Both the position numbers and the translations under genes were made by a program. Below, one piece after another: positions 1 through 64,000 of a stretch of 64,000 bases of DNA (position 1 is its first letter; every line of letters begins with the position of its first letter). The DNA is taken from the NCBI GenBank assembly GCA_020248945.1, contig JADCGQ010000058.1, positions 19,189 to 83,188 on the forward strand. Reading direction: 5' to 3'. The notes under the pieces were generated by a model. That model did no database searches, was not told the origin of the DNA, and was given only the letters and a program-made list of their open reading frames with translations. This DNA is from Rubrivivax sp. Lineage in GTDB: Bacteria; Pseudomonadota; Gammaproteobacteria; Burkholderiales; Burkholderiaceae_C.

Positions 1-219
1 ATAGGTCATGAGGCGGTCGTAGACGAGCCAGCTCACGCCGTAGGCCGGGCGGTTGGCGCCGATGGTCTGGATGTCCAGCGAGTTGGGGCCGAACTCGTTG
101 GCCACGACCAGCACGTCCTTGGGCCGCGCCTGGGCCATCGCGGCCAGCGGCACGGCGCCCAGTGCGAGCGGCGCCAGCGGCACCAGCGAGGAGGCCAGGG
201 TGAAGTCACGACGATCCAT
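1..219 (-). CDS. ABC transporter substrate-binding protein, family 5 (peptide/nickel/opine type), N-terminal fragment running off the window
   Basis: Not in the ORF track because it is truncated. My minus-strand translation from ATG 219..217 is MDRRDFTLASSLVPLAPLALGAVPLAAMAQARPKDVLVVANEFGPNSLDIQTIGANRPAYGVSWLVYDRLMTY. It has a signal peptide followed by a KDVLVVA..SLD block typical of SBP family 5. AGGAG lies 8 nt upstream. Confidence 0.7.
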   Translation of the reverse strand, partial: MDRRDFTLASSLVPLAPLALGAVPLAAMAQARPKDVLVVANEFGPNSLDIQTIGANRPAYGVSWLVYDRLMTY

Positions 220-243
220 GGATGCAGCTCCTGCGGGTGGGGT

Positions 244-2103
244 TCAATGCGAGGCGAGGTAGGCACGCCAACCACCGTGATGGCTGATGTCGGCGGCGCC
301 TTCCAGGGCATCGGCTTCGCACAGGAAGCCGTGCACCTGGCGGCCGTCGGCGAGCTCGAGGGAGCCCAGGCCCAACGGCGGCGGAATGAGTGCGAGGAAG
401 CTGCCGAGGTGGCGCTGGGGCATGGCCCACAGCTCCACGGCAATGGCCGCGCCGCCGCTGGCCACGCGCTGCAGGCCCGGCTTGCGCGGCGTGGTGCCGG
501 GCAGCGCATAGAGCCGGTAACGCGCGGCGGTGGTCGTGGCCTCTTGCAGCAGCGCGCCGCGTTCGAGCAACTGGCCATTGAGTGGCAGGCCCTGCAGGTG
601 TGCGCCGACCACGGCCAGCGTCAGCATCGGCTCGCAAGCCGGCTTCGGCAGGGCCTCGGCAGGCGGGGCGAATGCCACGCCGGTGGCACCCATCGGTTGC
701 GCGGCCGCGGCCTGCCAGCGTGCACCGAATCGGGCCAGTGCCACATCAGCATCGGCCTGGCCGATGAAAGTGGCGCTGAAGGGCAGCCCGGTGGCGGTGG
801 TGGTGACTGGCAGCGACAGCGCGCTCCAGCCGAGGAAGTTGACGAAGTTGGTGTACGCGCCGAGCGCGGCGTTGGCGGCCACCGGCTCGGCGGCCACCTC
901 GGCCCGCGTAGGGTGGCGCGGCGAGGTCGGCACCATCAGCAGATCGACCTGTTGCCACAGCGACGCGAGCTCGGCCTGCGCGGCCTTGAGCTGGTACATC
1001 GCGCGGAACGTGTCGGTGGCGCTGAAGCCACGCGCCTGCGCGATGACGGCGGCCACGGTGGCGTCCAGCGCCTCGGGCTGGGTGTCGAGCAGGGCCTGCA
1101 CCACCGTGTGGCGCTCGGCCACCCAGGGGCCGTCGTAGAGCAGCCGGGCCACGGCGTGCAGCGGCCCGAAGTCGATGGGCACCAGCGTGGCCCCCAATTG
1201 GCGCGCCAGCTCTTCGGCCGCAGCCCAGGCCGCCGGGCCGCCCTGCGCGGCGTCGAGCAGCGGAGAAGCCGGCACGCCGATGCGCAGCGCGTGGTTCCAG
1301 CCGGCCATGCCGGGGGTGTAGCGGCTGTAGTGATCGGCCGCATCGGCGCCTTCGATCACGGCCAGCACGGCGGCGGCGTCGTCGGCCGTGAGCGCGAACA
1401 CCGAGACGCAGTCGAGGCTGCGGCAGGCCGGCAGCACGCCCGCGGAGCTGACGCGCCCCGGCGTGGGCTTCAGACCCACGACGTGGTTGAAGCCCGCGGG
1501 CACGCGGCCGCTGCCGGCGGTGTCGGTGCCCAGCGCAAAGGGCACAGTGCCGCGCGACACGAGCACGGCCGAGCCCGAGCTGGAGCCGCCGCTCACGTGA
1601 TCGGCCGACCAGGTGGACGTGGGCTGACCATAGGGCGAGCGCGTGCCCACCAGGCCGGTGGCGAACTGGTCGAGGTTGCTCTTGCCGATGAGCACGGCAC
1701 CGGCTTCGAGCAGCTTCGTCACCACGGTGGCACTGCGCGTGGCGGTGTGGGCGAAGGCCGGGCAGGCGGCGGTGGTGGGCAGGCCGGCGACGTCGATGTT
1801 GTCCTTGACGACGAAGGGCGCGCCGAAGAGCGGCCAGCGCGCCAGCAACGCGGCACGGTCGGGCGTGGCGGCGGCCAGGGCCTCGAGCTCGGCCAGCCGG
1901 GCGGCGAGGTGGGCCTGCATGGCGGGCGCATCGGGCGGCAGGATCCAGGCCACATCGGGCACGGCGTCCCCGCCCGCCACCGCCTGCGCCACCCGTTCGC
2001 GCACCAGCTGCGACACCGACGCACCAGCGCGGGCGGCCTGGCGCCAGTCCGACAGGGTAAGCGGGCCGGTTGGGCGCTGGAAGGTGGCGGTATCGCGTGG
2101 CAT
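244..2103 (-). CDS. atzF: allophanate hydrolase (amidase-signature enzyme with C-terminal extension)
   Basis: 619-aa ORF with the amidase signature block GGSSSGSAVLV. Its length and C-terminal ~120-aa domain match allophanate hydrolases. ATG at 2103..2101. Confidence 0.85.
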   Translation of the reverse strand: MPRDTATFQRPTGPLTLSDWRQAARAGASVSQLVRERVAQAVAGGDAVPDVAWILPPDAPAMQAHLAARLAELEALAAATPDRAALLARWPLFGAPFVVKDNIDVAGLPTTAACPAFAHTATRSATVVTKLLEAGAVLIGKSNLDQFATGLVGTRSPYGQPTSTWSADHVSGGSSSGSAVLVSRGTVPFALGTDTAGSGRVPAGFNHVVGLKPTPGRVSSAGVLPACRSLDCVSVFALTADDAAAVLAVIEGADAADHYSRYTPGMAGWNHALRIGVPASPLLDAAQGGPAAWAAAEELARQLGATLVPIDFGPLHAVARLLYDGPWVAERHTVVQALLDTQPEALDATVAAVIAQARGFSATDTFRAMYQLKAAQAELASLWQQVDLLMVPTSPRHPTRAEVAAEPVAANAALGAYTNFVNFLGWSALSLPVTTTATGLPFSATFIGQADADVALARFGARWQAAAAQPMGATGVAFAPPAEALPKPACEPMLTLAVVGAHLQGLPLNGQLLERGALLQEATTTAARYRLYALPGTTPRKPGLQRVASGGAAIAVELWAMPQRHLGSFLALIPPPLGLGSLELADGRQVHGFLCEADALEGAADISHHGGWRAYLASH

Positions 2104-2177
2104 CGAAATGGTGCACCTGCTGGTATACCAGTCAGGACACGCATCAACCGTGCCAGAACCTCGGGGTGAACAACGGG

Positions 2178-2302
2178 GCTTCGACAGGCTCAGCCCGAAC
2201 GGGGATCTCCCACCCCCGCTCGCGCTGGCCCATCACCGCTGGCGCTGACCCCACCCCCGTTCGCGCTGAGCCCACCCCCGTTCGCGCTGAGCCTGTCGAA
2301 GC
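2178..2302. repeat. REP-like intergenic element: 16-bp perfect inverted repeat arms flanking a 4x tandem 21-bp unit
   Basis: GCTTCGACAGGCTCAG (2178-2193) is the reverse complement of CTGAGCCTGTCGAAGC (2287-2302). Between them lie four copies of CCCACCCCCGTTCGCGCTGAG-like 21-mers (2209-2291). The same family occurs at 19702-19842. Confidence 0.8.
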
Positions 2303-2357
2303 GCTGTGGGCGCACAGCGGGCCTCGCCGGCCCGCGCGGCCGGTCGGAACCCGATGC

Positions 2358-3224
2358 TCAGGTGCGCCAGATGCGCGGCGGCTCGGCGCCCAGGCCCCAG
2401 GCCTGGGCTCGCCACGCGGCGCGCACGCGGTGCAGCAGCGCCATCGCCGGCTCGGCTTTCTCGGCCAGCACGCGCAGCACGATGACGCGCTCGTGCGGCG
2501 AACTCACGCCCGCGCGCAGCGGGCTGCCGGCGCCTGCAGCCAAGGGCTCGGTGTGCTCGCGCGCGGCGTCCAGCAGCCGCTGGCGGCGCTCACGCGGGAT
2601 GGCCTCGCCCTCCGCCCACCAGGCCGTGGCCAGCACGCCGGCCCCGCCCAGGCCCAGGGGCGATTCGCGCAGCAGCCGGTCGTCCGCCGCGATGCGCCCG
2701 CGCTCGAGCCAGTGGCCGGGCAGTGCCAGGTGCTGCTGCACGCTGCCCGCCACGAAGGGCTGCTGCGAGGCCGGCAGGCCCAGCGCCAGCACATCCCAGC
2801 CGATCATCTGCGCGCCGGGCTCCAGGGACAGTTCGATTCGGTTGTGGGCGTTGCAGCCGCTGTAGGCAATCGCCTCCATCGGCAACCACTCCAGCCGTGC
2901 CCCGGCCGCCAGCGCCAGCCGCACCTGCTGAGCCTGGTGCAGGCCAGCCTCGCCCTCGCTGCGGTAGTAGCGCGCCGCACCGGGCGTGGTGACCACGACA
3001 TGCGTGCCCTCGCCCAGCGTGGCCTCGAGTTCGAGCCGGTCGCCACCGACGATGCCGCCCGGCGGATGCACCACGACGTGGTGGCAGATGCCCGGCCCTT
3101 CGGGGTACAGCCGCCGCAGCACGCGCAGCGGGCCCTCGTGCAGATCGTGCGCGCGCGTGGTGGGCGTGCCCGTGGACGTGTCGACCCAGTAGCGCAGCGC
3201 CAGGTGCGCGTGCCAGCCGGCCAT
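2358..3224 (-). CDS. ureD: urease accessory protein UreD
   Basis: The ORF is trimmed to MAGWHAHLALRYW (ATG 3224..3222). It contains the LYPEGPGICHHVVVHPPGGIVGGDRLE motif characteristic of UreD/UreH. Confidence 0.8.
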   Translation of the reverse strand: MAGWHAHLALRYWVDTSTGTPTTRAHDLHEGPLRVLRRLYPEGPGICHHVVVHPPGGIVGGDRLELEATLGEGTHVVVTTPGAARYYRSEGEAGLHQAQQVRLALAAGARLEWLPMEAIAYSGCNAHNRIELSLEPGAQMIGWDVLALGLPASQQPFVAGSVQQHLALPGHWLERGRIAADDRLLRESPLGLGGAGVLATAWWAEGEAIPRERRQRLLDAAREHTEPLAAGAGSPLRAGVSSPHERVIVLRVLAEKAEPAMALLHRVRAAWRAQAWGLGAEPPRIWRT

Positions 3225-3231
3225 CTTGCGA

Positions 3232-3720
3232 TCAGGCTTGGTGCGCGCGCCAGAAGTCGCGGTGCAGCGCCGCGATCTCTTCTTCGACCTCGGGCACCGG
3301 GCCCACCACCTGCATCGGCTTCTGCCCACGCGCGAACACCTCGCGGCAAGGCAGGTCGAGCGTCGGGTTCTCGGCGTGGTTGCCGGTCATGGCGAGCAGG
3401 CGCGATTCGCTCATGCCGTAGACGAGGTGACCGATGTGCGCCCAGTACTGCGTGCCCGCGCACATGGCGCAAGGCTCGACGGTGGTGACGAGCGTGCAGT
3501 CCCACAGCTGCGCGGCCTCGAAGCGGTGCGCCGCCACACGCGCCAGCACGGCCTCGGCGTGGTTGACACCGTCGACATTGCCTTGCTCCAGCAGCACGGT
3601 CTCGCCGTCGCCTGCCACCAGCACCGCGCCGAACGGGTGCTTGCCCTTGGCCAGTGCGGCCTGCGCCACCGCGTTGGCGGCACGCAGGTGGCGCAGCGTC
3701 TGCTCGGGTGTCAAGGCCAT
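3232..3720 (-). CDS. CDA-fold nucleoside/guanine deaminase
   Basis: Zinc motifs HAE...PCAMC are present and the protein is 162 aa. The start MALTPEQT (3720) lies 8 nt after the upstream permease stop. The purine-catabolic context suggests guanine deaminase. Confidence 0.8.
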   Translation of the reverse strand: MALTPEQTLRHLRAANAVAQAALAKGKHPFGAVLVAGDGETVLLEQGNVDGVNHAEAVLARVAAHRFEAAQLWDCTLVTTVEPCAMCAGTQYWAHIGHLVYGMSESRLLAMTGNHAENPTLDLPCREVFARGQKPMQVVGPVPEVEEEIAALHRDFWRAHQA

Positions 3721-3727
3721 CGCGACT

Positions 3728-4498
3728 TCAGTGGTTCTGCGAACCGCGGTGCGCCCAGCCGGTGGTGCGCCGCTCGATCCAGCTGAACAGCTCGTACATG
3801 GCCATGGCCATGGCGCCGATGGTGACCAGGCCCGCAAAGGCCAGCGGCATGCGCTGCTGGCTGCCGGCACTCTGCATCAGGTAGCCGATGCCGCTGTCGC
3901 CGGCCGTCATCTCGGCCAGCACGGTGCCCACGAAGGCCAGCGTGATGGCGATCTTCAGCGAGCCGTAGAAGTACGGCATCGAGCGCGGCAGGCCCACCTT
4001 CACGAGCACGTCCCAGCGCTTGGCGCCCAGCACGCGCAGCACGTCCTCGAGCTCGGGCTCCAGCGTCGCCAGGCCGGTGGCGATGTTCACGGTGATCGGG
4101 AAGAAGCTGATCAAGAAAGCCGTCAGCACGCCCGGCCCGATGCCGATGCCGAACCACACCACCAGGATGGGCACCACGGCCGCCTTGGGCACGGCGTTGA
4201 AGGCCACCATCAGCGGGTACAGCGCCGTGTAGGCCAACCGCGAGCTGCCGATCAGGAAGCCCAGCATCACGCCCACGACGATGCTGATGCCGAAGCCCAC
4301 CATCGTGACCCAGAAGGTCTTCCAGGCCGCCTCGAGCAGCGGGCCCTTGAACTCGATGAACTGCTGGCCGATCTGCCAGGGGCTGGGAAAGATGAAGTCC
4401 GGGATGCTGAAGCCGGCCACGATGGCCTGCCACAGCAGCAGTGCGGCGGCCAGCACGATGAGGGGCGACCAGCGTTCGACGTTCTTGCTCACGACCAT
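3728..4498 (-). CDS. ABC transporter permease (NitT/TauT/SsuC family)
   Basis: 256 aa, multi-TM, with an EAA-like loop. It is co-oriented with the ATPase gene upstream. Confidence 0.85.
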   Translation of the reverse strand: MVVSKNVERWSPLIVLAAALLLWQAIVAGFSIPDFIFPSPWQIGQQFIEFKGPLLEAAWKTFWVTMVGFGISIVVGVMLGFLIGSSRLAYTALYPLMVAFNAVPKAAVVPILVVWFGIGIGPGVLTAFLISFFPITVNIATGLATLEPELEDVLRVLGAKRWDVLVKVGLPRSMPYFYGSLKIAITLAFVGTVLAEMTAGDSGIGYLMQSAGSQQRMPLAFAGLVTIGAMAMAMYELFSWIERRTTGWAHRGSQNH

Positions 4499-4516
4499 GA
4501 TGCGCTCGGCTCCCTG

Positions 4517-5341
4517 TTATTGCGGCGCGGCCGCGCCGCTCTTGCCGATGGCGTTGCGGTGGGCCCCGATGTGGCCGCGCAGCTCGTGCACGATGTCGGT
4601 GAACTGCGGCGTGTAGGTCACTTCCAGGTCGCGCGGGCGCGGCAGTTCGATCTGCCGCTTGGCCACGAAGCGGCCCGGGCTGCGGCTCATGCAGTACACG
4701 GTGTCGGCCAGGAACACGCTCTCGCGCAGATCGTGCGTGACGAGGATGACGTTGAACTTCTGCGCCGCGTGCAGATCACGCAGCGCGCACCAGAGCTCCT
4801 CGCGCGTGAAGGCGTCGAGCGCACCGAAGGGCTCGTCGAGCAGCAGCATCTTGGGCTCGTGCACCAGCGCGCGGCAGATGCTGGCGCGCTGCTGCATGCC
4901 GCCACTCAGTTGCCACGGGAACTTGTCCTCGTAGCCGGCCAGGCCCACGCTCTGCAGCAGCTGCCGCGCCTTGGCCTCGAACTCCTTCTTCTTGGCCTTG
5001 AACTGGCTGCGGTAGGGCTCGACGATCTCCAGCGGCAGCATCACGTTCTGCACCGTCGTGCGCCAGGGCAGCAGGCTCGGCGCCTGGAAGGCCATGCCGG
5101 TGATCTTGAGCGGCCCGGTCACCGGCTGGCCGTCGATGACGACCGTGCCCTTGCTCGGCCGGCGCAGGCCGGTGGCCAGCTTCATGAAGGTGCTCTTGCC
5201 GCAACCCGAAGGGCCGACGATGGCGATGAACTCGCCTTCGGTCACCTGCAGGCTGATGTCCTCCACCGCGAACTGGCCCTGGGCGAGCAGCTCCTCGTTG
5301 TAGGCGAGCCAGACGTTCTTGAAGTCGACGAAGGCGCTCAT
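4517..5341 (-). CDS. ABC transporter ATP-binding protein (nitrate/sulfonate/taurine type)
   Basis: Walker A GPSGCGKST, signature LSGGMQQR and Walker B LLLDEP are present. I chose the start MSAFVDFKN; a GTG 24 nt upstream is an alternative. Confidence 0.9.
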   Translation of the reverse strand: MSAFVDFKNVWLAYNEELLAQGQFAVEDISLQVTEGEFIAIVGPSGCGKSTFMKLATGLRRPSKGTVVIDGQPVTGPLKITGMAFQAPSLLPWRTTVQNVMLPLEIVEPYRSQFKAKKKEFEAKARQLLQSVGLAGYEDKFPWQLSGGMQQRASICRALVHEPKMLLLDEPFGALDAFTREELWCALRDLHAAQKFNVILVTHDLRESVFLADTVYCMSRSPGRFVAKRQIELPRPRDLEVTYTPQFTDIVHELRGHIGAHRNAIGKSGAAAPQ

Positions 5342-5429
5342 GGGGTTGCACTCATGCGTAGGCACTCGGGGTCAAAGCCCTGCCGTTCATAGGGGCATGC
5401 ATCGAACGGGTCGGAAGACAATCCGACGC

Positions 5430-5966
5430 ATGGAATCTTCCAAGCACATCGGGTGGGGTTGGTTGCTGGTGGGCGTGCTGGGCAGCGGCGTGGCCTCGGC
5501 CTGGGCCACGAGCATGAACACGCTGACGCAGGAGCTGGCGGACACGCAGGCCTGGCGCGAGAAGGCCTACTGGCGCGTGGCGATGGCGCCGCACACCGAG
5601 CACTACCGGCCCAGCGCCGAGCACCAGAGCGTCTGGGCCGTGGCGCTGGAACGGCAGCGGCGCGACGGCTGGCTGGCCGGCGCTTCGCGCTTCTCCAACT
5701 CCTTCGGCCAGCCCAGCGCCTACGTCTACGTCGGCCATCGCTTCGACGGGCTGCTCGGGCAGCGCAACCTCTACGGTCAGCTCAGCGCCGGGCTGCTGTA
5801 CGGCTACCGCGGCCGCTTCGAGGACAAGGTGCCGCTCAACCACGACGGCTTCGCTCCCGGTGCGCTGGTCACCATCGGCAGCCAGCTCACCCGGCGCGCC
5901 GCCGTGGCCGCGCACTTGCTGGGCGATGCCGGCGTGATGCTGCAGTTGTCCTGGGACCTGCGCTGA
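5430..5966 (+). CDS. signal-peptide protein, probable small outer-membrane beta-barrel (lipid A deacylase/PagL-like; function uncertain)
   Basis: MESSKHIGWGWLLVGVLGSGVASAWA is a signal peptide. Alternating aromatic/Gly-rich strands end in ...LQLSWDLR. The family assignment is from memory only. Confidence 0.55.
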   Translation: MESSKHIGWGWLLVGVLGSGVASAWATSMNTLTQELADTQAWREKAYWRVAMAPHTEHYRPSAEHQSVWAVALERQRRDGWLAGASRFSNSFGQPSAYVYVGHRFDGLLGQRNLYGQLSAGLLYGYRGRFEDKVPLNHDGFAPGALVTIGSQLTRRAAVAAHLLGDAGVMLQLSWDLR

Positions 5967-6007
5967 CGCATCCGCCAATTCGTCCACCCGCCCGCCGGCC
6001 CGGCTGA

Positions 6008-7048
6008 TCAGCGCCGCACCGGCGGCAGGATGTTCAGTTCGGCCTTGGCCGGCAGCAGCGTGTCGGTCCACACCGCCGTGGGGTCGATGCGGGTGCGCGT
6101 GCCAAAGGCGTCCGACACCTGCGAGGCCATCAGCGCCAAGCGGCCCGGGTTGACGACACCGAAGCCCTCGGCGCGGGCGTCGGGGCTGGCCACGACAGCG
6201 TCGATGGCCATGCGCAGCCGGCGCTTCTCAAGATCGACGTTGATGATGCCGTCGCGCGCCTTCACGTACTCGATCGCGTCATCGGGCTTGGCGATCACTT
6301 CCTTGGCGCCCTTCAGGAAGGCGCTCAGGAAGGCCTTCACCGCGGCCGGGTTCTCCTTGATGAGCTTGGGGCTGGCGATGATGGCGTTGCCGTAGAGCTT
6401 CACGCCGTGCGCCGGGTAGGGCATGACGACGATGTCTTCGGTCTTGACGCCGCGCGCCTCGAGGTTGAGCAGGCTGGTGAAGCTGAAACCAGTGATGGCC
6501 TCGATGTCGCCGCGCACCAGCATGGTCTCGCGCAGCGGCGGGTCCATGCTCGTCCACTGCACGCCTGTGATGTTGTTGGCCTTGGCGAAGATCGGGAAGG
6601 CCTTGCGGCCGGCGTCGAAACCGGGTGCGCCGAGCTTCCTGCCGTTCAGATCAGACGGCTTGCTGATGCCGCTCTTCTTGAGCGCCAGCACGGCGGCCGG
6701 CGTGTTGTTGTAGACCATCATCACCGCCACCGGCTTGTTCGGTGCGTCGGGGTTGTTGGCGTGGAACTCCATCAGCGCCGCCATGTCGGCAAAGCCCATG
6801 TCGTAGGCGCCACCGGCCACGCGCGTGACGGTGCCACCGCTGCCGTTGCCGGCGTCGATGGTCACGTCCAGGCCCGCGGCCTTGTAGTAGCCCTTGGCCG
6901 TGCTGGCCAGGAAGAGCGCGGCCGGGCCTTCGAAGCGCCAGTCGAGCTGGAACTTGATCGGCGTCTGCGCCGAGGCCATCAACGGGGTGGCAAGCAGGCC
7001 GGCCAGGGCCAGGGTGGCGGCACGGCGGGTGATCGGGAACAAGGACAT
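6008..7048 (-). CDS. ABC transporter periplasmic substrate-binding protein (NMT1/THI5-like)
   Basis: Trimmed to MSLFPITRRAATLALAGLLATPLMASA (ATG 7048..7046), a signal peptide. The NMT1-type body starts PIKFQLDWRFEGP. Confidence 0.85.
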   Translation of the reverse strand: MSLFPITRRAATLALAGLLATPLMASAQTPIKFQLDWRFEGPAALFLASTAKGYYKAAGLDVTIDAGNGSGGTVTRVAGGAYDMGFADMAALMEFHANNPDAPNKPVAVMMVYNNTPAAVLALKKSGISKPSDLNGRKLGAPGFDAGRKAFPIFAKANNITGVQWTSMDPPLRETMLVRGDIEAITGFSFTSLLNLEARGVKTEDIVVMPYPAHGVKLYGNAIIASPKLIKENPAAVKAFLSAFLKGAKEVIAKPDDAIEYVKARDGIINVDLEKRRLRMAIDAVVASPDARAEGFGVVNPGRLALMASQVSDAFGTRTRIDPTAVWTDTLLPAKAELNILPPVRR

Positions 7049-7193
7049 GGCAGGGCTCCGAACGGAAGGGCAGGCAACAGACAAGAAACTGCCGAACCAT
7101 TCTGCAAGTTCCATGCTCAGTTGGAACTCCGTGCTTGCACCACGATGGGCGCCTCTGCGCCGACCTACCCCAGGCTGGTGCGCATGACGACCC

Positions 7194-8429
7194 TCAAGCG
7201 TGCAGGAGATCGAAGAGGGTGCGCGCAACCACCTGAGTGGCCCGCCGCAGGTCCGCCAGCTCCAGGTGCTCGTCGGCGCGCTTGGCGTTGCTCTCGAGCA
7301 CCGTGCGCGGCCCGGCGCCGTAGATGACGGCCGGCACGCCGTGCTCGCCGTACAGGCGCACGTCGGTGTACAGCGGCGTGCCGCTCTCGGGAATGGGCTC
7401 GCCGAACACCGCCTGACCGTGGCGCTGGATGGCCGCCACCAGCGGCGCGTTGCCGGGCAAGGGCTTCAGCGCCCGGGCCAGCAGCAGCCGCTTGATCTCG
7501 ACGCGCACGCCCGGCGACAAGGCCACGGCCGCCTCGATGAGCCCGCGCACCTCGGCCTCCACGGCCGCAGCGTCTTCTTCGGGGATCATGCGGCGATCGA
7601 GCTTGATCACCACCTTGCCGGGCACGACGTTGGTGTTGCTGCCGCCCTCGATGCGGCCGACATTGAGATACGGGTGGGTGATGCCCGCCACCTGGCTGTG
7701 CCGGGTGCGCAGCACGCGGTTGTGCTCGTACAGCGCGGTCAGCAGCCGGTTGGCGGCCTGCAGCGCATCGACGCCGGTGTGCGGGTAGGCGGCGTGCGAG
7801 GCCAGGCCGTGCAGCGTCACCTCGAGCTGCAGACAGCCGTTGTGCGCCGTCACCACCTGGTAGCTGAAGCCGGCGGCGATGAGCAGGTCGGGCTTCGTGA
7901 TCTGCTTGCTCAGCAGCCAGCCGGGGCCGAGTTCGCCGCCGAATTCTTCGTCGTAGGTGAAGTGCAGCTCGACGGCGCCCTGCTTCACGAGGCCCAGCGA
8001 CTCGAGCGCGCGCAGGGCGTAGGTGTAGCTGGCGAAATCGCTCTTGCTCACGGCCGCGGCGCGGCCGTAGAGCTTGCCGTCGGCCACCTCGCCGCCGTAG
8101 GGATCGTGGCGCCAGCCCTCGCCCGGCGGCACCACGTCGCCATGGGCGTTGAGTGCGATCACCGGCCCGCCCGCGCCGAAGCGGCGCCGCACCACGAGGT
8201 TGGTGATGCTGGCCATGCCTTGCGCCTGCACGTCAGCGGCCGGCACCGGGTGGCGCTCGGCCTGCAGGCCCATGGCCGCCAGCAGCTCGGCCGTGCGCTC
8301 GGCATGCCGCGCGTTGTCGCCGGGCGGCGTGTCGGTGGGCACGCGCACCAGCTCCTGCAGGAAGCGCACCTGCTCGTCGAAGTGGCTGTCGATCCAGGCG
8401 TCGAGCGCGGCGTAGGTCGGTGTCGTCAT
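7194..8429 (-). CDS. M20 family metallohydrolase (ArgE/DapE/ACY1/CPG2-like)
   Basis: 411 aa, with M20 motifs (ALNAHGDVVPPG, DEEFGG). It has an ATGA overlap with the upstream uraD-allC fusion. Confidence 0.85.
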   Translation of the reverse strand: MTTPTYAALDAWIDSHFDEQVRFLQELVRVPTDTPPGDNARHAERTAELLAAMGLQAERHPVPAADVQAQGMASITNLVVRRRFGAGGPVIALNAHGDVVPPGEGWRHDPYGGEVADGKLYGRAAAVSKSDFASYTYALRALESLGLVKQGAVELHFTYDEEFGGELGPGWLLSKQITKPDLLIAAGFSYQVVTAHNGCLQLEVTLHGLASHAAYPHTGVDALQAANRLLTALYEHNRVLRTRHSQVAGITHPYLNVGRIEGGSNTNVVPGKVVIKLDRRMIPEEDAAAVEAEVRGLIEAAVALSPGVRVEIKRLLLARALKPLPGNAPLVAAIQRHGQAVFGEPIPESGTPLYTDVRLYGEHGVPAVIYGAGPRTVLESNAKRADEHLELADLRRATQVVARTLFDLLHA

Positions 8430-10225
8430 GGCGTATCGGTGGCAAGGTCTTCGAGCAGCCGCTGGAACGCGGCCACGCAGAGCTCGGTGTCGTCGGCGGT
8501 GATGGTCTCGAGCGGGTTGTGGCTGATGCCCGAGTTGCCACCGCGCATGAAGAGCATCGCCTGCGGCATGCGCTCGTGCAGCTTCATCGCGTCGTGGCCG
8601 GCGCCGCTGGGCATGCAGAACACCGGCAGGCCCAGGGCCTGCACCGCCCGCTCCCAGCGCGCCTGCCAGGCCGGGTGGCTGGGCGCGGCCGAGGCGGCCA
8701 TCGTGGGCTCGAGCGTGAAGGCCAGGCCGCGGCGCTCGCAGATGCGCGCCAGTGCGGTCTTCACATCAGCCGCGAGCGCGTCGCGCGCGGCGTTGGTGGT
8801 GGCGCGCAGGTCGAGGCTGAAGCGGCAGCGGCCGGGCACGACGTTGATGCTGCCGGCGGGCACCTCGAGCTGGCCCACCGTGCCCACCACATCAGGCACC
8901 GAGCCGGCGCGCTGTTCCACAAACAGCACCAGCTCGGCCACGGCCGCCGCGGCATCGCGCCGGCGGTCCATGGGCGTGGTGCCGGCGTGGCTGGCCATGC
9001 CCTGCACCTCGCCGAGGTAGCGCACGCTGCCGTTGATGCTGGTGACCACGCCCAGCGGCAGATCCAGCTCGTTGAGCACGGGGCCCTGCTCGATGTGCAC
9101 CTCGACGAAGCCCAGGTAGCGGGCGGGGTCGCGCTCGAGCGCGGCGATGGACTCCAGCGTGCCGGGCAGGCCCGCGGCCTGCATCGCCTCGCGCATCGTC
9201 ACGCCATCGGCATCGCGCTGTTCGAGCCAGGCCGCATCGAAGCCGCCGACCAGCGCGCCGCTGGCCAAGAAGGTGGCCTTGTAGCGCTGGCCCTCTTCTT
9301 CGGAGAAAGCCACCACCTCCAGACCGAAGGGCAGCCGCCGGCCGGCGGCCGACAGCTCGCGCACCACCGCCATCGGCACCAGGATGCCCAGGCGGCCGTC
9401 GTACTTGCCGCCATTGCGCACGGTGTCGAAGTGGCTGCCGGTCATCAGCCGCTTCGCCTGGGCGTCGCTGCCGTGATAGACACCGACGACGTTGCCTACG
9501 GCGTCGATCTCGACCTCGTCGAAGCCGCACTCCTTCATCCACCAGCGCAGCCGCTGCGCCACCTTGCGGTGGGCCTCGGTGAGGTAGGTCACCGTCAGCT
9601 GGCCCTTCTCGACGAAGCCCGGGTCGCTGTGCACGGCCAGTTCCTCGGCCCAGTCCCAGACGCGGCGCCCCCGCAGCGGCACGGCGCCGGGCTCGCCGGC
9701 AAAGCGGTCGGCCAGGCGGATCTCGGCGATGCGGTGGATGTTGCGCAGGCACTCCGCGAACTCGAAGTCCGGGTGCCCGGCCAGGCGCCGCGCGAAGGTG
9801 GCGATGATCTCGGCACGCGTCAGGCCCTCGCCGCGCGGGCCGCGCACGGCCAGGATGAAGGGCCAGCCGAACCGGGCGTTGTAGGCGGCGTTGAGCTGCT
9901 GCAGCTGCGCGAACTCGTCGGCCGAACAGTGCGTGAGGCCGGAGCGGGTTTGCTCGTCGGTGCTCTCGGCCGTGAGCGACTTCGCCACCATCGCCTTGCC
10001 CGCCAGTTCGGGGTGGGCGCGGATGAGCCCGAGCTGCGCCTCGCGCCCGGCCTCGCGCACCGCCTGCACGAGTGCGTGCTTCAGCGCCGCCAGGCTGGCG
10101 TGGCCCGCGGCCGGGCGGGCGCGAAAGGCCGCCGCGGCGATCCAGGGCGAGTGCTCGTAGATGCCGTCGAGCAGCGCCACGAAGCCGGCTTCGTCGGCGC
10201 TGCGGAGCTCGTGCAGGGTGGTCAT
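8426..10225 (-). CDS. fusion protein: N-terminal OHCU decarboxylase (UraD) + C-terminal allantoate amidohydrolase (AllC, M20)
   Basis: N-terminal part: LLDGIYEHSPWIA...IRAHPELAGK (OHCU decarboxylase). C-terminal part: GNVVGVYHG...TGSHFDTVRNGGKYDGRLG...EEEGQRY (allantoate amidohydrolase/carbamoylase). Start MTTLHEL at 10225. Confidence 0.85.
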   Translation of the reverse strand: MTTLHELRSADEAGFVALLDGIYEHSPWIAAAAFRARPAAGHASLAALKHALVQAVREAGREAQLGLIRAHPELAGKAMVAKSLTAESTDEQTRSGLTHCSADEFAQLQQLNAAYNARFGWPFILAVRGPRGEGLTRAEIIATFARRLAGHPDFEFAECLRNIHRIAEIRLADRFAGEPGAVPLRGRRVWDWAEELAVHSDPGFVEKGQLTVTYLTEAHRKVAQRLRWWMKECGFDEVEIDAVGNVVGVYHGSDAQAKRLMTGSHFDTVRNGGKYDGRLGILVPMAVVRELSAAGRRLPFGLEVVAFSEEEGQRYKATFLASGALVGGFDAAWLEQRDADGVTMREAMQAAGLPGTLESIAALERDPARYLGFVEVHIEQGPVLNELDLPLGVVTSINGSVRYLGEVQGMASHAGTTPMDRRRDAAAAVAELVLFVEQRAGSVPDVVGTVGQLEVPAGSINVVPGRCRFSLDLRATTNAARDALAADVKTALARICERRGLAFTLEPTMAASAAPSHPAWQARWERAVQALGLPVFCMPSGAGHDAMKLHERMPQAMLFMRGGNSGISHNPLETITADDTELCVAAFQRLLEDLATDTP

Positions 10226-10230
10226 GGCGC

Positions 10231-11220
10231 TCAGCTCCAGACGAAGGCCGTCGCGGCATCGAAGGGGTGCGTGGCGCGCCAGTGGCGCGCGATGTCGATG
10301 CGGCGGCAGATCCACACGTCCGGCCGCGACTGCACGTGGTCGAGAAAGCGCTGCAGCGCGCCGATGCGCCCGGGCTTGCCGAGCAGCCGGCAGTGCATGC
10401 CGATGCTCATCATCTTGGGCCGGTCTTCCCCCTCGGGGTTGCCCTCGGCGTAGAGCGCGTCGAAGCTGTCGCGCAGGTAGGTGAAGAAGTGCTCGCCGGT
10501 GTTGAAGCCCTGGGCCTGCACGCAGCGCATGTCGTTGGTGTCCAGCGAGTAGGGCACCACGAGGTGCGGCACACGCTCGCCGTCGGACTTCTGCACCTGC
10601 AGCCAGAACGGCAGGTCGTCGCCGTAGTAGTCGCTGTCGTAGTCGCAGCCGCCCTGCTCCACCACCAGGCGGCGCGTGTTGGGGCTGTCGCGGCCGGTGT
10701 ACCAGCCGCCCGTCCAGGCCTCGCCGCAGAGCTCCTTCAGCTGCTGCGTGGCCTGCGCGATGTGCTTGCGCTCGGTGGCCTCGGGCATGTGCTGGTGGTG
10801 GATCCAGCGCAGGCCGTGGTTGGCGATCTCGTCGCCGCGCTTGACGAACACGTCCACCAGCTCGGGGTAGCGCTGCAGCGCCGAGACGACGCCGAACACG
10901 GTGAGCGGCAGGCCGCGGCTGTCGAACTCGCGCAGGATGCGCCAGACGCCGGCCCGCGAGCCGTACTCGTACATGCTCTCCATCGTCATGTGCCGGTTCT
11001 CGTAGGCCTGCGCCGTGACGAGCTCGGACAGGAAGGTCTCGCTGGTCGGGTCGCCGTGCAGCGGGTTGTTCTCGCCGCCTTCTTCGTAGTTCAGCACGAA
11101 CTGCACGGCGATGCGGGCCGCGCCCGGCCAGCGGGCGTGCGGCGGGCGGCGGCCATGGCCGCAGAGGTCACGGGGGTACGGGGCAGGTGAGCTGGTCATC
11201 GGCGGGTCGGATCGGTTCAT
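10231..11220 (-). CDS. puuE: allantoinase PuuE (polysaccharide deacetylase fold)
   Basis: Contains [37 protein letters not shown] and ..[20 protein letters not shown]. The start is MNRSDPP (11220) or MTSSPAP (11199). Confidence 0.85.
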
Positions 11221-11298
11221 TGCCGGGACCGGATTGTCGGCCCAATACACTGGGGCTCGTTCCTTGCAAGCACGCGGCAAACACAAGACTCCACACCC

Positions 11299-11655
11299 AT
11301 GGGCCATCTCAGCACCCACGTTCTCGACACCGCCCACGGCTGCCCCGCGGCCGGCATGGCCATCACGCTGCAGCGCGTGGCCGCCGACGGCAGCGCCACC
11401 ACGGTGAAGCGCGTCGTGCTCAACGCCGACGGCCGCGCCGACGGCCGGCTGCTCGAAGGCGACACCATGGCCGTGGGCCGCTGGCGGCTGCTGTTCGAGG
11501 TGGCGCCCTACTTCCGTGCGCGCGGCGTGGTGCTGCCCGAGCCGCCGTTCATCGACACGGTGCAGCTCGACTTCGGCATCGCCGACGCCGCCGGCCACTA
11601 TCACGTGCCCTTGCTCGTGAGCCCGTGGAGCCACAGCACCTACCGCGGCTCCTGA
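11299..11655 (+). CDS. uraH: 5-hydroxyisourate hydrolase (transthyretin-like)
   Basis: 118 aa with an [13 protein letters not shown] start and the diagnostic C-terminal YRGS. Confidence 0.9.
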
Positions 11656-11668
11656 ACCACCTTCGCCG

Positions 11669-12886
11669 ATGGACCTGACCTACCTGCTCGACTGGGCCAA
11701 CCTGCTGCTGCGCTGGGCCCACGTCATCGTGGCCATCGCCTGGATCGGCTCCAGCTTCTACTTCGTCTTCCTCGACTTCAGCCTCGTCAAGCCCAGCTCG
11801 CCCGAGCTCAAGGCCAAGGGCGTGGACGGCGAGCTGTGGGCCGTGCACGGTGGCGGCTTCTACAACCCGCAGAAGTACCTCGTGGCGCCGAAGACGCTGC
11901 CCGAGCACCTGCACTGGTTCTTCTGGGAGAGCTACAGCACCTGGCTCACGGGCTTCGCCCTGTTCACGGTGATGTACCTGTTCAACGCCGAGACCTTTCT
12001 CATCGACCGCAACGTGCACGCCTGGGGCGCGCCGTGGCACGCGGTGGCGGCGGCGCTGGCCTTCCTGGTGGTGTTCTGGCTGCTCTACGACGGCATCTGC
12101 AGGCTGCTCGGCGAACGCCAGAAGGGCCAGGTCGGCAGCGATCTCGGCGTCGGTGTGGCGGTGCTGCTGTTCGTGGTGGCGGCCTCGTGGCTGGCCTGCC
12201 AGCTGTTCGCCGGCCGCGCGGCCTTCCTGCTGGTGGGCGCGATGCTGGCCACGGCGATGAGCGCCAACGTCTTCATCTGGATCATCCCCGGCCAGAAGAC
12301 CGTGATCGCGCAGATGCGCGCCGGCCAGCCGGTGGAAGCCATCCACGGCCAGCGCGCCAAGCAGCGCAGCGTGCACAACACCTACTTCACGCTGCCGGTG
12401 CTGATCGCGATGCTGTCCAACCACTACGGCTGGCTCTACCAGGGCGCGTGGAACTGGGCCGTGCTGGTGGTGCTGATGCTGGCCGGCGCGCTGATACGCC
12501 ACAGCTTCGTGGCGCGGCACAAGGCGCTCGTCAACGGCGTGCGCGTGCCCTGGGAGTACGCGGCCATCGGCACCGTGCTGCTGCTCGGGCTGGCCGTGGC
12601 ACTGAAGCCGCCGCCGCGCGCGCCGGCAGCGGCCATCGCGACGCCGGCCACCTACGCCGAGCTGCGCGCCGTGCTCGACCAGCGCTGCGCCGTCTGCCAC
12701 AACGCCGTGGTGGCGCAGAAGAACGTCGCGCTGCACACGCCCGAGCTGGTCAAGCAGCACGCGCAGGCCATCTACCAGCAGTCGGTGGTGCTCAAGCTGA
12801 TGCCGCAGAACAACGCGACGCAGATCACCGAGGCCGAGCGCGAGCTGATCGGCCGCTGGTTCAAGGCCGGCGCGCCGGGGCCCTGA
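11669..12886 (+). CDS. puuD: membrane urate hydroxylase PuuD (cytochrome c urate oxidase)
   Basis: Multi-TM N-domain (WAHVIVAIAWIGSSFYFVFLD) plus a C-terminal CAVCH haem-c motif. It sits next to uraH and puuE. Confidence 0.85.
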   Translation: MDLTYLLDWANLLLRWAHVIVAIAWIGSSFYFVFLDFSLVKPSSPELKAKGVDGELWAVHGGGFYNPQKYLVAPKTLPEHLHWFFWESYSTWLTGFALFTVMYLFNAETFLIDRNVHAWGAPWHAVAAALAFLVVFWLLYDGICRLLGERQKGQVGSDLGVGVAVLLFVVAASWLACQLFAGRAAFLLVGAMLATAMSANVFIWIIPGQKTVIAQMRAGQPVEAIHGQRAKQRSVHNTYFTLPVLIAMLSNHYGWLYQGAWNWAVLVVLMLAGALIRHSFVARHKALVNGVRVPWEYAAIGTVLLLGLAVALKPPPRAPAAAIATPATYAELRAVLDQRCAVCHNAVVAQKNVALHTPELVKQHAQAIYQQSVVLKLMPQNNATQITEAERELIGRWFKAGAPGP

Positions 12887-12910
12887 GGCACCTGCGCGGC
12901 GCGCGCGCCC

Positions 12911-13189
12911 TCAGGCGTCTTCCGCGTCCGCGGCCGTGGCCGCGGGGCGCCCGAACAGCGCGCCGAAACGCTTCACGTCGTGCTCGTACGAGCTGATGGT
13001 GTGCTCGGAGATGGGGGCGTTCAGCAGCATGGCGCGCGCCACCTCGGTGTAGCGCTCGAAGGTCTCGGCCATCTCGACGCGCTGCGCATCGGGCAGCGCG
13101 GTGATCAGCGTCGTGACCACGGCGTCCAGGGCCAGCAGGCCGCCCTTCAACTCGCAGATCTTTTCGGTGGCTTCCTGAAGGTTGTTCAC
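12911..13189 (-). CDS. hypothetical 92-aa helical protein
   Basis: GTG start at 13189 preceded by GGGAG. High GC3. I recognise no family. The track version starts at an upstream TTG (13216) inside the cspA terminator. Confidence 0.45.
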   Translation of the reverse strand: MNNLQEATEKICELKGGLLALDAVVTTLITALPDAQRVEMAETFERYTEVARAMLLNAPISEHTISSYEHDVKRFGALFGRPAATAADAEDA

Positions 13190-13219
13190 CGGGGCTCCCG
13201 CGTTGCGAACGCACAAATG

Positions 13220-13245
13220 AAAAAGGGCGCGCCGAAGCGCGCCCC
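13220..13245 (-). terminator. Rho-independent terminator of cspA
   Basis: On the minus strand the sequence reads GGGCGCGC-TTCG-GCGCGCCC followed by TTTTT. A second hairpin, GGGCCCTGC-TTTCGG-GCAGGCCC, lies at 13254-13278. Confidence 0.6.
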
Positions 13246-13289
13246 AGCTCGCCCGGGCCTGCCCGAAAGCAGGGCCCCGGCGGCGTCGA

Positions 13290-13505
13290 TCAGCTCAGAA
13301 CGCGGATGTTCGAAGCTTGCGGGCCCTTCTGGCCTTGCGTCACTTCGTACTCGACCTTCTGGTTCTCGAGCAGGGTCTTGAAGCCCGAGCCCTGGATTTC
13401 CTTGAAGTGGGCGAAGAGGTCCTTGCCGCCGCCATCAGGGGCGATGAAGCCGAAGCCCTTGCCTTCGTTGAACCACTTGACGGTTCCGGTTTCTTTGTTA
13501 GCCAT
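13290..13505 (-). CDS. cspA: cold-shock protein (CspA family)
   Basis: [34 protein letters not shown] carries the RNP1/RNP2 motifs. 71 aa. Confidence 0.95.
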
Positions 13506-13651
13506 GAGAGTTTTCCTTTCGGTGTGAGGTTGAAGCGCGTGTGGGCACCTTTGCCGCAAACGCGTGCGAAAGACGCCAAACACGACTCACCGATGGAAGA
13601 ACTGGGCCTAGCACGACAGCACGACTTTGGGAGCCGTGGAGCCGGTCAAAC
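13506..13651 (-). promoter_or_regulatory. cspA promoter and long 5' leader region
   Basis: A ~145-nt lower-GC untranslated stretch upstream of cspA. Csp genes typically carry long structured leaders. No boundaries were mapped. Confidence 0.4.
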
Positions 13652-14215
13652 TCAATAGAACCGACAAACGAGAAGAGATCGGAGCGAATCCGCGAGGCGA
13701 CTGTACCCCACATTGCCTCGGCGCCGACTTGATCTTTCGTAAAGAACGTCGGGGCAGCCTTCTTCGTTGCCGCGGCCGTCGGTGAACTCGACGGCGACGA
13801 AGCCGTGGCGCTCGTAGAAGCGCCGGGCGCCGGTGTTGGCCTGAAAGCACCACAGCCGCACGGGTTCGGCTCCCTGTGCATCAAGCTCGGCCAGGGCCTG
13901 CCGCAGCAGCCGCGAGCCCAGGCCCTGGCCGGTGCAACCCGGCTGGGCATAGAGCTGCTCGATCCAGCCGATGCCGTTGTCCACCGCATGGGCTGCGACG
14001 GCTTGAAGCCGACCCGCCTGTTCGGCCACGCGCACGCCGCCGGCGGGCAGCAGCACCTGCGCCACCCAGGCCCGCGTCTCGTCGGCGGTGTGGGCCTGCC
14101 GCAGGTAGGGCAGGTGCGCGGCGCGCGAGGCCAGCAGCAGCTCGGCCACGGCGGGCGCGTCGGCAGACTCAGCGCGGCGGACGACCCCATCGCCCGCTGG
14201 CGCACCGCCGCTCAT
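13652..14215 (-). CDS. GNAT family N-acetyltransferase
   Basis: Acetyl-CoA motif QGLGSRLLRQALAEL...RRFYERHGF. It has an ATGA overlap with the upstream lipoprotein gene. Confidence 0.75.
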   Translation of the reverse strand: MSGGAPAGDGVVRRAESADAPAVAELLLASRAAHLPYLRQAHTADETRAWVAQVLLPAGGVRVAEQAGRLQAVAAHAVDNGIGWIEQLYAQPGCTGQGLGSRLLRQALAELDAQGAEPVRLWCFQANTGARRFYERHGFVAVEFTDGRGNEEGCPDVLYERSSRRRGNVGYSRLADSLRSLLVCRFY

Positions 14216-15318
14216 CGGGAAGACGCCGCGGCGGCGGCCGCGCCGATCTCCTGCAGCGTGGCCGGCCGCTCGGGCGTCGCCAGGAAGGCCTCTTCGGCCA
14301 TCGCAAAGGCCGGGTCGAAGCCCAGCGCCGCGACGAAGGCCTCGCGCGCCTCGGTGAACTTGTCTTCCGACAACAGCTGCAGGCCACGCGCGAAGCGGGC
14401 GTAGGCCTCCCAGCTGCGCGTGTGCACCACGTCCACCGCGGCGGGGCGGTTGGGCAGCTCGAGCAGGTCGAGGATGCCGTGCACGATGCGCTTCTGCAGC
14501 ACGAAGAACTCCGACTGCAGGCCTTCGATCTCGGCCTGGCCGAGCAGGCGGCCGCGCGACACATCGCCCACCGCCGTGCTCAGCCGGTAGCGGCCCGAGC
14601 CCGGCCCGGTGGGCCCGGGCGCGTTGAGCACCTCGCCGCCCACCACCGTGCCGGCGCCGAGCAGCCGCCCCGGTCGCGCGGCAGTGGCGGGGTCGACCAG
14701 TGCGCTGGCCGACAGGCGCATCTCCTGCGTCAGCAGCTCCACCTTCTCGCGCTCGAGCACGGTGAGGCCGGGCACGCGCGCCAGATCGACGGCGATCATG
14801 GCGACGATGGCGCGGTTGAAGCCGGCGGCGGGCGCCGGGGCGGCCGGGCTCGGCGATGCGTTCGCCGATGCGTTCGCCGATGCGCTCGGCACGGCGTTGG
14901 CAAACGGCAGCACCGCCACATGCAGCCGATCGGTGCGCCGCAGTCCCGTCACGGCCTCGGCCGCGGTGGCGCGCTGCACGAAGCGGCGTGCGGCCTCGCG
15001 GCGCAGCAACGTGAGATGACCGCGCAGCTGGCGCGCGCGCGGCAGCGTGCTGGGCGCCTGCTGCGCGTAGCGGCTCCAGGCGGCGATGGCGCCTTCCACG
15101 TCACCGGCCAGCAGCGCCCGGCCGCCCTGCACGTCGAGCGAACGCAGCGCCGCCGCCTCGGCGGCGGGCAGCGCCGGCGCGGGCGCCTCCATCAGGCCCA
15201 GGCGCTGCAGCAGCGGCGCCAGGCCCAGGTTCGTGGCCAGCTGCGCGCAGCCGCCCAGGCCGGCGCTGGCGGCCAGCATCAGCAGCAGGTGGCGGCGGGA
15301 AGGCGTGGCGGGTGTCAT
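14212..15318 (-). CDS. lipoprotein with CsgG/LpoB-like N-domain and TPR-like C-terminus (function unknown)
   Basis: Lipobox LAASAGLGGC. The pattern VAVLPFAN...LTVLEREKVELLTQEMRLS resembles CsgG/LpoB-type lipoproteins. Start MTPATPSRR at 15318. Confidence 0.7.
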   Translation of the reverse strand: MTPATPSRRHLLLMLAASAGLGGCAQLATNLGLAPLLQRLGLMEAPAPALPAAEAAALRSLDVQGGRALLAGDVEGAIAAWSRYAQQAPSTLPRARQLRGHLTLLRREAARRFVQRATAAEAVTGLRRTDRLHVAVLPFANAVPSASANASANASPSPAAPAPAAGFNRAIVAMIAVDLARVPGLTVLEREKVELLTQEMRLSASALVDPATAARPGRLLGAGTVVGGEVLNAPGPTGPGSGRYRLSTAVGDVSRGRLLGQAEIEGLQSEFFVLQKRIVHGILDLLELPNRPAAVDVVHTRSWEAYARFARGLQLLSEDKFTEAREAFVAALGFDPAFAMAEEAFLATPERPATLQEIGAAAAAASSR

Positions 15319-15391
15319 GCGGGCATCCGTGCAGCGAAGGCCGTGCATTGTCGCTACCGCGTCGCGCGCCCGGGCTGCACAGCCCGCATGC

Positions 15392-16798
15392 TCAGCCGCC
15401 AGGCAGATCGAGCACCGCGCGCAGCCCGCCCGCAGGCGCGGCCTGCAGCCGCAATTGCCCGCCGTACAGCGCCGCCAGCTCCTGCACGATGGCCAGGCCC
15501 AGGCCGCTTCCGGGCACCGACTCGTCGAGCCGCGTGCCCCGCGCCATCACGGCCTCGCGGCGCTCGGCGGCGATGCCGGGGCCGTCGTCATCGACCATCA
15601 GTTCCAGCCGTGTCGCCCCCGGCGCGCCGCAGGCCTGCGCCGTGATCCACACGCCGTGGCGGGCCCACTTGCAGGCGTTGTCGATCAGGTTGCCGGCCAT
15701 CTCCTGCAGGTCTTGCTGCTCGCCCGCGAAGTGCAGCGTCGGCGCGATGCCCTCGGTGCGGATCTCGAGCCCGCGCCCGGCGTGCACACGATCCATCACG
15801 CGCACCAGGCCCGCCAGCGCCGGCTGCACCGCCGTGCGGCTGCCGGGCAGGCCCAGCGTGGCGGCGGCGCGGGCACGGGCCAGGTGGCCGTCGACCTGGC
15901 GGCGCGCCAGCGCCACCTGTTCGCCCACCAGCGCCGGCAGCGTGGCCGCCTCGGCCGCCGACGTGCGCGCGGCGTCGGCCGCCTGCGCCAGCACCGACAG
16001 CGGCGTCTTGATGGCATGGGCCAGATTGCCGGCCTGCGTGCGCGCGCGCGCCACCCCCTCGGTGTGGCGGTCGAGCACGCGGTTGAAGTCGTCGACGAGC
16101 GGCTGCACCTCGGCCGGCACCGGGCCCTGCAGCCGCGGCGTGCGGCCTTGCTGCACCTCCACCAGCCCGCGCTGCAGCGCGCGCAGCGGCGCCAGGCCCA
16201 CGGCGCCGAACGCCAGCGCCGCCGCCGCCAGCAGCAGCGCCAGCACACCGAGCGAGGCGGCGAGCACACCGTTGAAGGTGGCCACCGCGTCGCGTGTGGC
16301 GGCCAGGTCGGCCGCGACCATCAGGCGCCACGCGCCGGCCGGGCCGTCGCTGGCCGACACCGTGCGCTCCACCAGCAGCAGCGTGGCACCGGCCGGGCCG
16401 GGCAGCTCGTGCTCGTGCAGCTCGCCATCGGCCAGCACGTCGCCGGGCGGCGTGAGCACGGCGTCCCACAGGGAGCGCGAGCGCAGCACGCCGTGCTGCA
16501 CGGCGCCGTCGACGCGGTCGATCTGCCAATACAGGCCCGAGTACGGGCGCAGCCAGCGGGGATCGCTCAGCGACTGCGGCTCGATGCGCGGGCGGCCGTC
16601 GGCATCGAAGGCCAGGCGCGTGGTGACCTGGTCGAGCTGCACCGTCAGCGCCTGGGCGAACTGGCGCATCACGTGCTCGCGGAACAGCCCGGACAGCAGC
16701 ACGCCCGACAGCAGCAGCGCCAGCAGCAGCGCCAGCAGCGTGGCCACCAGCAGGCGCAGGCGCAATGAGCCGCGCCAGGGTGCGAGCACGCGCTTCAA
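15392..16798 (-). CDS. sensor histidine kinase (two TM, HAMP, HisKA, HATPase)
   Basis: H-box AGNLAHAIKTPLS, N-box NLIDNACKW and G-box DDDGPGI..GSGLGLAIV are present. The TTG start overlaps the RR stop (TTGA). Confidence 0.85.
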   Translation of the reverse strand: MKRVLAPWRGSLRLRLLVATLLALLLALLLSGVLLSGLFREHVMRQFAQALTVQLDQVTTRLAFDADGRPRIEPQSLSDPRWLRPYSGLYWQIDRVDGAVQHGVLRSRSLWDAVLTPPGDVLADGELHEHELPGPAGATLLLVERTVSASDGPAGAWRLMVAADLAATRDAVATFNGVLAASLGVLALLLAAAALAFGAVGLAPLRALQRGLVEVQQGRTPRLQGPVPAEVQPLVDDFNRVLDRHTEGVARARTQAGNLAHAIKTPLSVLAQAADAARTSAAEAATLPALVGEQVALARRQVDGHLARARAAATLGLPGSRTAVQPALAGLVRVMDRVHAGRGLEIRTEGIAPTLHFAGEQQDLQEMAGNLIDNACKWARHGVWITAQACGAPGATRLELMVDDDGPGIAAERREAVMARGTRLDESVPGSGLGLAIVQELAALYGGQLRLQAAPAGGLRAVLDLPGG

Positions 16799-17457
16799 GG
16801 GGGCAGCGCGAGCCGGTAGCCCAGGCCGCGCAGGGTGTCGATGGTGCCGGGCGGCAGCTTGCGGCGCAGGCGGCCGACAAAGACCTCGATGGTGTTGCTG
16901 TCGCGGTCGAAGTCCTGCGCGTACAGGTGCTCGGTGAGCTCGGTGCGCGAGACCACCTGGCCCGGGCGGTGCATCAGGTAGGCGAGCAGGCGGAACTCGT
17001 GGCCCGTCAGCACCACGGGCTGGCCTTGGCAGGTGACGCGGCTGCTGCGGGTGTCGAGCGTGAGCGGGCCGTGCTGCAGCAGCGGCGAGGCCAGGCCCTG
17101 GGCGCGGCGGATCAGCGCGCGCACGCGGGCCAGCAGCTCCTCGGTGTGGAAGGGCTTGGTGAGGTAGTCGTCGGCCCCGGCGTCGATGCCGGCCACCTTC
17201 TCGGCCCAGCCGTCGCGCGCGGTGAGCACGAGCACCGGCATCAAGCGCCCGTCTTCGCGCCAGCGCTTGAGCACGCTCAGGCCGTCGAGCAGCGGCAGGC
17301 CCAGATCCAGCACGACTGCGTCGAAGGACTCGGTGGCACCCCGGTGCAGGGCGTCGGGGCCGTTGGCGGCGGTGTCGACGACGTAGCCGGCCTGCTCGAG
17401 TGCCGACCGCAGCGCGGCGCGCAGCGTGGCGTCGTCTTCGACGAGGAGCAGCTTCAA
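16795..17457 (-). CDS. OmpR-family response regulator
   Basis: Contains (M)KLLLVEDD...DAVVLDLGLP...LVLTAR plus a winged-helix C-terminus GYRL. The TTG start overlaps the PepSY stop (TTGA). Confidence 0.9.
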   Translation of the reverse strand: MKLLLVEDDATLRAALRSALEQAGYVVDTAANGPDALHRGATESFDAVVLDLGLPLLDGLSVLKRWREDGRLMPVLVLTARDGWAEKVAGIDAGADDYLTKPFHTEELLARVRALIRRAQGLASPLLQHGPLTLDTRSSRVTCQGQPVVLTGHEFRLLAYLMHRPGQVVSRTELTEHLYAQDFDRDSNTIEVFVGRLRRKLPPGTIDTLRGLGYRLALPP

Positions 17458-17831
17458 GGCGCCGGCCTCGCGCTCGGTGCCGGGCGGCTGCGCGCCTTCA
17501 ACACCTGGCCGGTGGCGGCATCGAGTTCCAGCTTCAGGAGCTGCCCGCCGCCTTGCAGCAGCTTGAGCTCGTAGATCCAGCGGCCGTCGTCGCGCTCCAG
17601 CTCCACCTCCAGCACCTGGCCCGGGTGGCTGCGCTGCACCTGCTGCAGCAGCGTGGCCAGCGGCAGCACCTGGCCGGCCTGCACGGCGGCGCGGGCGCGT
17701 TCGTGGTCGCGGTCCCGCTCGCGCTCGCGGTCGCCGCCGGCGTGGGCGCCGGGCACGAGCAGCAACAGGGCCAGCAGGCCGCCACCCCGCCAGGCGAGGC
17801 CCGGGAAGAAGCGAAGCGAGGGCAGGCGCAT
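17454..17831 (-). CDS. PepSY domain periplasmic protein
   Basis: Signal peptide MRLPSLRFFPGLAWRGGGLLALLLLVPGAHA. PepSY-like core VLEVELERDDGRWIYELKLL. Confidence 0.75.
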   Translation of the reverse strand: MRLPSLRFFPGLAWRGGGLLALLLLVPGAHAGGDRERERDRDHERARAAVQAGQVLPLATLLQQVQRSHPGQVLEVELERDDGRWIYELKLLQGGGQLLKLELDAATGQVLKARSRPAPSARPAP

Positions 17832-17854
17832 GCCGGGATTGTCGGCACCCGAAT

Positions 17855-17893
17855 CTGAACGCGCCATGAACGCCGTCTTCACGGCCCGTTCAG
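17855..17893. promoter_or_regulatory. 39-bp symmetric element with four TGAAC/GTTCA-type half sites at 11-bp spacing (candidate RR operator)
   Basis: The sequence is CTGAACGcgccaTGAACgccgtcTTCACggccCGTTCAG, with 30/39 self-complementarity. It lies in the 106-bp divergent region between the PepSY operon and the cytochrome operon. Confidence 0.35.
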
Positions 17894-17937
17894 GCGTGAG
17901 TTTCAAGAATGACCTTCATTCGAGTTGCAGGCCCCCC

Positions 17938-18375
17938 ATGCGAACCATGCCCGACCCCTCCCACACCGACAGACCCCTGCTGCGCGCGCTCGCGCTGGCG
18001 CTGGCTTCAGGGCTGCTGGCTGCCGCGCCGGTGCAGGCCGCCGACACCACGGCCGCGCAGCAGCTCGACCGCTTCAGCACCGCCGCCGGTGCGCCCGGCC
18101 AGGCCGAGCGCGGGCGTGTGTTCTTCACCACCGCCCACGGCGGCGAGTGGTCGTGCGCCTCGTGCCACGGCGCGCGGCCGGTGGCACCGGGCCGCCACGC
18201 CAGCACCGGCAAGGCCCTCGATGCATTGGCACCGGGCTTCAACCCGCAGGCCTTCACAGACACCGCCAAGGTCGACAAGTGGTTCCGCCGCAACTGCAAG
18301 GACGTGCTGCAACGCGAGTGCAGCGCCGCCGAGAAGGCCGATGTGCTGGCCTGGCTGCTGAGCCTGAAGCCCTAA
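17938..18375 (+). CDS. monohaem cytochrome c, SHP-like (DUF1924 family)
   Basis: Signal peptide, a single CASCH motif and the C-terminal KVDKWFRRNCKDVL block. An alternative in-frame ATG at 17866 is less compatible with a signal peptide. Confidence 0.75.
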   Translation: MRTMPDPSHTDRPLLRALALALASGLLAAAPVQAADTTAAQQLDRFSTAAGAPGQAERGRVFFTTAHGGEWSCASCHGARPVAPGRHASTGKALDALAPGFNPQAFTDTAKVDKWFRRNCKDVLQRECSAAEKADVLAWLLSLKP

Positions 18376-18400
18376 CGCCGCTGAACCCCAAGGACACGCC

Positions 18401-18901
18401 ATGAAGCCCACCCCCCTGCTGCCCGCCTTGCTGACGCTGCTGGCACTGGCACCCACCGCGCGCGCCGACGGCCCGCTGATGCCGCTGCGCGTGCCGCCGG
18501 CCTACACGCAGGAGTGCGGCGCCTGCCACACCGCCTACCCGCCGGCCCTGCTGCCGGCACGATCGTGGAAGCGGGTGATGGGCGAGCTCGAGCAGCACTA
18601 CGGCAGCGACGCCACGCTCGACCCGAAGACGCTGCAGCAGCTCGACGGCTGGTTGCAGCAGCACGCCGGCACCTCCCGGCGCGCGGCCGAAGAACCCCCG
18701 CAGGACCGCATCACGCGATCGGCCTGGTTCGAGCGCGAGCACCGCAAGATCGATGCGGCGGTGTGGAAGCTGCCCAGCGTGAAGAGCGCCGCGCAGTGCG
18801 CGGCCTGCCACGGCGACGCCGACCAGGGCCGCTTCGACGAGCGCGGGCTGCGCCTGCCGGCCGGCCTGAGCGCCGGCCAGCGCCGGGCCTGGAACGACTG
18901 A
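18401..18901 (+). CDS. dihaem cytochrome c (DHC family)
   Basis: Signal peptide and two haem motifs, CGACH and CAACH. Confidence 0.8.
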   Translation: MKPTPLLPALLTLLALAPTARADGPLMPLRVPPAYTQECGACHTAYPPALLPARSWKRVMGELEQHYGSDATLDPKTLQQLDGWLQQHAGTSRRAAEEPPQDRITRSAWFEREHRKIDAAVWKLPSVKSAAQCAACHGDADQGRFDERGLRLPAGLSAGQRRAWND

Positions 18902-18917
18902 AGCACCGGAGAGCCTC

Positions 18918-19691
18918 ATGACCACCACCACCGCACCCCACACCACTGACGCAGCCGCCCCGGTTGCCGCACCCAGCCGCCGCACCGTCGACGCGCCCAC
19001 GCGCATGTTCCACGCCCTGTTCGCACTCAGCTTCCTGGGCGCCTACCTCACCGCCGAAGGCGAGCGCTGGCGCGCGCTGCACGTGACGCTGGGCTACACC
19101 TTCGCCGGCCTGCTGCTGGCGCGCGTGCTGTACTGCCTGCTCGGCCCGCGCCAGGCCGGGCTGGGCCTGCTGTGGCGCAAGCTGCTGGGCGCGCCGGCCT
19201 GGCTGCGCGCGCTGGCGCAGGCCGCCCGTGCCCGGCCACTGGCGGGCGCGCTGCAGGCCCTGCCCTGGCGCCAGGGCCAGAACCTGCTGATGGCGCTGGC
19301 CATCGTGCTGTTGCTGGTGCTGGCCCTGCCGCTCACCCTGAGCGGCTACGCCACCTACCAGGAATGGGGCGACGTGTTCGGTGGCGAGCTGTTCGCCGAG
19401 CTGCACGAGACATTGGGCAACGCGCTGCTGGCCCTGGTGTTGCTGCACGTGGGGCTGGTGGCCCTGCTCAGCCTGCTGCGCCGCCGCAACCTGGCGATGC
19501 CCATGCTGAGCGGCCGTGTCGAAGGCGCCGGGCCCGATCTCGTGAAGCACAACCGCGTCGCCCTGGCCCTGGCGCTGCTGCTGGCGGTGCTGGCCTTCGG
19601 CAGCTGGCAATGGCAGACGACACCGGGCAGTCTGCTGCCGTCGGCCGCCTCGGCCACAAGCGAGCGCGGGCATGTGGATGACGACGATTGA
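18918..19691 (+). CDS. membrane cytochrome b (b561/hydrogenase-type b subunit family)
   Basis: Four predicted TM segments with conserved His residues (MFHALFALSF, ALHVTLGY, ELHETLGN, LLHVGLV). Confidence 0.8.
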   Translation: MTTTTAPHTTDAAAPVAAPSRRTVDAPTRMFHALFALSFLGAYLTAEGERWRALHVTLGYTFAGLLLARVLYCLLGPRQAGLGLLWRKLLGAPAWLRALAQAARARPLAGALQALPWRQGQNLLMALAIVLLLVLALPLTLSGYATYQEWGDVFGGELFAELHETLGNALLALVLLHVGLVALLSLLRRRNLAMPMLSGRVEGAGPDLVKHNRVALALALLLAVLAFGSWQWQTTPGSLLPSAASATSERGHVDDDD

Positions 19692-19701
19692 GCCCGTCGA
19701 G

Positions 19702-19842
19702 CCCCACCCTCCGTTCGGGCTGAGCTTGTCGAAGCCCCACCCTCCGTTCGGGCTGAGCTTGTCGAAGCCCTGCGTGCGCAGCAGCAGGCCCTTCGACAGG
19801 CTCAGGGCGAACGGAGCAAGAGCCCTTCGACAGCCTCAGCCC
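19702..19842. repeat. REP-like element cluster (same family as 2178-2302)
   Basis: The 33-bp unit CCCCACCCTCCGTTCGGGCTGAGCTTGTCGAAG occurs twice in tandem (19702-19734, 19735-19767). An inverted copy lies at 19788-19816 and a partial inverted copy at 19822-19842, overlapping the dgkA stop. Confidence 0.8.
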
Positions 19843-20261
19843 AGCAGCCGGCCCGCCACCACCGCACCCCAGGTGACCAGGGCCATCAACAGCGCCAGCA
19901 TCACCGCCGCGCTGCCCAGGTCCTTGGCGCGACCCAGGCGCTCGCGGCGATCGAGCGCGATCTCGTCGGCCAGCGCCTCCAGCGCCGAGTTCAGCAGCTC
20001 CACCACCCACACCGCCACCACGCTGCCCGCCAGCAGCAGCGCCTCGGCCACGCTGCGGCCCACCCAGGGCGCCGCCAGCAACAGCGGCAGCCCCAGCGCC
20101 AGCTCCTGCCGAAAGGCGGCCTCGTGGCGCAGCGCGGCCTTGAAGCCGGCCCACGAATAGCCGGCGGCACGCACGATGCGGCGCAGCCCGCCATGGCTCT
20201 TGAACGGGCTGCGGTCGTTGGGTTCGGTGGGTGGCCTCATGCGGGTTCGGGCCGCTTTCAT
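19836..20261 (-). CDS. dgkA: diacylglycerol kinase
   Basis: Contains RIVRAAGYSWAGFKAALRHEAAFRQE...VELLNSALEALAD...AKDLGSAAV. It has an ATGA overlap with the upstream kinase gene. Confidence 0.85.
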   Translation of the reverse strand: MKAARTRMRPPTEPNDRSPFKSHGGLRRIVRAAGYSWAGFKAALRHEAAFRQELALGLPLLLAAPWVGRSVAEALLLAGSVVAVWVVELLNSALEALADEIALDRRERLGRAKDLGSAAVMLALLMALVTWGAVVAGRLLG

Positions 20262-21574
20262 GCCGCGCCCGGCGGGCCCAGGTTCATCGCCACCGCAAAG
20301 CCCTGCGCCACCGCCGGCAGCGTGACCCGTCCGCCGTGGGCGCGTGCCACGCGGTCGGCCAGCATCAGGCCCAGGCCGCCGGTGTCGGCATAACGTTCTT
20401 CGGCCAGCGCCTGCGCCAGCTGTTCGCGCCGCGCGGCGGTGACGCCGGGGCCGTCGTCGACCATCTGCAAGCCGTGGCCAGCGGCGGTGAGACTCAAGAT
20501 GACGTGCCGGGCGCCGTGGCGCTGCGCGTTGTCGAGCAGATTCAGCAAGGCGGCAGACAGCAGGTCGGCATCGGCATCGAGGCTGTCCTCGCCCTGCACC
20601 TGCACCTCGAGCGCAAAGGCCGGCAGCCGCGCCACCAGCGCGGCCAGCTGCACCGGCCCGCGCTGCAGCGAGGCCGTGCCGTCGACGCTGCGGAACAGCC
20701 CCAGCAGCGCCGCCACCACATGCTGCAGCCGCGCCGCCGCGCCGCGCACGCGCACCAGGCGCTCGGCCAGTTCGGGCGGCGCGCTGCGCGCGGCCACTGC
20801 CAATTGCGCGTCGATGCCGGCCAGTGGGGTGCGCAGCGCGTGCGCAGCGTGCGCCGAAAACGCCTGTTCGTGGGCCAGCCGCGAGGCCAGCCGCACCGCC
20901 AGGCCTTCGATGGCCTCGTGCACCGGCGCCAGCTCCTGCCGTGCCGGAACGCCCAGCGCCGCGGAAGGCGGGCCGTCATCGAGCCGCCACTGCGCGAGCC
21001 GCTGCGACAGTTGCTGCAAGGGCTCCAGTTCGTGGCGCACACGCGCGCGCAGCCACAGCTGGCCGAGCAGGCCCACGGCCAGCGCCGAGAGCACGGCGCC
21101 GAGCGCCACCTCGCTGCGCGCCTCGGCGCGCTCGTCACGGGTCTGCGCCGCGTAGAGAAAGCGCCCGTCGTGGCCGGCCGCCTGGCCGTAGATGCGCCAA
21201 CCCGGCACATCGGCAAAACCAGCCCTCGGCGCGGTGTGCCAGGCGGCCTGCGGCGCGCGCACCGAGCGCAGAAGCACGCGGCCGTCGGCGGCCACCAGCT
21301 GCCACGCAAAGTGCTTGGCAGGCACGGCACCGATGCCACGGGCCGCATCGGCTGCATCGGCGGCGTCGGGGGTCTGGGCCACCAGCGCCGTCATCAGCTC
21401 GGCCGAGTCGCGCAGCGCCTCGTCGAGCAGCTCGTCCACCTCGTAGCTGGCGGCCAGCCACACCGCCAGGCCCACGGCCAGGCCCCACACCAGCGCCCAG
21501 CCCATGAGGGCGCGCGCCAGACGGCCGGCGATCGACGGCGGTGCAGCAGCCTGCAGCATCGGGCCGGGCTTCAC
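20258..21574 (-). CDS. sensor histidine kinase (PmrB/QseC-like)
   Basis: Two TM segments, H-box FSAHAAHALRTPLA, N-box NLLDNAQRH and G-box DDGPGV..GGLGLMLA. It has a GTGA overlap with the RR gene. Confidence 0.85.
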   Translation of the reverse strand: MKPGPMLQAAAPPSIAGRLARALMGWALVWGLAVGLAVWLAASYEVDELLDEALRDSAELMTALVAQTPDAADAADAARGIGAVPAKHFAWQLVAADGRVLLRSVRAPQAAWHTAPRAGFADVPGWRIYGQAAGHDGRFLYAAQTRDERAEARSEVALGAVLSALAVGLLGQLWLRARVRHELEPLQQLSQRLAQWRLDDGPPSAALGVPARQELAPVHEAIEGLAVRLASRLAHEQAFSAHAAHALRTPLAGIDAQLAVAARSAPPELAERLVRVRGAAARLQHVVAALLGLFRSVDGTASLQRGPVQLAALVARLPAFALEVQVQGEDSLDADADLLSAALLNLLDNAQRHGARHVILSLTAAGHGLQMVDDGPGVTAARREQLAQALAEERYADTGGLGLMLADRVARAHGGRVTLPAVAQGFAVAMNLGPPGAA

Positions 21575-22233
21575 GGCGCGGGCTTGTCGACGCGGTAGCC
21601 GAGGCCGCGCACGGTGTCGATCAGCTCGCGGCCGAGCTTGCGCCGCAGCGAGGACACATGCACCTCGAGCGCGTTGCTCGCCAGCTCGGCCTCGAAGCCG
21701 AGCACCAGCTTTTCAAGATCGGCCTTGGGCACGATGCGGCCGGCGCGCAGCACCAGCGCCTCGAGCACCGCCCACTCGCGCGCCGTGAGCTCCACGCGCA
21801 CACCGGCCAGCGTGGCGGCGCGGGCCTGCAGGTCGACGGCCACCTCGGCGTGGCGCCAGTGGCCGTCGGCGCCGCCGCTGCTGCGCCGCGACACCGCGCG
21901 CAAGCGGGCAGCCAGTTCCTCGGGGGCAAAGGGCTTCACGAGGTAGTCGTCGGCGCCCGCGTCCAGGCCTTCGATGCGCTGGGTGAGCAGGTCGCGTGCC
22001 GTCAGCATGAGGGCCGGCGTGCGGTCGCCGCGGCCGCGGCGCTGGCGCAGCCAGTCGAGGCCCGAGCCGTCGGGCAGCTGCCAGTCGACGAGCAGCGCGT
22101 CGAAGGGCTCGCCGGCCATCGCACCGGCCTCGGCCAGCGAGCGGCACCAGTCGACGACGTGGCCGTCGGCGGCGAGCCAGTCGCGCAGGCCTTCACCAAG
22201 CAGCAGGTCGTCTTCGAGCAGCAGCAGGCGCAT
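21571..22233 (-). CDS. OmpR-family response regulator (PmrA/QseB-like)
   Basis: Contains MRLLLLEDDLLLGEGL...DALLVDWQLPDGSG...LMLTARD plus a winged-helix GYRV. Confidence 0.9.
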   Translation of the reverse strand: MRLLLLEDDLLLGEGLRDWLAADGHVVDWCRSLAEAGAMAGEPFDALLVDWQLPDGSGLDWLRQRRGRGDRTPALMLTARDLLTQRIEGLDAGADDYLVKPFAPEELAARLRAVSRRSSGGADGHWRHAEVAVDLQARAATLAGVRVELTAREWAVLEALVLRAGRIVPKADLEKLVLGFEAELASNALEVHVSSLRRKLGRELIDTVRGLGYRVDKPAP

Positions 22234-22336
22234 GGTGTCGGAATCGAGGAAGTGCAGCACGCTATCACTGCCACTGCAACCCGCGAACATCGCCGCCGCG
22301 CATGAAGCCCACCTGAAGGACCGGCTCGCGGGGGGT

Positions 22337-22353
22337 CTTCAGTCCCGCTTCAC
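22337..22353 (+). promoter_or_regulatory. direct hexamer repeat CTTCAG-N5-CTTCAC (PmrA-box-like) upstream of eptA
   Basis: Has the 11-bp periodicity typical of OmpR-family sites. It lies 24 nt upstream of the eptA ATG, in the divergent RR/eptA region. Confidence 0.3.
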
Positions 22354-22376
22354 GCAGCAGGCCGCCAATCCCCGGC

Positions 22377-24047
22377 ATGACCCTGACCGGGGAACGCCCC
22401 TTCCGCATCCGCGCCCGCATCGAAGAGTTGCTGCTGGCAGCGGCCGTGTTCTGGCTGCTGGCCGGCAACCAGCCCTTCCTGCACGACGCGCTGCAGGGCC
22501 GCAGCCTGCAGAGCACCGACGGCCTTCAGCTGGCCGCCACGCTGGTGCTGGCCGTGGTGGCGCTGCACGTGCTGCTGCTGGGCCTGGTGGCGCAGCGGCA
22601 CACGGTGAAGCCGCTGCTGGCGCTGCTGACGCTGGTCACGGCGCCGGCGGCCTGGTTCACCAGCCGCTACGGCGTGGTGCTCGATCCGACCATGCTGCGC
22701 AACGTGGTGCACACCGACGTGGCCGAGGCGTCGGAGCTGCTGGGCTGGCCGCTCTTCGTGCACCTGGCGCTGTACGCCGCCGCGCCGCTGGCGCTGCTGG
22801 CGCTGGTGGAGGTGCAGCCGCACCCGTCTTGGCGCGACGCCGTGCAGGCGCGGGCTGCCCTGCTGCTGGGCGCCGCTGCGGTGCTGGCGCTGTCGCTGCT
22901 GGCCAGCTACCAGCCGCTGGCGTCGATGATGCGCACGCACAAGGAGCTGCGCTACCGCGTCACGCCGGCCAACGTGCTGTGGTCGGTGGGCGCGGTGGCC
23001 GCGGCCGAGCTGCGCGGCGCCGCCCAGCCGCGCCAGCCCATCGGCACCGATGCCCGGCCGGGCCCGGCACAGCGGGCGCGGCAGCGCCCGCTGGTGCTGG
23101 TGGTGGGCGAGACGGCACGCGCCGCGAACTGGGGCCTGGCCGGCTACGCCCGCGACACCACGCCGCGGCTGCGCCAGCTGCCGGTGCTGGACTTCGGCGC
23201 CGTGCAGGCCTGCGGCACCAACACCGAGGTGAGCGTGCCCTGCCTGTTTGCACCCGTGGGCCGGCGCGACTACGACGAGGCCCGCATCCGCAGCCAGGAG
23301 TCGCTGCTGCACGTGCTGGCACGCGCCGGCGTGGCCGTGCACTGGCGCGACAACCAGAGCGGCTGCAAGGGCGTGTGCGACGGCCTGCCTGGCGACCGCC
23401 CCACGCCGGCCAGCGCGCCCGGCCTGTGCGAGGGCGAACGCTGCCGCGACGAGGCGCTGGTGCACGACATCGACGACCGCCTGGTGCAGCTGGGCGGCAC
23501 GCCATCGACCCAGGTGTGGGTGCTGCACATGCTGGGCAACCACGGGCCGGCCTACTTCCGCCGCCACCCGCCGCCCTTCACGGCCTACGAGCCCGAGTGC
23601 CGCGACGAAGACCTCGGCCGCTGCAGCCCGCAGGCCATCGTCAACGCCTACGACAACGCGCTGCGCTACACCGACGAGGTGCTGGCGCGCACCATCGAAC
23701 GCCTGGCGGCGCACGCCGGGCAGGTGGACTCGGCGCTGCTGTACGTCTCCGACCATGGCGAGTCGCTGGGCGAGCACGGCCTGTACCTGCACGGGCTGCC
23801 GTACGCCATCGCGCCCGACGTGCAGAAGCAGGTGCCGATGCTGTTCTGGGCTTCCAGCGGCTTCGAGCCGGCCGCGGGGCTGCAAGCCGGCTGCCTGATG
23901 GGCCCGCTGGCGCAGCGCGCCCGCGCGGGCGGTGTCGCGCACGACCACATCTTCCACACCGTGCTCGGGCTGCTCGATGTGCAAACCGCCTTGCACGAGC
24001 CGTCCCTCGACTTGGTGGTCGGCTGCCGGGCCGCCAGCGCACGATGA
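22377..24047 (+). CDS. eptA: lipid A phosphoethanolamine transferase (EptA/PmrC/MCR family)
   Basis: Five N-terminal TM segments. Sulfatase-fold motifs: VVGETARAANWGLAGY (Thr nucleophile), HMLGNHGPAY, YDNALRYTD and SDHGESLGEHGLYLHG. Confidence 0.9.
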   Translation: MTLTGERPFRIRARIEELLLAAAVFWLLAGNQPFLHDALQGRSLQSTDGLQLAATLVLAVVALHVLLLGLVAQRHTVKPLLALLTLVTAPAAWFTSRYGVVLDPTMLRNVVHTDVAEASELLGWPLFVHLALYAAAPLALLALVEVQPHPSWRDAVQARAALLLGAAAVLALSLLASYQPLASMMRTHKELRYRVTPANVLWSVGAVAAAELRGAAQPRQPIGTDARPGPAQRARQRPLVLVVGETARAANWGLAGYARDTTPRLRQLPVLDFGAVQACGTNTEVSVPCLFAPVGRRDYDEARIRSQESLLHVLARAGVAVHWRDNQSGCKGVCDGLPGDRPTPASAPGLCEGERCRDEALVHDIDDRLVQLGGTPSTQVWVLHMLGNHGPAYFRRHPPPFTAYEPECRDEDLGRCSPQAIVNAYDNALRYTDEVLARTIERLAAHAGQVDSALLYVSDHGESLGEHGLYLHGLPYAIAPDVQKQVPMLFWASSGFEPAAGLQAGCLMGPLAQRARAGGVAHDHIFHTVLGLLDVQTALHEPSLDLVVGCRAASAR

Positions 24048-24715
24048 AGGCACAGCCGCGGCCCGCTGCCGACGCCCTGCTGCTCGGTGGCACGCTGCTG
24101 CTGGTGCTGGCCTGGGACTTGTCTGGCGCCGACCTCGCGCTCAGTGCCCTGGTCGGTGGCGAGGCCCGCTTTCCGCTGCGCGCGCCCGGCACCTGGGCCA
24201 GCCGCCTGCACGAGGCCGGGCGCTGGCTGGCCGGCCTGATGCTCGCCTTGCAGGCCGCGCACGCGCTGGGGCCGCGGCGCAGCGCCGCCCGGCTGTGGAC
24301 GCTGCTGGCCACGCTGGCGACCCTGGCGGTGGTGCCCTTGCTCAAGCGCACCAGCGCCACCAGCTGCCCCTGGGACGTGCTCGATTTCGGCGGCCCGGTT
24401 CCCCACGTGCCGCACCTGTGGTTGTGGGTCCGCGACGGGGGTCCGGGCCACTGCTTCCCGTCGGGGCACGCCGTGGCGGCCTTTGCCTTCTTGGTGCCTG
24501 CGCTGGCCCTGCGCCGCCACGCGCCACGCGCGGCGGTCGCGGCGGGTGCCGGCGTGCTGCTGCTGGGCACGCTCTTCGGCACGCTGCAGGTGCTGCGGGG
24601 TGCTCACTACGTGAGCCATGTGATGTGGTCGGGCTGGCTGTGCCTGGCACTGGCGGTGGCGGCCGATCAGGGATGGGCGGCCGTGCAAGGGCGCGCCGCA
24701 GCGCGCGCAGGATGA
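24044..24715 (+). CDS. PAP2-family membrane phosphatase
   Basis: PAP2 motifs: KR...SCPWD, PSGH and ...RGAHYVSH. It has an ATGA overlap with eptA. Start located at 24044 within a longer track ORF. Confidence 0.8.
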   Translation: MKAQPRPAADALLLGGTLLLVLAWDLSGADLALSALVGGEARFPLRAPGTWASRLHEAGRWLAGLMLALQAAHALGPRRSAARLWTLLATLATLAVVPLLKRTSATSCPWDVLDFGGPVPHVPHLWLWVRDGGPGHCFPSGHAVAAFAFLVPALALRRHAPRAAVAAGAGVLLLGTLFGTLQVLRGAHYVSHVMWSGWLCLALAVAADQGWAAVQGRAAARAG

Positions 24716-25248
24716 TCCAATCCGGTGTGATGAACACCCTGCGCCGCATCCACCCCCACGAGCCCCTGCCGATCGACAGCCTGGCCGCACTCACGATCGA
24801 CTGCGTCGACGGCGGCGCCTCGATCGGCTTCATGCACCCGCTGTCCGAGGCCCAGGCGCGGGCCTTCTGGCAACGCGTGGCCGCGGGCGTGGCGGCGGGC
24901 GAGCGCGCGCTGCTGGTGGCGGAGGACGCCGAGGGCGTGATCGGCACGGTGCAGCTGCTGCTGGCCCAGCCCGACAACCAGCCGCACCGCGCCGACCTCG
25001 CCAAGCTGCAGGTGCACCGCCGCGCCCGCGGCCGCGGGCTGGCCGAGGCGCTGATGCGCGAGGCCGAGCAGATGGCCGCCGACTGCGGCAAGTCGCTGCT
25101 GGTGCTGGACACCGTGACCGGCAGCGCCGCCGACCGGCTGTACACGCGCCTGGGCTGGCAGCGCGTGGGCGAGGTGCCCGACTTCGCGCTGTGGCCACGC
25201 GGCGGGCTGTGCCCGACGACGTTCTTCTACAAGCGCGTCGGCGGCTGA
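24712..25248 (+). CDS. GNAT family N-acetyltransferase
   Basis: Motif A is VHRRARGRGLAEALMREAE. It has an ATGA overlap with pap2; an alternative ATG lies at 24730. Confidence 0.75.
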   Translation: MIQSGVMNTLRRIHPHEPLPIDSLAALTIDCVDGGASIGFMHPLSEAQARAFWQRVAAGVAAGERALLVAEDAEGVIGTVQLLLAQPDNQPHRADLAKLQVHRRARGRGLAEALMREAEQMAADCGKSLLVLDTVTGSAADRLYTRLGWQRVGEVPDFALWPRGGLCPTTFFYKRVGG

Positions 25249-25292
25249 GCGGACGAACCGGAAGCGCCCTCGCCGCGCACTAGCATCGCCGC

Positions 25293-27341
25293 ATGAACAC
25301 ACCCCCTCTGCGGCGGCGCCACACCGCCTGCCTTGGCTTGCTGGCCCTGCTGGCGGCCTGCACCACCACCCCGCCCGAAGCCCCGGCGGAGACGCCGCTG
25401 CCACCGCCGCCGGCGCTGCGCGTGGAGGGCGCGCCAGCGCTCACGGCCTCGTCGGTGCAGGCGTTCCAGCGCTACGCCGACATCGTGGGGCATGCCTTCG
25501 TCGGCTGGCACCCCACGCAACGCGAGATGCTGGTGGCGCACCGCGCGCCGGGCAGCAGCACGCCGCAGCTGTTCCGCCTGCGCGGCCCGCTGGCGGCGCT
25601 GGAGCCGCTGACCAGCGGCCCCGAGCGCGTGACCGACGCCGAGTGGGAGCCCGAGCGCGGCCGCTACATCGTCTTCGAGCGCGACATCGGCGGCAACGAG
25701 GCCGCGCAGGTCTACCGGCTCGACCCCGACACCAAGGCCACCACGCGCCTGACGGCCTACGGCGAGCGCCACGCCATCGCCACCTGGCTGCCGCGGCAGC
25801 AGCGGCTGGTGGTGAGCTCGGTGCCGCTGGACCGCACCGCCGCCGGCGGCCGCCGCACCGAGGTGACGACGCGCTTCACCGCCATCGACCCGCTGGCGCC
25901 CGACGCCCCCGGCGGCCGCCGCGTGCTGGCCGAGCTGCCCGGCCCGGGCTGGTTCAACCTCGTCGTCACGCCCGACGAGCGCCAGGCCGTCATCACACGC
26001 TACATCGCGGCCACGCAGTCCGAGACCTGGCTGATCGATCTGCCGGCGGCCGGGCCAGCGACCGAAGGCAAACCAGCCGAGCGCCGCCGCCTGCTGCCCG
26101 CGCCCGGCGAGACGCTGCGCGCGGCGCACTTCGCCAGCGGCTGGTCGGCCGACGCGAAGCAGCTGTTCGTGGTGAGCGACCGCGCCAGCGAGTTCCGCGA
26201 AATGATGCGGCTCGACATGGCCACCGGCGCGCTGACGCGCCTGACGGGCCACATCCCCTGGGACGTGTCGCGCGGCGACGGCGACCCGGCGCTGCCGCTG
26301 CTGGCGGCGGCGATCAACGTCGACGGCCGTGACGAGCTGCGCTTCTTCGACCGCGACACCGGTGCCGAGCGCCGTGTGCCGGCGGTGCCACCGGGCAGCG
26401 TGGGCGAGTTGCGCTTCCACCGCAAGTCGGGCGAGCTGGCCGTGGTGACCGACAGCCCACAGGGCCCGTCGCAGATCCACGTGCTCGACCCCGCCAGCGG
26501 CCGCCTCGAGGCCTGGACGAAACCGCTCACGCCCGCGGGCCTGGACCTGAGCCAGGTGCCCGACCAGCAGATCGTGCGCTGGAAGAGCTTCGACGGCCGC
26601 ACCATCAGCGGCGTGCTCAGCCTGCCGCCGGCACGTTTTGCCGGCAAGCGGCCGGTGCTGATGCTGATGCACGGCGGCCCCGAGGCGCAGAGCAAGGTCG
26701 GCTGGAACGGCCGCCTGAACCACCTGCTGCTCGAGCGCGGCGTGGCCATCTTCGAGCCCAACGTGCGCGGCTCCAGCGGCTACGGCAAGACCTTCCTCGA
26801 CCTCGACAACGGCCGCCTGCGCGAAGACAGTGTGCGCGACATGGCCGCGGCCATCGACTGGACGGCCACGCACCCGCGGCTGGACGGCGCCAAGGTCATC
26901 GTGGCCGGTGGCAGCTACGGCGGCTACATGGCGCTGGCCGCGGCCACGCGACTGTCGGACAAGATCGCCGGCGCCTACAGCAGCGTCGGCATCAGCCACT
27001 TCGTCACCTTCCTCGAGAACACCGAGAGCTACCGCCGCGACCTGCGGCGTGCCGAGTACGGCGACGAGCGCGACCCTTCGATGCGCGAGTTCCTCAACGC
27101 CATCTCGCCGCTGACCAATGCCGAACAGGTGAAGAAGCCGCTGCTCATCACCCAGGGCAAGAACGACCCGCGTGTGCCCTGGACCGAGAGCGAGCAGATC
27201 GTGCGCAAGCTGCAGGCCCGTGGCGTGCCCGTGTGGTACCTGCTGGCCGAGAACGAAGGCCATGGCTTCGCGCGGCGCGAGAACGCCGACTACCAGTTCG
27301 CGACGCTGGTGCGCTTCGTCGAGGAGACGGTGCTGAAGTAG
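25293..27341 (+). CDS. S9 family serine peptidase (prolyl oligopeptidase/acylaminoacyl-peptidase-like) lipoprotein
   Basis: Lipobox LLALLAAC. A beta-propeller N-domain is followed by the catalytic GGSYGGYM, with C-terminal D and H (ENEGHGF). Confidence 0.85.
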   Translation: MNTPPLRRRHTACLGLLALLAACTTTPPEAPAETPLPPPPALRVEGAPALTASSVQAFQRYADIVGHAFVGWHPTQREMLVAHRAPGSSTPQLFRLRGPLAALEPLTSGPERVTDAEWEPERGRYIVFERDIGGNEAAQVYRLDPDTKATTRLTAYGERHAIATWLPRQQRLVVSSVPLDRTAAGGRRTEVTTRFTAIDPLAPDAPGGRRVLAELPGPGWFNLVVTPDERQAVITRYIAATQSETWLIDLPAAGPATEGKPAERRRLLPAPGETLRAAHFASGWSADAKQLFVVSDRASEFREMMRLDMATGALTRLTGHIPWDVSRGDGDPALPLLAAAINVDGRDELRFFDRDTGAERRVPAVPPGSVGELRFHRKSGELAVVTDSPQGPSQIHVLDPASGRLEAWTKPLTPAGLDLSQVPDQQIVRWKSFDGRTISGVLSLPPARFAGKRPVLMLMHGGPEAQSKVGWNGRLNHLLLERGVAIFEPNVRGSSGYGKTFLDLDNGRLREDSVRDMAAAIDWTATHPRLDGAKVIVAGGSYGGYMALAAATRLSDKIAGAYSSVGISHFVTFLENTESYRRDLRRAEYGDERDPSMREFLNAISPLTNAEQVKKPLLITQGKNDPRVPWTESEQIVRKLQARGVPVWYLLAENEGHGFARRENADYQFATLVRFVEETVLK

Positions 27342-27346
27342 CGCAG

Positions 27347-28318
27347 TCAGAACACCGCGTGCTCGCGGCGCTCGTCGGCGACCTCGCCGCGCAGCAGCGC
27401 AGCATAGTGCGCACGCAGCGTGTCGGTGCCGAACTCGGGCGTGGCGTCGGCGTCGTAGCGCCCGGTCTCGGTGTCCCACACCAGCATCGACTCGGTGGCG
27501 TAGTAGCGGCCGATGAGGGCCAGCTCGGCCTTGGCGCGCAGCGGCGGCAGTACCCGGCCCAACAACGCCAGCGTGGCGGCGATGGCGTCGAGCAGGCGCA
27601 CCGGCACGCGTTTCACCCGCAACTCGCGCCCGAGCAGTTGCGACAGCAGCGCCACCTGGTCCAGCGGCGTCAGCGCCGGCCCCGGGCCGCCGATGGGCAG
27701 CACTCGGTCGTGGCGTGTGGGGTCGTCGATGCAGTCGGCCAGAAAGCTCGCAAGGTCGCGGTCGCTGATCGGCTTGCAGGCCGTCAGCCGGCCGTCGCCG
27801 AACACGAGAAAGGGCTTGCCGGCGCGCACCCGCGCCAGCTGCCCCGACAGCGACTTGAAAAAGGCCGTCGGCCGCACGATCGACCAGCGCAGGCCCGAGG
27901 CTCGCAGCTCGGCCTCGAAGGCCAGCTTGGCCTGCTGGAAGGCGAGCCGGGGCTTCTGCACGCACAGCGCCGACAGCAGCACCACCTGCTGCACGCCATG
28001 CGCGCGCAGCAGCGCCAGGGCCTCGCTGTGGGCGCGGTGGTCCACGCGCCAGGCGTCGGCCGGCTCACCGGTGCGCGAGGCCAGGCAGGACACCCAGACA
28101 TCGAAGCGCTCGCCGGCGAGGGCGTCGCGCGCCAGCGCGGCCGCATCCAGCACATCGGCTTCGCGCACCGTGGCCGCTGCGGGCAGCGCGGCTGTTCCCG
28201 CCTTCGCCGCCGAGCCGGGCCGCACCACCGCCACGACCTCGAAACCGCGCTGCAGCAGCGCCTGCACGGTGGCGCGGCCGATGGTGCCGGTGGCGCCAGT
28301 GACGAGCACGCGCTTCAT
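27347..28318 (-). CDS. NAD(P)H-binding atypical SDR (NmrA/DVR-like)
   Basis: MKRVLVTGATGTIGRATVQALLQRGFEV forms a Rossmann motif. Confidence 0.8.
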   Translation of the reverse strand: MKRVLVTGATGTIGRATVQALLQRGFEVVAVVRPGSAAKAGTAALPAAATVREADVLDAAALARDALAGERFDVWVSCLASRTGEPADAWRVDHRAHSEALALLRAHGVQQVVLLSALCVQKPRLAFQQAKLAFEAELRASGLRWSIVRPTAFFKSLSGQLARVRAGKPFLVFGDGRLTACKPISDRDLASFLADCIDDPTRHDRVLPIGGPGPALTPLDQVALLSQLLGRELRVKRVPVRLLDAIAATLALLGRVLPPLRAKAELALIGRYYATESMLVWDTETGRYDADATPEFGTDTLRAHYAALLRGEVADERREHAVF

Positions 28319-28344
28319 CGTCTGGCCCTCGGGCTCACCCGCAC

Positions 28345-29349
28345 TCACACCACGCGCTCCACCGACACCGCATGCCGCGGCCGCCCTTCCGACTCGAAGA
28401 CATCGAGGTTGTCGATCGTGATGTCGGCGATCGCCGTCAGCGCCTCTTCGGTGAAGAAGCCCTGGTGGCCGGTGATGACGACGTTCGGAAACGTCAACAG
28501 CCGCGCAAAGACATCGTCGCGCAGCACCACGCTGCTCAAGTCGCGGAAGAACAGGTCACCTTCCTCCTCGTACACGTCGAGGCCCAGGCTGCCCAGGTGC
28601 CCGGTCTTGAGCGCGCGGATCACGGCGCGCGTGTCGACGACGCCGCCACGGCTGGTGTTGACGAGCATCGCGCCGCGCTTCATCTGCGCCAGCGCAGCCG
28701 CGTCGATGAGGTGGTGGGTGTCGGGCGTGAGCGGGCAGTGCAGGCTGACGATGTCGCTGGCGGCCAGCAGCTCGGGCAGCGGCACGTAGCGCGCACCGAG
28801 GGCGATGCAGGCCGGGTCTTCGTCGGGTGCGTGCGCCAGCAAGTGGCAGCCGAAGCCGGCCATGATGCGCGCGAAGGCGCTGCCGATCTGCCCGGTGCCC
28901 ACCAGGCCCACGGTGCGGCCGACGAGGTCGAAGCCGAGCAGGCCGTCGAGCGAGAAGTTGCCTTCACGCACGCGGGCATAGGCCTTGTGGATCTTGCGGT
29001 TCAGCGCCAGCACCAGCGCCGCGGTGTGCTCGGCCACGGCGTGGGGCGAATACGCCGGCACGCGCCCCACCGCGATGCCCAGCGCCGCGGCCGCGGCCAG
29101 GTCGACATGGTTGAACCCCGCCGAGCGCAGCACCACCAGGCGCACGCCGCGGGCCTGCAGCGCGCGCAGCACCTCGGCGTCGAGCCGGTCGTTGACGAAG
29201 GCGCACACGGCGTCGGCAGCGCCGGCGGCCGGCACGGTGCTCAGGTCGAGCCGGGCCTCGAGGTAGTCCAAGCGGTGCCGGCCAGCCGCGTTGGCGCGGT
29301 CGAGGAACTCGCGGTCGTAGCGGCGGGTGCTGTAGACGGCAACGTGCAT
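28345..29349 (-). CDS. ldhA: D-lactate dehydrogenase (2-hydroxyacid dehydrogenase family)
   Basis: Collinear with E. coli LdhA as I remember it: MHVAVYSTRRYD, RSAGFNHVDL, VPAYSPHAVAEH, GTGQIG, SLHCPLTP and NTSRGG. Confidence 0.9.
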   Translation of the reverse strand: MHVAVYSTRRYDREFLDRANAAGRHRLDYLEARLDLSTVPAAGAADAVCAFVNDRLDAEVLRALQARGVRLVVLRSAGFNHVDLAAAAALGIAVGRVPAYSPHAVAEHTAALVLALNRKIHKAYARVREGNFSLDGLLGFDLVGRTVGLVGTGQIGSAFARIMAGFGCHLLAHAPDEDPACIALGARYVPLPELLAASDIVSLHCPLTPDTHHLIDAAALAQMKRGAMLVNTSRGGVVDTRAVIRALKTGHLGSLGLDVYEEEGDLFFRDLSSVVLRDDVFARLLTFPNVVITGHQGFFTEEALTAIADITIDNLDVFESEGRPRHAVSVERVV

Positions 29350-29508
29350 GAGCAGGCTTTCGGTGGCGGCATCCCGCACCGTAGCACGCCCCCCGCGGCC
29401 CGGGGGTGCGGGCCCAGGTGGCATCGCCGCACGGTCACCAGGCTGTCACGGCACCGACACAAACCGCGGCGACCATCCCAGATCACCTTTCACGGCAGCG
29501 TCACACCC

Positions 29509-30999
29509 ATGTCTTCCTTCCGCCACAGCCTGCTCGCCCTGGCCACCGCCACCACGCTGGCGATGCCCGCCGCCGCCGCGCCGCTCGACAGCGCGAGCCT
29601 GCTGTGGACGCAGACGCACACCGGCGTGCCCGGCGGCTTCCTGTCCGAGATCGTCAGCTTCGAATCGGCCAGCCGCACCCTGTGGGTGACGGGCCCGAAC
29701 GGCGTCGACGTGCTCGATGCCCTCACCGGCGTCAGCCAGGGCTTCATCAACACCACGGCCTTTGGCGGCCTGAACAGCATCGCCATCCACGGCAACATCG
29801 CCGCGCTGGCCTTCGACAACAGCAGCGACCGCCGCCTGCCCGGCCTGGTGGTGCTGTACGACACCACCACGCGCGCGCCGCTGGCCGGCACGAGCCCGAT
29901 CACCGTGGGCGCGCTTCCCGACATGCTGACGTTCACGCCCGACGGCCGCAAGCTGCTGGTGGCCAACGAAGGCACGCCGAATGCCGTGCCCGACACCGCC
30001 TACGGGTTCCCCGACCCGGTGGGCAGCGTCAGCATCATCGACGTGGCCTCGCGCCGCGTCGTCGCCATGCCGGTGTTCGGCGGCGTCACCCCCACGGCCA
30101 GCAACATGGGCCTGAACGTGCGCCAGCCGGGCATGGACTGGGAGCCCGAGTACATCGCCATCAGCCCCGACGGCAGCCGCGCCTTCGTCGGCCTGCAGGA
30201 GAACAACGCGCTCGGCATCATCGACCTGGCCACGAACAGCACCCTCGCCGTGGTGGGTCTGGGCAGCAAGGACCACAGCCTGGCCGGCAATGAAATCGAC
30301 CCGCGCGACAACGCCAGCATCGGCTTTGTCAACGTGCCGGTGCGCGGCCTGTACATGCCCGACGCGATGGCCACCTACAGCGTGGGCGGCCAGACCTACG
30401 TGGTGATGGCCAACGAGGGCGACTTCCGCGAGGACAACGCCGACCGCGTGGCGCTGGGCGGCAGCGGCGTCGAGTCGCGTCTGCGCGTCACGGCCGATGG
30501 CCGCTTCGCCACCGGCGCACGCTCGTTCTCGATCCGCGACGCCAACGGCGACCTGGTCTACGACAGCGGCTCCATCCTCGACCGCGCCGCCGCCGACGCC
30601 GGCATCTACGACGACGGCCGCAGCCGCGACAAGGGCGTCGAGCCCGAGGGCGTGGCGCTGCTGGCCATCGGCGACCGCACCTACGCCTTCATCGGCCTGG
30701 AGCGCACGCTGTCGGGCGCCACCGCGGTGTTCGACATCACCGACCCGACCAACGCCAGCTTCGTGCGGCTGCTCGTGACCGACGGCACCGGCGGCTTCAG
30801 CCGCCTGCTGCGCCCCGAAGGCCTGACGGCCTTCAGCATCGACGGCGTGAACTACCTGGCCGTGGCCAACGAAGGGGCCGACGGCGTGAGCGCCGGCACC
30901 GCGCTGTGGCAGCTGACGCCGGTGCCCGAGCCGGGCACCTGGGCGATGCTGCTGGCCGGCCTGGCGGTGGTGGCGGGCGTGGTGCGCCGGCGCGCTTGA
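29509..30999 (+). CDS. secreted beta-propeller protein (choice-of-anchor-I-like) with C-terminal PEP-CTERM sorting signal
   Basis: Signal peptide MSSFRHSLLALATATTLAMPAAA. Repeated ...GVEPEG/..EPEYIA propeller motifs. The C-terminus VPEPGTWAMLLAGLAVVAGVVRRRA is a PEP-CTERM signal. The true ATG is at 29509, inside a longer track ORF. Confidence 0.8.
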   Translation: MSSFRHSLLALATATTLAMPAAAAPLDSASLLWTQTHTGVPGGFLSEIVSFESASRTLWVTGPNGVDVLDALTGVSQGFINTTAFGGLNSIAIHGNIAALAFDNSSDRRLPGLVVLYDTTTRAPLAGTSPITVGALPDMLTFTPDGRKLLVANEGTPNAVPDTAYGFPDPVGSVSIIDVASRRVVAMPVFGGVTPTASNMGLNVRQPGMDWEPEYIAISPDGSRAFVGLQENNALGIIDLATNSTLAVVGLGSKDHSLAGNEIDPRDNASIGFVNVPVRGLYMPDAMATYSVGGQTYVVMANEGDFREDNADRVALGGSGVESRLRVTADGRFATGARSFSIRDANGDLVYDSGSILDRAAADAGIYDDGRSRDKGVEPEGVALLAIGDRTYAFIGLERTLSGATAVFDITDPTNASFVRLLVTDGTGGFSRLLRPEGLTAFSIDGVNYLAVANEGADGVSAGTALWQLTPVPEPGTWAMLLAGLAVVAGVVRRRA

Positions 31000-31017
31000 G
31001 TCCGGCTCAGGGGCTGA

Positions 31018-32103
31018 TCACGCCCTGAGCAGGCCCTGCTCGAGCAGGGAACGCGCGCAGTCGAGGATGCTGTCTTCCACGGCCCGCGTCTGCCAGCCCA
31101 GGCGCTCGCGCGCATGCGAGGCGTCGTGGTGTCGCACGGTGCCCAGTTCGGTGGCCACGGCGCGCGCCACGCTGCTGAAGGGCGCCGCCAGCCGCATCAG
31201 CCAGTCGGCCACAGTTCGCGTGGGCACCCGCGCGGCCTGCGGGCCGAGCGCGGCACGCAGCACGCCGGCCACCTCGATCATCTTCATGAATCGGCCCGAG
31301 GCGATGAAGCGCTCACCGGCCAGGCCGGGCGTGACGAGGGCACGCCAGTGCAGGTCGGCCACGTCGCGCACGTCGACGATGCCGAAGCCGATGTCGGGGC
31401 AGGCGCGCACGCGGCCGTCGAGCAGCATCTTCACCAGCACCACCGAGGCCGAGTAGTCGCCGCTCCACACCGGGCCGAGCACGACCGAAGGGTTGATGGT
31501 GCACAGCTCGAGGCCGCCGCCTTCGGCCGCCACCCAGTCGCGGGCCGCACGCTCGGCGATGGTCTTGGAGCGGATGTAGGGCGTGAGGCCGGGCTGGCTG
31601 AGCTGCGTCCAGTCGGCCTCGGTGTAGCGGCGTTCGCCAGAGCCATGGCCATCTCTTCCATGACCATACGCCACGGCGGCCACCGAAGACGTCATCACCA
31701 CGCGCTGCGCACCGGCATCGCGGGCGGCCCGCAGGGCACGCCGCGCGCCGTCGCGGGCCGGCACGATCAGCTCGTCGGCGTTCTTGGGCACGCCACGCGG
31801 CAGCGGCGAGGCCAGATGCGCCACGAGGCCGCAGCCGGCGGCGGCCTCGGCCCAGCCGGCATCGGCGGTGAGGTCGGCCTCGAAGACACGCAGGCGCTCG
31901 CCGGCGGCGGCCGGCGCGCCGGCCGCCGCGTGGGCCTGCAGCAGCGCCCGCAGCGACGCCTCGCGCGAGCGACTGCGCACCGTGGTGTGCACGGTGCAGC
32001 CCTCGGCCAGCAGTCGCTGGATCAGGAAGCCGGCGATGTAGCCGCTTCCGCCCGTCACGAGAACCGGGCGCGCGGGCGGGGCCGCGGCCGCGGGGCGCAT
32101 CAT
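31018..32103 (-). CDS. NAD-dependent epimerase/dehydratase-family reductase (extended SDR)
   Basis: Contains VLVTGGSGYIAGFLIQRLL, and YIRSK (YxxxK). Confidence 0.8.
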   Translation of the reverse strand: MMRPAAAAPPARPVLVTGGSGYIAGFLIQRLLAEGCTVHTTVRSRSREASLRALLQAHAAAGAPAAAGERLRVFEADLTADAGWAEAAAGCGLVAHLASPLPRGVPKNADELIVPARDGARRALRAARDAGAQRVVMTSSVAAVAYGHGRDGHGSGERRYTEADWTQLSQPGLTPYIRSKTIAERAARDWVAAEGGGLELCTINPSVVLGPVWSGDYSASVVLVKMLLDGRVRACPDIGFGIVDVRDVADLHWRALVTPGLAGERFIASGRFMKMIEVAGVLRAALGPQAARVPTRTVADWLMRLAAPFSSVARAVATELGTVRHHDASHARERLGWQTRAVEDSILDCARSLLEQGLLRA

Positions 32104-32113
32104 GGGCAGCCGC

Positions 32114-34117
32114 TCAGCGCCGCGTCACGCGCAAGGCCGGCGGCGTGAGCAGGCCGTTGCCCTTGAGCACCTTGGGGTTGCCCGCCGAGGCGATGCTCAC
32201 CACGTACTGGCTGCGCGTGGGCGCCTGGTTGGCGATGAACGAGAAGCGGAACATCGTGCCCCAGTTCAGCGCGTTGCCGGCCGGCGCCACCCAGGTGAGG
32301 CTGCCGGAGCGCACGCTGCCGGTCCAGTCGTTGGCCGCATCGAGATCGCCGTCGCCGAACTTCAGGTCGGTGACGGTGGCCGAGCCGACCGGGAAGCTGA
32401 AGCCGTTGAGGCCCAGGTTGCTGACGACCCGCAGGTTGGGCTCGGCCCCGGTGGTGACGGCGCGCGCGAAGTCGAGGTTCATCACCGCGTAGTCATAGCG
32501 CCAGCGGCCGCCGCCCAGCGCCGTGACCTTGCCCGCGACCTTGACCGTGCCTTCGGGCGTGGTGAGCGTCTGGGTCGAAGCGTTCGCGCCGGGCGCTGCC
32601 GGGTCGACCCAGCGGTCGATGGCGGGGCCGAGGCGGAACTGGTCGTTGCCGCCCACCGCCCACACGGTGCCCGGGCGCGAGAAGGTCACGCGCTTGGTGC
32701 CCACAGAGTTGAGGATGTCGATGTCCTGGCGCGCCAGGTACCAGGACTCGAACAGGTAGGTGGCACCCTCGTGGGCGGCACCGCTGAACTGCGACTCGCG
32801 CACGATGAGGCGCTGACCGTAGGAGCCGTTGCTCGTGGAGTTGGCGATGCCGTCGCAGTTGACGTCGTAGATCGAGCCGCAGCGGCCCCACTGGTTGGTG
32901 GCCGGGATGATCTCCGAGCGCGGGCCCAGGTCGTTGGGGCTGTCGTTGTTGCCGACGCCATAGACGTCGGCGCAGCCGCGACCCAGGATGTGGGAGTCGC
33001 CCGGGTTCTCGTCGCAGGAGGTGTTGATGGTCAGAAACCCGTGCTTCACGCCCGAGCGGCCGATCTGGTCCATCGTGCCGTCGACGTTGAGGCGGTACAG
33101 GTTCCAGATCAGGTAGGGATGCTGGTCGTTGTTGTAGGGCGCGAAGTTGCCGGTGAACTTCTGGTGCCAGGGGATGTCGGCCGTGTACAGCGCGCTGCTG
33201 GTGCCGCGCGGGTCGCCCGGCACCACCACGACGGGCGTGCCGTTGTTGCGGTTGTTGCGCAGCGTCGACGAGGGCGTGAACACCACCTGGCCGTTGCCGC
33301 CGGCGCCGGTGCAACCATCGCAGCGGCTGTACTGCGCGCTGAAGGTCGTCATGAACAGGTCGGCCAGGTAGGTGGCGCCCGGCACGCCGGGCACCGGCGT
33401 GCCGTGCCACTTGCGGGCGATGACGCCCTGCGGCGCGGCATCGGCACCCTGGCGCTGCACGTCGGTGGTCATCTCCATGTCGGCGATGGCCATGTCGGCC
33501 ACCTCGGGTGCACCCAGGCGGCGAGCCAGCGCGGGCGTGATGCGCACGTCCATGGTGCGCACCGCCAGGCGGCTGTTGCCGTCGATCAGCTCGTACATCA
33601 GGCGGTCGATGTAGAACCAGGCGGTGCCGTCGGCACTGACGAGGTCCAGCACCGGTGCTTCGCCCGCTGCGCGCTGCGCACGCGGCACGAGCTGGAAGTT
33701 CGTGAGGTCGATGCGGCCCGAGGCCGACTCGAGCACATGCCCGCCGCTGGCCTGCAGCGCACCACCGACGAAGCCGCGGAGGTTGTTGTTGCGGACGTCG
33801 AACTCGAGGCTGCCGACGTTCTGCAGGCTGAACATCTCGTGCTGCCGCCAGCTCAGCTCGGCATGGCGACCGACGGTGGCGCCGAAGCTCAGCCCGAGAT
33901 CGGCGGCCAGCTCGCGGTTCCAGCGGATGCCCACGGTGCCGCCCCAGGCGGACCAGTGCTGCGCCTTCTCGGCGCTGGGCGCCACGGCAGCCTTGCCGGC
34001 GGGCGCCTTGGCCACAGGGCCGGCCGCCAGTGCGGCGCACGCCAGCGGCAGCGCCAGGATCATCGCCAAGGGCCGTGCGAGCCGCCGAGTGCGCTGCGCC
34101 AATCGATTCGATGCCAT
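32114..34117 (-). CDS. 667-aa secreted protein of unknown function
   Basis: AGGAGG lies 7 nt before ATG 34117. The signal peptide is MASNRLAQRTRRLARPLAMILALPLACAALA. Codon bias is high-GC3 throughout. Several Cys pairs are present. I recognise no domain. Confidence 0.75.
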   Translation of the reverse strand: MASNRLAQRTRRLARPLAMILALPLACAALAAGPVAKAPAGKAAVAPSAEKAQHWSAWGGTVGIRWNRELAADLGLSFGATVGRHAELSWRQHEMFSLQNVGSLEFDVRNNNLRGFVGGALQASGGHVLESASGRIDLTNFQLVPRAQRAAGEAPVLDLVSADGTAWFYIDRLMYELIDGNSRLAVRTMDVRITPALARRLGAPEVADMAIADMEMTTDVQRQGADAAPQGVIARKWHGTPVPGVPGATYLADLFMTTFSAQYSRCDGCTGAGGNGQVVFTPSSTLRNNRNNGTPVVVVPGDPRGTSSALYTADIPWHQKFTGNFAPYNNDQHPYLIWNLYRLNVDGTMDQIGRSGVKHGFLTINTSCDENPGDSHILGRGCADVYGVGNNDSPNDLGPRSEIIPATNQWGRCGSIYDVNCDGIANSTSNGSYGQRLIVRESQFSGAAHEGATYLFESWYLARQDIDILNSVGTKRVTFSRPGTVWAVGGNDQFRLGPAIDRWVDPAAPGANASTQTLTTPEGTVKVAGKVTALGGGRWRYDYAVMNLDFARAVTTGAEPNLRVVSNLGLNGFSFPVGSATVTDLKFGDGDLDAANDWTGSVRSGSLTWVAPAGNALNWGTMFRFSFIANQAPTRSQYVVSIASAGNPKVLKGNGLLTPPALRVTRR

Positions 34118-34285
34118 CAAGAAACCTCCTGCCATGTACTGGACTTGTGATGCGGTGCGCGCGGCTGGTGCAAGTTCGGGGCCGAGCAGACGCACCTGCG
34201 CTCCGAGCCTAGGCTTCCGCCGCGATTTGGGTACCCCAGGGCAGCCCTGATGCAGGGGAGGCACCTCGGCCCGCCCCTCGGGTGA

Positions 34286-36616
<2,331 letters not shown>

Positions 36617-36652
36617 GCGGCCGCCGGATGCGAGCCCGGGCGGCAGAATCAG

Positions 36653-37489
36653 GTGATGGACCTGCACGCCATCCCGGTGCGCCGCATGGGCTTCGCCCGG
36701 CCCGACCCCGCCATGTTCCACCCGCTGTACATCGGCGGCAACTCGGCGCTGTCGTACACGCACAGCGCCATGGGGCTGTATGCGGAGCACATGGAGCCGT
36801 TCCTGGTGAAGTCGGTGCGGCGGGTGATGGACCGCATCACCGACGCCCCGCTGCGCGACAGCGTCGACCGCTTCTGCCGCCAGGAAGCGCAGCACTACCA
36901 GCACCACACCGACTTCAACAAGGTCATCCTCGGCCACGGTTACCCGGGTCTGGCCGAGCGCGTGCAGCGCCTGAAGGCCGACTTCGACGGCTTCCTGGCC
37001 GAACGCGACGACGCCTTCCGCATCGGCTTTGCCGAAGGCTTCGAGAGCTACACCACGCAGTCGGCGCTGCACGCGCTGAAGGTGGGCTGGTACGACAACG
37101 AGTTCACCCTCGAGCCCTGGGGCCAGCTCTTCAAGTGGCACATGGTCGAGGAGATCGAGCACCGCGCGGTGGCGCACGACCTGTACCAGCACCTGTTCGG
37201 CACCGGCCTCGCAAGCTGGCCGCACCGCGCCGCGATGTGCGGGGTCGCGCAGCGCCACATCCACCGCTTCATCGGCGACGTGATGAACCTGATGTCGGCG
37301 GTGGACATCCCGCGCCACGGCCCGCGCTGCCGCATCACGCCGAAGGCCCGCTTCTGGATGGCCGTGGCGCCGATGGGCATGCGGCTGCGCACGATGCGGC
37401 CGGGCTACTCGCCGGCCGATCTGGAGGTGCCGGCCTTCGTCGGCCACTTCGGCGCCGATTTCAGCCGGCGCGCCGACGCGGTGAGCTGA
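36653..37489 (+). CDS. predicted metal-dependent hydrolase (PF10118-like; uncertain)
   Basis: Contains FCRQEAQHYQHH...EEIEHRAVAHDLY His/Glu clusters. The family call is from memory. Confidence 0.65.
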   Translation: MMDLHAIPVRRMGFARPDPAMFHPLYIGGNSALSYTHSAMGLYAEHMEPFLVKSVRRVMDRITDAPLRDSVDRFCRQEAQHYQHHTDFNKVILGHGYPGLAERVQRLKADFDGFLAERDDAFRIGFAEGFESYTTQSALHALKVGWYDNEFTLEPWGQLFKWHMVEEIEHRAVAHDLYQHLFGTGLASWPHRAAMCGVAQRHIHRFIGDVMNLMSAVDIPRHGPRCRITPKARFWMAVAPMGMRLRTMRPGYSPADLEVPAFVGHFGADFSRRADAVS

Positions 37490-37571
37490 TGCCCTGGTGA
37501 ATCTGTCACGGGCTCGAGCGCCCGATGTGTCGCCGATACTTGCGCCGACACAACAAGAACAGAGACCGGGA

Positions 37572-38504
37572 ATGCGCATCGCGATCATGGGTTCGGGCGG
37601 CGTCGGCGGCTACGCCGGCGCCTGGCTGCAGCAGGCCGGACAGGAGGTTCACTTCATCGCCCGCGGCGCACATCTGGCGGCGCTGCAGCAGCAGGGCCTG
37701 CGCATCGAGCACCCCGAGCAGCCGCTGGCGCTGCCCCGGGTGGCGGCCACCGACGACCCGTCGACCGTGGGCCCGGTCGACCTGGTGATCTTCGCCGTCA
37801 AGCTCTTCGACACCGACAGCGCCGCTGCCGCGATGGCGCCCCTGGTGGGCCCGGGCACGCGTGTGCTGACGCTGCAGAACGGCATCGACAGCGCCGCGCT
37901 GCTGCGCCAGCAGCTCGGTCCGGCCGCCCAGGTGCTCGAAGGCGTGATCTACCTCTCGGCCGTGATCGACCGGCCCGGTGTCATCCGCTCGCCCGGCGGC
38001 TTCCATGTCATCGTGGCCGATGGCGCCGGGGGCGACGAAGTGATGGCGAACCTGGCCGCCGCCGCAGCCGGCCTGACAGGGCTGACGGGGCTGACGGTCA
38101 AACTGAGCGACAACGCGCGCCAGACGGTGTGGGAGAAGTTCGTCACGCTGGCCTCCCTGTCCGGCGCCACCGCGCTGCTGCGCGCGCGCATGGGTGCCAT
38201 CCTGGCCCACCCCGAGACGCGCGCCTTCCAGCGCCAGCTGATCGACGAGACGCTGGCCGTGGCCGAGGCCGAAGGCGTGGCCTTGCGCGCCGGCCTCGGC
38301 GACGAGGTCATGGCCAAGCTGGCGCTGATGCCGCCCACGTTCCGCGCCTCGATGGCCGAAGACCTGGAACGCGGCAACCGTCTCGAGCTGCGCTGGCTGA
38401 GCGGCCGTGTGCACGCGCTCGGCCAGGCCCACGGCGTGGCCACACCCGGGCACACGGCCGTGTTCCGCGGCCTCGTGCTGCACGAGCAGGGCCGCAGCGC
38501 CTGA
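37572..38504 (+). CDS. panE: 2-dehydropantoate 2-reductase family oxidoreductase
   Basis: MRIAIMGSGGVGGYAGAWL forms a Rossmann motif. The ApbA/PanE C-terminal domain contains ..SMAEDLERGNRLE. Confidence 0.8.
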   Translation: MRIAIMGSGGVGGYAGAWLQQAGQEVHFIARGAHLAALQQQGLRIEHPEQPLALPRVAATDDPSTVGPVDLVIFAVKLFDTDSAAAAMAPLVGPGTRVLTLQNGIDSAALLRQQLGPAAQVLEGVIYLSAVIDRPGVIRSPGGFHVIVADGAGGDEVMANLAAAAAGLTGLTGLTVKLSDNARQTVWEKFVTLASLSGATALLRARMGAILAHPETRAFQRQLIDETLAVAEAEGVALRAGLGDEVMAKLALMPPTFRASMAEDLERGNRLELRWLSGRVHALGQAHGVATPGHTAVFRGLVLHEQGRSA

Positions 38505-38510
38505 TCCGCC

Positions 38511-40364
38511 ATGTCCCACACCGCCCACCCCCTCGACGAGTTGCTGCTGGCGCACCTGCGCGCCTTCCTGCCCGACGCCGACGAGCCCACGCTGGCCCAG
38601 CTCCGGCACGAGCTCGACTGGATCGAGCTGCCGGCCGGCGCCGTGCTGATGCGCCAGGGCGACCCGGGCGACGCCATGTACATGCTGGCCAGCGGCCGGC
38701 TGCGCGTGAGCATCACCGGCGCCGATGGCGAGGAGCGCGTGGTGCGCGAGATCACGCGCGGCCAGGTGGTGGGCGAAATGAGCCTGGTCACCGACGAGCC
38801 GCGCTCGGCCACGCTGGTGGCGATGCGCGATTCGGTGCTGGCGCGGCTGACCCGGCCGGCCTTCGACCTGCTGTTCCGCCAGCATCCGGCGGTGTCGATG
38901 GCGCTCACGCGGCAGATCGTCGCGCGGCTGCAGACCCAGGGCCGAGGGGTGCGGCCCGACCGGCCCGTCGTCATCGCGCTGCTGCCGCTGGGCGGCCGCT
39001 TCGATGCCAGGGCGGCAGCCGCGCTGGTCGAAGGCCTGACTGCTGAGCTGGCGCGCCACGGGCGTGTGGCCCGGCTCGACGCCGCGGCGATGGCCGCGCG
39101 CCTGGGCCACGTGCCCGGTGACGACAGCGAATCGGTGCGCCGCATGGCCGTGGTGCTGGACGAGATCGAGACCACGCACGACCTGGTGCTGCTGCTGGCC
39201 GACGCCGGCCCCACTCCCTGGACCCGCTGCTGCGCGCGCCAGGGCGATGAGGTGCTGCTGCTGGCGCACGCCGACGACGAGTCCGCGCCCGGCGCCATCG
39301 AGCAGGCCTGCGGCCTGACCGGCAGCCAGGCGCGTGCGGCACCGACCACCGTGCTGGTGCTGGTGCACCCCGAGGGCCGCCGCGGCCCCACCGGCAGCGC
39401 GCGCTGGCACGCGGGGCGCCAGCTGCGGGCGCTCGTGCACCTGCGCCAGGGTCACGCGCCCGACGTGGCGCGGCTGGCCCGCCTGCTCGGACGGCGCGGC
39501 GTGGGCCTGGTGCTCTCGGGCGGCGGCGCGCGCGGCGCGGCTCACGTGGGCGCCTACCGCGCGCTGCAGGAGCACGGCGTGCCGCTCGACGCCATCGGCG
39601 GCACCAGCATGGGCGCCGTGTTCGGCGCCGTGATGGCCTTCGACACCACGGCCGATGAGTTGCACGACACCTTCGCGCGCCACTTCGCCGACAACCCGAC
39701 CGGCGACTTCACGCTGTTTCCGATGCTCGGACTGATCAAGGCGCGGCGGCTGCTGGGCATGATGGAGCGCACCGAGCGCCGCTTCGGCGCCGCCGCGGGC
39801 CTGGACATCCAGGACCTCTGGAAGCCCTACTTCTGCATCGCCACCAACTACTCGCGCGCCACCGAACTGGTGCTCGACCGCGGCCCGCTGGTGCCGGCCG
39901 TGATGGCCACCTGCGCCATCCCCGGCGCCATGCCGCCGGTCCTGCGCGACGGCGATCTGCTGTGTGACGGCGGCGTGTTCAACAACCTGCCCGTCGACGT
40001 GATGCGCAACACCTGGGGCATCGGCCACATCATCGGCGTCGACCTCGGGCTGGCTCTGCCGCGCCGCATCGAACTCGACGCCCTGCCCACGCCGTGGCAA
40101 CTGGTGCGCGACCGCCTGCGCCCGAAGCGCCAGCGCCGCTACCGGCTGCCCACGCTGCCAAACTACCTGATGAACGTGACGGCGCTGTACGGCACCGCGC
40201 GCCAGCGCGCCGCCGCGGCCGAGGCCGACCTCGTGCTGAGCCCCGCACTGCCGCGCATCGGCATGCTGCAGTGGAAGCGCTATGCCGAGGCGGTGCAGGT
40301 GGGCTACGACGAGACGCAGCGCGCGCTCGCCGCGGCCGGCGGCTGGCTGCGGCGCGGGCCGTAG
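38511..40364 (+). CDS. cyclic-nucleotide-binding domain + patatin-like phospholipase (NTE-like)
   Basis: cNMP domain: GDPGDAMYMLASGRLRV...GEMSL..EPRSATLVA. Patatin motifs: GGGARGAAHVG, GTSMGA and DGG. Confidence 0.85.
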   Translation: MSHTAHPLDELLLAHLRAFLPDADEPTLAQLRHELDWIELPAGAVLMRQGDPGDAMYMLASGRLRVSITGADGEERVVREITRGQVVGEMSLVTDEPRSATLVAMRDSVLARLTRPAFDLLFRQHPAVSMALTRQIVARLQTQGRGVRPDRPVVIALLPLGGRFDARAAAALVEGLTAELARHGRVARLDAAAMAARLGHVPGDDSESVRRMAVVLDEIETTHDLVLLLADAGPTPWTRCCARQGDEVLLLAHADDESAPGAIEQACGLTGSQARAAPTTVLVLVHPEGRRGPTGSARWHAGRQLRALVHLRQGHAPDVARLARLLGRRGVGLVLSGGGARGAAHVGAYRALQEHGVPLDAIGGTSMGAVFGAVMAFDTTADELHDTFARHFADNPTGDFTLFPMLGLIKARRLLGMMERTERRFGAAAGLDIQDLWKPYFCIATNYSRATELVLDRGPLVPAVMATCAIPGAMPPVLRDGDLLCDGGVFNNLPVDVMRNTWGIGHIIGVDLGLALPRRIELDALPTPWQLVRDRLRPKRQRRYRLPTLPNYLMNVTALYGTARQRAAAAEADLVLSPALPRIGMLQWKRYAEAVQVGYDETQRALAAAGGWLRRGP

Positions 40365-40386
40365 CGGCCGGACACCGAGCAACCCC

Positions 40387-40587
40387 TCAGGCCACCCGCG
40401 CGAGCAGCCTGGCCAGCGGCACCGTCAGCGCCAGCAGTGCCATGTACCGCAGCGTCAGCGCCACGCTGCGCAGCACGCGCGCCCACCAGCGCCCGCCGTA
40501 GACACGGCTGCCGGCCATCAGCGTGTACACCGCCATCACGGCCACGCCGATCCAGGCCCACGGCGCCTGCAGCAGGTTCTTGCCCAC
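40387..40587 (-). CDS. possible 66-aa two-TM membrane peptide
   Basis: GTG start, very high GC3 and two hydrophobic segments. There is no obvious SD, and the palindrome GCGGCAGCTGCCGC lies just upstream. Confidence 0.35.
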   Translation of the reverse strand: MGKNLLQAPWAWIGVAVMAVYTLMAGSRVYGGRWWARVLRSVALTLRYMALLALTVPLARLLARVA

Positions 40588-40639
40588 AGACAGGGCAGAA
40601 CGACGGGCGCGGATCGGGCAGCGGCAGCTGCCGCCGCGG

Positions 40640-41068
40640 TCAGATCAGCTCTTCCATCGTCAGCAGCCGGTAGTGCACCGCCAGTGTCGCGCCGCCGTCG
40701 CGGGCGATGGCGGCCGCTTCCACGGCCTGCGGGTTGTCGTCCACCTTCACCAGGCACCAGCCGTAGCCCTGCTGCGCCAGTTCGACATAACGCCCTGGCA
40801 GGGTAACTTCATGGCCAAAGTCGGCCAAGGGGCCCGGGTCGTCGGTCATGGCCCGCAACTGCGCCAGGCTCTCGCCCGGGTTGAAGCGCAGCACGGTCGC
40901 GTCGGTCCAGCCAGCGGCGAGCAGCGCCTGCTCCAGCGTGTCGGCCAGCGCCGGGCTCGGCAGTCCTACCATCAGCCAGCCCACGGGCTTGAAGAGACCG
41001 AACCACGTGGGCACGTCGCCGATGGTCGACGACCCCAGCTCAGGGGCATCGTGCAGGGCGTTGGTCAT
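40640..41068 (-). CDS. hypothetical 142-aa protein
   Basis: Good codon bias. It starts 10 nt after the OmpA-like gene stop. I recognise no family. Confidence 0.65.
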   Translation of the reverse strand: MTNALHDAPELGSSTIGDVPTWFGLFKPVGWLMVGLPSPALADTLEQALLAAGWTDATVLRFNPGESLAQLRAMTDDPGPLADFGHEVTLPGRYVELAQQGYGWCLVKVDDNPQAVEAAAIARDGGATLAVHYRLLTMEELI

Positions 41069-41077
41069 GACGCGGCC

Positions 41078-41779
41078 TCAGCCCTGAGGCTCGCTGAGGA
41101 ACAGCTCGACGCGCCGGTTGCGTGCGCGGCCGTTCTCGCTGCCGTTGTCGGCCAGCGGCTCGCGCGAACCGCGGCCGACCACGTCCATGCGGCTGGTCGG
41201 CACGCCACGGTCCTGCAGGTGATCGCGCACCGCGCGGGCCCGCTCCTGCGACAGCGGGTCGTTGATGGCATCGCTGCCGGTGCTGTCGGTGTGGCCGATG
41301 ATGCGCACCTGCATGCTGGCATCCAGCCCCTCGGCGAAGCGGTCGAGCACACGGCCGGTGCCAGGCTGCAGCATGGCGCTGCCGGTGGCGAAGCTGAGGT
41401 CGGCGGGCACGTTCACGCGCAGCCGGTTGTCGGCCGTTCGCGCGACCTCGATGCCGGTGCCGGCGGTGGCGGCCTCGAGATCCTTGCGCTTGTCTTCCAT
41501 GCGCTTGGACCACAGGTTGCCGGCGATGGCACCCAATGCGCTGCCGATCACCGCGCTACGGCCGGCATTGCCGCCGGTGACGCCTCCGAGCACCGCGCCA
41601 GCCACGGCGCCCACGCCGGCGCCCTGGGCGGTGCCCGTCTGGCGGGCGCTCATGTTCTCGCAACCCGCGAGCGCGACGCCGGCCAGCAGCACGGCGGCGA
41701 GCCGAAGCGGTGTCTGCAGGCGTGTGGCTGGGTGAGGGACCGGCTGAAAGCCCGGCTGCGATCGGTGAGTGCGGTTCAT
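41078..41779 (-). CDS. OmpA-family lipoprotein with glycine-zipper N-region
   Basis: Lipobox LAGVALAGC. Glycine zipper GAGVGAVAGAVLGGVTGG..GSALGAIAG. OmpA_C motifs FATGSAML, GHTDSTGS..N..LS..RA and NRRVE. GGAGA SD upstream. Confidence 0.85.
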   Translation of the reverse strand: MNRTHRSQPGFQPVPHPATRLQTPLRLAAVLLAGVALAGCENMSARQTGTAQGAGVGAVAGAVLGGVTGGNAGRSAVIGSALGAIAGNLWSKRMEDKRKDLEAATAGTGIEVARTADNRLRVNVPADLSFATGSAMLQPGTGRVLDRFAEGLDASMQVRIIGHTDSTGSDAINDPLSQERARAVRDHLQDRGVPTSRMDVVGRGSREPLADNGSENGRARNRRVELFLSEPQG

Positions 41780-41866
41780 GGTGTCTCCGGCTTCGAGCGC
41801 GGATGGTTCGGAAACACCCTTGTAGCCACCGGCCAGCAGCTTGTCTGGCCGCTGTCGCACACAGCG

Positions 41867-41888
41867 CGGCGGGGCTTGCTGCCCGCCG
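41867..41888 (-). terminator. GC-rich hairpin 18 nt after the 32-codon ORF (possible attenuator/terminator; no U-tract)
   Basis: On the minus strand the sequence reads CGGCGGG-CAGCAAGC-CCCGCCG. Confidence 0.25.
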
Positions 41889-41905
41889 GTCTGCCGCTCA
41901 GTAAG

Positions 41906-42004
41906 CTACAGCCATACCCACAGTTGGCGCAGCCAACCAGGGGTTCGAAAGCGCGACGGGCGGTAGTGTTGGCGCAGGCCTTGGGGGTTCAAGCGGTCGT
42001 GCAT
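41906..42004 (-). CDS. candidate SOS-regulated 32-aa peptide
   Basis: Below the track cutoff. GAGGAG lies 7 nt before ATG (42004..42002), and the stop is TAG at 41908..41906. The peptide is MHDRLNPQGLRQHYRPSRFRTPGWLRQLWVWL. Confidence 0.45.
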   Translation of the reverse strand: MHDRLNPQGLRQHYRPSRFRTPGWLRQLWVWL

Positions 42005-42026
42005 GGCGGGGCTCCTCGAAGAGGGT

Positions 42027-42055
42027 ACTGTATGCACATACAGCCCTCTTTGCAA
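42027..42055 (-). promoter_or_regulatory. sigma70-type promoter (-35 TTGCAA, 17-nt spacer, -10 TACAGT)
   Basis: Read on the minus strand: the -35 is at 42055..42050 and the -10 at 42032..42027. It lies immediately after the arsA stop. Confidence 0.55.
42028..42043 (-). promoter_or_regulatory. LexA binding site (SOS box) CTGTATGTGCATACAG
   Basis: Perfect CTGT-N8-ACAG. The 20-mer GGCTGTATGTGCATACAGTA matches TACTGTATATATATACAGTA at 15/20 positions. It overlaps the spacer and the -10. Confidence 0.75.
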
Positions 42056-42060
42056 GCCAG

Positions 42061-43887
42061 CTAGGCGCGTGCGAGCCGACTCAACTCGGCCACGCCCACC
42101 GGCGGCGTGGCCAGCCAGGGCAACGCGAACAGCCGCTTCGCCAGGCCGCCCTGCAGCCGCCCAATCTGCCGCCGTTCACCGGCCAGCCGCGCGGCGAGCA
42201 GCGGGTCGTGCGTGCCGGCGGCGAGCACGCTCTTGTTCAGCAGCCAGGCATAGGGCTCGATGTGCGCGCGGCGCAGGTCGTCCTGCAGCGCGGCAGCCTG
42301 CGACACCGGCGTGGCCTCGGGCAGCGTGACGAGGATGATCTTCGTCGTGCTGCCATCCTGCAGCCGCATCAGCGGCGTCACGACACGGGCCGCGCCGTGG
42401 CCTTCGAACTCGCGCGTCATCTGGCGGTGGTAGGCACCGGTGGCGTCCATCAGCAGCATCGAGTGCCCCGTGGGCGCGGTGTCGAGCACGACGAAGGCGC
42501 TGCGCGCCTCGCTGACGATGCGCGAGAAGGCGTGGAACACCGCCACCTCCTCGGTGCAGGGCGACTGCAAGTCTTCGAGCAGCAGCGCCTGCTCCTGCGC
42601 ATCGAGCCGCGGCGCCTTGGCGGCCATGATCTTGTCGATGTAGCGCCGGGTTTCGACGGCGGGGTCGATGCGGCTGACGCGCAGGCCGTCGACGGGGCCA
42701 TCGGCGCTGCCGTTCAGCGTGTCGGCCAGGTGCGCCGCCGGGTCGGTGGTGCTCAGGTGCACGCTGTGCCCGCGCTGCACCAGGCCCAGCGCCAGCGCGG
42801 CGGCGATGGTGGTCTTGCCGACGCCGCCCTTGCCCATCACCATGACCAGGCCGTGCCCGGCGGCGGCCAGTTCGTCGGCCAGTGCCGCCAACCCGGGCAG
42901 GGCCGCGGCGTCGGCCGCGGCCGGGGCAGCGGCGGCGGCCGGCAGCGCCGGGCCGGCACCCGGCTGCAGCAGTGCGCGCAGGGCCGGCAGGCCCACGGTG
43001 TCGAAGGCGCGCAGCGGCACCTGGTCCTGCGGCTGCGCGCGCAGCACCGCCGGCAGTTCGGCCAGGGCCTGCTGGCCGAGGGCTTCGATGGCCAGCGCCA
43101 CCGCGTCATCGCGTGCGCTGGCGTGGAAGACGCCGTTGATGGCCAGGCGCTGGTTGTCCAGCCCCAGCGTGCGCAGTTCCACCGAGGTGCGCGCGGCCTC
43201 GGCAATGGCGCCGCGCTCGGGCCGCGTCACCAGCACCACGGTGGTCTGGGCGGCATCGCCCAGGGCGTCGAGCGCGGCCTGGAAGCGCGCCTCCTGCATC
43301 TTCAGGCCCGAGTGCGGGCCCAGGCACGAGGCACCACGGTCGTTGTCGCGCAGGAAACCCGTCCAGGCCTTGGGCAGGCTCAGGAGCCGCAGCGTGTGGC
43401 CGGTGGGTGCGGTGTCGAAGACGACGTGGTCCCAGGCGGCGGCCGCGTCGGCCAGCAGCGACGAGAACTCGTCGAACGAGGCGATCTCGGTGGTGCAGGC
43501 GCCGGAGAGCTGCTCGCGCACCGTGGCCCGCTCGTCGGCGCTGGCGCCCTCGCCCATCTGAGCCAGCACACGCTGGCGGTAGGACTCGGCCGCCACGTCG
43601 GGGTCGATGTTCAGCACCGCGAGGCCCGGCGCGCCCGGCACCGGCACGGGCGTGTTGCGCAGCTCGATGCCGAGCATCTCGTCGAGGTTCGAGGCCGCGT
43701 CGGTGCTCACCAGCAGCACGCGGCGGCCGGCATCGGCCAGCGCCAGCGCGGTGGCGGTGGACAGCGAGGTCTTGCCGACGCCGCCCTTGCCGGTGAAAAA
43801 GAGGTGCCTCGTGGGCTGGTTGAGGAAGCCGACACGTGCGGCTGGATCATGCGGCGGGCTCGTGGCGGTGTTCATCTCACAGAGCAT
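42061..43887 (-). CDS. arsA: arsenite-stimulated ATPase ArsA (two-domain)
   Basis: Two P-loops: GKGGVGKTS and GKGGVGKTT. The three metalloid-binding Cys contexts are conserved: SGACTTEIASFDEF, GASCLGP and SPCTEEVAVFHAF. An alternative start MNTATS lies at 43875. Confidence 0.9.
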   Translation of the reverse strand: MLCEMNTATSPPHDPAARVGFLNQPTRHLFFTGKGGVGKTSLSTATALALADAGRRVLLVSTDAASNLDEMLGIELRNTPVPVPGAPGLAVLNIDPDVAAESYRQRVLAQMGEGASADERATVREQLSGACTTEIASFDEFSSLLADAAAAWDHVVFDTAPTGHTLRLLSLPKAWTGFLRDNDRGASCLGPHSGLKMQEARFQAALDALGDAAQTTVVLVTRPERGAIAEAARTSVELRTLGLDNQRLAINGVFHASARDDAVALAIEALGQQALAELPAVLRAQPQDQVPLRAFDTVGLPALRALLQPGAGPALPAAAAAPAAADAAALPGLAALADELAAAGHGLVMVMGKGGVGKTTIAAALALGLVQRGHSVHLSTTDPAAHLADTLNGSADGPVDGLRVSRIDPAVETRRYIDKIMAAKAPRLDAQEQALLLEDLQSPCTEEVAVFHAFSRIVSEARSAFVVLDTAPTGHSMLLMDATGAYHRQMTREFEGHGAARVVTPLMRLQDGSTTKIILVTLPEATPVSQAAALQDDLRRAHIEPYAWLLNKSVLAAGTHDPLLAARLAGERRQIGRLQGGLAKRLFALPWLATPPVGVAELSRLARA

Positions 43888-43911
43888 GCGCCTCTTTGGC
43901 GCGGGCGTCTG

Positions 43912-45408
43912 TCAAGGCCGCGCCGGCTCGAAACGCCGATCGATCAGGTCGGCCTCATCGAAGTGCCGCTGCCCGACAAAGGCCGTGGCGTGGTGGCCCC
44001 ACTGCCGCATCGCACCGGCGCTGGCAATGCCCATCGGCCAGAACAGGACGCGCTCGCCGCGCTCGGTGCCGGCCACCAGGCCATCGGGGCCGTACAGGCT
44101 GCGGCGGCCGCTGGGCGTGGGCAGCGAACGCAGGGCCTCCTCGGGCTGCAGCGTGTACGTCTCGGCTGCCAGCGTCGCCCGCGGCAGCGTCTGCAGGCCC
44201 ATCACGTAGTGCGTGGCCGAGGCCAGCCGCACCACCAGGCGTTGCGCGGGCGCCAGCGGCGGCAGCGGCGCAGGGGCGAACAGCCACTCCTCGAAGCGCG
44301 GCCCACCGTCGCGCGGCCGCAGCGTGGCGGCCGGGAAAAACAGGTGGTAGCAGCCGCAGGCGTGGATGGTGTCCAGCAGCAGCGGCTGGCCGTGCTCGTC
44401 GAGCGTCAGGCGCAGCACGACGCCGTCCAGCGCGCCGGCCAGCAGATCGAAGGCCGAACTCGCCGGCCGCTCGGGGAACCACAGCGTGTAGCTGAGCTGC
44501 AGCAGCCAGAGCCCGCCCACACGCGTGTGCGACAGGCGCTGGTAGACCACCGGCGCGGCCGTGTCCACGCGCGGCGGGCCGGCCTCGGGCCAGGCCAGGG
44601 CGCCGAAACGGTCGGGGCTGCCGAGGGCCTCGATCTCGAACACCGGCGCGTGCCAGGCGAACAACTGCGCCGCGTGGGCCGGCGTGGGCTGCGGCAGGCC
44701 GAGCGCGTCGGTGGCGGGTGGCCAGGGCGGCGGCTGCTCGCGCGCCCGCGTAGCGGCCGCGGGGCCGACGCGGTGCAGGCGCGGGGGCTGCGTGGCCCAG
44801 CGCGCCATCTCGGCCGCGTGCTGCTTCTGCCAGCCCTGCACGCCGGCAAAAAACGGCCAGCGCACCAGCGGGTACAGGCCGAGCGCGCGGCCGGCGGTGC
44901 TGTAGCGCGCGGGCACGGTGGCGCGTTCGAGCAGCGCGGCGCGCAGCGGCTGCGCCGAGGGAGCGAGCAGCTGCTGCACGGCGCGGTGGCGGCAGTCGTG
45001 CGTGCGCGCCGAGGCCTCGACCGCGCCGGCCGGGCCCAGCGCGGCTGCCGGCAGGTTGGCGATCTCGGCCGCGCGCGCGGCGTCGTCGAGCGCGGCGGCA
45101 CGCTGCACCCAGGCCGCGAATGCGGCGTCGCTCTGGCGGGCCTCGTCGCGCAAGGCCATGCCGGTGCGGTCGACGCGCAGGCCCGCAAAGCCGGCGATGC
45201 GCTCGGCCTCGGCATCGGCCACCTGCGCCGTGGCCACGGCGTCGTCCAGGCGGGCCAGCCAGGCGTGGCAGCCGGCTTCGTCGGCCCAGGCGGGCGCACT
45301 CGTCGGCGCGCCGGGCAAGGTGCTGCAGCCTGGCAGGGCCAGCAGGGCGAAAACGACCCCGCCGCCACCCAGCACGCGGCGCCAGCAGAGGAAGCGCGAG
45401 GAACGCAT
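43912..45408 (-). CDS. 498-aa lipoprotein of unknown function
   Basis: Start MRSSRFLC... with lipobox LLALPGC. Good codon bias. It lies 24 nt upstream of arsA (track start 43887). I recognise no family. Confidence 0.7.
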   Translation of the reverse strand: MRSSRFLCWRRVLGGGGVVFALLALPGCSTLPGAPTSAPAWADEAGCHAWLARLDDAVATAQVADAEAERIAGFAGLRVDRTGMALRDEARQSDAAFAAWVQRAAALDDAARAAEIANLPAAALGPAGAVEASARTHDCRHRAVQQLLAPSAQPLRAALLERATVPARYSTAGRALGLYPLVRWPFFAGVQGWQKQHAAEMARWATQPPRLHRVGPAAATRAREQPPPWPPATDALGLPQPTPAHAAQLFAWHAPVFEIEALGSPDRFGALAWPEAGPPRVDTAAPVVYQRLSHTRVGGLWLLQLSYTLWFPERPASSAFDLLAGALDGVVLRLTLDEHGQPLLLDTIHACGCYHLFFPAATLRPRDGGPRFEEWLFAPAPLPPLAPAQRLVVRLASATHYVMGLQTLPRATLAAETYTLQPEEALRSLPTPSGRRSLYGPDGLVAGTERGERVLFWPMGIASAGAMRQWGHHATAFVGQRHFDEADLIDRRFEPARP

Positions 45409-45528
45409 GTCACAAGCTACCACGGCGGCCCGGTGGGCGACCCATCGAGCTTCAGCTGGCCTGGCACCCGCCCCGTCTCAGAGCCAGTGCAGCGTTCAGG
45501 CGGGTGTGGCGGTTTGCGTCGCAGGCCC

Positions 45529-46314
45529 TCAGCCCACGGCCAGCGCTTGGGTCAAGGCGTCCGCAAAGGCCTCGGGCGCTTCCACCGGCGGAAAGTGCCC
45601 GCAGTCGAAGCGGCGCTGCCGCGCCCCGGGGATGCCGCTGCAGAGCACGTCGATCTTCTCGGGCGTGATGAGCCCGTCGAGCGCACCGTGCATCACCAGC
45701 GTGGGCGCCTGCACGCGCTGCAGATCGGGCCGCAGGTCGGCATCGCGCAGCACCGCCACGCAGCGCGCGTAGCCCTCGGGGTGGGTGTGCAGGAACACGC
45801 GGCGCAGCGTCTCGACCTGCGGGTCTTGCCGGCTGCGGTGCACCGCCGAGAACATGCGCTCCACCATGCCGCTCGCCAGGCCCGCCAGGCCCTGCTCGCG
45901 CGCCACGGCCGCGCGCTGATCCCAGCCGCCCGGGGGCGGTGCCATCACCGCCGCGCTGGAGCACAGGGCCAGGCTGCTGACGCGCTGCGGCGCGTCGATG
46001 GCCGCGCGCAGCACGGCCAGGCCGCCGAGCGACACGCCACAGGCTGCGAAACGATCCCAGCCCAGCTGCTGCGTCAGCGCCAGCACGTCGCCGGCCAGAT
46101 CGGCCAGCGTGCAGTCTTGCGGCGGCACCTCGCTGCCGCCGTGGCCGCGCAGATCGGGCCTGAAGACCTGGAACTGCGGCAGCAGCAGCGGCACCACCTT
46201 GTCGAACAGGCTGTGGTCGGCGCCGATGGGGTGCAGCAGCAGCAGCGGCGTGGCATCGGGCCGCCCCTCGAGGCGGGCGTAGTGCCGCAGGCCCTGGGCT
46301 TGGAAGACGGGCAT
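45529..46314 (-). CDS. alpha/beta hydrolase (3-oxoadipate enol-lactonase-like)
   Basis: Contains LLLLHPIGADHSLF, the nucleophile elbow GVSLGG and the C-terminal CGHFPPVE. The true ATG is at 46314, inside a longer track ORF. Confidence 0.8.
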   Translation of the reverse strand: MPVFQAQGLRHYARLEGRPDATPLLLLHPIGADHSLFDKVVPLLLPQFQVFRPDLRGHGGSEVPPQDCTLADLAGDVLALTQQLGWDRFAACGVSLGGLAVLRAAIDAPQRVSSLALCSSAAVMAPPPGGWDQRAAVAREQGLAGLASGMVERMFSAVHRSRQDPQVETLRRVFLHTHPEGYARCVAVLRDADLRPDLQRVQAPTLVMHGALDGLITPEKIDVLCSGIPGARQRRFDCGHFPPVEAPEAFADALTQALAVG

Positions 46315-46328
46315 CGGGTCGACGGCGC

Positions 46329-47072
46329 TCAGCGCAGGTGGGGTTCGAGGAACTTCATCGACGGCGGCAGCGCGGCCGCGCGGTCGGCCTGGAACACCCG
46401 GCGCAGGAACTTCCACGCCGAACGCGCGTGCTCGATGGCAATGCCCTCGGCGCGGGTGCCCTCGCGCTGCTCGATGGCCTCGACCAGCGAACGGTGCTGC
46501 TCCTGCGAGACCACGAGGATGGCCTGCACCTCGGCCGTGTCGGCGCGCGAGATGCTGACGAAGGCGTTGGGCGCCGCAAACGGCAGCGCCATCTGCCGCT
46601 CGAGCGCGCGCCGCAGCATGGGGCTGTTGGCGCCCTGCAGCAGCAGGTCGTGGAAGCGGTCGTTCAGGCGCACGTAGTCGGTGAGGTCGGGGTTGCGCAC
46701 GAGGTTGTCGACGACGCCGTCGAGCTCGTCGACGCAGCGGTGCATGGCCTTCAGCACCGGCTCGCCGGGCCCGCGTTCGGCGGCCAGCCGCGCGGCCATG
46801 CCCTCGAGCGTGCCGCGGATGGCGATGGCGTCGAACACGTCGCCTTCGGAGAAGCGCGCGACGGCATAGCCGCCGCCGGGAATCGGGTCGAGCAGGCCTT
46901 CTTCGCACACGCGCAGCAGCGCCGCCCGGGCGGGTGTGCGCGACACGTCGAGCAGGTCGACCAGTGTCTGTTCGAGCACGCGCTCACCGGGGGCCAGCTG
47001 GCCTTCGATGATGAGCTTGCGCAGGCCCAGGATGGCGCGGATGGTTTGGGGTTGGCCGGTTTCGAGCGTCAC
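46329..47072 (-). CDS. GntR-family transcriptional regulator (FCD effector domain)
   Basis: The N-terminal winged helix is LAPGERVLEQTLVDLLDVSRTPARAALLRV. GTG start. Confidence 0.85.
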   Translation of the reverse strand: MTLETGQPQTIRAILGLRKLIIEGQLAPGERVLEQTLVDLLDVSRTPARAALLRVCEEGLLDPIPGGGYAVARFSEGDVFDAIAIRGTLEGMAARLAAERGPGEPVLKAMHRCVDELDGVVDNLVRNPDLTDYVRLNDRFHDLLLQGANSPMLRRALERQMALPFAAPNAFVSISRADTAEVQAILVVSQEQHRSLVEAIEQREGTRAEGIAIEHARSAWKFLRRVFQADRAAALPPSMKFLEPHLR

Positions 47073-47224
47073 AGCGAACAGATTCTCCGGGTTGAAACAG
47101 CTCTACGCGTATACACGATGACGGGTGAAAACCCTAGGAATACGCCAGAAGAACGAAGTTCAGAATGCATTGGACGGGGTGCGCGTATACAGCGCGCATT
47201 CATCGGTCACACAGGATCCGCATC

Positions 47225-48307
47225 ATGTTCATCCAGAACGCTTGGTACATCGCCGCCTGGGCGCACGAGGTCAAGGACCAGGTCCTGGCGCGCACGATCT
47301 GCAATCAATCGGTCGTGCTGTTCCGCGACAAGGCCAGCGGCAAGGCCTCGGCGCTGGAAGACCGCTGCTGCCACCGCGGCACGCCGCTGCGTTTTGGCGA
47401 GATCGTCGACGAAGGCCTGCAGTGCGGCTACCACGGCATGGTGTTCGACTGCGCCGGCACCTGCGTGCACATCCCGGGGCAGGCCGCCATCCCGAAGCAG
47501 GCGCGCGTGCGTGCGTTCCCGCTCGTCGAGAAGGACGAGTTCCTGTGGATCTGGATGGGCGAGCCCGAGTTGGCCGACACCTCGAAGATCCTCGACTACC
47601 CCTGGCACAACGATCACCGCAAGTGGCCGCACAAGCACGAGGTCTACCACGTCAAGGCCAACTACATGCTGATGGTCGACAACCTGATGGACCTCACGCA
47701 CCTGGGCTACGTGCACAAGACGACCATTGGCGGCAACCCCAAGGTGCACATCGACGCCAAGATGACCGTCACGCCCAAGGACACCGGGCTGCACTACATC
47801 CGCTGGATGCTCGACTCGCAGCCGCCGCCGTCGTACGTCAAGGCCGCCGGCTTCACGGGCCGCGTCGACCGCTGGCAGGAGTTCGAGTACGTGGCGCCGA
47901 GCAGCATCGTGCAGTGGAGCGGCGCGCTCGACGTCGGCCGCGGCGCGGCCGAGAACCGCGAGCAGGACGGCGGCTTCCAGCTGCGCCTGTTCCACGGCCT
48001 CACGCCCGAGACCGAGGACACCTGCTTCTACTTCTGGTCCACCGCCAACGGCTACCGGCAGGACGAGCCCGAAGCCACCGAGCAGCTGTTCTCCGAGATC
48101 AGCCGCGCCTTCCACGAGGACAAGGGCATCGTCGAAGGCCAGGCCGCCATGCTGCAGAAGACGGGCGAGTCGCGGCTCGTCGACATCGTCTCCGACAAGG
48201 CGCGCATCCACATGCGCCGCACCGTCATCCGCATCCTGGCGGCCGAGGCCGACGCGGCCAAGGCCCCGGCGTCTGCAGCCGAAACGGCCCACGTGCCCGC
48301 CAAGTGA
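47225..48307 (+). CDS. Rieske [2Fe-2S] aromatic-ring oxygenase, phthalate/VanA family (single alpha subunit)
   Basis: Contains WYIAAW, the Rieske motif CCHRG...CGYHG and the mononuclear-iron region [12 protein letters not shown]. Confidence 0.9.
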
Positions 48308-48312
48308 CGGCG

Positions 48313-49554
48313 ATGCGCCCACGCGTCGCGCCCACCGTCGCCGTGGTGGGCGCCGGCATCGGCGGCCTGGCGCTGGCGATGGCGCTGGTGCGCCGGGGCT
48401 TCGACGTGCAGGTGCTCGAGCAGGCGGCCGCGTGCGCCGATGTCGGTGCGGGGCTGCAGCTCAGCCCGAACGCCACGCGCTGCCTGGCCGACCTGGGCCT
48501 GTTGCCCGCCCTGCTGGCGCGGGCCTGCGTGCCGCGTGGCAAGGAGATCCGCCTGTGGAGCACGGGGCAGCGCTGGAAGCTGTTCGACCTGGGCGCGAGC
48601 GCGGTGCAGCGCTACGGCTTCCCCTACGTGATGGTGCACCGGGCCGATCTGCACCAGGTGCTGCTCGAAGGCCTGCAGGCCGCGGCCGGCGCCGAGGCGG
48701 TGCGCTTCGGTGTGCGCTGCACCGGGCTCGATGAGCACGACGGCCGGCCCCGGCTGCAGCGGGCCGACGGCGCCACCGAGCGCTTCGATGCCGTGGTGGC
48801 CTGCGACGGCGTGCACTCGTCGCTGCGCGCGGCGCTCGGCCATGTCGACCGGCCGGTGTTCATGGGCTGCATGGCCTGGCGCGGGCTGGTGCCGGCCGGC
48901 CAGCTGCCGGCGCACCTGCGCGAGCCCGTCGGCACCAACTGGGTCGGGCCGGGCCGGCACGTCATCACCTACCCGGTGCGAGGTGGTGAGTTGATGAACT
49001 TCGTCGGCATCGTCGAGCGCAGCGACTGGCAGCACGAGTCGTGGACGACCCGCGGCTCGCGCGACGACTGCGCCGCCGACTTCGCCGGCTGGCACGCCGA
49101 CGTGCAAGCCTTCATCGCCCAGCTCGACCAGCCGCACCGTTGGGCGCTGATGGGCCGCGAGCCGCTGGCCTGGTGGGGGCGCGGCGCCGTCACGCTGCTG
49201 GGCGACGCCGCCCACCCCACCCTGCCCTTCCTGGCCCAGGGCGCCTGCATGGCGCTCGAAGACGCGCTCGTGCTGGCGCGCTGCCTCGCCGCGCATCGCG
49301 ATCAGCCGGCGGCCGGCATGCGCCGCTTCGAGGCCCTGCGCATCGAGCGCACCGCGCGCACCGTGCGCGGCGCCACCGAGGCCGGCAAGCGCTTCCACAA
49401 CCCGGCACTGGCCGACGCGGCCGGCGCGCAGGCCTATGTGGACCGCGAGTGGAGCGAGCAGCGTGTGCACGAACGCTACGACGGCTTGTTCAGCTACGAC
49501 GCGCTGAGCGTCGATGTCGAGCCCGCCGCTGTCGCCACGACAGCGGCGGCATGA
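48313..49554 (+). CDS. FAD-dependent aromatic monooxygenase (salicylate/3-hydroxybenzoate hydroxylase-like)
   Basis: Contains [21 protein letters not shown] and [24 protein letters not shown]. The ATG at 48313 was located within a longer track ORF. Confidence 0.85.
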
Positions 49555-49595
49555 CCCCGGAACCCCCTTACATCCCAACAAGGAGACACACCCCC

Positions 49596-50633
49596 ATGGA
49601 CAGGCGCCATTTCATCAAGTCCGGCTCGGTCGCGGTCGCACTCGGCGCGCCCGCGCTCACGGGCTTTGCGCAGCAGACCGTGACGCTCAAGTTCCACACC
49701 TTCATGTCGCCGGTGTCGACGGTCTACACGCGCATCCACCGCGTGTGGATGGAGAAGGTCGAGAAGGAGTCCGGCGGCCGCATCAAGTTCGAGGGCTACC
49801 CCGCGATGCAGCTCGGCGGCGCGCCCGCGGGCCTGTACGACCAGGTGCGCGACGGCGTGGTGGACGTCATCTGGACGCTGCCCGGCAACAACGCCGGGCG
49901 CTTTCCGCGCACCGAGGTGTTCGAGCTGCCGTTCATGATCTTCAAGGCCGAGAGCTCATCGCGCGCCGCGTGGGAGTACTTCCAGACGCAGATGCCCGAC
50001 GAGTTCAAGGAAACACAGGTCATCGCCTTCCACACGCACGGCCCGGGCGTGCTGCACTCCAAGGACAAGCCCATCCGCTCGGCGGCCGACCTGCGCGGCA
50101 TGAAGGTGCGCGGCCCCACGCGGCAGGCCACCAAGCTGCTGGGCGCGGCCGGCGCCACGCCGGTGGGCATGCCGCTGCCGCAGATCTCGGATGCGCTGCT
50201 CAAGGGCACCATCGACGCCTGCGCGCTGCCCTGGGAGGTGATTCCGTCGGTGCGTGTGCCCGAGCTCGTGAAGCACCACAGCGAGTTCGGCCCCCGCGTG
50301 CAGGGCCTGTACACGAACACCTTCGTGATGGCCATGAACAAGGCGCGCTACGAAGCGCTGCCCGCCGACCTGAAGCGCGTGATCGACGCCAACAGCGGCA
50401 TGGAAGTCTCGGCCTGGATGGGCAAGGTGCAGGACGACCTCGACCCCGTCGTGCGCCAGAGCGTCAGGGACCGCGGCAACACCGTGCACGTGTTCGGCGA
50501 CGCCGAGACGGCCGAGTTCAAGCGGCTCACCGACCGCGTCGACAACGAGTGGGTCGACGAGGTCACCAAGCGCGGCTACGACGGCAAGAAGCTGCTCGAC
50601 ACCGCCCGGGCGCTTATCGCCAAGCACAGCTGA
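49596..50633 (+). CDS. TRAP-type transporter substrate-binding protein (DctP family)
   Basis: AAGGAGA SD. MDRRHFIKSGSVAVALGAPALTGFA is a Tat-like signal. The DctP body starts TLKFHTFMSP... Confidence 0.85.
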   Translation: MDRRHFIKSGSVAVALGAPALTGFAQQTVTLKFHTFMSPVSTVYTRIHRVWMEKVEKESGGRIKFEGYPAMQLGGAPAGLYDQVRDGVVDVIWTLPGNNAGRFPRTEVFELPFMIFKAESSSRAAWEYFQTQMPDEFKETQVIAFHTHGPGVLHSKDKPIRSAADLRGMKVRGPTRQATKLLGAAGATPVGMPLPQISDALLKGTIDACALPWEVIPSVRVPELVKHHSEFGPRVQGLYTNTFVMAMNKARYEALPADLKRVIDANSGMEVSAWMGKVQDDLDPVVRQSVRDRGNTVHVFGDAETAEFKRLTDRVDNEWVDEVTKRGYDGKKLLDTARALIAKHS

Positions 50634-50672
50634 CCAGGCCGTGTTGCGGCTCGTGAGGCGGGCGGCGCCACC

Positions 50673-51656
50673 TTGACCGGGCCCACGACGCGCCGCCGCA
50701 TCGCCCTGAGCGTGGGCGATCCCAACGGCATCGGGCCGGAGATCGTGCTGAAGGCGCTCGAGGCACTGCGTGCCTCGGGCGAGGCCGACCGGCTCGACAT
50801 CACCGTGTTCGGCCCGCGCGCCCCGCTCGAGCAGGCAGCGGCGCTGCTGGGCCTGGGCGCCGTGCTCGAGCGCGCCAAGCTGCAGGTGTGCGGCGACGTG
50901 CTCGGCCGTGGCACGCGCTTCGGCCTCGTCGAAGCCGAGGCCGGCGTGAGCGCCGTGACCAGCGCCACCGCGGCCATCGTGGCCTGCCGTGCCGGCGAGT
51001 TCGACGCCATCGTCGCTGGCCCGCACCACGAGACCGCCATCGCCAAGGCCGGCATCCGCTTCAGCGGCTACCCCTCGCTGCTGGCGCGCGTGAGCGGGCA
51101 GCCCGAAGACCAGGTGTTCCTGATGCTGGTGGGCGGCGGCCTGCGCATCGTGCACGCCACGCTGCACGAGAGCGTGGCGCAGGCCCTGGCGCGCCTGAAC
51201 ACGGCCCTGGTGGTGGCGGCCGCGCAGGCCGGTGTGCGCGCCTGCCAGGCGCTGGGCGTGGCAGAGCCGACGGTGGGCCTGTTCGGCATCAACCCGCATG
51301 CGTCGGAGGGCACGCTGTTCGGGCCCGAAGACGCGGCCTGCACGGTGCCGGCGGCCGCACGACTGCGCGAGCTCGGGCTGCCGGTGCGGGGCCCGCAGGG
51401 GGCCGACGTGATGCTGGCCGACCACGCGCGCCACCCGCTCGACCTGTACGTGGCCCCGCTGCACGACCAGGGCCACATCCCCATCAAGCTGCTGGCGCCA
51501 CAGGGCGCCAGTGCGCTGTCGATCGGCGCCGAGGTGCTGCTGGCCAGCACAGGCCACGGCAGCGCGATGGACATCGCCGGCAGCGGCCGCGCACGGCCCG
51601 ATGCGCTGCTGCGCAGCCTGCGGCTGGTGGCTGGGCTGGGCGCCGGCACCCCGTGA
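50673..51656 (+). CDS. PdxA-family NAD-dependent dehydrogenase (4-hydroxythreonine-4-phosphate dehydrogenase-like)
   Basis: TTG start. Contains [32 protein letters not shown] and [12 protein letters not shown]. Confidence 0.8.
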
Positions 51657-51680
51657 ATCACAACAACAAGGACTGAACCC

Positions 51681-52460
51681 ATGAGCACCCCTGCACTGAG
51701 CACGCCCGCCGAAGCGCCCAAGACCGTCATCGTGACGGGCGGCGCACGCGGCATCGGCTACGCCTTCTGCGAGCACCTCGCCGGCCTCGGCCACCGCATC
51801 GTCATCGCCGACCGCGAAGGCGCCGAGGCCGCGGCGGCCCGGCTCGTCGAGCAGGGCCTGCGGGCCTTCGGGCTGCGTGTCGACGTCGTCAGCGAAACCG
51901 ATGCCGCCGCCATGGTGCACGCGGCCGAGCAGGCCTTCGGTGGCGTGGACGCGCTGGTCAACAACGCCGGGCTCTTCACCAGCCTGGCGCTGCAGCCCTT
52001 CGAGAAGATCGACAACGCCGAGTGGATGCAGGTGATGGAGGTCAACACGCTGGGCGTCTTCAACTGCGCCAAGGCGGCTTCGGCGGCACTGCGCCGCAGC
52101 GGGCGCGGGCGGCTCGTCAACATCGCCTCGATCGTGCCGATGAAGGGGCCGCCGAACATGGCGCACTACGTGGCCAGCAAGGGCGCGGTGATCGCGCTCA
52201 CGCGCTCGCTGGCGCGCGAGATGAGCCGCGACAAGGTGACCGTCAACGCCATCGCGCCCGGCTTCACGCTGAGCGACGGCGTCATGGCCACGGGCCTGCA
52301 CGAGCGCATCGGCGACAACGCGCGCACGCTCGGCCGCTGCCTGCAGCGCGACCAGGTACCGGCCGATCTGGTGGGCGCGCTGGCCTTCCTCATCAGTGAC
52401 GGCGCCAGCTTCGTGACCGGGCAGACGCTGGCGGTGGACGGTGGCGGCGTGTTCCTTTGA
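51681..52460 (+). CDS. classical SDR oxidoreductase
   Basis: Contains [12 protein letters not shown] and YVASKGA (YxxxK). Confidence 0.85.
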
Positions 52461-52476
52461 CGCCGCCGGTCGATCG

Positions 52477-53439
52477 ATGAGCGCCAGCCTCAGCGTGCGC
52501 GTGACGCGCAAGTCGAGAGAGGCCGAGGGCATCTGCAGCTTCGAGCTGGTGGCCACGGACGGACGGCCGCTGCCGGCGTTTTCAGCCGGCTCGCACATCG
52601 ACGTGCAAGTACCGGGCGGTCTGGTCCGCCAGTACTCGCTGTGCAACGACCCGGGCGAAACCCACCGCTACCTGATCGCCGTGCTCGACGACCCGGCCTC
52701 GCGCGGCGGCTCGCGCGCGATGCACGAGCGCGTGCACGAGGGCGACACGCTGGCCATCGGCGCGCCGCGCAACCAGTTCAGGCTCGTGCCGCAGGCCCGC
52801 CGGCACCTGCTGCTGGCCGGTGGCATCGGCGTCACGCCCTTGCTGTGCATGGCCGAGAGCCTGGCGACCGAAGGCGCCGAGTTCGACCTGCACTACGCCA
52901 CCCGCTCGCTGGCGCGCACCGCCTTCCTCGGCCGCATCCGGCACAGCCGCTACGCCGCCCGCGCGCACCTGCACGTGGACGATGGCGATGCGGCACAGCG
53001 GCTGGACCTGCCCGCGGTGCTGGCCGCGCCGGCGGCCGGCACGCACGTCTACGTCTGCGGCCCGCAGGGCTTCATCGATGCGGTGCTGGCGCAGGCGCGT
53101 GCGCAGGGCTGGCCCGAGGTGCAGCTGCACGTGGAGTTCTTCGGCGCCGCGCCCGTGGCGACCGCGGGCGATGCGGCCTTCGAGGTGGAACTCGCCCGCT
53201 CCGGCCGCGTCATCACCGTGCCCGCCCAGCGCAGCGTGGCCGAGGCCTTGCTGGACGCCGGCGTCGAGATCGCGATGTCTTGCGAACAGGGCATCTGCGG
53301 CACCTGCCTGACGCGGGTGTTGAGCGGCATACCCGAGCACCGCGACAGCTACCTCACGCCGCAGGAACAAGCCGCGAACGACCAGTTCACGCCCTGCTGC
53401 AGCCGTGCCCGCAGCGCGCGGCTGGTGCTGGATCTGTAG
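52477..53439 (+). CDS. PDR/VanB-type oxidoreductase (FMN/NAD-binding + plant-type 2Fe-2S)
   Basis: Contains RQYSLCN and GGIGVTP. The C-terminal CEQGICGTC...C forms the ferredoxin motif. Confidence 0.85.
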
Positions 53440-53462
53440 CCCGCGCCACGCTCGGAATGACA

Positions 53463-53511
53463 AGAGGGCGCCCGGGGCGCCCTCTGCTGGTGCCAGCCGG
53501 CGCGCGCCGGC
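53463..53511. terminator. two GC-rich palindromes between convergent genes (probable bidirectional terminator)
   Basis: AGAGGGCGCC-CGG-GGCGCCCTCT lies at 53463-53485 and AGCCGGCGCGCGCCGGCT at 53494-53511. Confidence 0.5.
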
Positions 53512-53517
53512 TCGGCC

Positions 53518-54822
53518 TCAGTCGGCTTGCTTGCGCAGGAACGCCGGGATCTCGATCTCGTCCATGCCGTTGTTCACCAGCGCATCGACCTTGGCCGCCG
53601 CGTGCGTGCGGTTGGTGCGCCACACGCTCGGGGTGTTGAGGCCCTCGTAGCTGTGGCCTTGCGGGGCCGCTTGCACGCCGCCCATGCCCGGGCTGCCGGC
53701 GCTCATGGTGGCCGATGCCGGCGCCGCGGAGGCCGGCGTCAGCGGCGTGTTCAGCACCGGCAGCTTGTCGGTGCCGGTGCGCGGCATGGCTTGCGGGGCG
53801 TGGTGGTGGGTGTGCTGCGGCGCCTGCACCAGCGTCATCGGCGGCGGCGTGGCGCTGGCGCGTGCGCGGGCGCTGTTCAGGCCCGTGGCGATGACGGTCA
53901 CGCGCAGCTGGTCGCCCAGGCCCTCGTCGTAGGCGGTGCCGAAGATCACGTGCGCGTCGTCAGCCGCGTAGCGCTTGATGGCGTTCATCGCGTTGCGGCT
54001 TTCCGAGAGCTTGAAGGTCTGCTTGCTCGCGGCAATCAGCACCAGCACGCCGCGCGCACCGCTCAGGTCGATGCCCTCCAGCAGCGGGCAGGCCACGGCC
54101 GCCTCGGCGGCCTTGGTGGCGCGGTCGGGGCCGCCGGCCACGGCCGTGCCCATCATCGCCTTGCCGGGCTCGCTCATCACCGTCTTCACGTCCTCGAAGT
54201 CCACGTTCACGAGGCCGGGGATGTGGATGATGTCGCTGATGCCGCCGACGGCGTTCTTCAGCACGTCGTTGGCGTGCGCGAAGGCCTGCTCCTGCGTGAC
54301 GTCGTCGCCCATCACCTCGAGCAGCTTCTCGTTGAGCACCACGATGAGGCTGTCGACATTGGCCTCGAGTTCGGCCACGCCGTCGTCGGCCTGCTTGCCG
54401 CGGCGCTTGCCCTCGAAGTCGAAGGGCTTGGTCACCACGCCCACCGTCAGGATGCCCATCTCCTTGGCCACGCGCGCGATCACCGGCGCCGCGCCGGTGC
54501 CCGTGCCACCGCCCATGCCGGCGGTGATGAACAGCATGTGCGCGCCCGCGATGGACTCCTTGATGCGCTCCACCGCTTCGTCGGCGGCCACTCGGCCCAT
54601 CTCGGGCTTGCTGCCGGCGCCCAGGCCCGTCTTGCCCAGTTGCACCAGCATGCCGGCGCTGCTGCGCTGCAGGGCCTGCGCATCGGTGTTGGCGCAGATG
54701 AACTCCACGCCCTGCACGCCTTGCGAAATCATGTGCTCGACGGCGTTGCCGCCGCCACCACCCACGCCGATCACCTTGATCTGCGTGCCTTGTTCGAACT
54801 CGTCGATCATTTCGATGGGCAT
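53518..54822 (-). CDS. ftsZ: cell division protein FtsZ
   Basis: Contains GVGGGGGNAV and GGGTGTGAAPV. The C-terminal IPAFLRKQAD is the conserved peptide. Confidence 0.97.
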   Translation of the reverse strand: MPIEMIDEFEQGTQIKVIGVGGGGGNAVEHMISQGVQGVEFICANTDAQALQRSSAGMLVQLGKTGLGAGSKPEMGRVAADEAVERIKESIAGAHMLFITAGMGGGTGTGAAPVIARVAKEMGILTVGVVTKPFDFEGKRRGKQADDGVAELEANVDSLIVVLNEKLLEVMGDDVTQEQAFAHANDVLKNAVGGISDIIHIPGLVNVDFEDVKTVMSEPGKAMMGTAVAGGPDRATKAAEAAVACPLLEGIDLSGARGVLVLIAASKQTFKLSESRNAMNAIKRYAADDAHVIFGTAYDEGLGDQLRVTVIATGLNSARARASATPPPMTLVQAPQHTHHHAPQAMPRTGTDKLPVLNTPLTPASAAPASATMSAGSPGMGGVQAAPQGHSYEGLNTPSVWRTNRTHAAAKVDALVNNGMDEIEIPAFLRKQAD

Positions 54823-54927
54823 GTGAGCCTCCTGGAGAAAGTTGCAGTTGCCTGTGTGGGAAGGGAAGTCCGGGCTTCTTGTGGTGACCGTGTTTTTCGT
54901 CGTCGGTTGTTCATGAGCCCTCTCTGT

Positions 54928-56157
54928 CTAGAAATTGCCGAGAAACCAGTCCTTGGCGCGGCCGACCAGGTTCTTCACCGAGCCGGCCTGCGCCGCCGCC
55001 TTGTGCCCGCGCGAGCGGGCGATGCGCGCCTCTTCCAGCAGGCCCATCACGGTGGCGCTGCGCGGGCTGGCCACCATGTCGGCCAGCGTGCCGCCGTAGA
55101 GCGGCAAGCCCTTGCGCACGGGCTTGAGGAAGATGTCTTCGCCGAGCTCCACCATGCCCGGCATCACCGCGCTGCCGCCGGTGATGACGATGCCGCTGGA
55201 CAAGAGCTCTTCGTAGCCGCTTTCGCGGATGACCTGGTGCACGAGGCTGAAGATCTCTTCCACGCGCGGCTCGATCACGCCGGCCAGCGCCTGCTTGTTC
55301 AGGAGGCGCGGCGCGCGGTCGCCCAGGCCCGGCACCTCCACCATCGCGGAAGGATCCGCCAGCAGCTGCTTGGCCACGCCGTGCTCGAGCTTGATCTCCT
55401 CGGCGTCCTTCGTCGGCGTGCGCAGCGCCATCGCGATGTCGCTGGTGATCAGGTCGCCGGCGATGGGAATCACGGCCGTGTGGCGCACGCTGCCGTCGGT
55501 GTAGATCTGCACGTCGGTGGTGCCGGCGCCGATGTCGACCACGGCCACGCCGAGCTGCTTTTCGTCGTCCGTCAGCACGGCGCTGGCGCTGGCGCTCGGG
55601 TTCAGCACCAGGCGCTCCACCTCCAGGCCGCAGCGGCGCACGCACTTCAGGATGTTCTCAGCCGCGCTGCCGGCGCCGGTGACGATGTGCACCTTCACCT
55701 CGAGCCGGCTGCCGCTCATGCCGATGGGCTCTTTCACCTCATGCCCGTCGATGATGAACTCTTGCGGCTCCACCAGCAGCAGCCGCTGGTCGTTGGGGAT
55801 GTTGATGGCCTTGGCGGTTTCGACCACGCGCGCCACGTCGGTGGGCGTGACCTCGCGGTTGTCGCGCACGATCACCATGCCGGTGCTGTTGAGGCCGCGG
55901 ATGTGGCTGCCGGTGATGCCGGTGTAGACGGATGTGATCTTGCAGGCGGCCATCATCTCGGCCTCTTTCAGCGCCTGCTGGATGCTGGCCACGGTGGCGT
56001 CGATGTTGACGACGACGCCGCGCTTGAGGCCATGCGTGGGCGCCACGCCCAGGCCGGCCAGGCGCAGCTCGCCGTCCACCACTTCGGCCGCCACCACCAT
56101 GATCTTGGCGGTGCCGATGTCCAGGCCGAACACCATGTCCTTGTATTCCTTGGCCAT
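54928..56157 (-). CDS. ftsA: cell division protein FtsA
   Basis: Starts MAKEYKDMVFGLDIGTAKI. The fold is actin-like. Trimmed from a longer track ORF. Confidence 0.95.
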   Translation of the reverse strand: MAKEYKDMVFGLDIGTAKIMVVAAEVVDGELRLAGLGVAPTHGLKRGVVVNIDATVASIQQALKEAEMMAACKITSVYTGITGSHIRGLNSTGMVIVRDNREVTPTDVARVVETAKAINIPNDQRLLLVEPQEFIIDGHEVKEPIGMSGSRLEVKVHIVTGAGSAAENILKCVRRCGLEVERLVLNPSASASAVLTDDEKQLGVAVVDIGAGTTDVQIYTDGSVRHTAVIPIAGDLITSDIAMALRTPTKDAEEIKLEHGVAKQLLADPSAMVEVPGLGDRAPRLLNKQALAGVIEPRVEEIFSLVHQVIRESGYEELLSSGIVITGGSAVMPGMVELGEDIFLKPVRKGLPLYGGTLADMVASPRSATVMGLLEEARIARSRGHKAAAQAGSVKNLVGRAKDWFLGNF

Positions 56158-56176
56158 GTGGGTGTTCCTCGTGTGT

Positions 56177-57076
56177 TCAGTTCGTCGCGCCGGTGGGCGT
56201 GCCACCGGCGCTGGGGTTCGGGGTGCTGCCGGTGGCCGCACCGGGGGAGGTCGTCACGCCGCGCAGCCGCACGGCGTAGCCGCCGGCGTGGCGCAGGTCG
56301 GCGTGCTGCAGCGGGGCGCGCCAGCGCGCGTTGGCGGCGGCGAAGGTGCGCACGAAGCGCTCGGTGCGCGCCACGATCTCGTCGCTGCTGCCGCGGCCGA
56401 GCTCCATGGTGGCGCCGCTGTCGAAGCCCAGGCGCCACGAGCCGCGGCCCGACAGGTGCATCGAGCTGATCTGCAGGTCGTGCCGGGCCAGCAGGGGCTG
56501 CAGCTGGTGCAGCAGCTCCAGCATCTCGGCGGCGCGCTCTTCGGGGCCGCTGAGCAAGGGCAGGCTCTCGTCTTCGACGTCACCCACGTTGGCATCGAAG
56601 ACCTCGCCGTGGCTGTTGACGAGGCGGCCGGTGTCGGCCACGGCAGCGGCGTCGGCGGTGGTGTCTTCGCCGGCCCACAGCGCCGCGGGGCGGTGCTCTT
56701 CCAGGCGCACCACCAGCTTGTCGGGCCACACGCGGCGCACGACGGCGCGGCGCACCCAGGGCACGCTCTCAAACGCAGCGCGGCTGCCTTGCAGATCGAC
56801 GCTGAAGAAGTTGCCGGCCAGTCGCGGCGCGGCGTTGGCGCGGATCGTGGGCACGCTGTTGCGCGCCAGGTCGCCATCGAGCTGGATGGCGCGGATGGGG
56901 AACAGCGGGCTGCGCATCAGCCAGGCCCAGGCCGCCACGCCCGCACCGGCCGCCGCCAGCACGAACACCGCCGCGGCCACGGCGTTCATCAGCCGCACGT
57001 CGGCCGGCAGCACACGGCCCGCGCGCGCAGCGGCGGCGGCGGCGTTGGGCGGGGCGGGGCGGCGGAGGGTGGCCAT
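56177..57076 (-). CDS. ftsQ: cell division protein FtsQ
   Basis: A single TM segment, then a POTRA-like region PIRAIQLDGDL. The call also rests on its position between ddl and ftsA. Confidence 0.85.
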   Translation of the reverse strand: MATLRRPAPPNAAAAAARAGRVLPADVRLMNAVAAAVFVLAAAGAGVAAWAWLMRSPLFPIRAIQLDGDLARNSVPTIRANAAPRLAGNFFSVDLQGSRAAFESVPWVRRAVVRRVWPDKLVVRLEEHRPAALWAGEDTTADAAAVADTGRLVNSHGEVFDANVGDVEDESLPLLSGPEERAAEMLELLHQLQPLLARHDLQISSMHLSGRGSWRLGFDSGATMELGRGSSDEIVARTERFVRTFAAANARWRAPLQHADLRHAGGYAVRLRGVTTSPGAATGSTPNPSAGGTPTGATN

Positions 57077-57084
57077 GCGTCGGT

Positions 57085-58071
57085 TCAGGCCCGGGTGTTG
57101 TCGGTCGACGCCAGCGCCAGCAGCAGCAGGCACAGCCGCTCGTAGCTGATGCCGGCCTGGCGCGCCGACATCGGCACCAGCGAGTGGCCGGTCATGCCGG
57201 GGCTGGTGTTCATCTCGAGCAGGAAGATCTTGCGGTCCGAGGCCCTCAGCATCAGGTCGGCGCGGCCCCAGCCGCGGCTGCCCAGGGCGCGGTAGGCGGC
57301 CAGCGTCAGGCGCTGCACCTCGGCCTCTTCGTCGGGCGCCAGGCCGCTGGGGCAGCGGTAGCCGGTGTCCTCGGAGAAGTACTTGTGCTCGTAGTCGTAG
57401 TTGCCGTCGGGCGCCTCGATGCGCACCACCGGCAGCGCGCGCGCGTGTTCGCCCTGGCCGAGCACCGGGCAGGTGAGCTCGATGCCGATGATGAACTCCT
57501 CGCAGAGCACATCGGGGTCGTACTGCGCGGCCAGCTTCACCGCCTCCTGCATCTGCGAGTAGCCCTCGACCTTGCTGATGCCGATGGAGCTGCCCTCGCG
57601 CGGGGGCTTCACGATCAGCGGCAGGCCCAGGGTGTCGGGCACGGCGATCACGCGCTCGCGCTGCAGCTCGCCTGGCTGCAGCAGCACCCAGCGCGGCGTG
57701 GGCAGGCCCTCGGCGAGCCAGACGCGCTTGGTCATGGTCTTGTCCATCGCAATCGCGCTGGCCATCACGCCGCTGCCGGTGTAGGGCAGCTGCAGCAGCT
57801 CGAGCGCGCCCTGCAGCGAGCCGTCTTCGCCGCCACGACCGTGCAGCGCGATGAACACACGCGCGTAGCCCTCGTCCTTGAGCGCCTGCAGCGGCCGCTC
57901 GGCGGGGTCGAAGGCGTGCGCGTCCACGCCCTGGCTGCGCAGGGCCTGCAGCACGCCGCTGCCGCTCATCAGGCTGACCTCGCGCTCGGCGCTGCGACCG
58001 CCGGTGAGCACGGCCACCTTGCCGAGAGCGCCGGCGTCGATGGGGATGTCCAGGTCGAAGGCCGCGCTCAT
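57085..58071 (-). CDS. ddl: D-alanine--D-alanine ligase
   Basis: Contains [28 protein letters not shown] and NTSPGMT. Confidence 0.93.
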
Positions 58072-59489
58072 GCTGCAGCTCCTTGGGTCACAGAATCAGA
58101 CAGCGCCTGCATCGCCTTGGGCAGCGTGCCGATGGAGCCGGCGCCCATGCCCAGCAGCACGTCGCCGGCCTTCAGCGTGGCAAACAAGTGGGCGGGTAGC
58201 TCGGCCAGCTGCGGCACGAAGCGGGCGCCGGGCACGGCGGCGGCCAGGCTGGCACCGTCGGCCCCGGCGATGGGCGCCTCGCCCGCGGGGTAGACCTCGG
58301 TGAGCCACACCGCATCGGCCCCGCGCAGCACGGCCGCGAACTCGGCGAAGCAGTCGCGCGTGCGGCTGTAGCGGTGCGGCTGGAAGGCCAGCACCAGCCG
58401 GCGGCCGGGGAAGGCGCCACGCGCGGCGGCGATCACGGCGGCCAGCTCCACCGGGTGGTGGCCGTAGTCGTCGACCAGCAGGTACTCGGCACCGCCCGCA
58501 GCGCGCAGCGGCCCGACTTGCGCGAAGCGGCGGCCGACGCCGGCAAACTGCTCGAAGGCGCGCGCCGCGGCCGCATCGGGCAGCTGCAGCGTGCGCGCCA
58601 CCGCCAGCGCCGCCAGCGCGTTGCGCACGTTGTGCTCGCCGGCCAGGTTCAGCGTCACGGCCAGGTCGGCAAAGCCGGGCTGCCGGGCGGTGAAGGCCAT
58701 GCGGGCGCCGGGCAGCGCGCTCACGTCCACGGCGCGCAGATCGGCGGCCTCGCCCAGGCCGTAGGTGGTGACGTAGCGCTCCAGCCGTGGCAGCACGGCC
58801 AGCACGCCGGGGTCGTCACTGCAGACCATGGCGCGGCCGTAGAACGGCAGCCGCAGCACGAACTGCACGAAGGCGTCGTGCAGCCGCGCCACGCTGTGGC
58901 CGTAGGTCTCCATGTGGTCGGCGTCGATGTTCGTCACCACCGCGAGCACGGGGCTCAGGTGCAGGAAGCTGGCGTCGCTTTCGTCGGCCTCGGCCACGAG
59001 GTAGTCACCTGCGCCGAGCTTGGCGCCTTGGCCGCGTTCGCCGCGTTCGCCGCCGGCGCTCTTGAGCTCGCCGCCGATCACGTAGCTGGGGTCGCAGCCG
59101 GCCTCGGCCAGCACGCGGGCCACCAGCGAGGTGGTGGTGGTCTTGCCGTGCGTGCCGGCAATGGCGATGCCCTGCTTGTGGCGCATCAGCTCGGCCAGCA
59201 GCGCGGCGCGCGCGACGATCGGGATGCGTGCGGCGCGCGCGGCCACCACCTCGGGGTTGCTCGCCTTCACGGCCGTGCTGGTGACGAGCGCCTGCGCATC
59301 GCCGATGTGGGCCGCGTCGTGGCCGATGTGCACGCGCACGCCCAGACGCGCCAGGCGCTCCGTCACGGCGCTGGCATGCAGATCGGAGCCGCTGACGGTG
59401 TAGCCGAGGCCGGCCATGATCTCGGCCAGCGGGCTCATGCCGGAGCCGCCCACGCCGACGAAGTGGATGTGATGCACGGCGTGGTTCAT
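58068..59489 (-). CDS. murC: UDP-N-acetylmuramate--L-alanine ligase
   Basis: Contains [13 protein letters not shown] and GTHGKTTT. It has ATGA overlaps at both ends. Confidence 0.93.
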
Positions 59490-60568
59490 GTGCGACGGCC
59501 CTTCATCAGGGCTTCGATCTCGTCGGCCACGCGGGCCGCCGCCTGCGGGCGGGCCTGGGCACGGGCCTGGGTGGCCATGGTCAGCAGCGTGGCGCGGTCG
59601 AGCCGGGCCAGCTCGGTGGCCAGCCGCTCGGGCGTGAGCTCGGTCTGCGGCAGGTGCACGGCGCCGCCCTGCGCGGCCAGCCACTGCGCGTTGTCGCGCT
59701 GGTGCGCGGTGGTGCTCACGACCAGCGGCACCAGGATGGCGGGCACGCCGGCGGCGCAGAGCTCGCTCACGGTGATGGCGCCGGCGCGGCAGACCATCAA
59801 GTCGCAAGCCGCCAGGCGGGCGGGCATGTCGTCGAGGAAGGGCCGCACCTCGGCGGCAATGCCGTGGGCGGCGTAGGCGGCGCGCACGGCGGCTTCATCG
59901 GCAGCGCCGGTCTGGTGGACGATGTGCGGGCGCTGAACAGCGCTCAGGCGCGCGATGGCGTCGGGCAGCGTCCGGTTGAGTGCCTGCGCGCCCAGGCTGC
60001 CACCCACCACCAGCAGTTGCAGCGGGCCGCTGCGCGCGCCGTAGCGCTCGGCGGGCGCCGCGATGGCCTCGATCTCGGCGCGCACCGGGTTGCCGGTGAC
60101 GACGGCGTTCTGGGTGCCGCGTGCGGCGGCGCCCTCGAAGCCGAAGGCCACGCGGTCGGCCACCGGCAGCAGGCCCTTGTTCGACAGCAGCAGCGCGGCG
60201 TCGGCGTTCACCAGCAGCAGCGGCTGGTTCAGCCAGCTGGCCATCAGCCCACCCGGAAAGCACACGTAGCCGCCCATGCCCAGCACGACATCGGCCGCGC
60301 GGCGCTTGAGGATGGCGCGGCAGTCCCAGAAGGCCTTGAGCAGGCGCAGGCCGCCGGTGGCGGTGTGCAGCAGGCCCTTGCCGCGCAGGCCGCTGAAGCG
60401 GATGGTGTCGAGCGCCAGGCCGCTCGGCGGCACGAGCTTGTTCTCCATGCCGTGCGAGGTGCCGAGCCACGACACCGTCCAGCCGCGGCGCTGCATCTCG
60501 CGCGCCACCGCCAGGCCCGGCATGATGTGCCCGCCGGTGCCGGCGGCCATGACGACGAGGTGCGGCAT
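59486..60568 (-). CDS. murG: undecaprenyldiphospho-muramoylpentapeptide beta-N-acetylglucosaminyltransferase
   Basis: Starts [25 protein letters not shown] at 60568..60566; the track ORF begins one codon earlier at a GTG. Confidence 0.92.
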
Positions 60569-60711
60569 CACGCCCTCCCCCCGCGCATCAACGCCCGGTT
60601 CTGGCTACGGCCCGCACGCTGCGCGTGCTTCACATCGCTGCGCGATGTGAGCCTGCACCGGAACAGCGCACCGGCGCTGCGCACCGTCGTCAAGCTGCGC
60701 TTGCCGATCAT
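60568..60711 (-). other. structured ftsW-murG spacer containing a 47-codon ORF (coding status doubtful)
   Basis: Four stem-loops lie at 60691-60703, 60664-60679, 60630-60650 and 60614-60628. The ORF's ATG overlaps the ftsW stop (ATGA) and its TGA overlaps the murG ATG (TGATG). See findings. Confidence 0.5.
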
Positions 60712-61973
60712 GCGCGGCCTCCGCGCATGAGTGCCCTGTTCTCAATGTCCACCCGCAGCACCAGCGCCAACGCCACGGCGTTCATCAGGATGGCGCTGCC
60801 GCCGTAGCTCATCAGCGGCAGCGTCAGGCCCTTGGTGGGCAGCACGCCCAGGTTCACGCCCATGTTGATGAAGGACTGGAAGCCGATCCAGATGCCGATG
60901 CCCTGGCACATGAGCCCCGCGAACACGCGGTCCAGCGCGATGGCCTGGCGGCCGATGCCGACGATGCGCCGCGTGAGCCAGAAGAAGGCGCCGATGACCA
61001 CGGCCACGCCGACGAAGCCGAGTTCCTCGCCGATCACCGCGAGCAGGAAGTCGGTGTGCGCCTCGGGCAGGTAGTGCAGCTTTTCCACGCTCGCGCCCAG
61101 CCCCTGGCCGAAGATCTCGCCGCGGCCCAGGGCGATGAGCGAGTGCGTGAGCTGGTAGCCCTTGCCCTGCGCGTATTTCGGGTTCCAGGGGTCCAGGTAG
61201 GCCAGGATGCGTTCGCGCCGCAGGTCGTCGAACGCCAGGAACAGGCCCAGCACCAGCAGCATCACCACGGCGATCAGGAAGAACATGCGCGCGTTCACGC
61301 CGCCCAGGAACAGGATGCCCATCGCGATGGTGGCGATCACGATGAAGGCACCCATGTCCGGCTGGCGCAGCAGCAGCGCGCCCACGAACACCACCGCCAC
61401 CACCATGGGCGTGCCGGCGCGCCAGAAGTTCTCGCGCACGTCCATGCGCCGCACCATGTAGCTGGCGGCGTACAGCGCAATCGCCAGCTTGGCCAGTTCG
61501 CTGGGCTGGAAGTTCATGAAGCCCAGCGGGATCCAGCGGCGCGCGTTGTTCACGACCTTGCCGATGAAGGGCAGCAGCACCGCCACCAGCAGCACCAGCG
61601 TCACCAGAAACACCCAGGGGGCGTTCTTCTCCCAGAACGACATCGGCAGCTGCACCGTCACCAGCGCCGCCACGAACGCCACCGTGATGGCCAGCAGGTG
61701 CTTCTTCAGGAAGAAGCCCTGCGTGATGCCCGAGAAGCGCGGGTTGTCGGGCAGCGCGATGCTGGCCGAATACACCATCACCACGCCAAAGGCCACGAGC
61801 GCGGCCACCACGGCCACCAGCTGCGTGTCGAAGGCGCTCAGGCGCACGGCGCGCGTGCCGGCCACGTCGACGTGCTCGCGCACCGGCAGCGGGCCGCCGG
61901 CATCGGCGCGGCGGCCCGGCAGGCGCGCCGCCAGCGCGGCCCACCAGCCCTGCAGCGTGGCGGCAGCGTTCAT
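60708..61973 (-). CDS. ftsW: lipid II flippase / peptidoglycan glycosyltransferase FtsW
   Basis: SEDS-family multi-TM protein containing EFMKP-equivalent [11 protein letters not shown] and [16 protein letters not shown]. Confidence 0.92.
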
Positions 61974-63586
61974 GCAAGCTCTCCGCGTTCGGCCGCCAGC
62001 GCCTGCACCGCGGCCACGAAGACCTCGGCACGGTGGGCGTAGTTGCGGAACATGTCCAGGCTGGCGCAGGCCGGGCTCAGCAGCACGGCGTCACCGGGCT
62101 GCGCCTGGGCAAAGCACCAGTTCACGGCGAGTTCCAGCGAGACGAAGCGCTGCAGCGGCAGGCCCTTTCCGCGGAGCTCGGCGTGCTGCTCGATCACGGC
62201 CTCGATGGCCGCCGCATCGCGGCCGATGGTGGCCACCGCGCGGGCGTGGCGGGCCAGCGGCGCGGCCAGCGGTGCGAAGTCCTGGCCCTTGCCGTCGCCG
62301 CCGAGGATGACGACCAGGCGGCCGGGTGCCAGATCGGCGCCCAGGCCTTCGAGCGCGGCCACGGTGGCGCCGACGTTGGTGCCCTTGCTGTCGTCGTAGG
62401 CGTCGACCTCGCCGACCTTGGCCACGAACTGCACGCGGTGCGGCTCGCCGGTGTATTCACGCAGGCCGTGCAGCATCGGCGCCAGCGGGCAGCCGATGGC
62501 GGTGGCCAGCGCCAGCGCCGCCAGCGCGTTGGCGGCGTTGTGGCGGCCGCGCACCCGCAGCGCGTCGGCGGGCATCAGGCGCTGCAGGTGGATCTCGGGC
62601 TCTTCGCCCTTCTTGAGCCTGATGCCCTCTTCCTGCGGCAGCGCGCGCACCAGCCAGGCCATGCCGCTTTCGACGACGATGCCGAAGTCGCCCGGCGCGC
62701 GCGGGGCATCGAGGCCGAAGCGCAGGGCCTTGCGTTCAGGGCCCTTGGGCTTGCCCTTCTGCGGGCCCTTCTCGTGCAGCTCGGGGCGCGGCAGCAGCGC
62801 CTCCACCGCAGCGTCGCTGCGGTTGATCACGCAGGTGGCCTGGGTGCCGAAGATGCGTGCCTTGGCGGCGCCGTAGGCGGGCATGCTGCCGTGCCAGTCG
62901 AGGTGGTCCTGCGTGAGGTTGAGCACGGCCGCGGCATCGGGCTCGAAGCCGCGCACGCCGGTGCCGCCGCCCTCGAGCTGGAAGCTGGAGAGCTCGAGCA
63001 CCCAGACCTCGGGCAGGCGCTTCTTGGCTTCGCTCTCGGCATCGGTCTCGGCATCGCTCTCGGCATCGCTCTCGACGGCACTCAACTCGGCCGCCAGCAC
63101 GTCCAGCAGCGCAGGGCCGATGTTGCCGGCCATCGCCACGCGCCGGCCGGCGCGCTCGACCAGCAGTGCCGTCATCGCCGTGGTGGTGGTTTTGCCATTG
63201 GTGCCGGTGATGGCCAGCAGCTGCGGTGCGTAGCCTCTCGTGGCCTTCAGGTCGGCCAGCGCGCGTGCGAACAGGTCGAGCTCGCCCAGCACCGCGATGC
63301 CGGTGGCCCGCGCCTCGGCCAGCAGCGGGGCAATGCGCTCGTCGGCCGGCGCCAGGCCCGGGCTCTTCAGCACCAGCTGGCAGCCCTGCAGCAGCGCCGG
63401 CTCCAGCGCGCCGTGCACGCGGGCCACGTCGGGGTGTTCGGCGGCCAGCGCCTCGGCGCCCGGAGGCTGCTCGCGCGAGTCCCACACCGTCACCGCGGCG
63501 CCGTGACGTGCGCACCAGCGCGCCATGGCCAGGCCGCTCGTGCCGAGGCCGAGCACGAGGACGGGGGTGTTCTGCAGCCAGTCCAT
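61970..63586 (-). CDS. murD: UDP-N-acetylmuramoylalanine--D-glutamate ligase
   Basis: Contains [25 protein letters not shown] and LELSSFQLE. At 538 aa it is long because of lineage-type insertions. Start MDWLQNTP at 63586. Confidence 0.9.
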
Positions 63587-64000
63587 CAGCGCAGCTTCAG
63601 GCTCGCAAGGCCCACCAGGCACAGCAGCATCGTGATGATCCAGAAGCGCACCACCACCTGCGTCTCGCCCCAGCCCTTCTTCTCGAAGTGGTGGTGCAGC
63701 GGCGCCATCAGGAAGACGCGCCGGCCCACGCCGTAGCGGCGTTTGGTGTACTTGAACCAGCTCACCTGGATGATCACGCTCAGCGCTTCGGCGACGAAGA
63801 TGCCGCCCATGATGGCCAGCACGATCTCCTGCCGCGTGATCACGGCGATGGTGCCCAGCGCGCCGCCCAGCGCCAGCGCGCCCACGTCGCCCATGAACAC
63901 CTGCGCCGGGTTGGCGTTGAACCACAGGAAGGCCAGCCCCGCGCCGGCCATCGCGGCGCAGAACACCAGCAGCTCGCCAGCACCCGGGATGTGCGGGAAC
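63586..64000 (-). CDS. mraY: phospho-N-acetylmuramoyl-pentapeptide transferase, C-terminal part (5' end beyond the window)
   Basis: Contains [15 protein letters not shown] and [12 protein letters not shown]. It has a TGATG junction with murD. Confidence 0.92.

Follow-up and report, generated by a model that had tools for sequence, protein, structure and literature searches.

A candidate LexA-repressed gene for a small basic protein, conserved as an operator–ORF unit in Burkholderiales

The minus-strand segment 42055–41906 of the window, i.e. of the whole stretch of 64,000 nucleotides analysed, very probably represents a self-contained SOS gene, repressed by LexA and encoding a small basic protein (MHDRLNPQGLRQHYRPSRFRTPGWLRQLWVWL). 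The predicted control by LexA is well supported; box, promoter, ribosome-binding site and ORF recur together in related genomes, which supports their reading as one conserved unit. The encoded protein evidently belongs to a family that is widespread in Burkholderiales and previously undescribed.

The positions of the elements are listed in Table 1. The promoter, box, Shine-Dalgarno sequence and ORF proposed in the first-pass annotation were all confirmed base for base when the minus strand was read, as were the perfect palindrome and the agreement of the 20-mer GGCTGTATGTGCATACAGTA with the consensus TACTGTATATATATACAGTA at 15 of 20 positions. As in LexA regulons of the beta/gamma-proteobacterial type, the operator core at 42043–42028 has an AT-rich centre and the operator overlaps the predicted promoter. 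This coverage of the spacer and the -10 element had likewise been pointed out before, and the same architecture is repeated in other family members. The promoter TTGCAA-17-TACAGT is predicted to be a weak one of the sigma-70 type: its hexamers agree with the consensus at 4 + 4 of 12 positions, and it was not called by a sigma-70 promoter scan of the window with a threshold of 9 of 12 hexamer positions.

Table 1. Elements of the small gene and its neighbours, in window coordinates
Feature	Position	Strand	Basis or remark
Stop codon (TAG) of the arsA-like gene	42063-42061	minus-strand reading	direct sequence check
-35 element TTGCAA of the predicted promoter	42050..42055	-	direct read; TTGC offset common in family
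Spacer, 17 nt	42049-42033	-	direct read
-10 element TACAGT, inside the right half of the operator	42027..42032	-	direct read; promoter predicted
Putative LexA operator, 20-mer GGCTGTATGTGCATACAGTA	42026..42045	.	motif and conservation in family
16-bp operator core CTGTATGTGCATACAG	42043-42028		perfect CTGT-N8-ACAG palindrome
Shine-Dalgarno sequence GAGGAG	42012..42017	-	9 nt after TACAGT, 7 nt ahead of ATG
Small protein gene, 32 codons + stop	41906..42004	-	ATG 42004-42002, stop TAG 41908-41906
YiaD-family glycine-zipper/OmpA-like lipoprotein gene	41078..41782	-	NCBIfam NF053611, 208 bits; Pfam OmpA and Gly-zipper
142-aa ORF, without family match	40640..41068	-	starts 9 nt past the lipoprotein gene

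The motif CTGT-N8-ACAG is found once in the window, with 0.63 occurrences expected and at least one in 45 of 100 shuffles, so that the bare match taken alone is not significant. The extended pattern CTGKAT-N4-RTACAGT is also found once, with an expectation of 0.00 from 100 shuffles.

Searches with the peptide, which the first-pass annotation had proposed together with an inspection of relatives for the box–ORF arrangement and for frame conservation, retrieved a conserved family of small basic proteins of 23–52 aa, which forms at least 104 clusters when grouped at 90% identity. Its members occur in Rubrivivax, Roseateles and Methylibium and in many metagenomes. The earlier description of the peptide as lineage-specific was therefore too narrow. 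The N-terminal part is variable in both length and sequence, with frame and stop preserved, and is followed by the core [LF]RQxY[RQ]P-x4-6-P-x-WL[RK]x[LVI]WxW[LF]-COOH. In an alignment of 33 sequences R11, Y14, P16, P22, W24, W29 and W31 are invariant, giving R-x2-Y-x-P...P-x-W-L-x3-W-x-W-[LF]-COOH; among metagenome members the invariance of W-L-x3-W-x-W is partly circular, since these were gathered with a DNA pattern that fixes exactly these C-terminal residues, a circularity from which the HMM and word-index searches are free.

Several observations argue that the ORF is translated. Compared with the window, the ORF of L092 differs by 7 synonymous and 0 non-synonymous codon changes and that of L084 by 10 and 2, and substitutions are skewed towards synonymous, third-position changes. 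The invariant P, R, Y and L residues are encoded by several different codons. A Shine-Dalgarno-like motif is present at -18 to -4 in 52 of the 57 distinct members, as opposed to 8.5% at control positions. We conclude from these comparisons that the ORF is under protein-level selection and is a real gene, its translation being supported by conservation. Because the unit is conserved and selection acts at the protein level, the original proposal of a LexA box within a promoter driving a genuine, non-described small gene stands.

No match to the small ORF or its homologues was returned by sequence searches of Pfam, NCBIfam, PADLOC and the PDB, the homologues are publicly annotated as ‘hypothetical protein’, and no description of the family was found in the literature searched by peptide motif and topic. 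This agrees with the initial impression that it is none of the described SOS genes. The consensus peptide found no tblastn match in plasmids and phages. A pattern scan of viral contigs gave 24 matches, none of which is a family member, so that the small gene does not appear to be phage-borne.

The operator accompanies the family with high regularity. CTG-N10-CAG is present at most 90 nt upstream of the ATG in 53 of the 57 distinct members, against a background of 2.3% per such interval (binomial p ~1e-81), most frequently at -39 relative to the ATG, and the resulting consensus is TACTGTATGTATATACAGTA. Positions left unconstrained by the search pattern match the E. coli-type consensus as well, namely A15 in 51, T19 in 50 and T8 in 48 of the 53 boxes. 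The box terminates in [AG]TACAGT in 39 of 53 members and is preceded by TTGC exactly 12 nt upstream of its CTG in 36 of 53, so that members from unrelated genomic contexts show an identical operator/promoter architecture. Two tandem boxes occur in 8 members, or 9 if L229 is counted. Four members are without a proximal box; in three of these the partner gene described below precedes the small ORF, and in L170 and L173 a box was found just upstream of that partner gene. Retention of the operator is not absolute, since L001, the closest relative by lipoprotein identity, keeps the ORF while the left half of its proximal box is gone.

The motif itself appears valid for this clade. In most beta- and gamma-Proteobacteria LexA recognises the box CTGTatatatatACAG (PMC3108266), and a contig that bears a family member also carries imuA (NF033429, 203 bits) with CTGGATGTTTATACAG located 22 nt upstream of its start.

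The genes that flank the small ORF are unrelated across loci, those downstream being either unrelated or convergent; stop-to-stop ORF clustering of these neighbours was dominated by spurious GC-rich ORFs. Judged by this comparison, the small ORF is the constant, stand-alone target of the operator and its neighbours vary by lineage. The alternative raised in the first-pass annotation, that the box serves the downstream genes only, is therefore rejected. In the window, transcription of the small ORF probably continues through the YiaD-like lipoprotein gene and the 142-aa ORF. Both would be recent insertions behind the small ORF and may be passengers that are co-induced on its transcript. The 142-aa ORF is present in L001 and L092 and absent from L081 and L087.

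It is very improbable, on the other hand, that the box is there to control this lipoprotein operon, with the small ORF acting as a leader peptide or upstream ORF or remaining untranslated. Such a role is suggested by the fact that no terminator is predicted in the window between the small ORF and the lipoprotein gene, and by the conservation of the spacer between the two among the three closest relatives. The lipoprotein gene, however, is not downstream of the small ORF at most family loci (L081, L087, L100, L226 and others), and the peptide is conserved to its very C-terminus. When the OmpA-like gene was used as anchor for 80 loci, the small ORF was encountered only in the closest two relatives, L001 and L002, and an operator of this kind only in L002; the upstream regions of 77 other lipoprotein-gene homologues contain neither. 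The homologue in L062 has a single GC-rich CTGT-N8-ACAG near its start. In Roseateles toxinivorans (L226; gene product TDP74449.1) the small ORF is directly followed by a stem-loop and T-run, read as a putative intrinsic terminator. The related idea of a leader peptide with a Trp-codon attenuator was dropped because the downstream genes vary, none of them being conserved, and in view of the same terminator-like structure in L226. It is hardly credible that the palindrome arose by chance, or that it forms an RNA hairpin or terminator at the end of the arsA-like gene, even though the bare motif is expected 0.63 times in the window and the palindrome there extends to AGAGGG...CCCTCT, with a folding energy of -23.9 kcal/mol (z = -1.9). 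L002 and L092 conserve the LexA core and not the extended stem, L002 keeps the box though the arsA-like gene is absent, and the family-wide conservation given above is far beyond chance. Neither as terminator nor as REP hairpin of the arsA-like gene could the structure be retained, as its flanks are not conserved, a T-run is missing and the scan called no terminator.

The preferred reading, a LexA-controlled gene for a small protein, implies the following sequence of events. In undamaged cells a LexA dimer on the operator should block RNA polymerase, since the operator covers the promoter spacer and the -10 element. After DNA damage, RecA-stimulated self-cleavage of LexA would free the promoter. 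We infer this repression and derepression step from the conserved architecture and the known behaviour of LexA. The predicted transcript would have a leader of ~16 nt with a strong Shine-Dalgarno sequence and give rise to a strongly basic product of 32 aa.

The basic peptide with an amphipathic tail that had been described at the outset was borne out by calculation. The window peptide has a net charge of +4.7 and a pI of 12.0; within the family the charge ranges from +2.5 to +6.9 and lies at about +4.6. Kyte-Doolittle analysis revealed no hydrophobic 19-residue window or transmembrane segment across the family: the highest 19-residue mean reached by the window peptide is -0.64 and no family member exceeds 0.32, compared with 2.5 for TisB and DinQ. 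The AF2 model of the window peptide, of low confidence (pLDDT 65), contains a helix at residues 23–31 only (9 residues), and according to this model the peptide is mostly disordered. For the last 10 residues the median hydrophobic moment in the family is 0.62, as compared to 0.41 for shuffled sequences, the tail of the window peptide, at 0.45, being near the shuffled mean. The last ~10 residues would fold into a short amphipathic helix of the Trp/Leu type, its edges occupied by Arg and its polar face holding the only variable residue.

At 27 of 53 evaluable loci a second gene, encoding a small acidic protein of ~70 aa (median charge -4.5), is directly adjacent in the same orientation; in Methylibium the small ORF and this partner gene overlap as ATGA. 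The partner gene is absent from the window. Searches of the partner against Pfam, NCBIfam, PADLOC and the PDB yielded only an insignificant Pfam match (SH3_12, E = 0.059), and a Foldseek comparison of its model with the PDB gave nothing with E < 1. Where present, that is in about half of the lineages, the acidic, beta-rich partner probably cooperates with or buffers the peptide.

As to function, we give about even chances to the peptide being a small adaptor or inhibitor that is not an integral membrane protein and docks by its C-terminal helix on a protein partner or on the inner face of the membrane. We infer this mode of action from composition and the low-confidence AF2 model only. The leading guess, put forward tentatively and by analogy, is a brake on division or replication, the peptide then being a SulA- or SidA-like DNA-damage checkpoint effector. 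This clade has, to our knowledge, no described SOS division inhibitor. This possibility is consistent with the SOS-type operator upstream of the gene across the family, with a size as small as that of SidA and SosA, with an amphipathic helix at the C-terminus such as FtsA and MinD use for membrane attachment (moment 0.62 vs 0.60 and 0.45) and with a family for which the literature searched holds no description; the case is nevertheless purely analogical. Linkage of the small ORF to ftsA-ftsZ is seen at one locus only (L081). A likeness of the C-terminus to the beta-clamp-binding motif, Q-L-x-x-x-[LF], fails across the family: the window peptide ends in QLWVWL, which recalls QL[SD]LF or QLxLx[LF], but the first position is R in 36, K in 6, S in 4 and Q in 11 of 57 members, and the beta-clamp reading was dropped because the Gln is not conserved. 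Spelled out in full, and speculatively, the peptide could be an SOS cell-cycle checkpoint effector of the Rubrivivax–Roseateles–Methylibium group, a soluble or peripheral inhibitor that often acts with the acidic ~70-aa partner and whose Trp-rich C-terminal helix would block a division or replication protein, in mechanism unlike SulA and unlike the transmembrane SidA, YneA and SosA.

An unlikely alternative to such a checkpoint role is a membrane-damaging SOS toxin of the TisB/DinQ kind, or an Arg/Trp-rich peptide resembling antimicrobial ones, which on induction would depolarise the inner membrane and lead to dormancy, with the acidic partner as antidote. The near-consensus LexA box would fit a toxin, as would the members with tandem boxes; colicin genes are tightly repressed and have tandem boxes. 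So would the amphipathic, Arg/Trp-rich tail and the directly adjacent partner of opposite charge. The transmembrane segment expected of such a toxin is missing, however, and half of the lineages, the window included, have the small ORF without an adjacent partner, which would hardly be expected if the partner were an obligatory antidote. Neither an antisense RNA nor any other toxin-antitoxin hallmark was seen, an Rfam scan of 40000-44000 having returned nothing relevant, and the lack of matches in PADLOC, Pfam and NCBIfam noted above also speaks against a toxin.

Because SOS regulons are as a rule compiled from gene annotation, ORFs of ~30 codons are overlooked. A LexA operator on almost all members of a family constitutes a stronger regulatory signature than is available for many accepted SOS genes. 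The family provides a candidate, present in cultured isolates such as Roseateles toxinivorans and Methylibium rhizosphaerae, for the factor that links DNA damage with the cell cycle or with another damage-tolerance function in these Betaproteobacteria. In the genome of the window, insertion downstream of the small gene has probably made an envelope lipoprotein gene subject to SOS control.

Among known systems, E. coli SulA (169 aa), which binds FtsZ, and DinI (81 aa), which binds RecA, are soluble effectors under tight LexA control that work by binding another protein, one of the two docking modes proposed here. Both are folded, far larger and unrelated in sequence to the family, whereas the peptide is predicted by AF2 to be mostly disordered. 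The C-terminal membrane-targeting helices of FtsA and MinD are, like the tail described here, short, basic/aromatic and amphipathic, located at the extreme C-terminus and of comparable hydrophobic moment. In FtsA and MinD the helix is an appendage to a large protein, whereas it makes up one third of the protein considered here, and the FtsA tail of the relative L081 (...VKNLVGRAKDWFLGNF) has no sequence similarity to the peptide tail; we regard the likeness as a resemblance only.

The first-pass annotation had drawn a parallel with TisB, SidA and YneA, which does not extend to the proteins themselves, as those are anchored by transmembrane segments. SidA of Caulobacter (29 aa), YneA of Bacillus and SosA of Staphylococcus are small, clade-specific and DNA-damage-induced effectors (PMC4211646, PMC6851548, PMC6051672). 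These SOS-induced division inhibitors share small size and clade specificity with the present family but act on late divisome proteins from a transmembrane anchor, of which neither the window peptide nor its homologues show a trace. TisB and DinQ are single hydrophobic transmembrane helices, are additionally under antisense RNA control and have no sequence similarity to the family: the proteins considered here are hydrophilic and basic, with a 9-residue amphipathic helix, and are often paired with a protein rather than an RNA partner. TisB is stated to be repressed by LexA (PMC13159721), and in genetic layout E. coli tisB (istR) and dinQ (agrB) are like the gene presented here, each being a stand-alone, tiny ORF (27–29 aa) behind a promoter overlapped by a CTGT-N8-ACAG box.

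Re-reading of the minus strand between the ArsA-type ATPase gene and the YiaD-family lipoprotein gene bore out the layout described in the first-pass annotation, in which a LexA (SOS) box lies within a sigma70-type promoter and is followed by a ribosome-binding site and a 32-codon ORF (the small ORF). The operator contains CTGTATGTGCATACAG, a perfect CTGT-N8-ACAG palindrome, and its 20-mer shares 15 positions with the E. coli consensus, as had been stated. CTGT-N8-ACAG occurs once within the 64 kb. The bare motif is not rare (0.63 expected; present in 45 of 100 shuffles); 100 shuffles yielded no copy of the AT-rich extended form CTGKAT-N4-RTACAGT. The predicted promoter was not called by the consensus scanner in the window because its hexamers reach only 4+4 of 12, and neither an Rfam family nor a terminator was found near the small ORF.

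Coordinates of the small ORF, its control elements and neighbouring genes, with example loci of the partner gene
Feature	Coordinates	Strand	Remarks
503-aa ORF	43912-45423	same as small ORF	upstream; no Pfam, NCBIfam or PADLOC match
Two-domain ArsA-type ATPase gene	42061-43887	same as small ORF	upstream
Stop TAG of arsA-like gene	42063-42061	minus	direct sequence reading
TTGCAA (-35 of predicted promoter)	42055-42050	minus	followed by 17-nt spacer; direct sequence reading
CTGT-N8-ACAG palindrome	42043-42028	minus	
TACAGT (-10 of predicted promoter)	42032-42027	minus	direct sequence reading
GAGGAG (Shine-Dalgarno)	42017-42012	minus	9 nt past TACAGT, 7 nt ahead of ATG
Small ORF, 32 codons	ATG at 42004, stop TAG 41908-41906	minus	direct sequence reading
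YiaD-family glycine-zipper/OmpA-like lipoprotein gene	41078-41782	minus	downstream; NF053611, 208 bits
142-aa ORF	40640-41068		downstream; no Pfam, NCBIfam or PADLOC match
Partner gene, example loci	L084:3121-3345, L105:4999-5196, L173:358-558, L234:4001-4210		none in window

The first comparison was anchored on the lipoprotein gene and covered 80 loci from GTDB genomes (Rubrivivax, Ideonella, Roseateles, Sphaerotilus and others). The small ORF was present in only two of them, the nearest relatives (L001 and L002, both Rubrivivax sp. MAGs with 90–92% lipoprotein identity), and a LexA-type operator in L002 only; the ORF and such an operator were both lacking upstream of 77 other homologues of the lipoprotein gene. 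The arsA-like gene is missing from L002, where the 503-aa gene directly abuts the box, which is therefore not an arsA element. The palindrome might alternatively form an RNA hairpin, as its arms are extended in the window by AGAGGG/CCCTCT. These outer arms are not conserved among relatives while the LexA core is, which disfavours a hairpin and favours a protein-binding site. In L001, the closest relative by lipoprotein identity, unrelated, AT-richer DNA lies upstream of the small ORF (L001:100-220); the proximal box is degenerate (CCTTATGAATATACAG) and a separate box, CTGGATGGGCATCCAG, is found 86 nt ahead of the ATG, indicating that the promoter region was remodelled and the ORF retained.

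The peptide itself was the productive anchor. A word-index search returned 13 clusters of proteins of 31–41 aa, which share LRQHYRPSR, P, WLRQLW and W as an invariant core behind variable N-termini. An HMM run over all 1.84 billion cluster representatives gave 44 matches, and a profile search of a 5.8-billion-sequence set gave 104 clusters. The homology search proposed in the first-pass annotation thus found relatives by all three routes, and the term ‘lineage-specific’ used there understates their breadth. All entries are unnamed or ‘hypothetical protein’, the sole accession being TDP74449.1 (Roseateles toxinivorans). Several ‘longer’ entries are mis-called starts whose N-terminal extension is the LexA box translated in frame (...LYGYTV..., ...LYEYTV..., ...YCIFIQY...).

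In relatives, the arrangement CTTGC[AG]-N7-CTG[TG]AT...[AG]TACAGT precedes the small ORF in quite different surroundings (ftsA-ftsZ with a PEP-CTERM protein, HTH_31 regulator, ApbA, amidase, aminotransferase, ornithine cyclodeaminase). For a wider sample, metagenome contigs were scanned with a nucleotide pattern spanning the last nine codons and the stop, yielding 57 distinct members with flanks. CTG-N10-CAG lies within 90 nt of the ATG in 53 of these, against a background of 2.3% per window in the same contigs (binomial p about 1e-81). The modal position is -39, TTGC stands exactly 12 nt 5' of the box in 36 of the 53, and the consensus derived from pattern-free positions is canonical, TACTGTATGTATATACAGTA; the LexA box accepted for most beta- and gamma-Proteobacteria is CTGTatatatatACAG (PMC3108266). 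Nine members carry two boxes 2 nt apart, the distal one covering the -35, which points to especially tight repression in some lineages; among such loci are L081, L087, L106, L143, L162, L193, L201 and L229, where the distal box overlaps TTGCA. Prophage origin was also considered. Viral contigs scanned with the same pattern gave 24 matches and no family member, a control for the pattern's specificity that also speaks against such an origin. The sequence evidence strongly supports LexA repression, through a promoter-occluding operator, of a real gene for a small protein of a new family, and the regulatory reading of the first-pass annotation was right.

One contig carrying a family member (L160) also encodes a bona fide imuA (NF033429, 203 bits), with CTGGATGTTTATACAG 22 nt before its start. 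This box (L160:9036-9075) sits at the start of an opposite-strand 364-aa ORF, which was mechanically listed and has no NCBIfam match; the box may serve both genes as a divergent SOS operator.

Several observations argue indirectly that the small ORF is translated. Over the conserved 24 codons there are 7 synonymous and no non-synonymous codon differences between the window and L092, and 10 and 2, respectively, for L084; nucleotide changes cluster at third codon positions. Family-wide, invariant Pro, Arg, Tyr and Leu residues are specified by two to five different codons. An SD-like motif is found at -18 to -4 in 52/57 members as compared with 8.5% at control positions. A 33-sequence alignment shows R11, Y14, P16, P22, W24, W29 and W31 as invariant. 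The metagenome set was selected with a pattern fixing W-L-x3-W-x-W, and invariance of those residues in that set is partly built in; independent support for them comes only from the N-terminal motif and the unconstrained HMM and profile searches.

The small ORF is a stand-alone gene, and the genes downstream of it in the window are probably recent additions. There, the lipoprotein gene and 142-aa ORF converge on a patatin/cNMP-binding gene preceded by plus-strand ApbA-like, Metal_hydrol and katG genes. The small ORF of L081, L087 and L100 is directly convergent with these patatin, Metal_hydrol and katG neighbours. The lipoprotein gene and 142-aa ORF therefore represent an indel, for which an insertion in the window lineage is the simplest explanation. 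A stem-loop with T-run directly 3' of the small ORF in R. toxinivorans is read as a putative intrinsic terminator. No terminator was predicted between the small ORF and the lipoprotein gene in the window, where the spacer fold is unremarkable (z = -1.0); read-through is plausible but unproven and would entail SOS co-induction of both downstream genes.

Other neighbours vary as well. The ArsA-type ATPase gene separates the 503-aa ORF from the box in the window and L092 and is absent from L002 (compare L002:982-2700), which marks a recent indel. The ORFs examined in 30–50 kb include no ars genes alongside it. A homologue of the 142-aa ORF (48% identical) adjoins the lipoprotein gene divergently in a Roseateles genome (L049). 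In two Roseateles loci (L227:5127-5720, L228:5127-5693) a gene of 188–197 aa begins 28 nt past the small ORF; its product shows two HxT motifs (2H-phosphoesterase/LigT-like), a weak PF13563 match and the canonical beta-clamp-binding pentapeptide QLSLF, at the C-terminus in L228 and near it in L227, and may be another SOS-linked gene. In L188 a same-strand ORF after the small ORF (8950-9036) resembles an S24 peptidase or UmuD (...RIVGDSMRDAGVDDGDLALVD...; translation judged by eye). If true, the small ORF would head a mutagenesis operon.

About half of the loci hold a second uncharacterised small-protein gene, here called the partner, sharing the LexA-controlled operon. It has the same orientation as the small ORF and is its immediate downstream neighbour in 24 loci and its immediate upstream neighbour in three. 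These three belong to the four members without a proximal box, and for two (L170, L173) a box is listed immediately ahead of the partner. The order in Methylibium rhizosphaerae is box, partner, small ORF, the genes overlapping as ATGA. The product (63–98 aa, typically about 70; motif GVLRYVWE.R[FY]G.MLIEV..G..[FY]VNG..VE, also written GVLRYVWE.RFG.MLIEV.DG.AYVNG.RVE) belongs to a family of at least 449 clusters, every one hypothetical, for which no significant match to a known family, PDB entry or fold was found. AF2 models it as a four-strand beta meander whose ends are disordered (pLDDT 68), and it is acidic (median charge -4.5) whereas the small protein is basic (+4.6). The partner was not found in the window by hmmsearch of all six frames (best E-value 0.26), and is absent from the window's closest relatives and from 26/53 evaluable loci.

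As to function, the first-pass annotation proposed a toxin or checkpoint peptide by analogy with small SOS-induced membrane toxins and division inhibitors. The analogy with transmembrane toxins found no support. The family has no transmembrane segment, its 19-residue Kyte-Doolittle means reaching 0.32 at most compared with 2.5 for TisB and DinQ. A membrane toxin is a speculation we consider improbable; a checkpoint role, equally speculative, seems doubtful but less so. A role as repair or tolerance accessory is likewise speculative. Reading the C-terminal QLWVWL as a beta-clamp motif was rejected, Gln being replaced in 46/57 members. AF2 predicts a helix at residues 23–31 only (pLDDT about 80 there, 65 overall). 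On our helical wheel W24, L25, L28, W29, W31 and L/F32 would form one face flanked by R26 and R/Q27, the single variable position (30) falling in the presumed polar face. The hydrophobic moment is moderate (family median 0.62 vs. shuffled mean 0.41; the window's own tail only 0.45), the family value being comparable to those of the membrane-targeting tails of FtsA and MinD. The small protein may act through its Trp-rich helix, docked either on a protein partner or on the membrane surface, and may act jointly with the acidic beta-protein in many lineages.

No description of either family was found in the accessible literature, nor a curated model. The regulatory logic of LexA control is textbook. 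We rate the product as an SOS-induced small protein, sometimes in a two-gene module, with an architecture unlike known ones.
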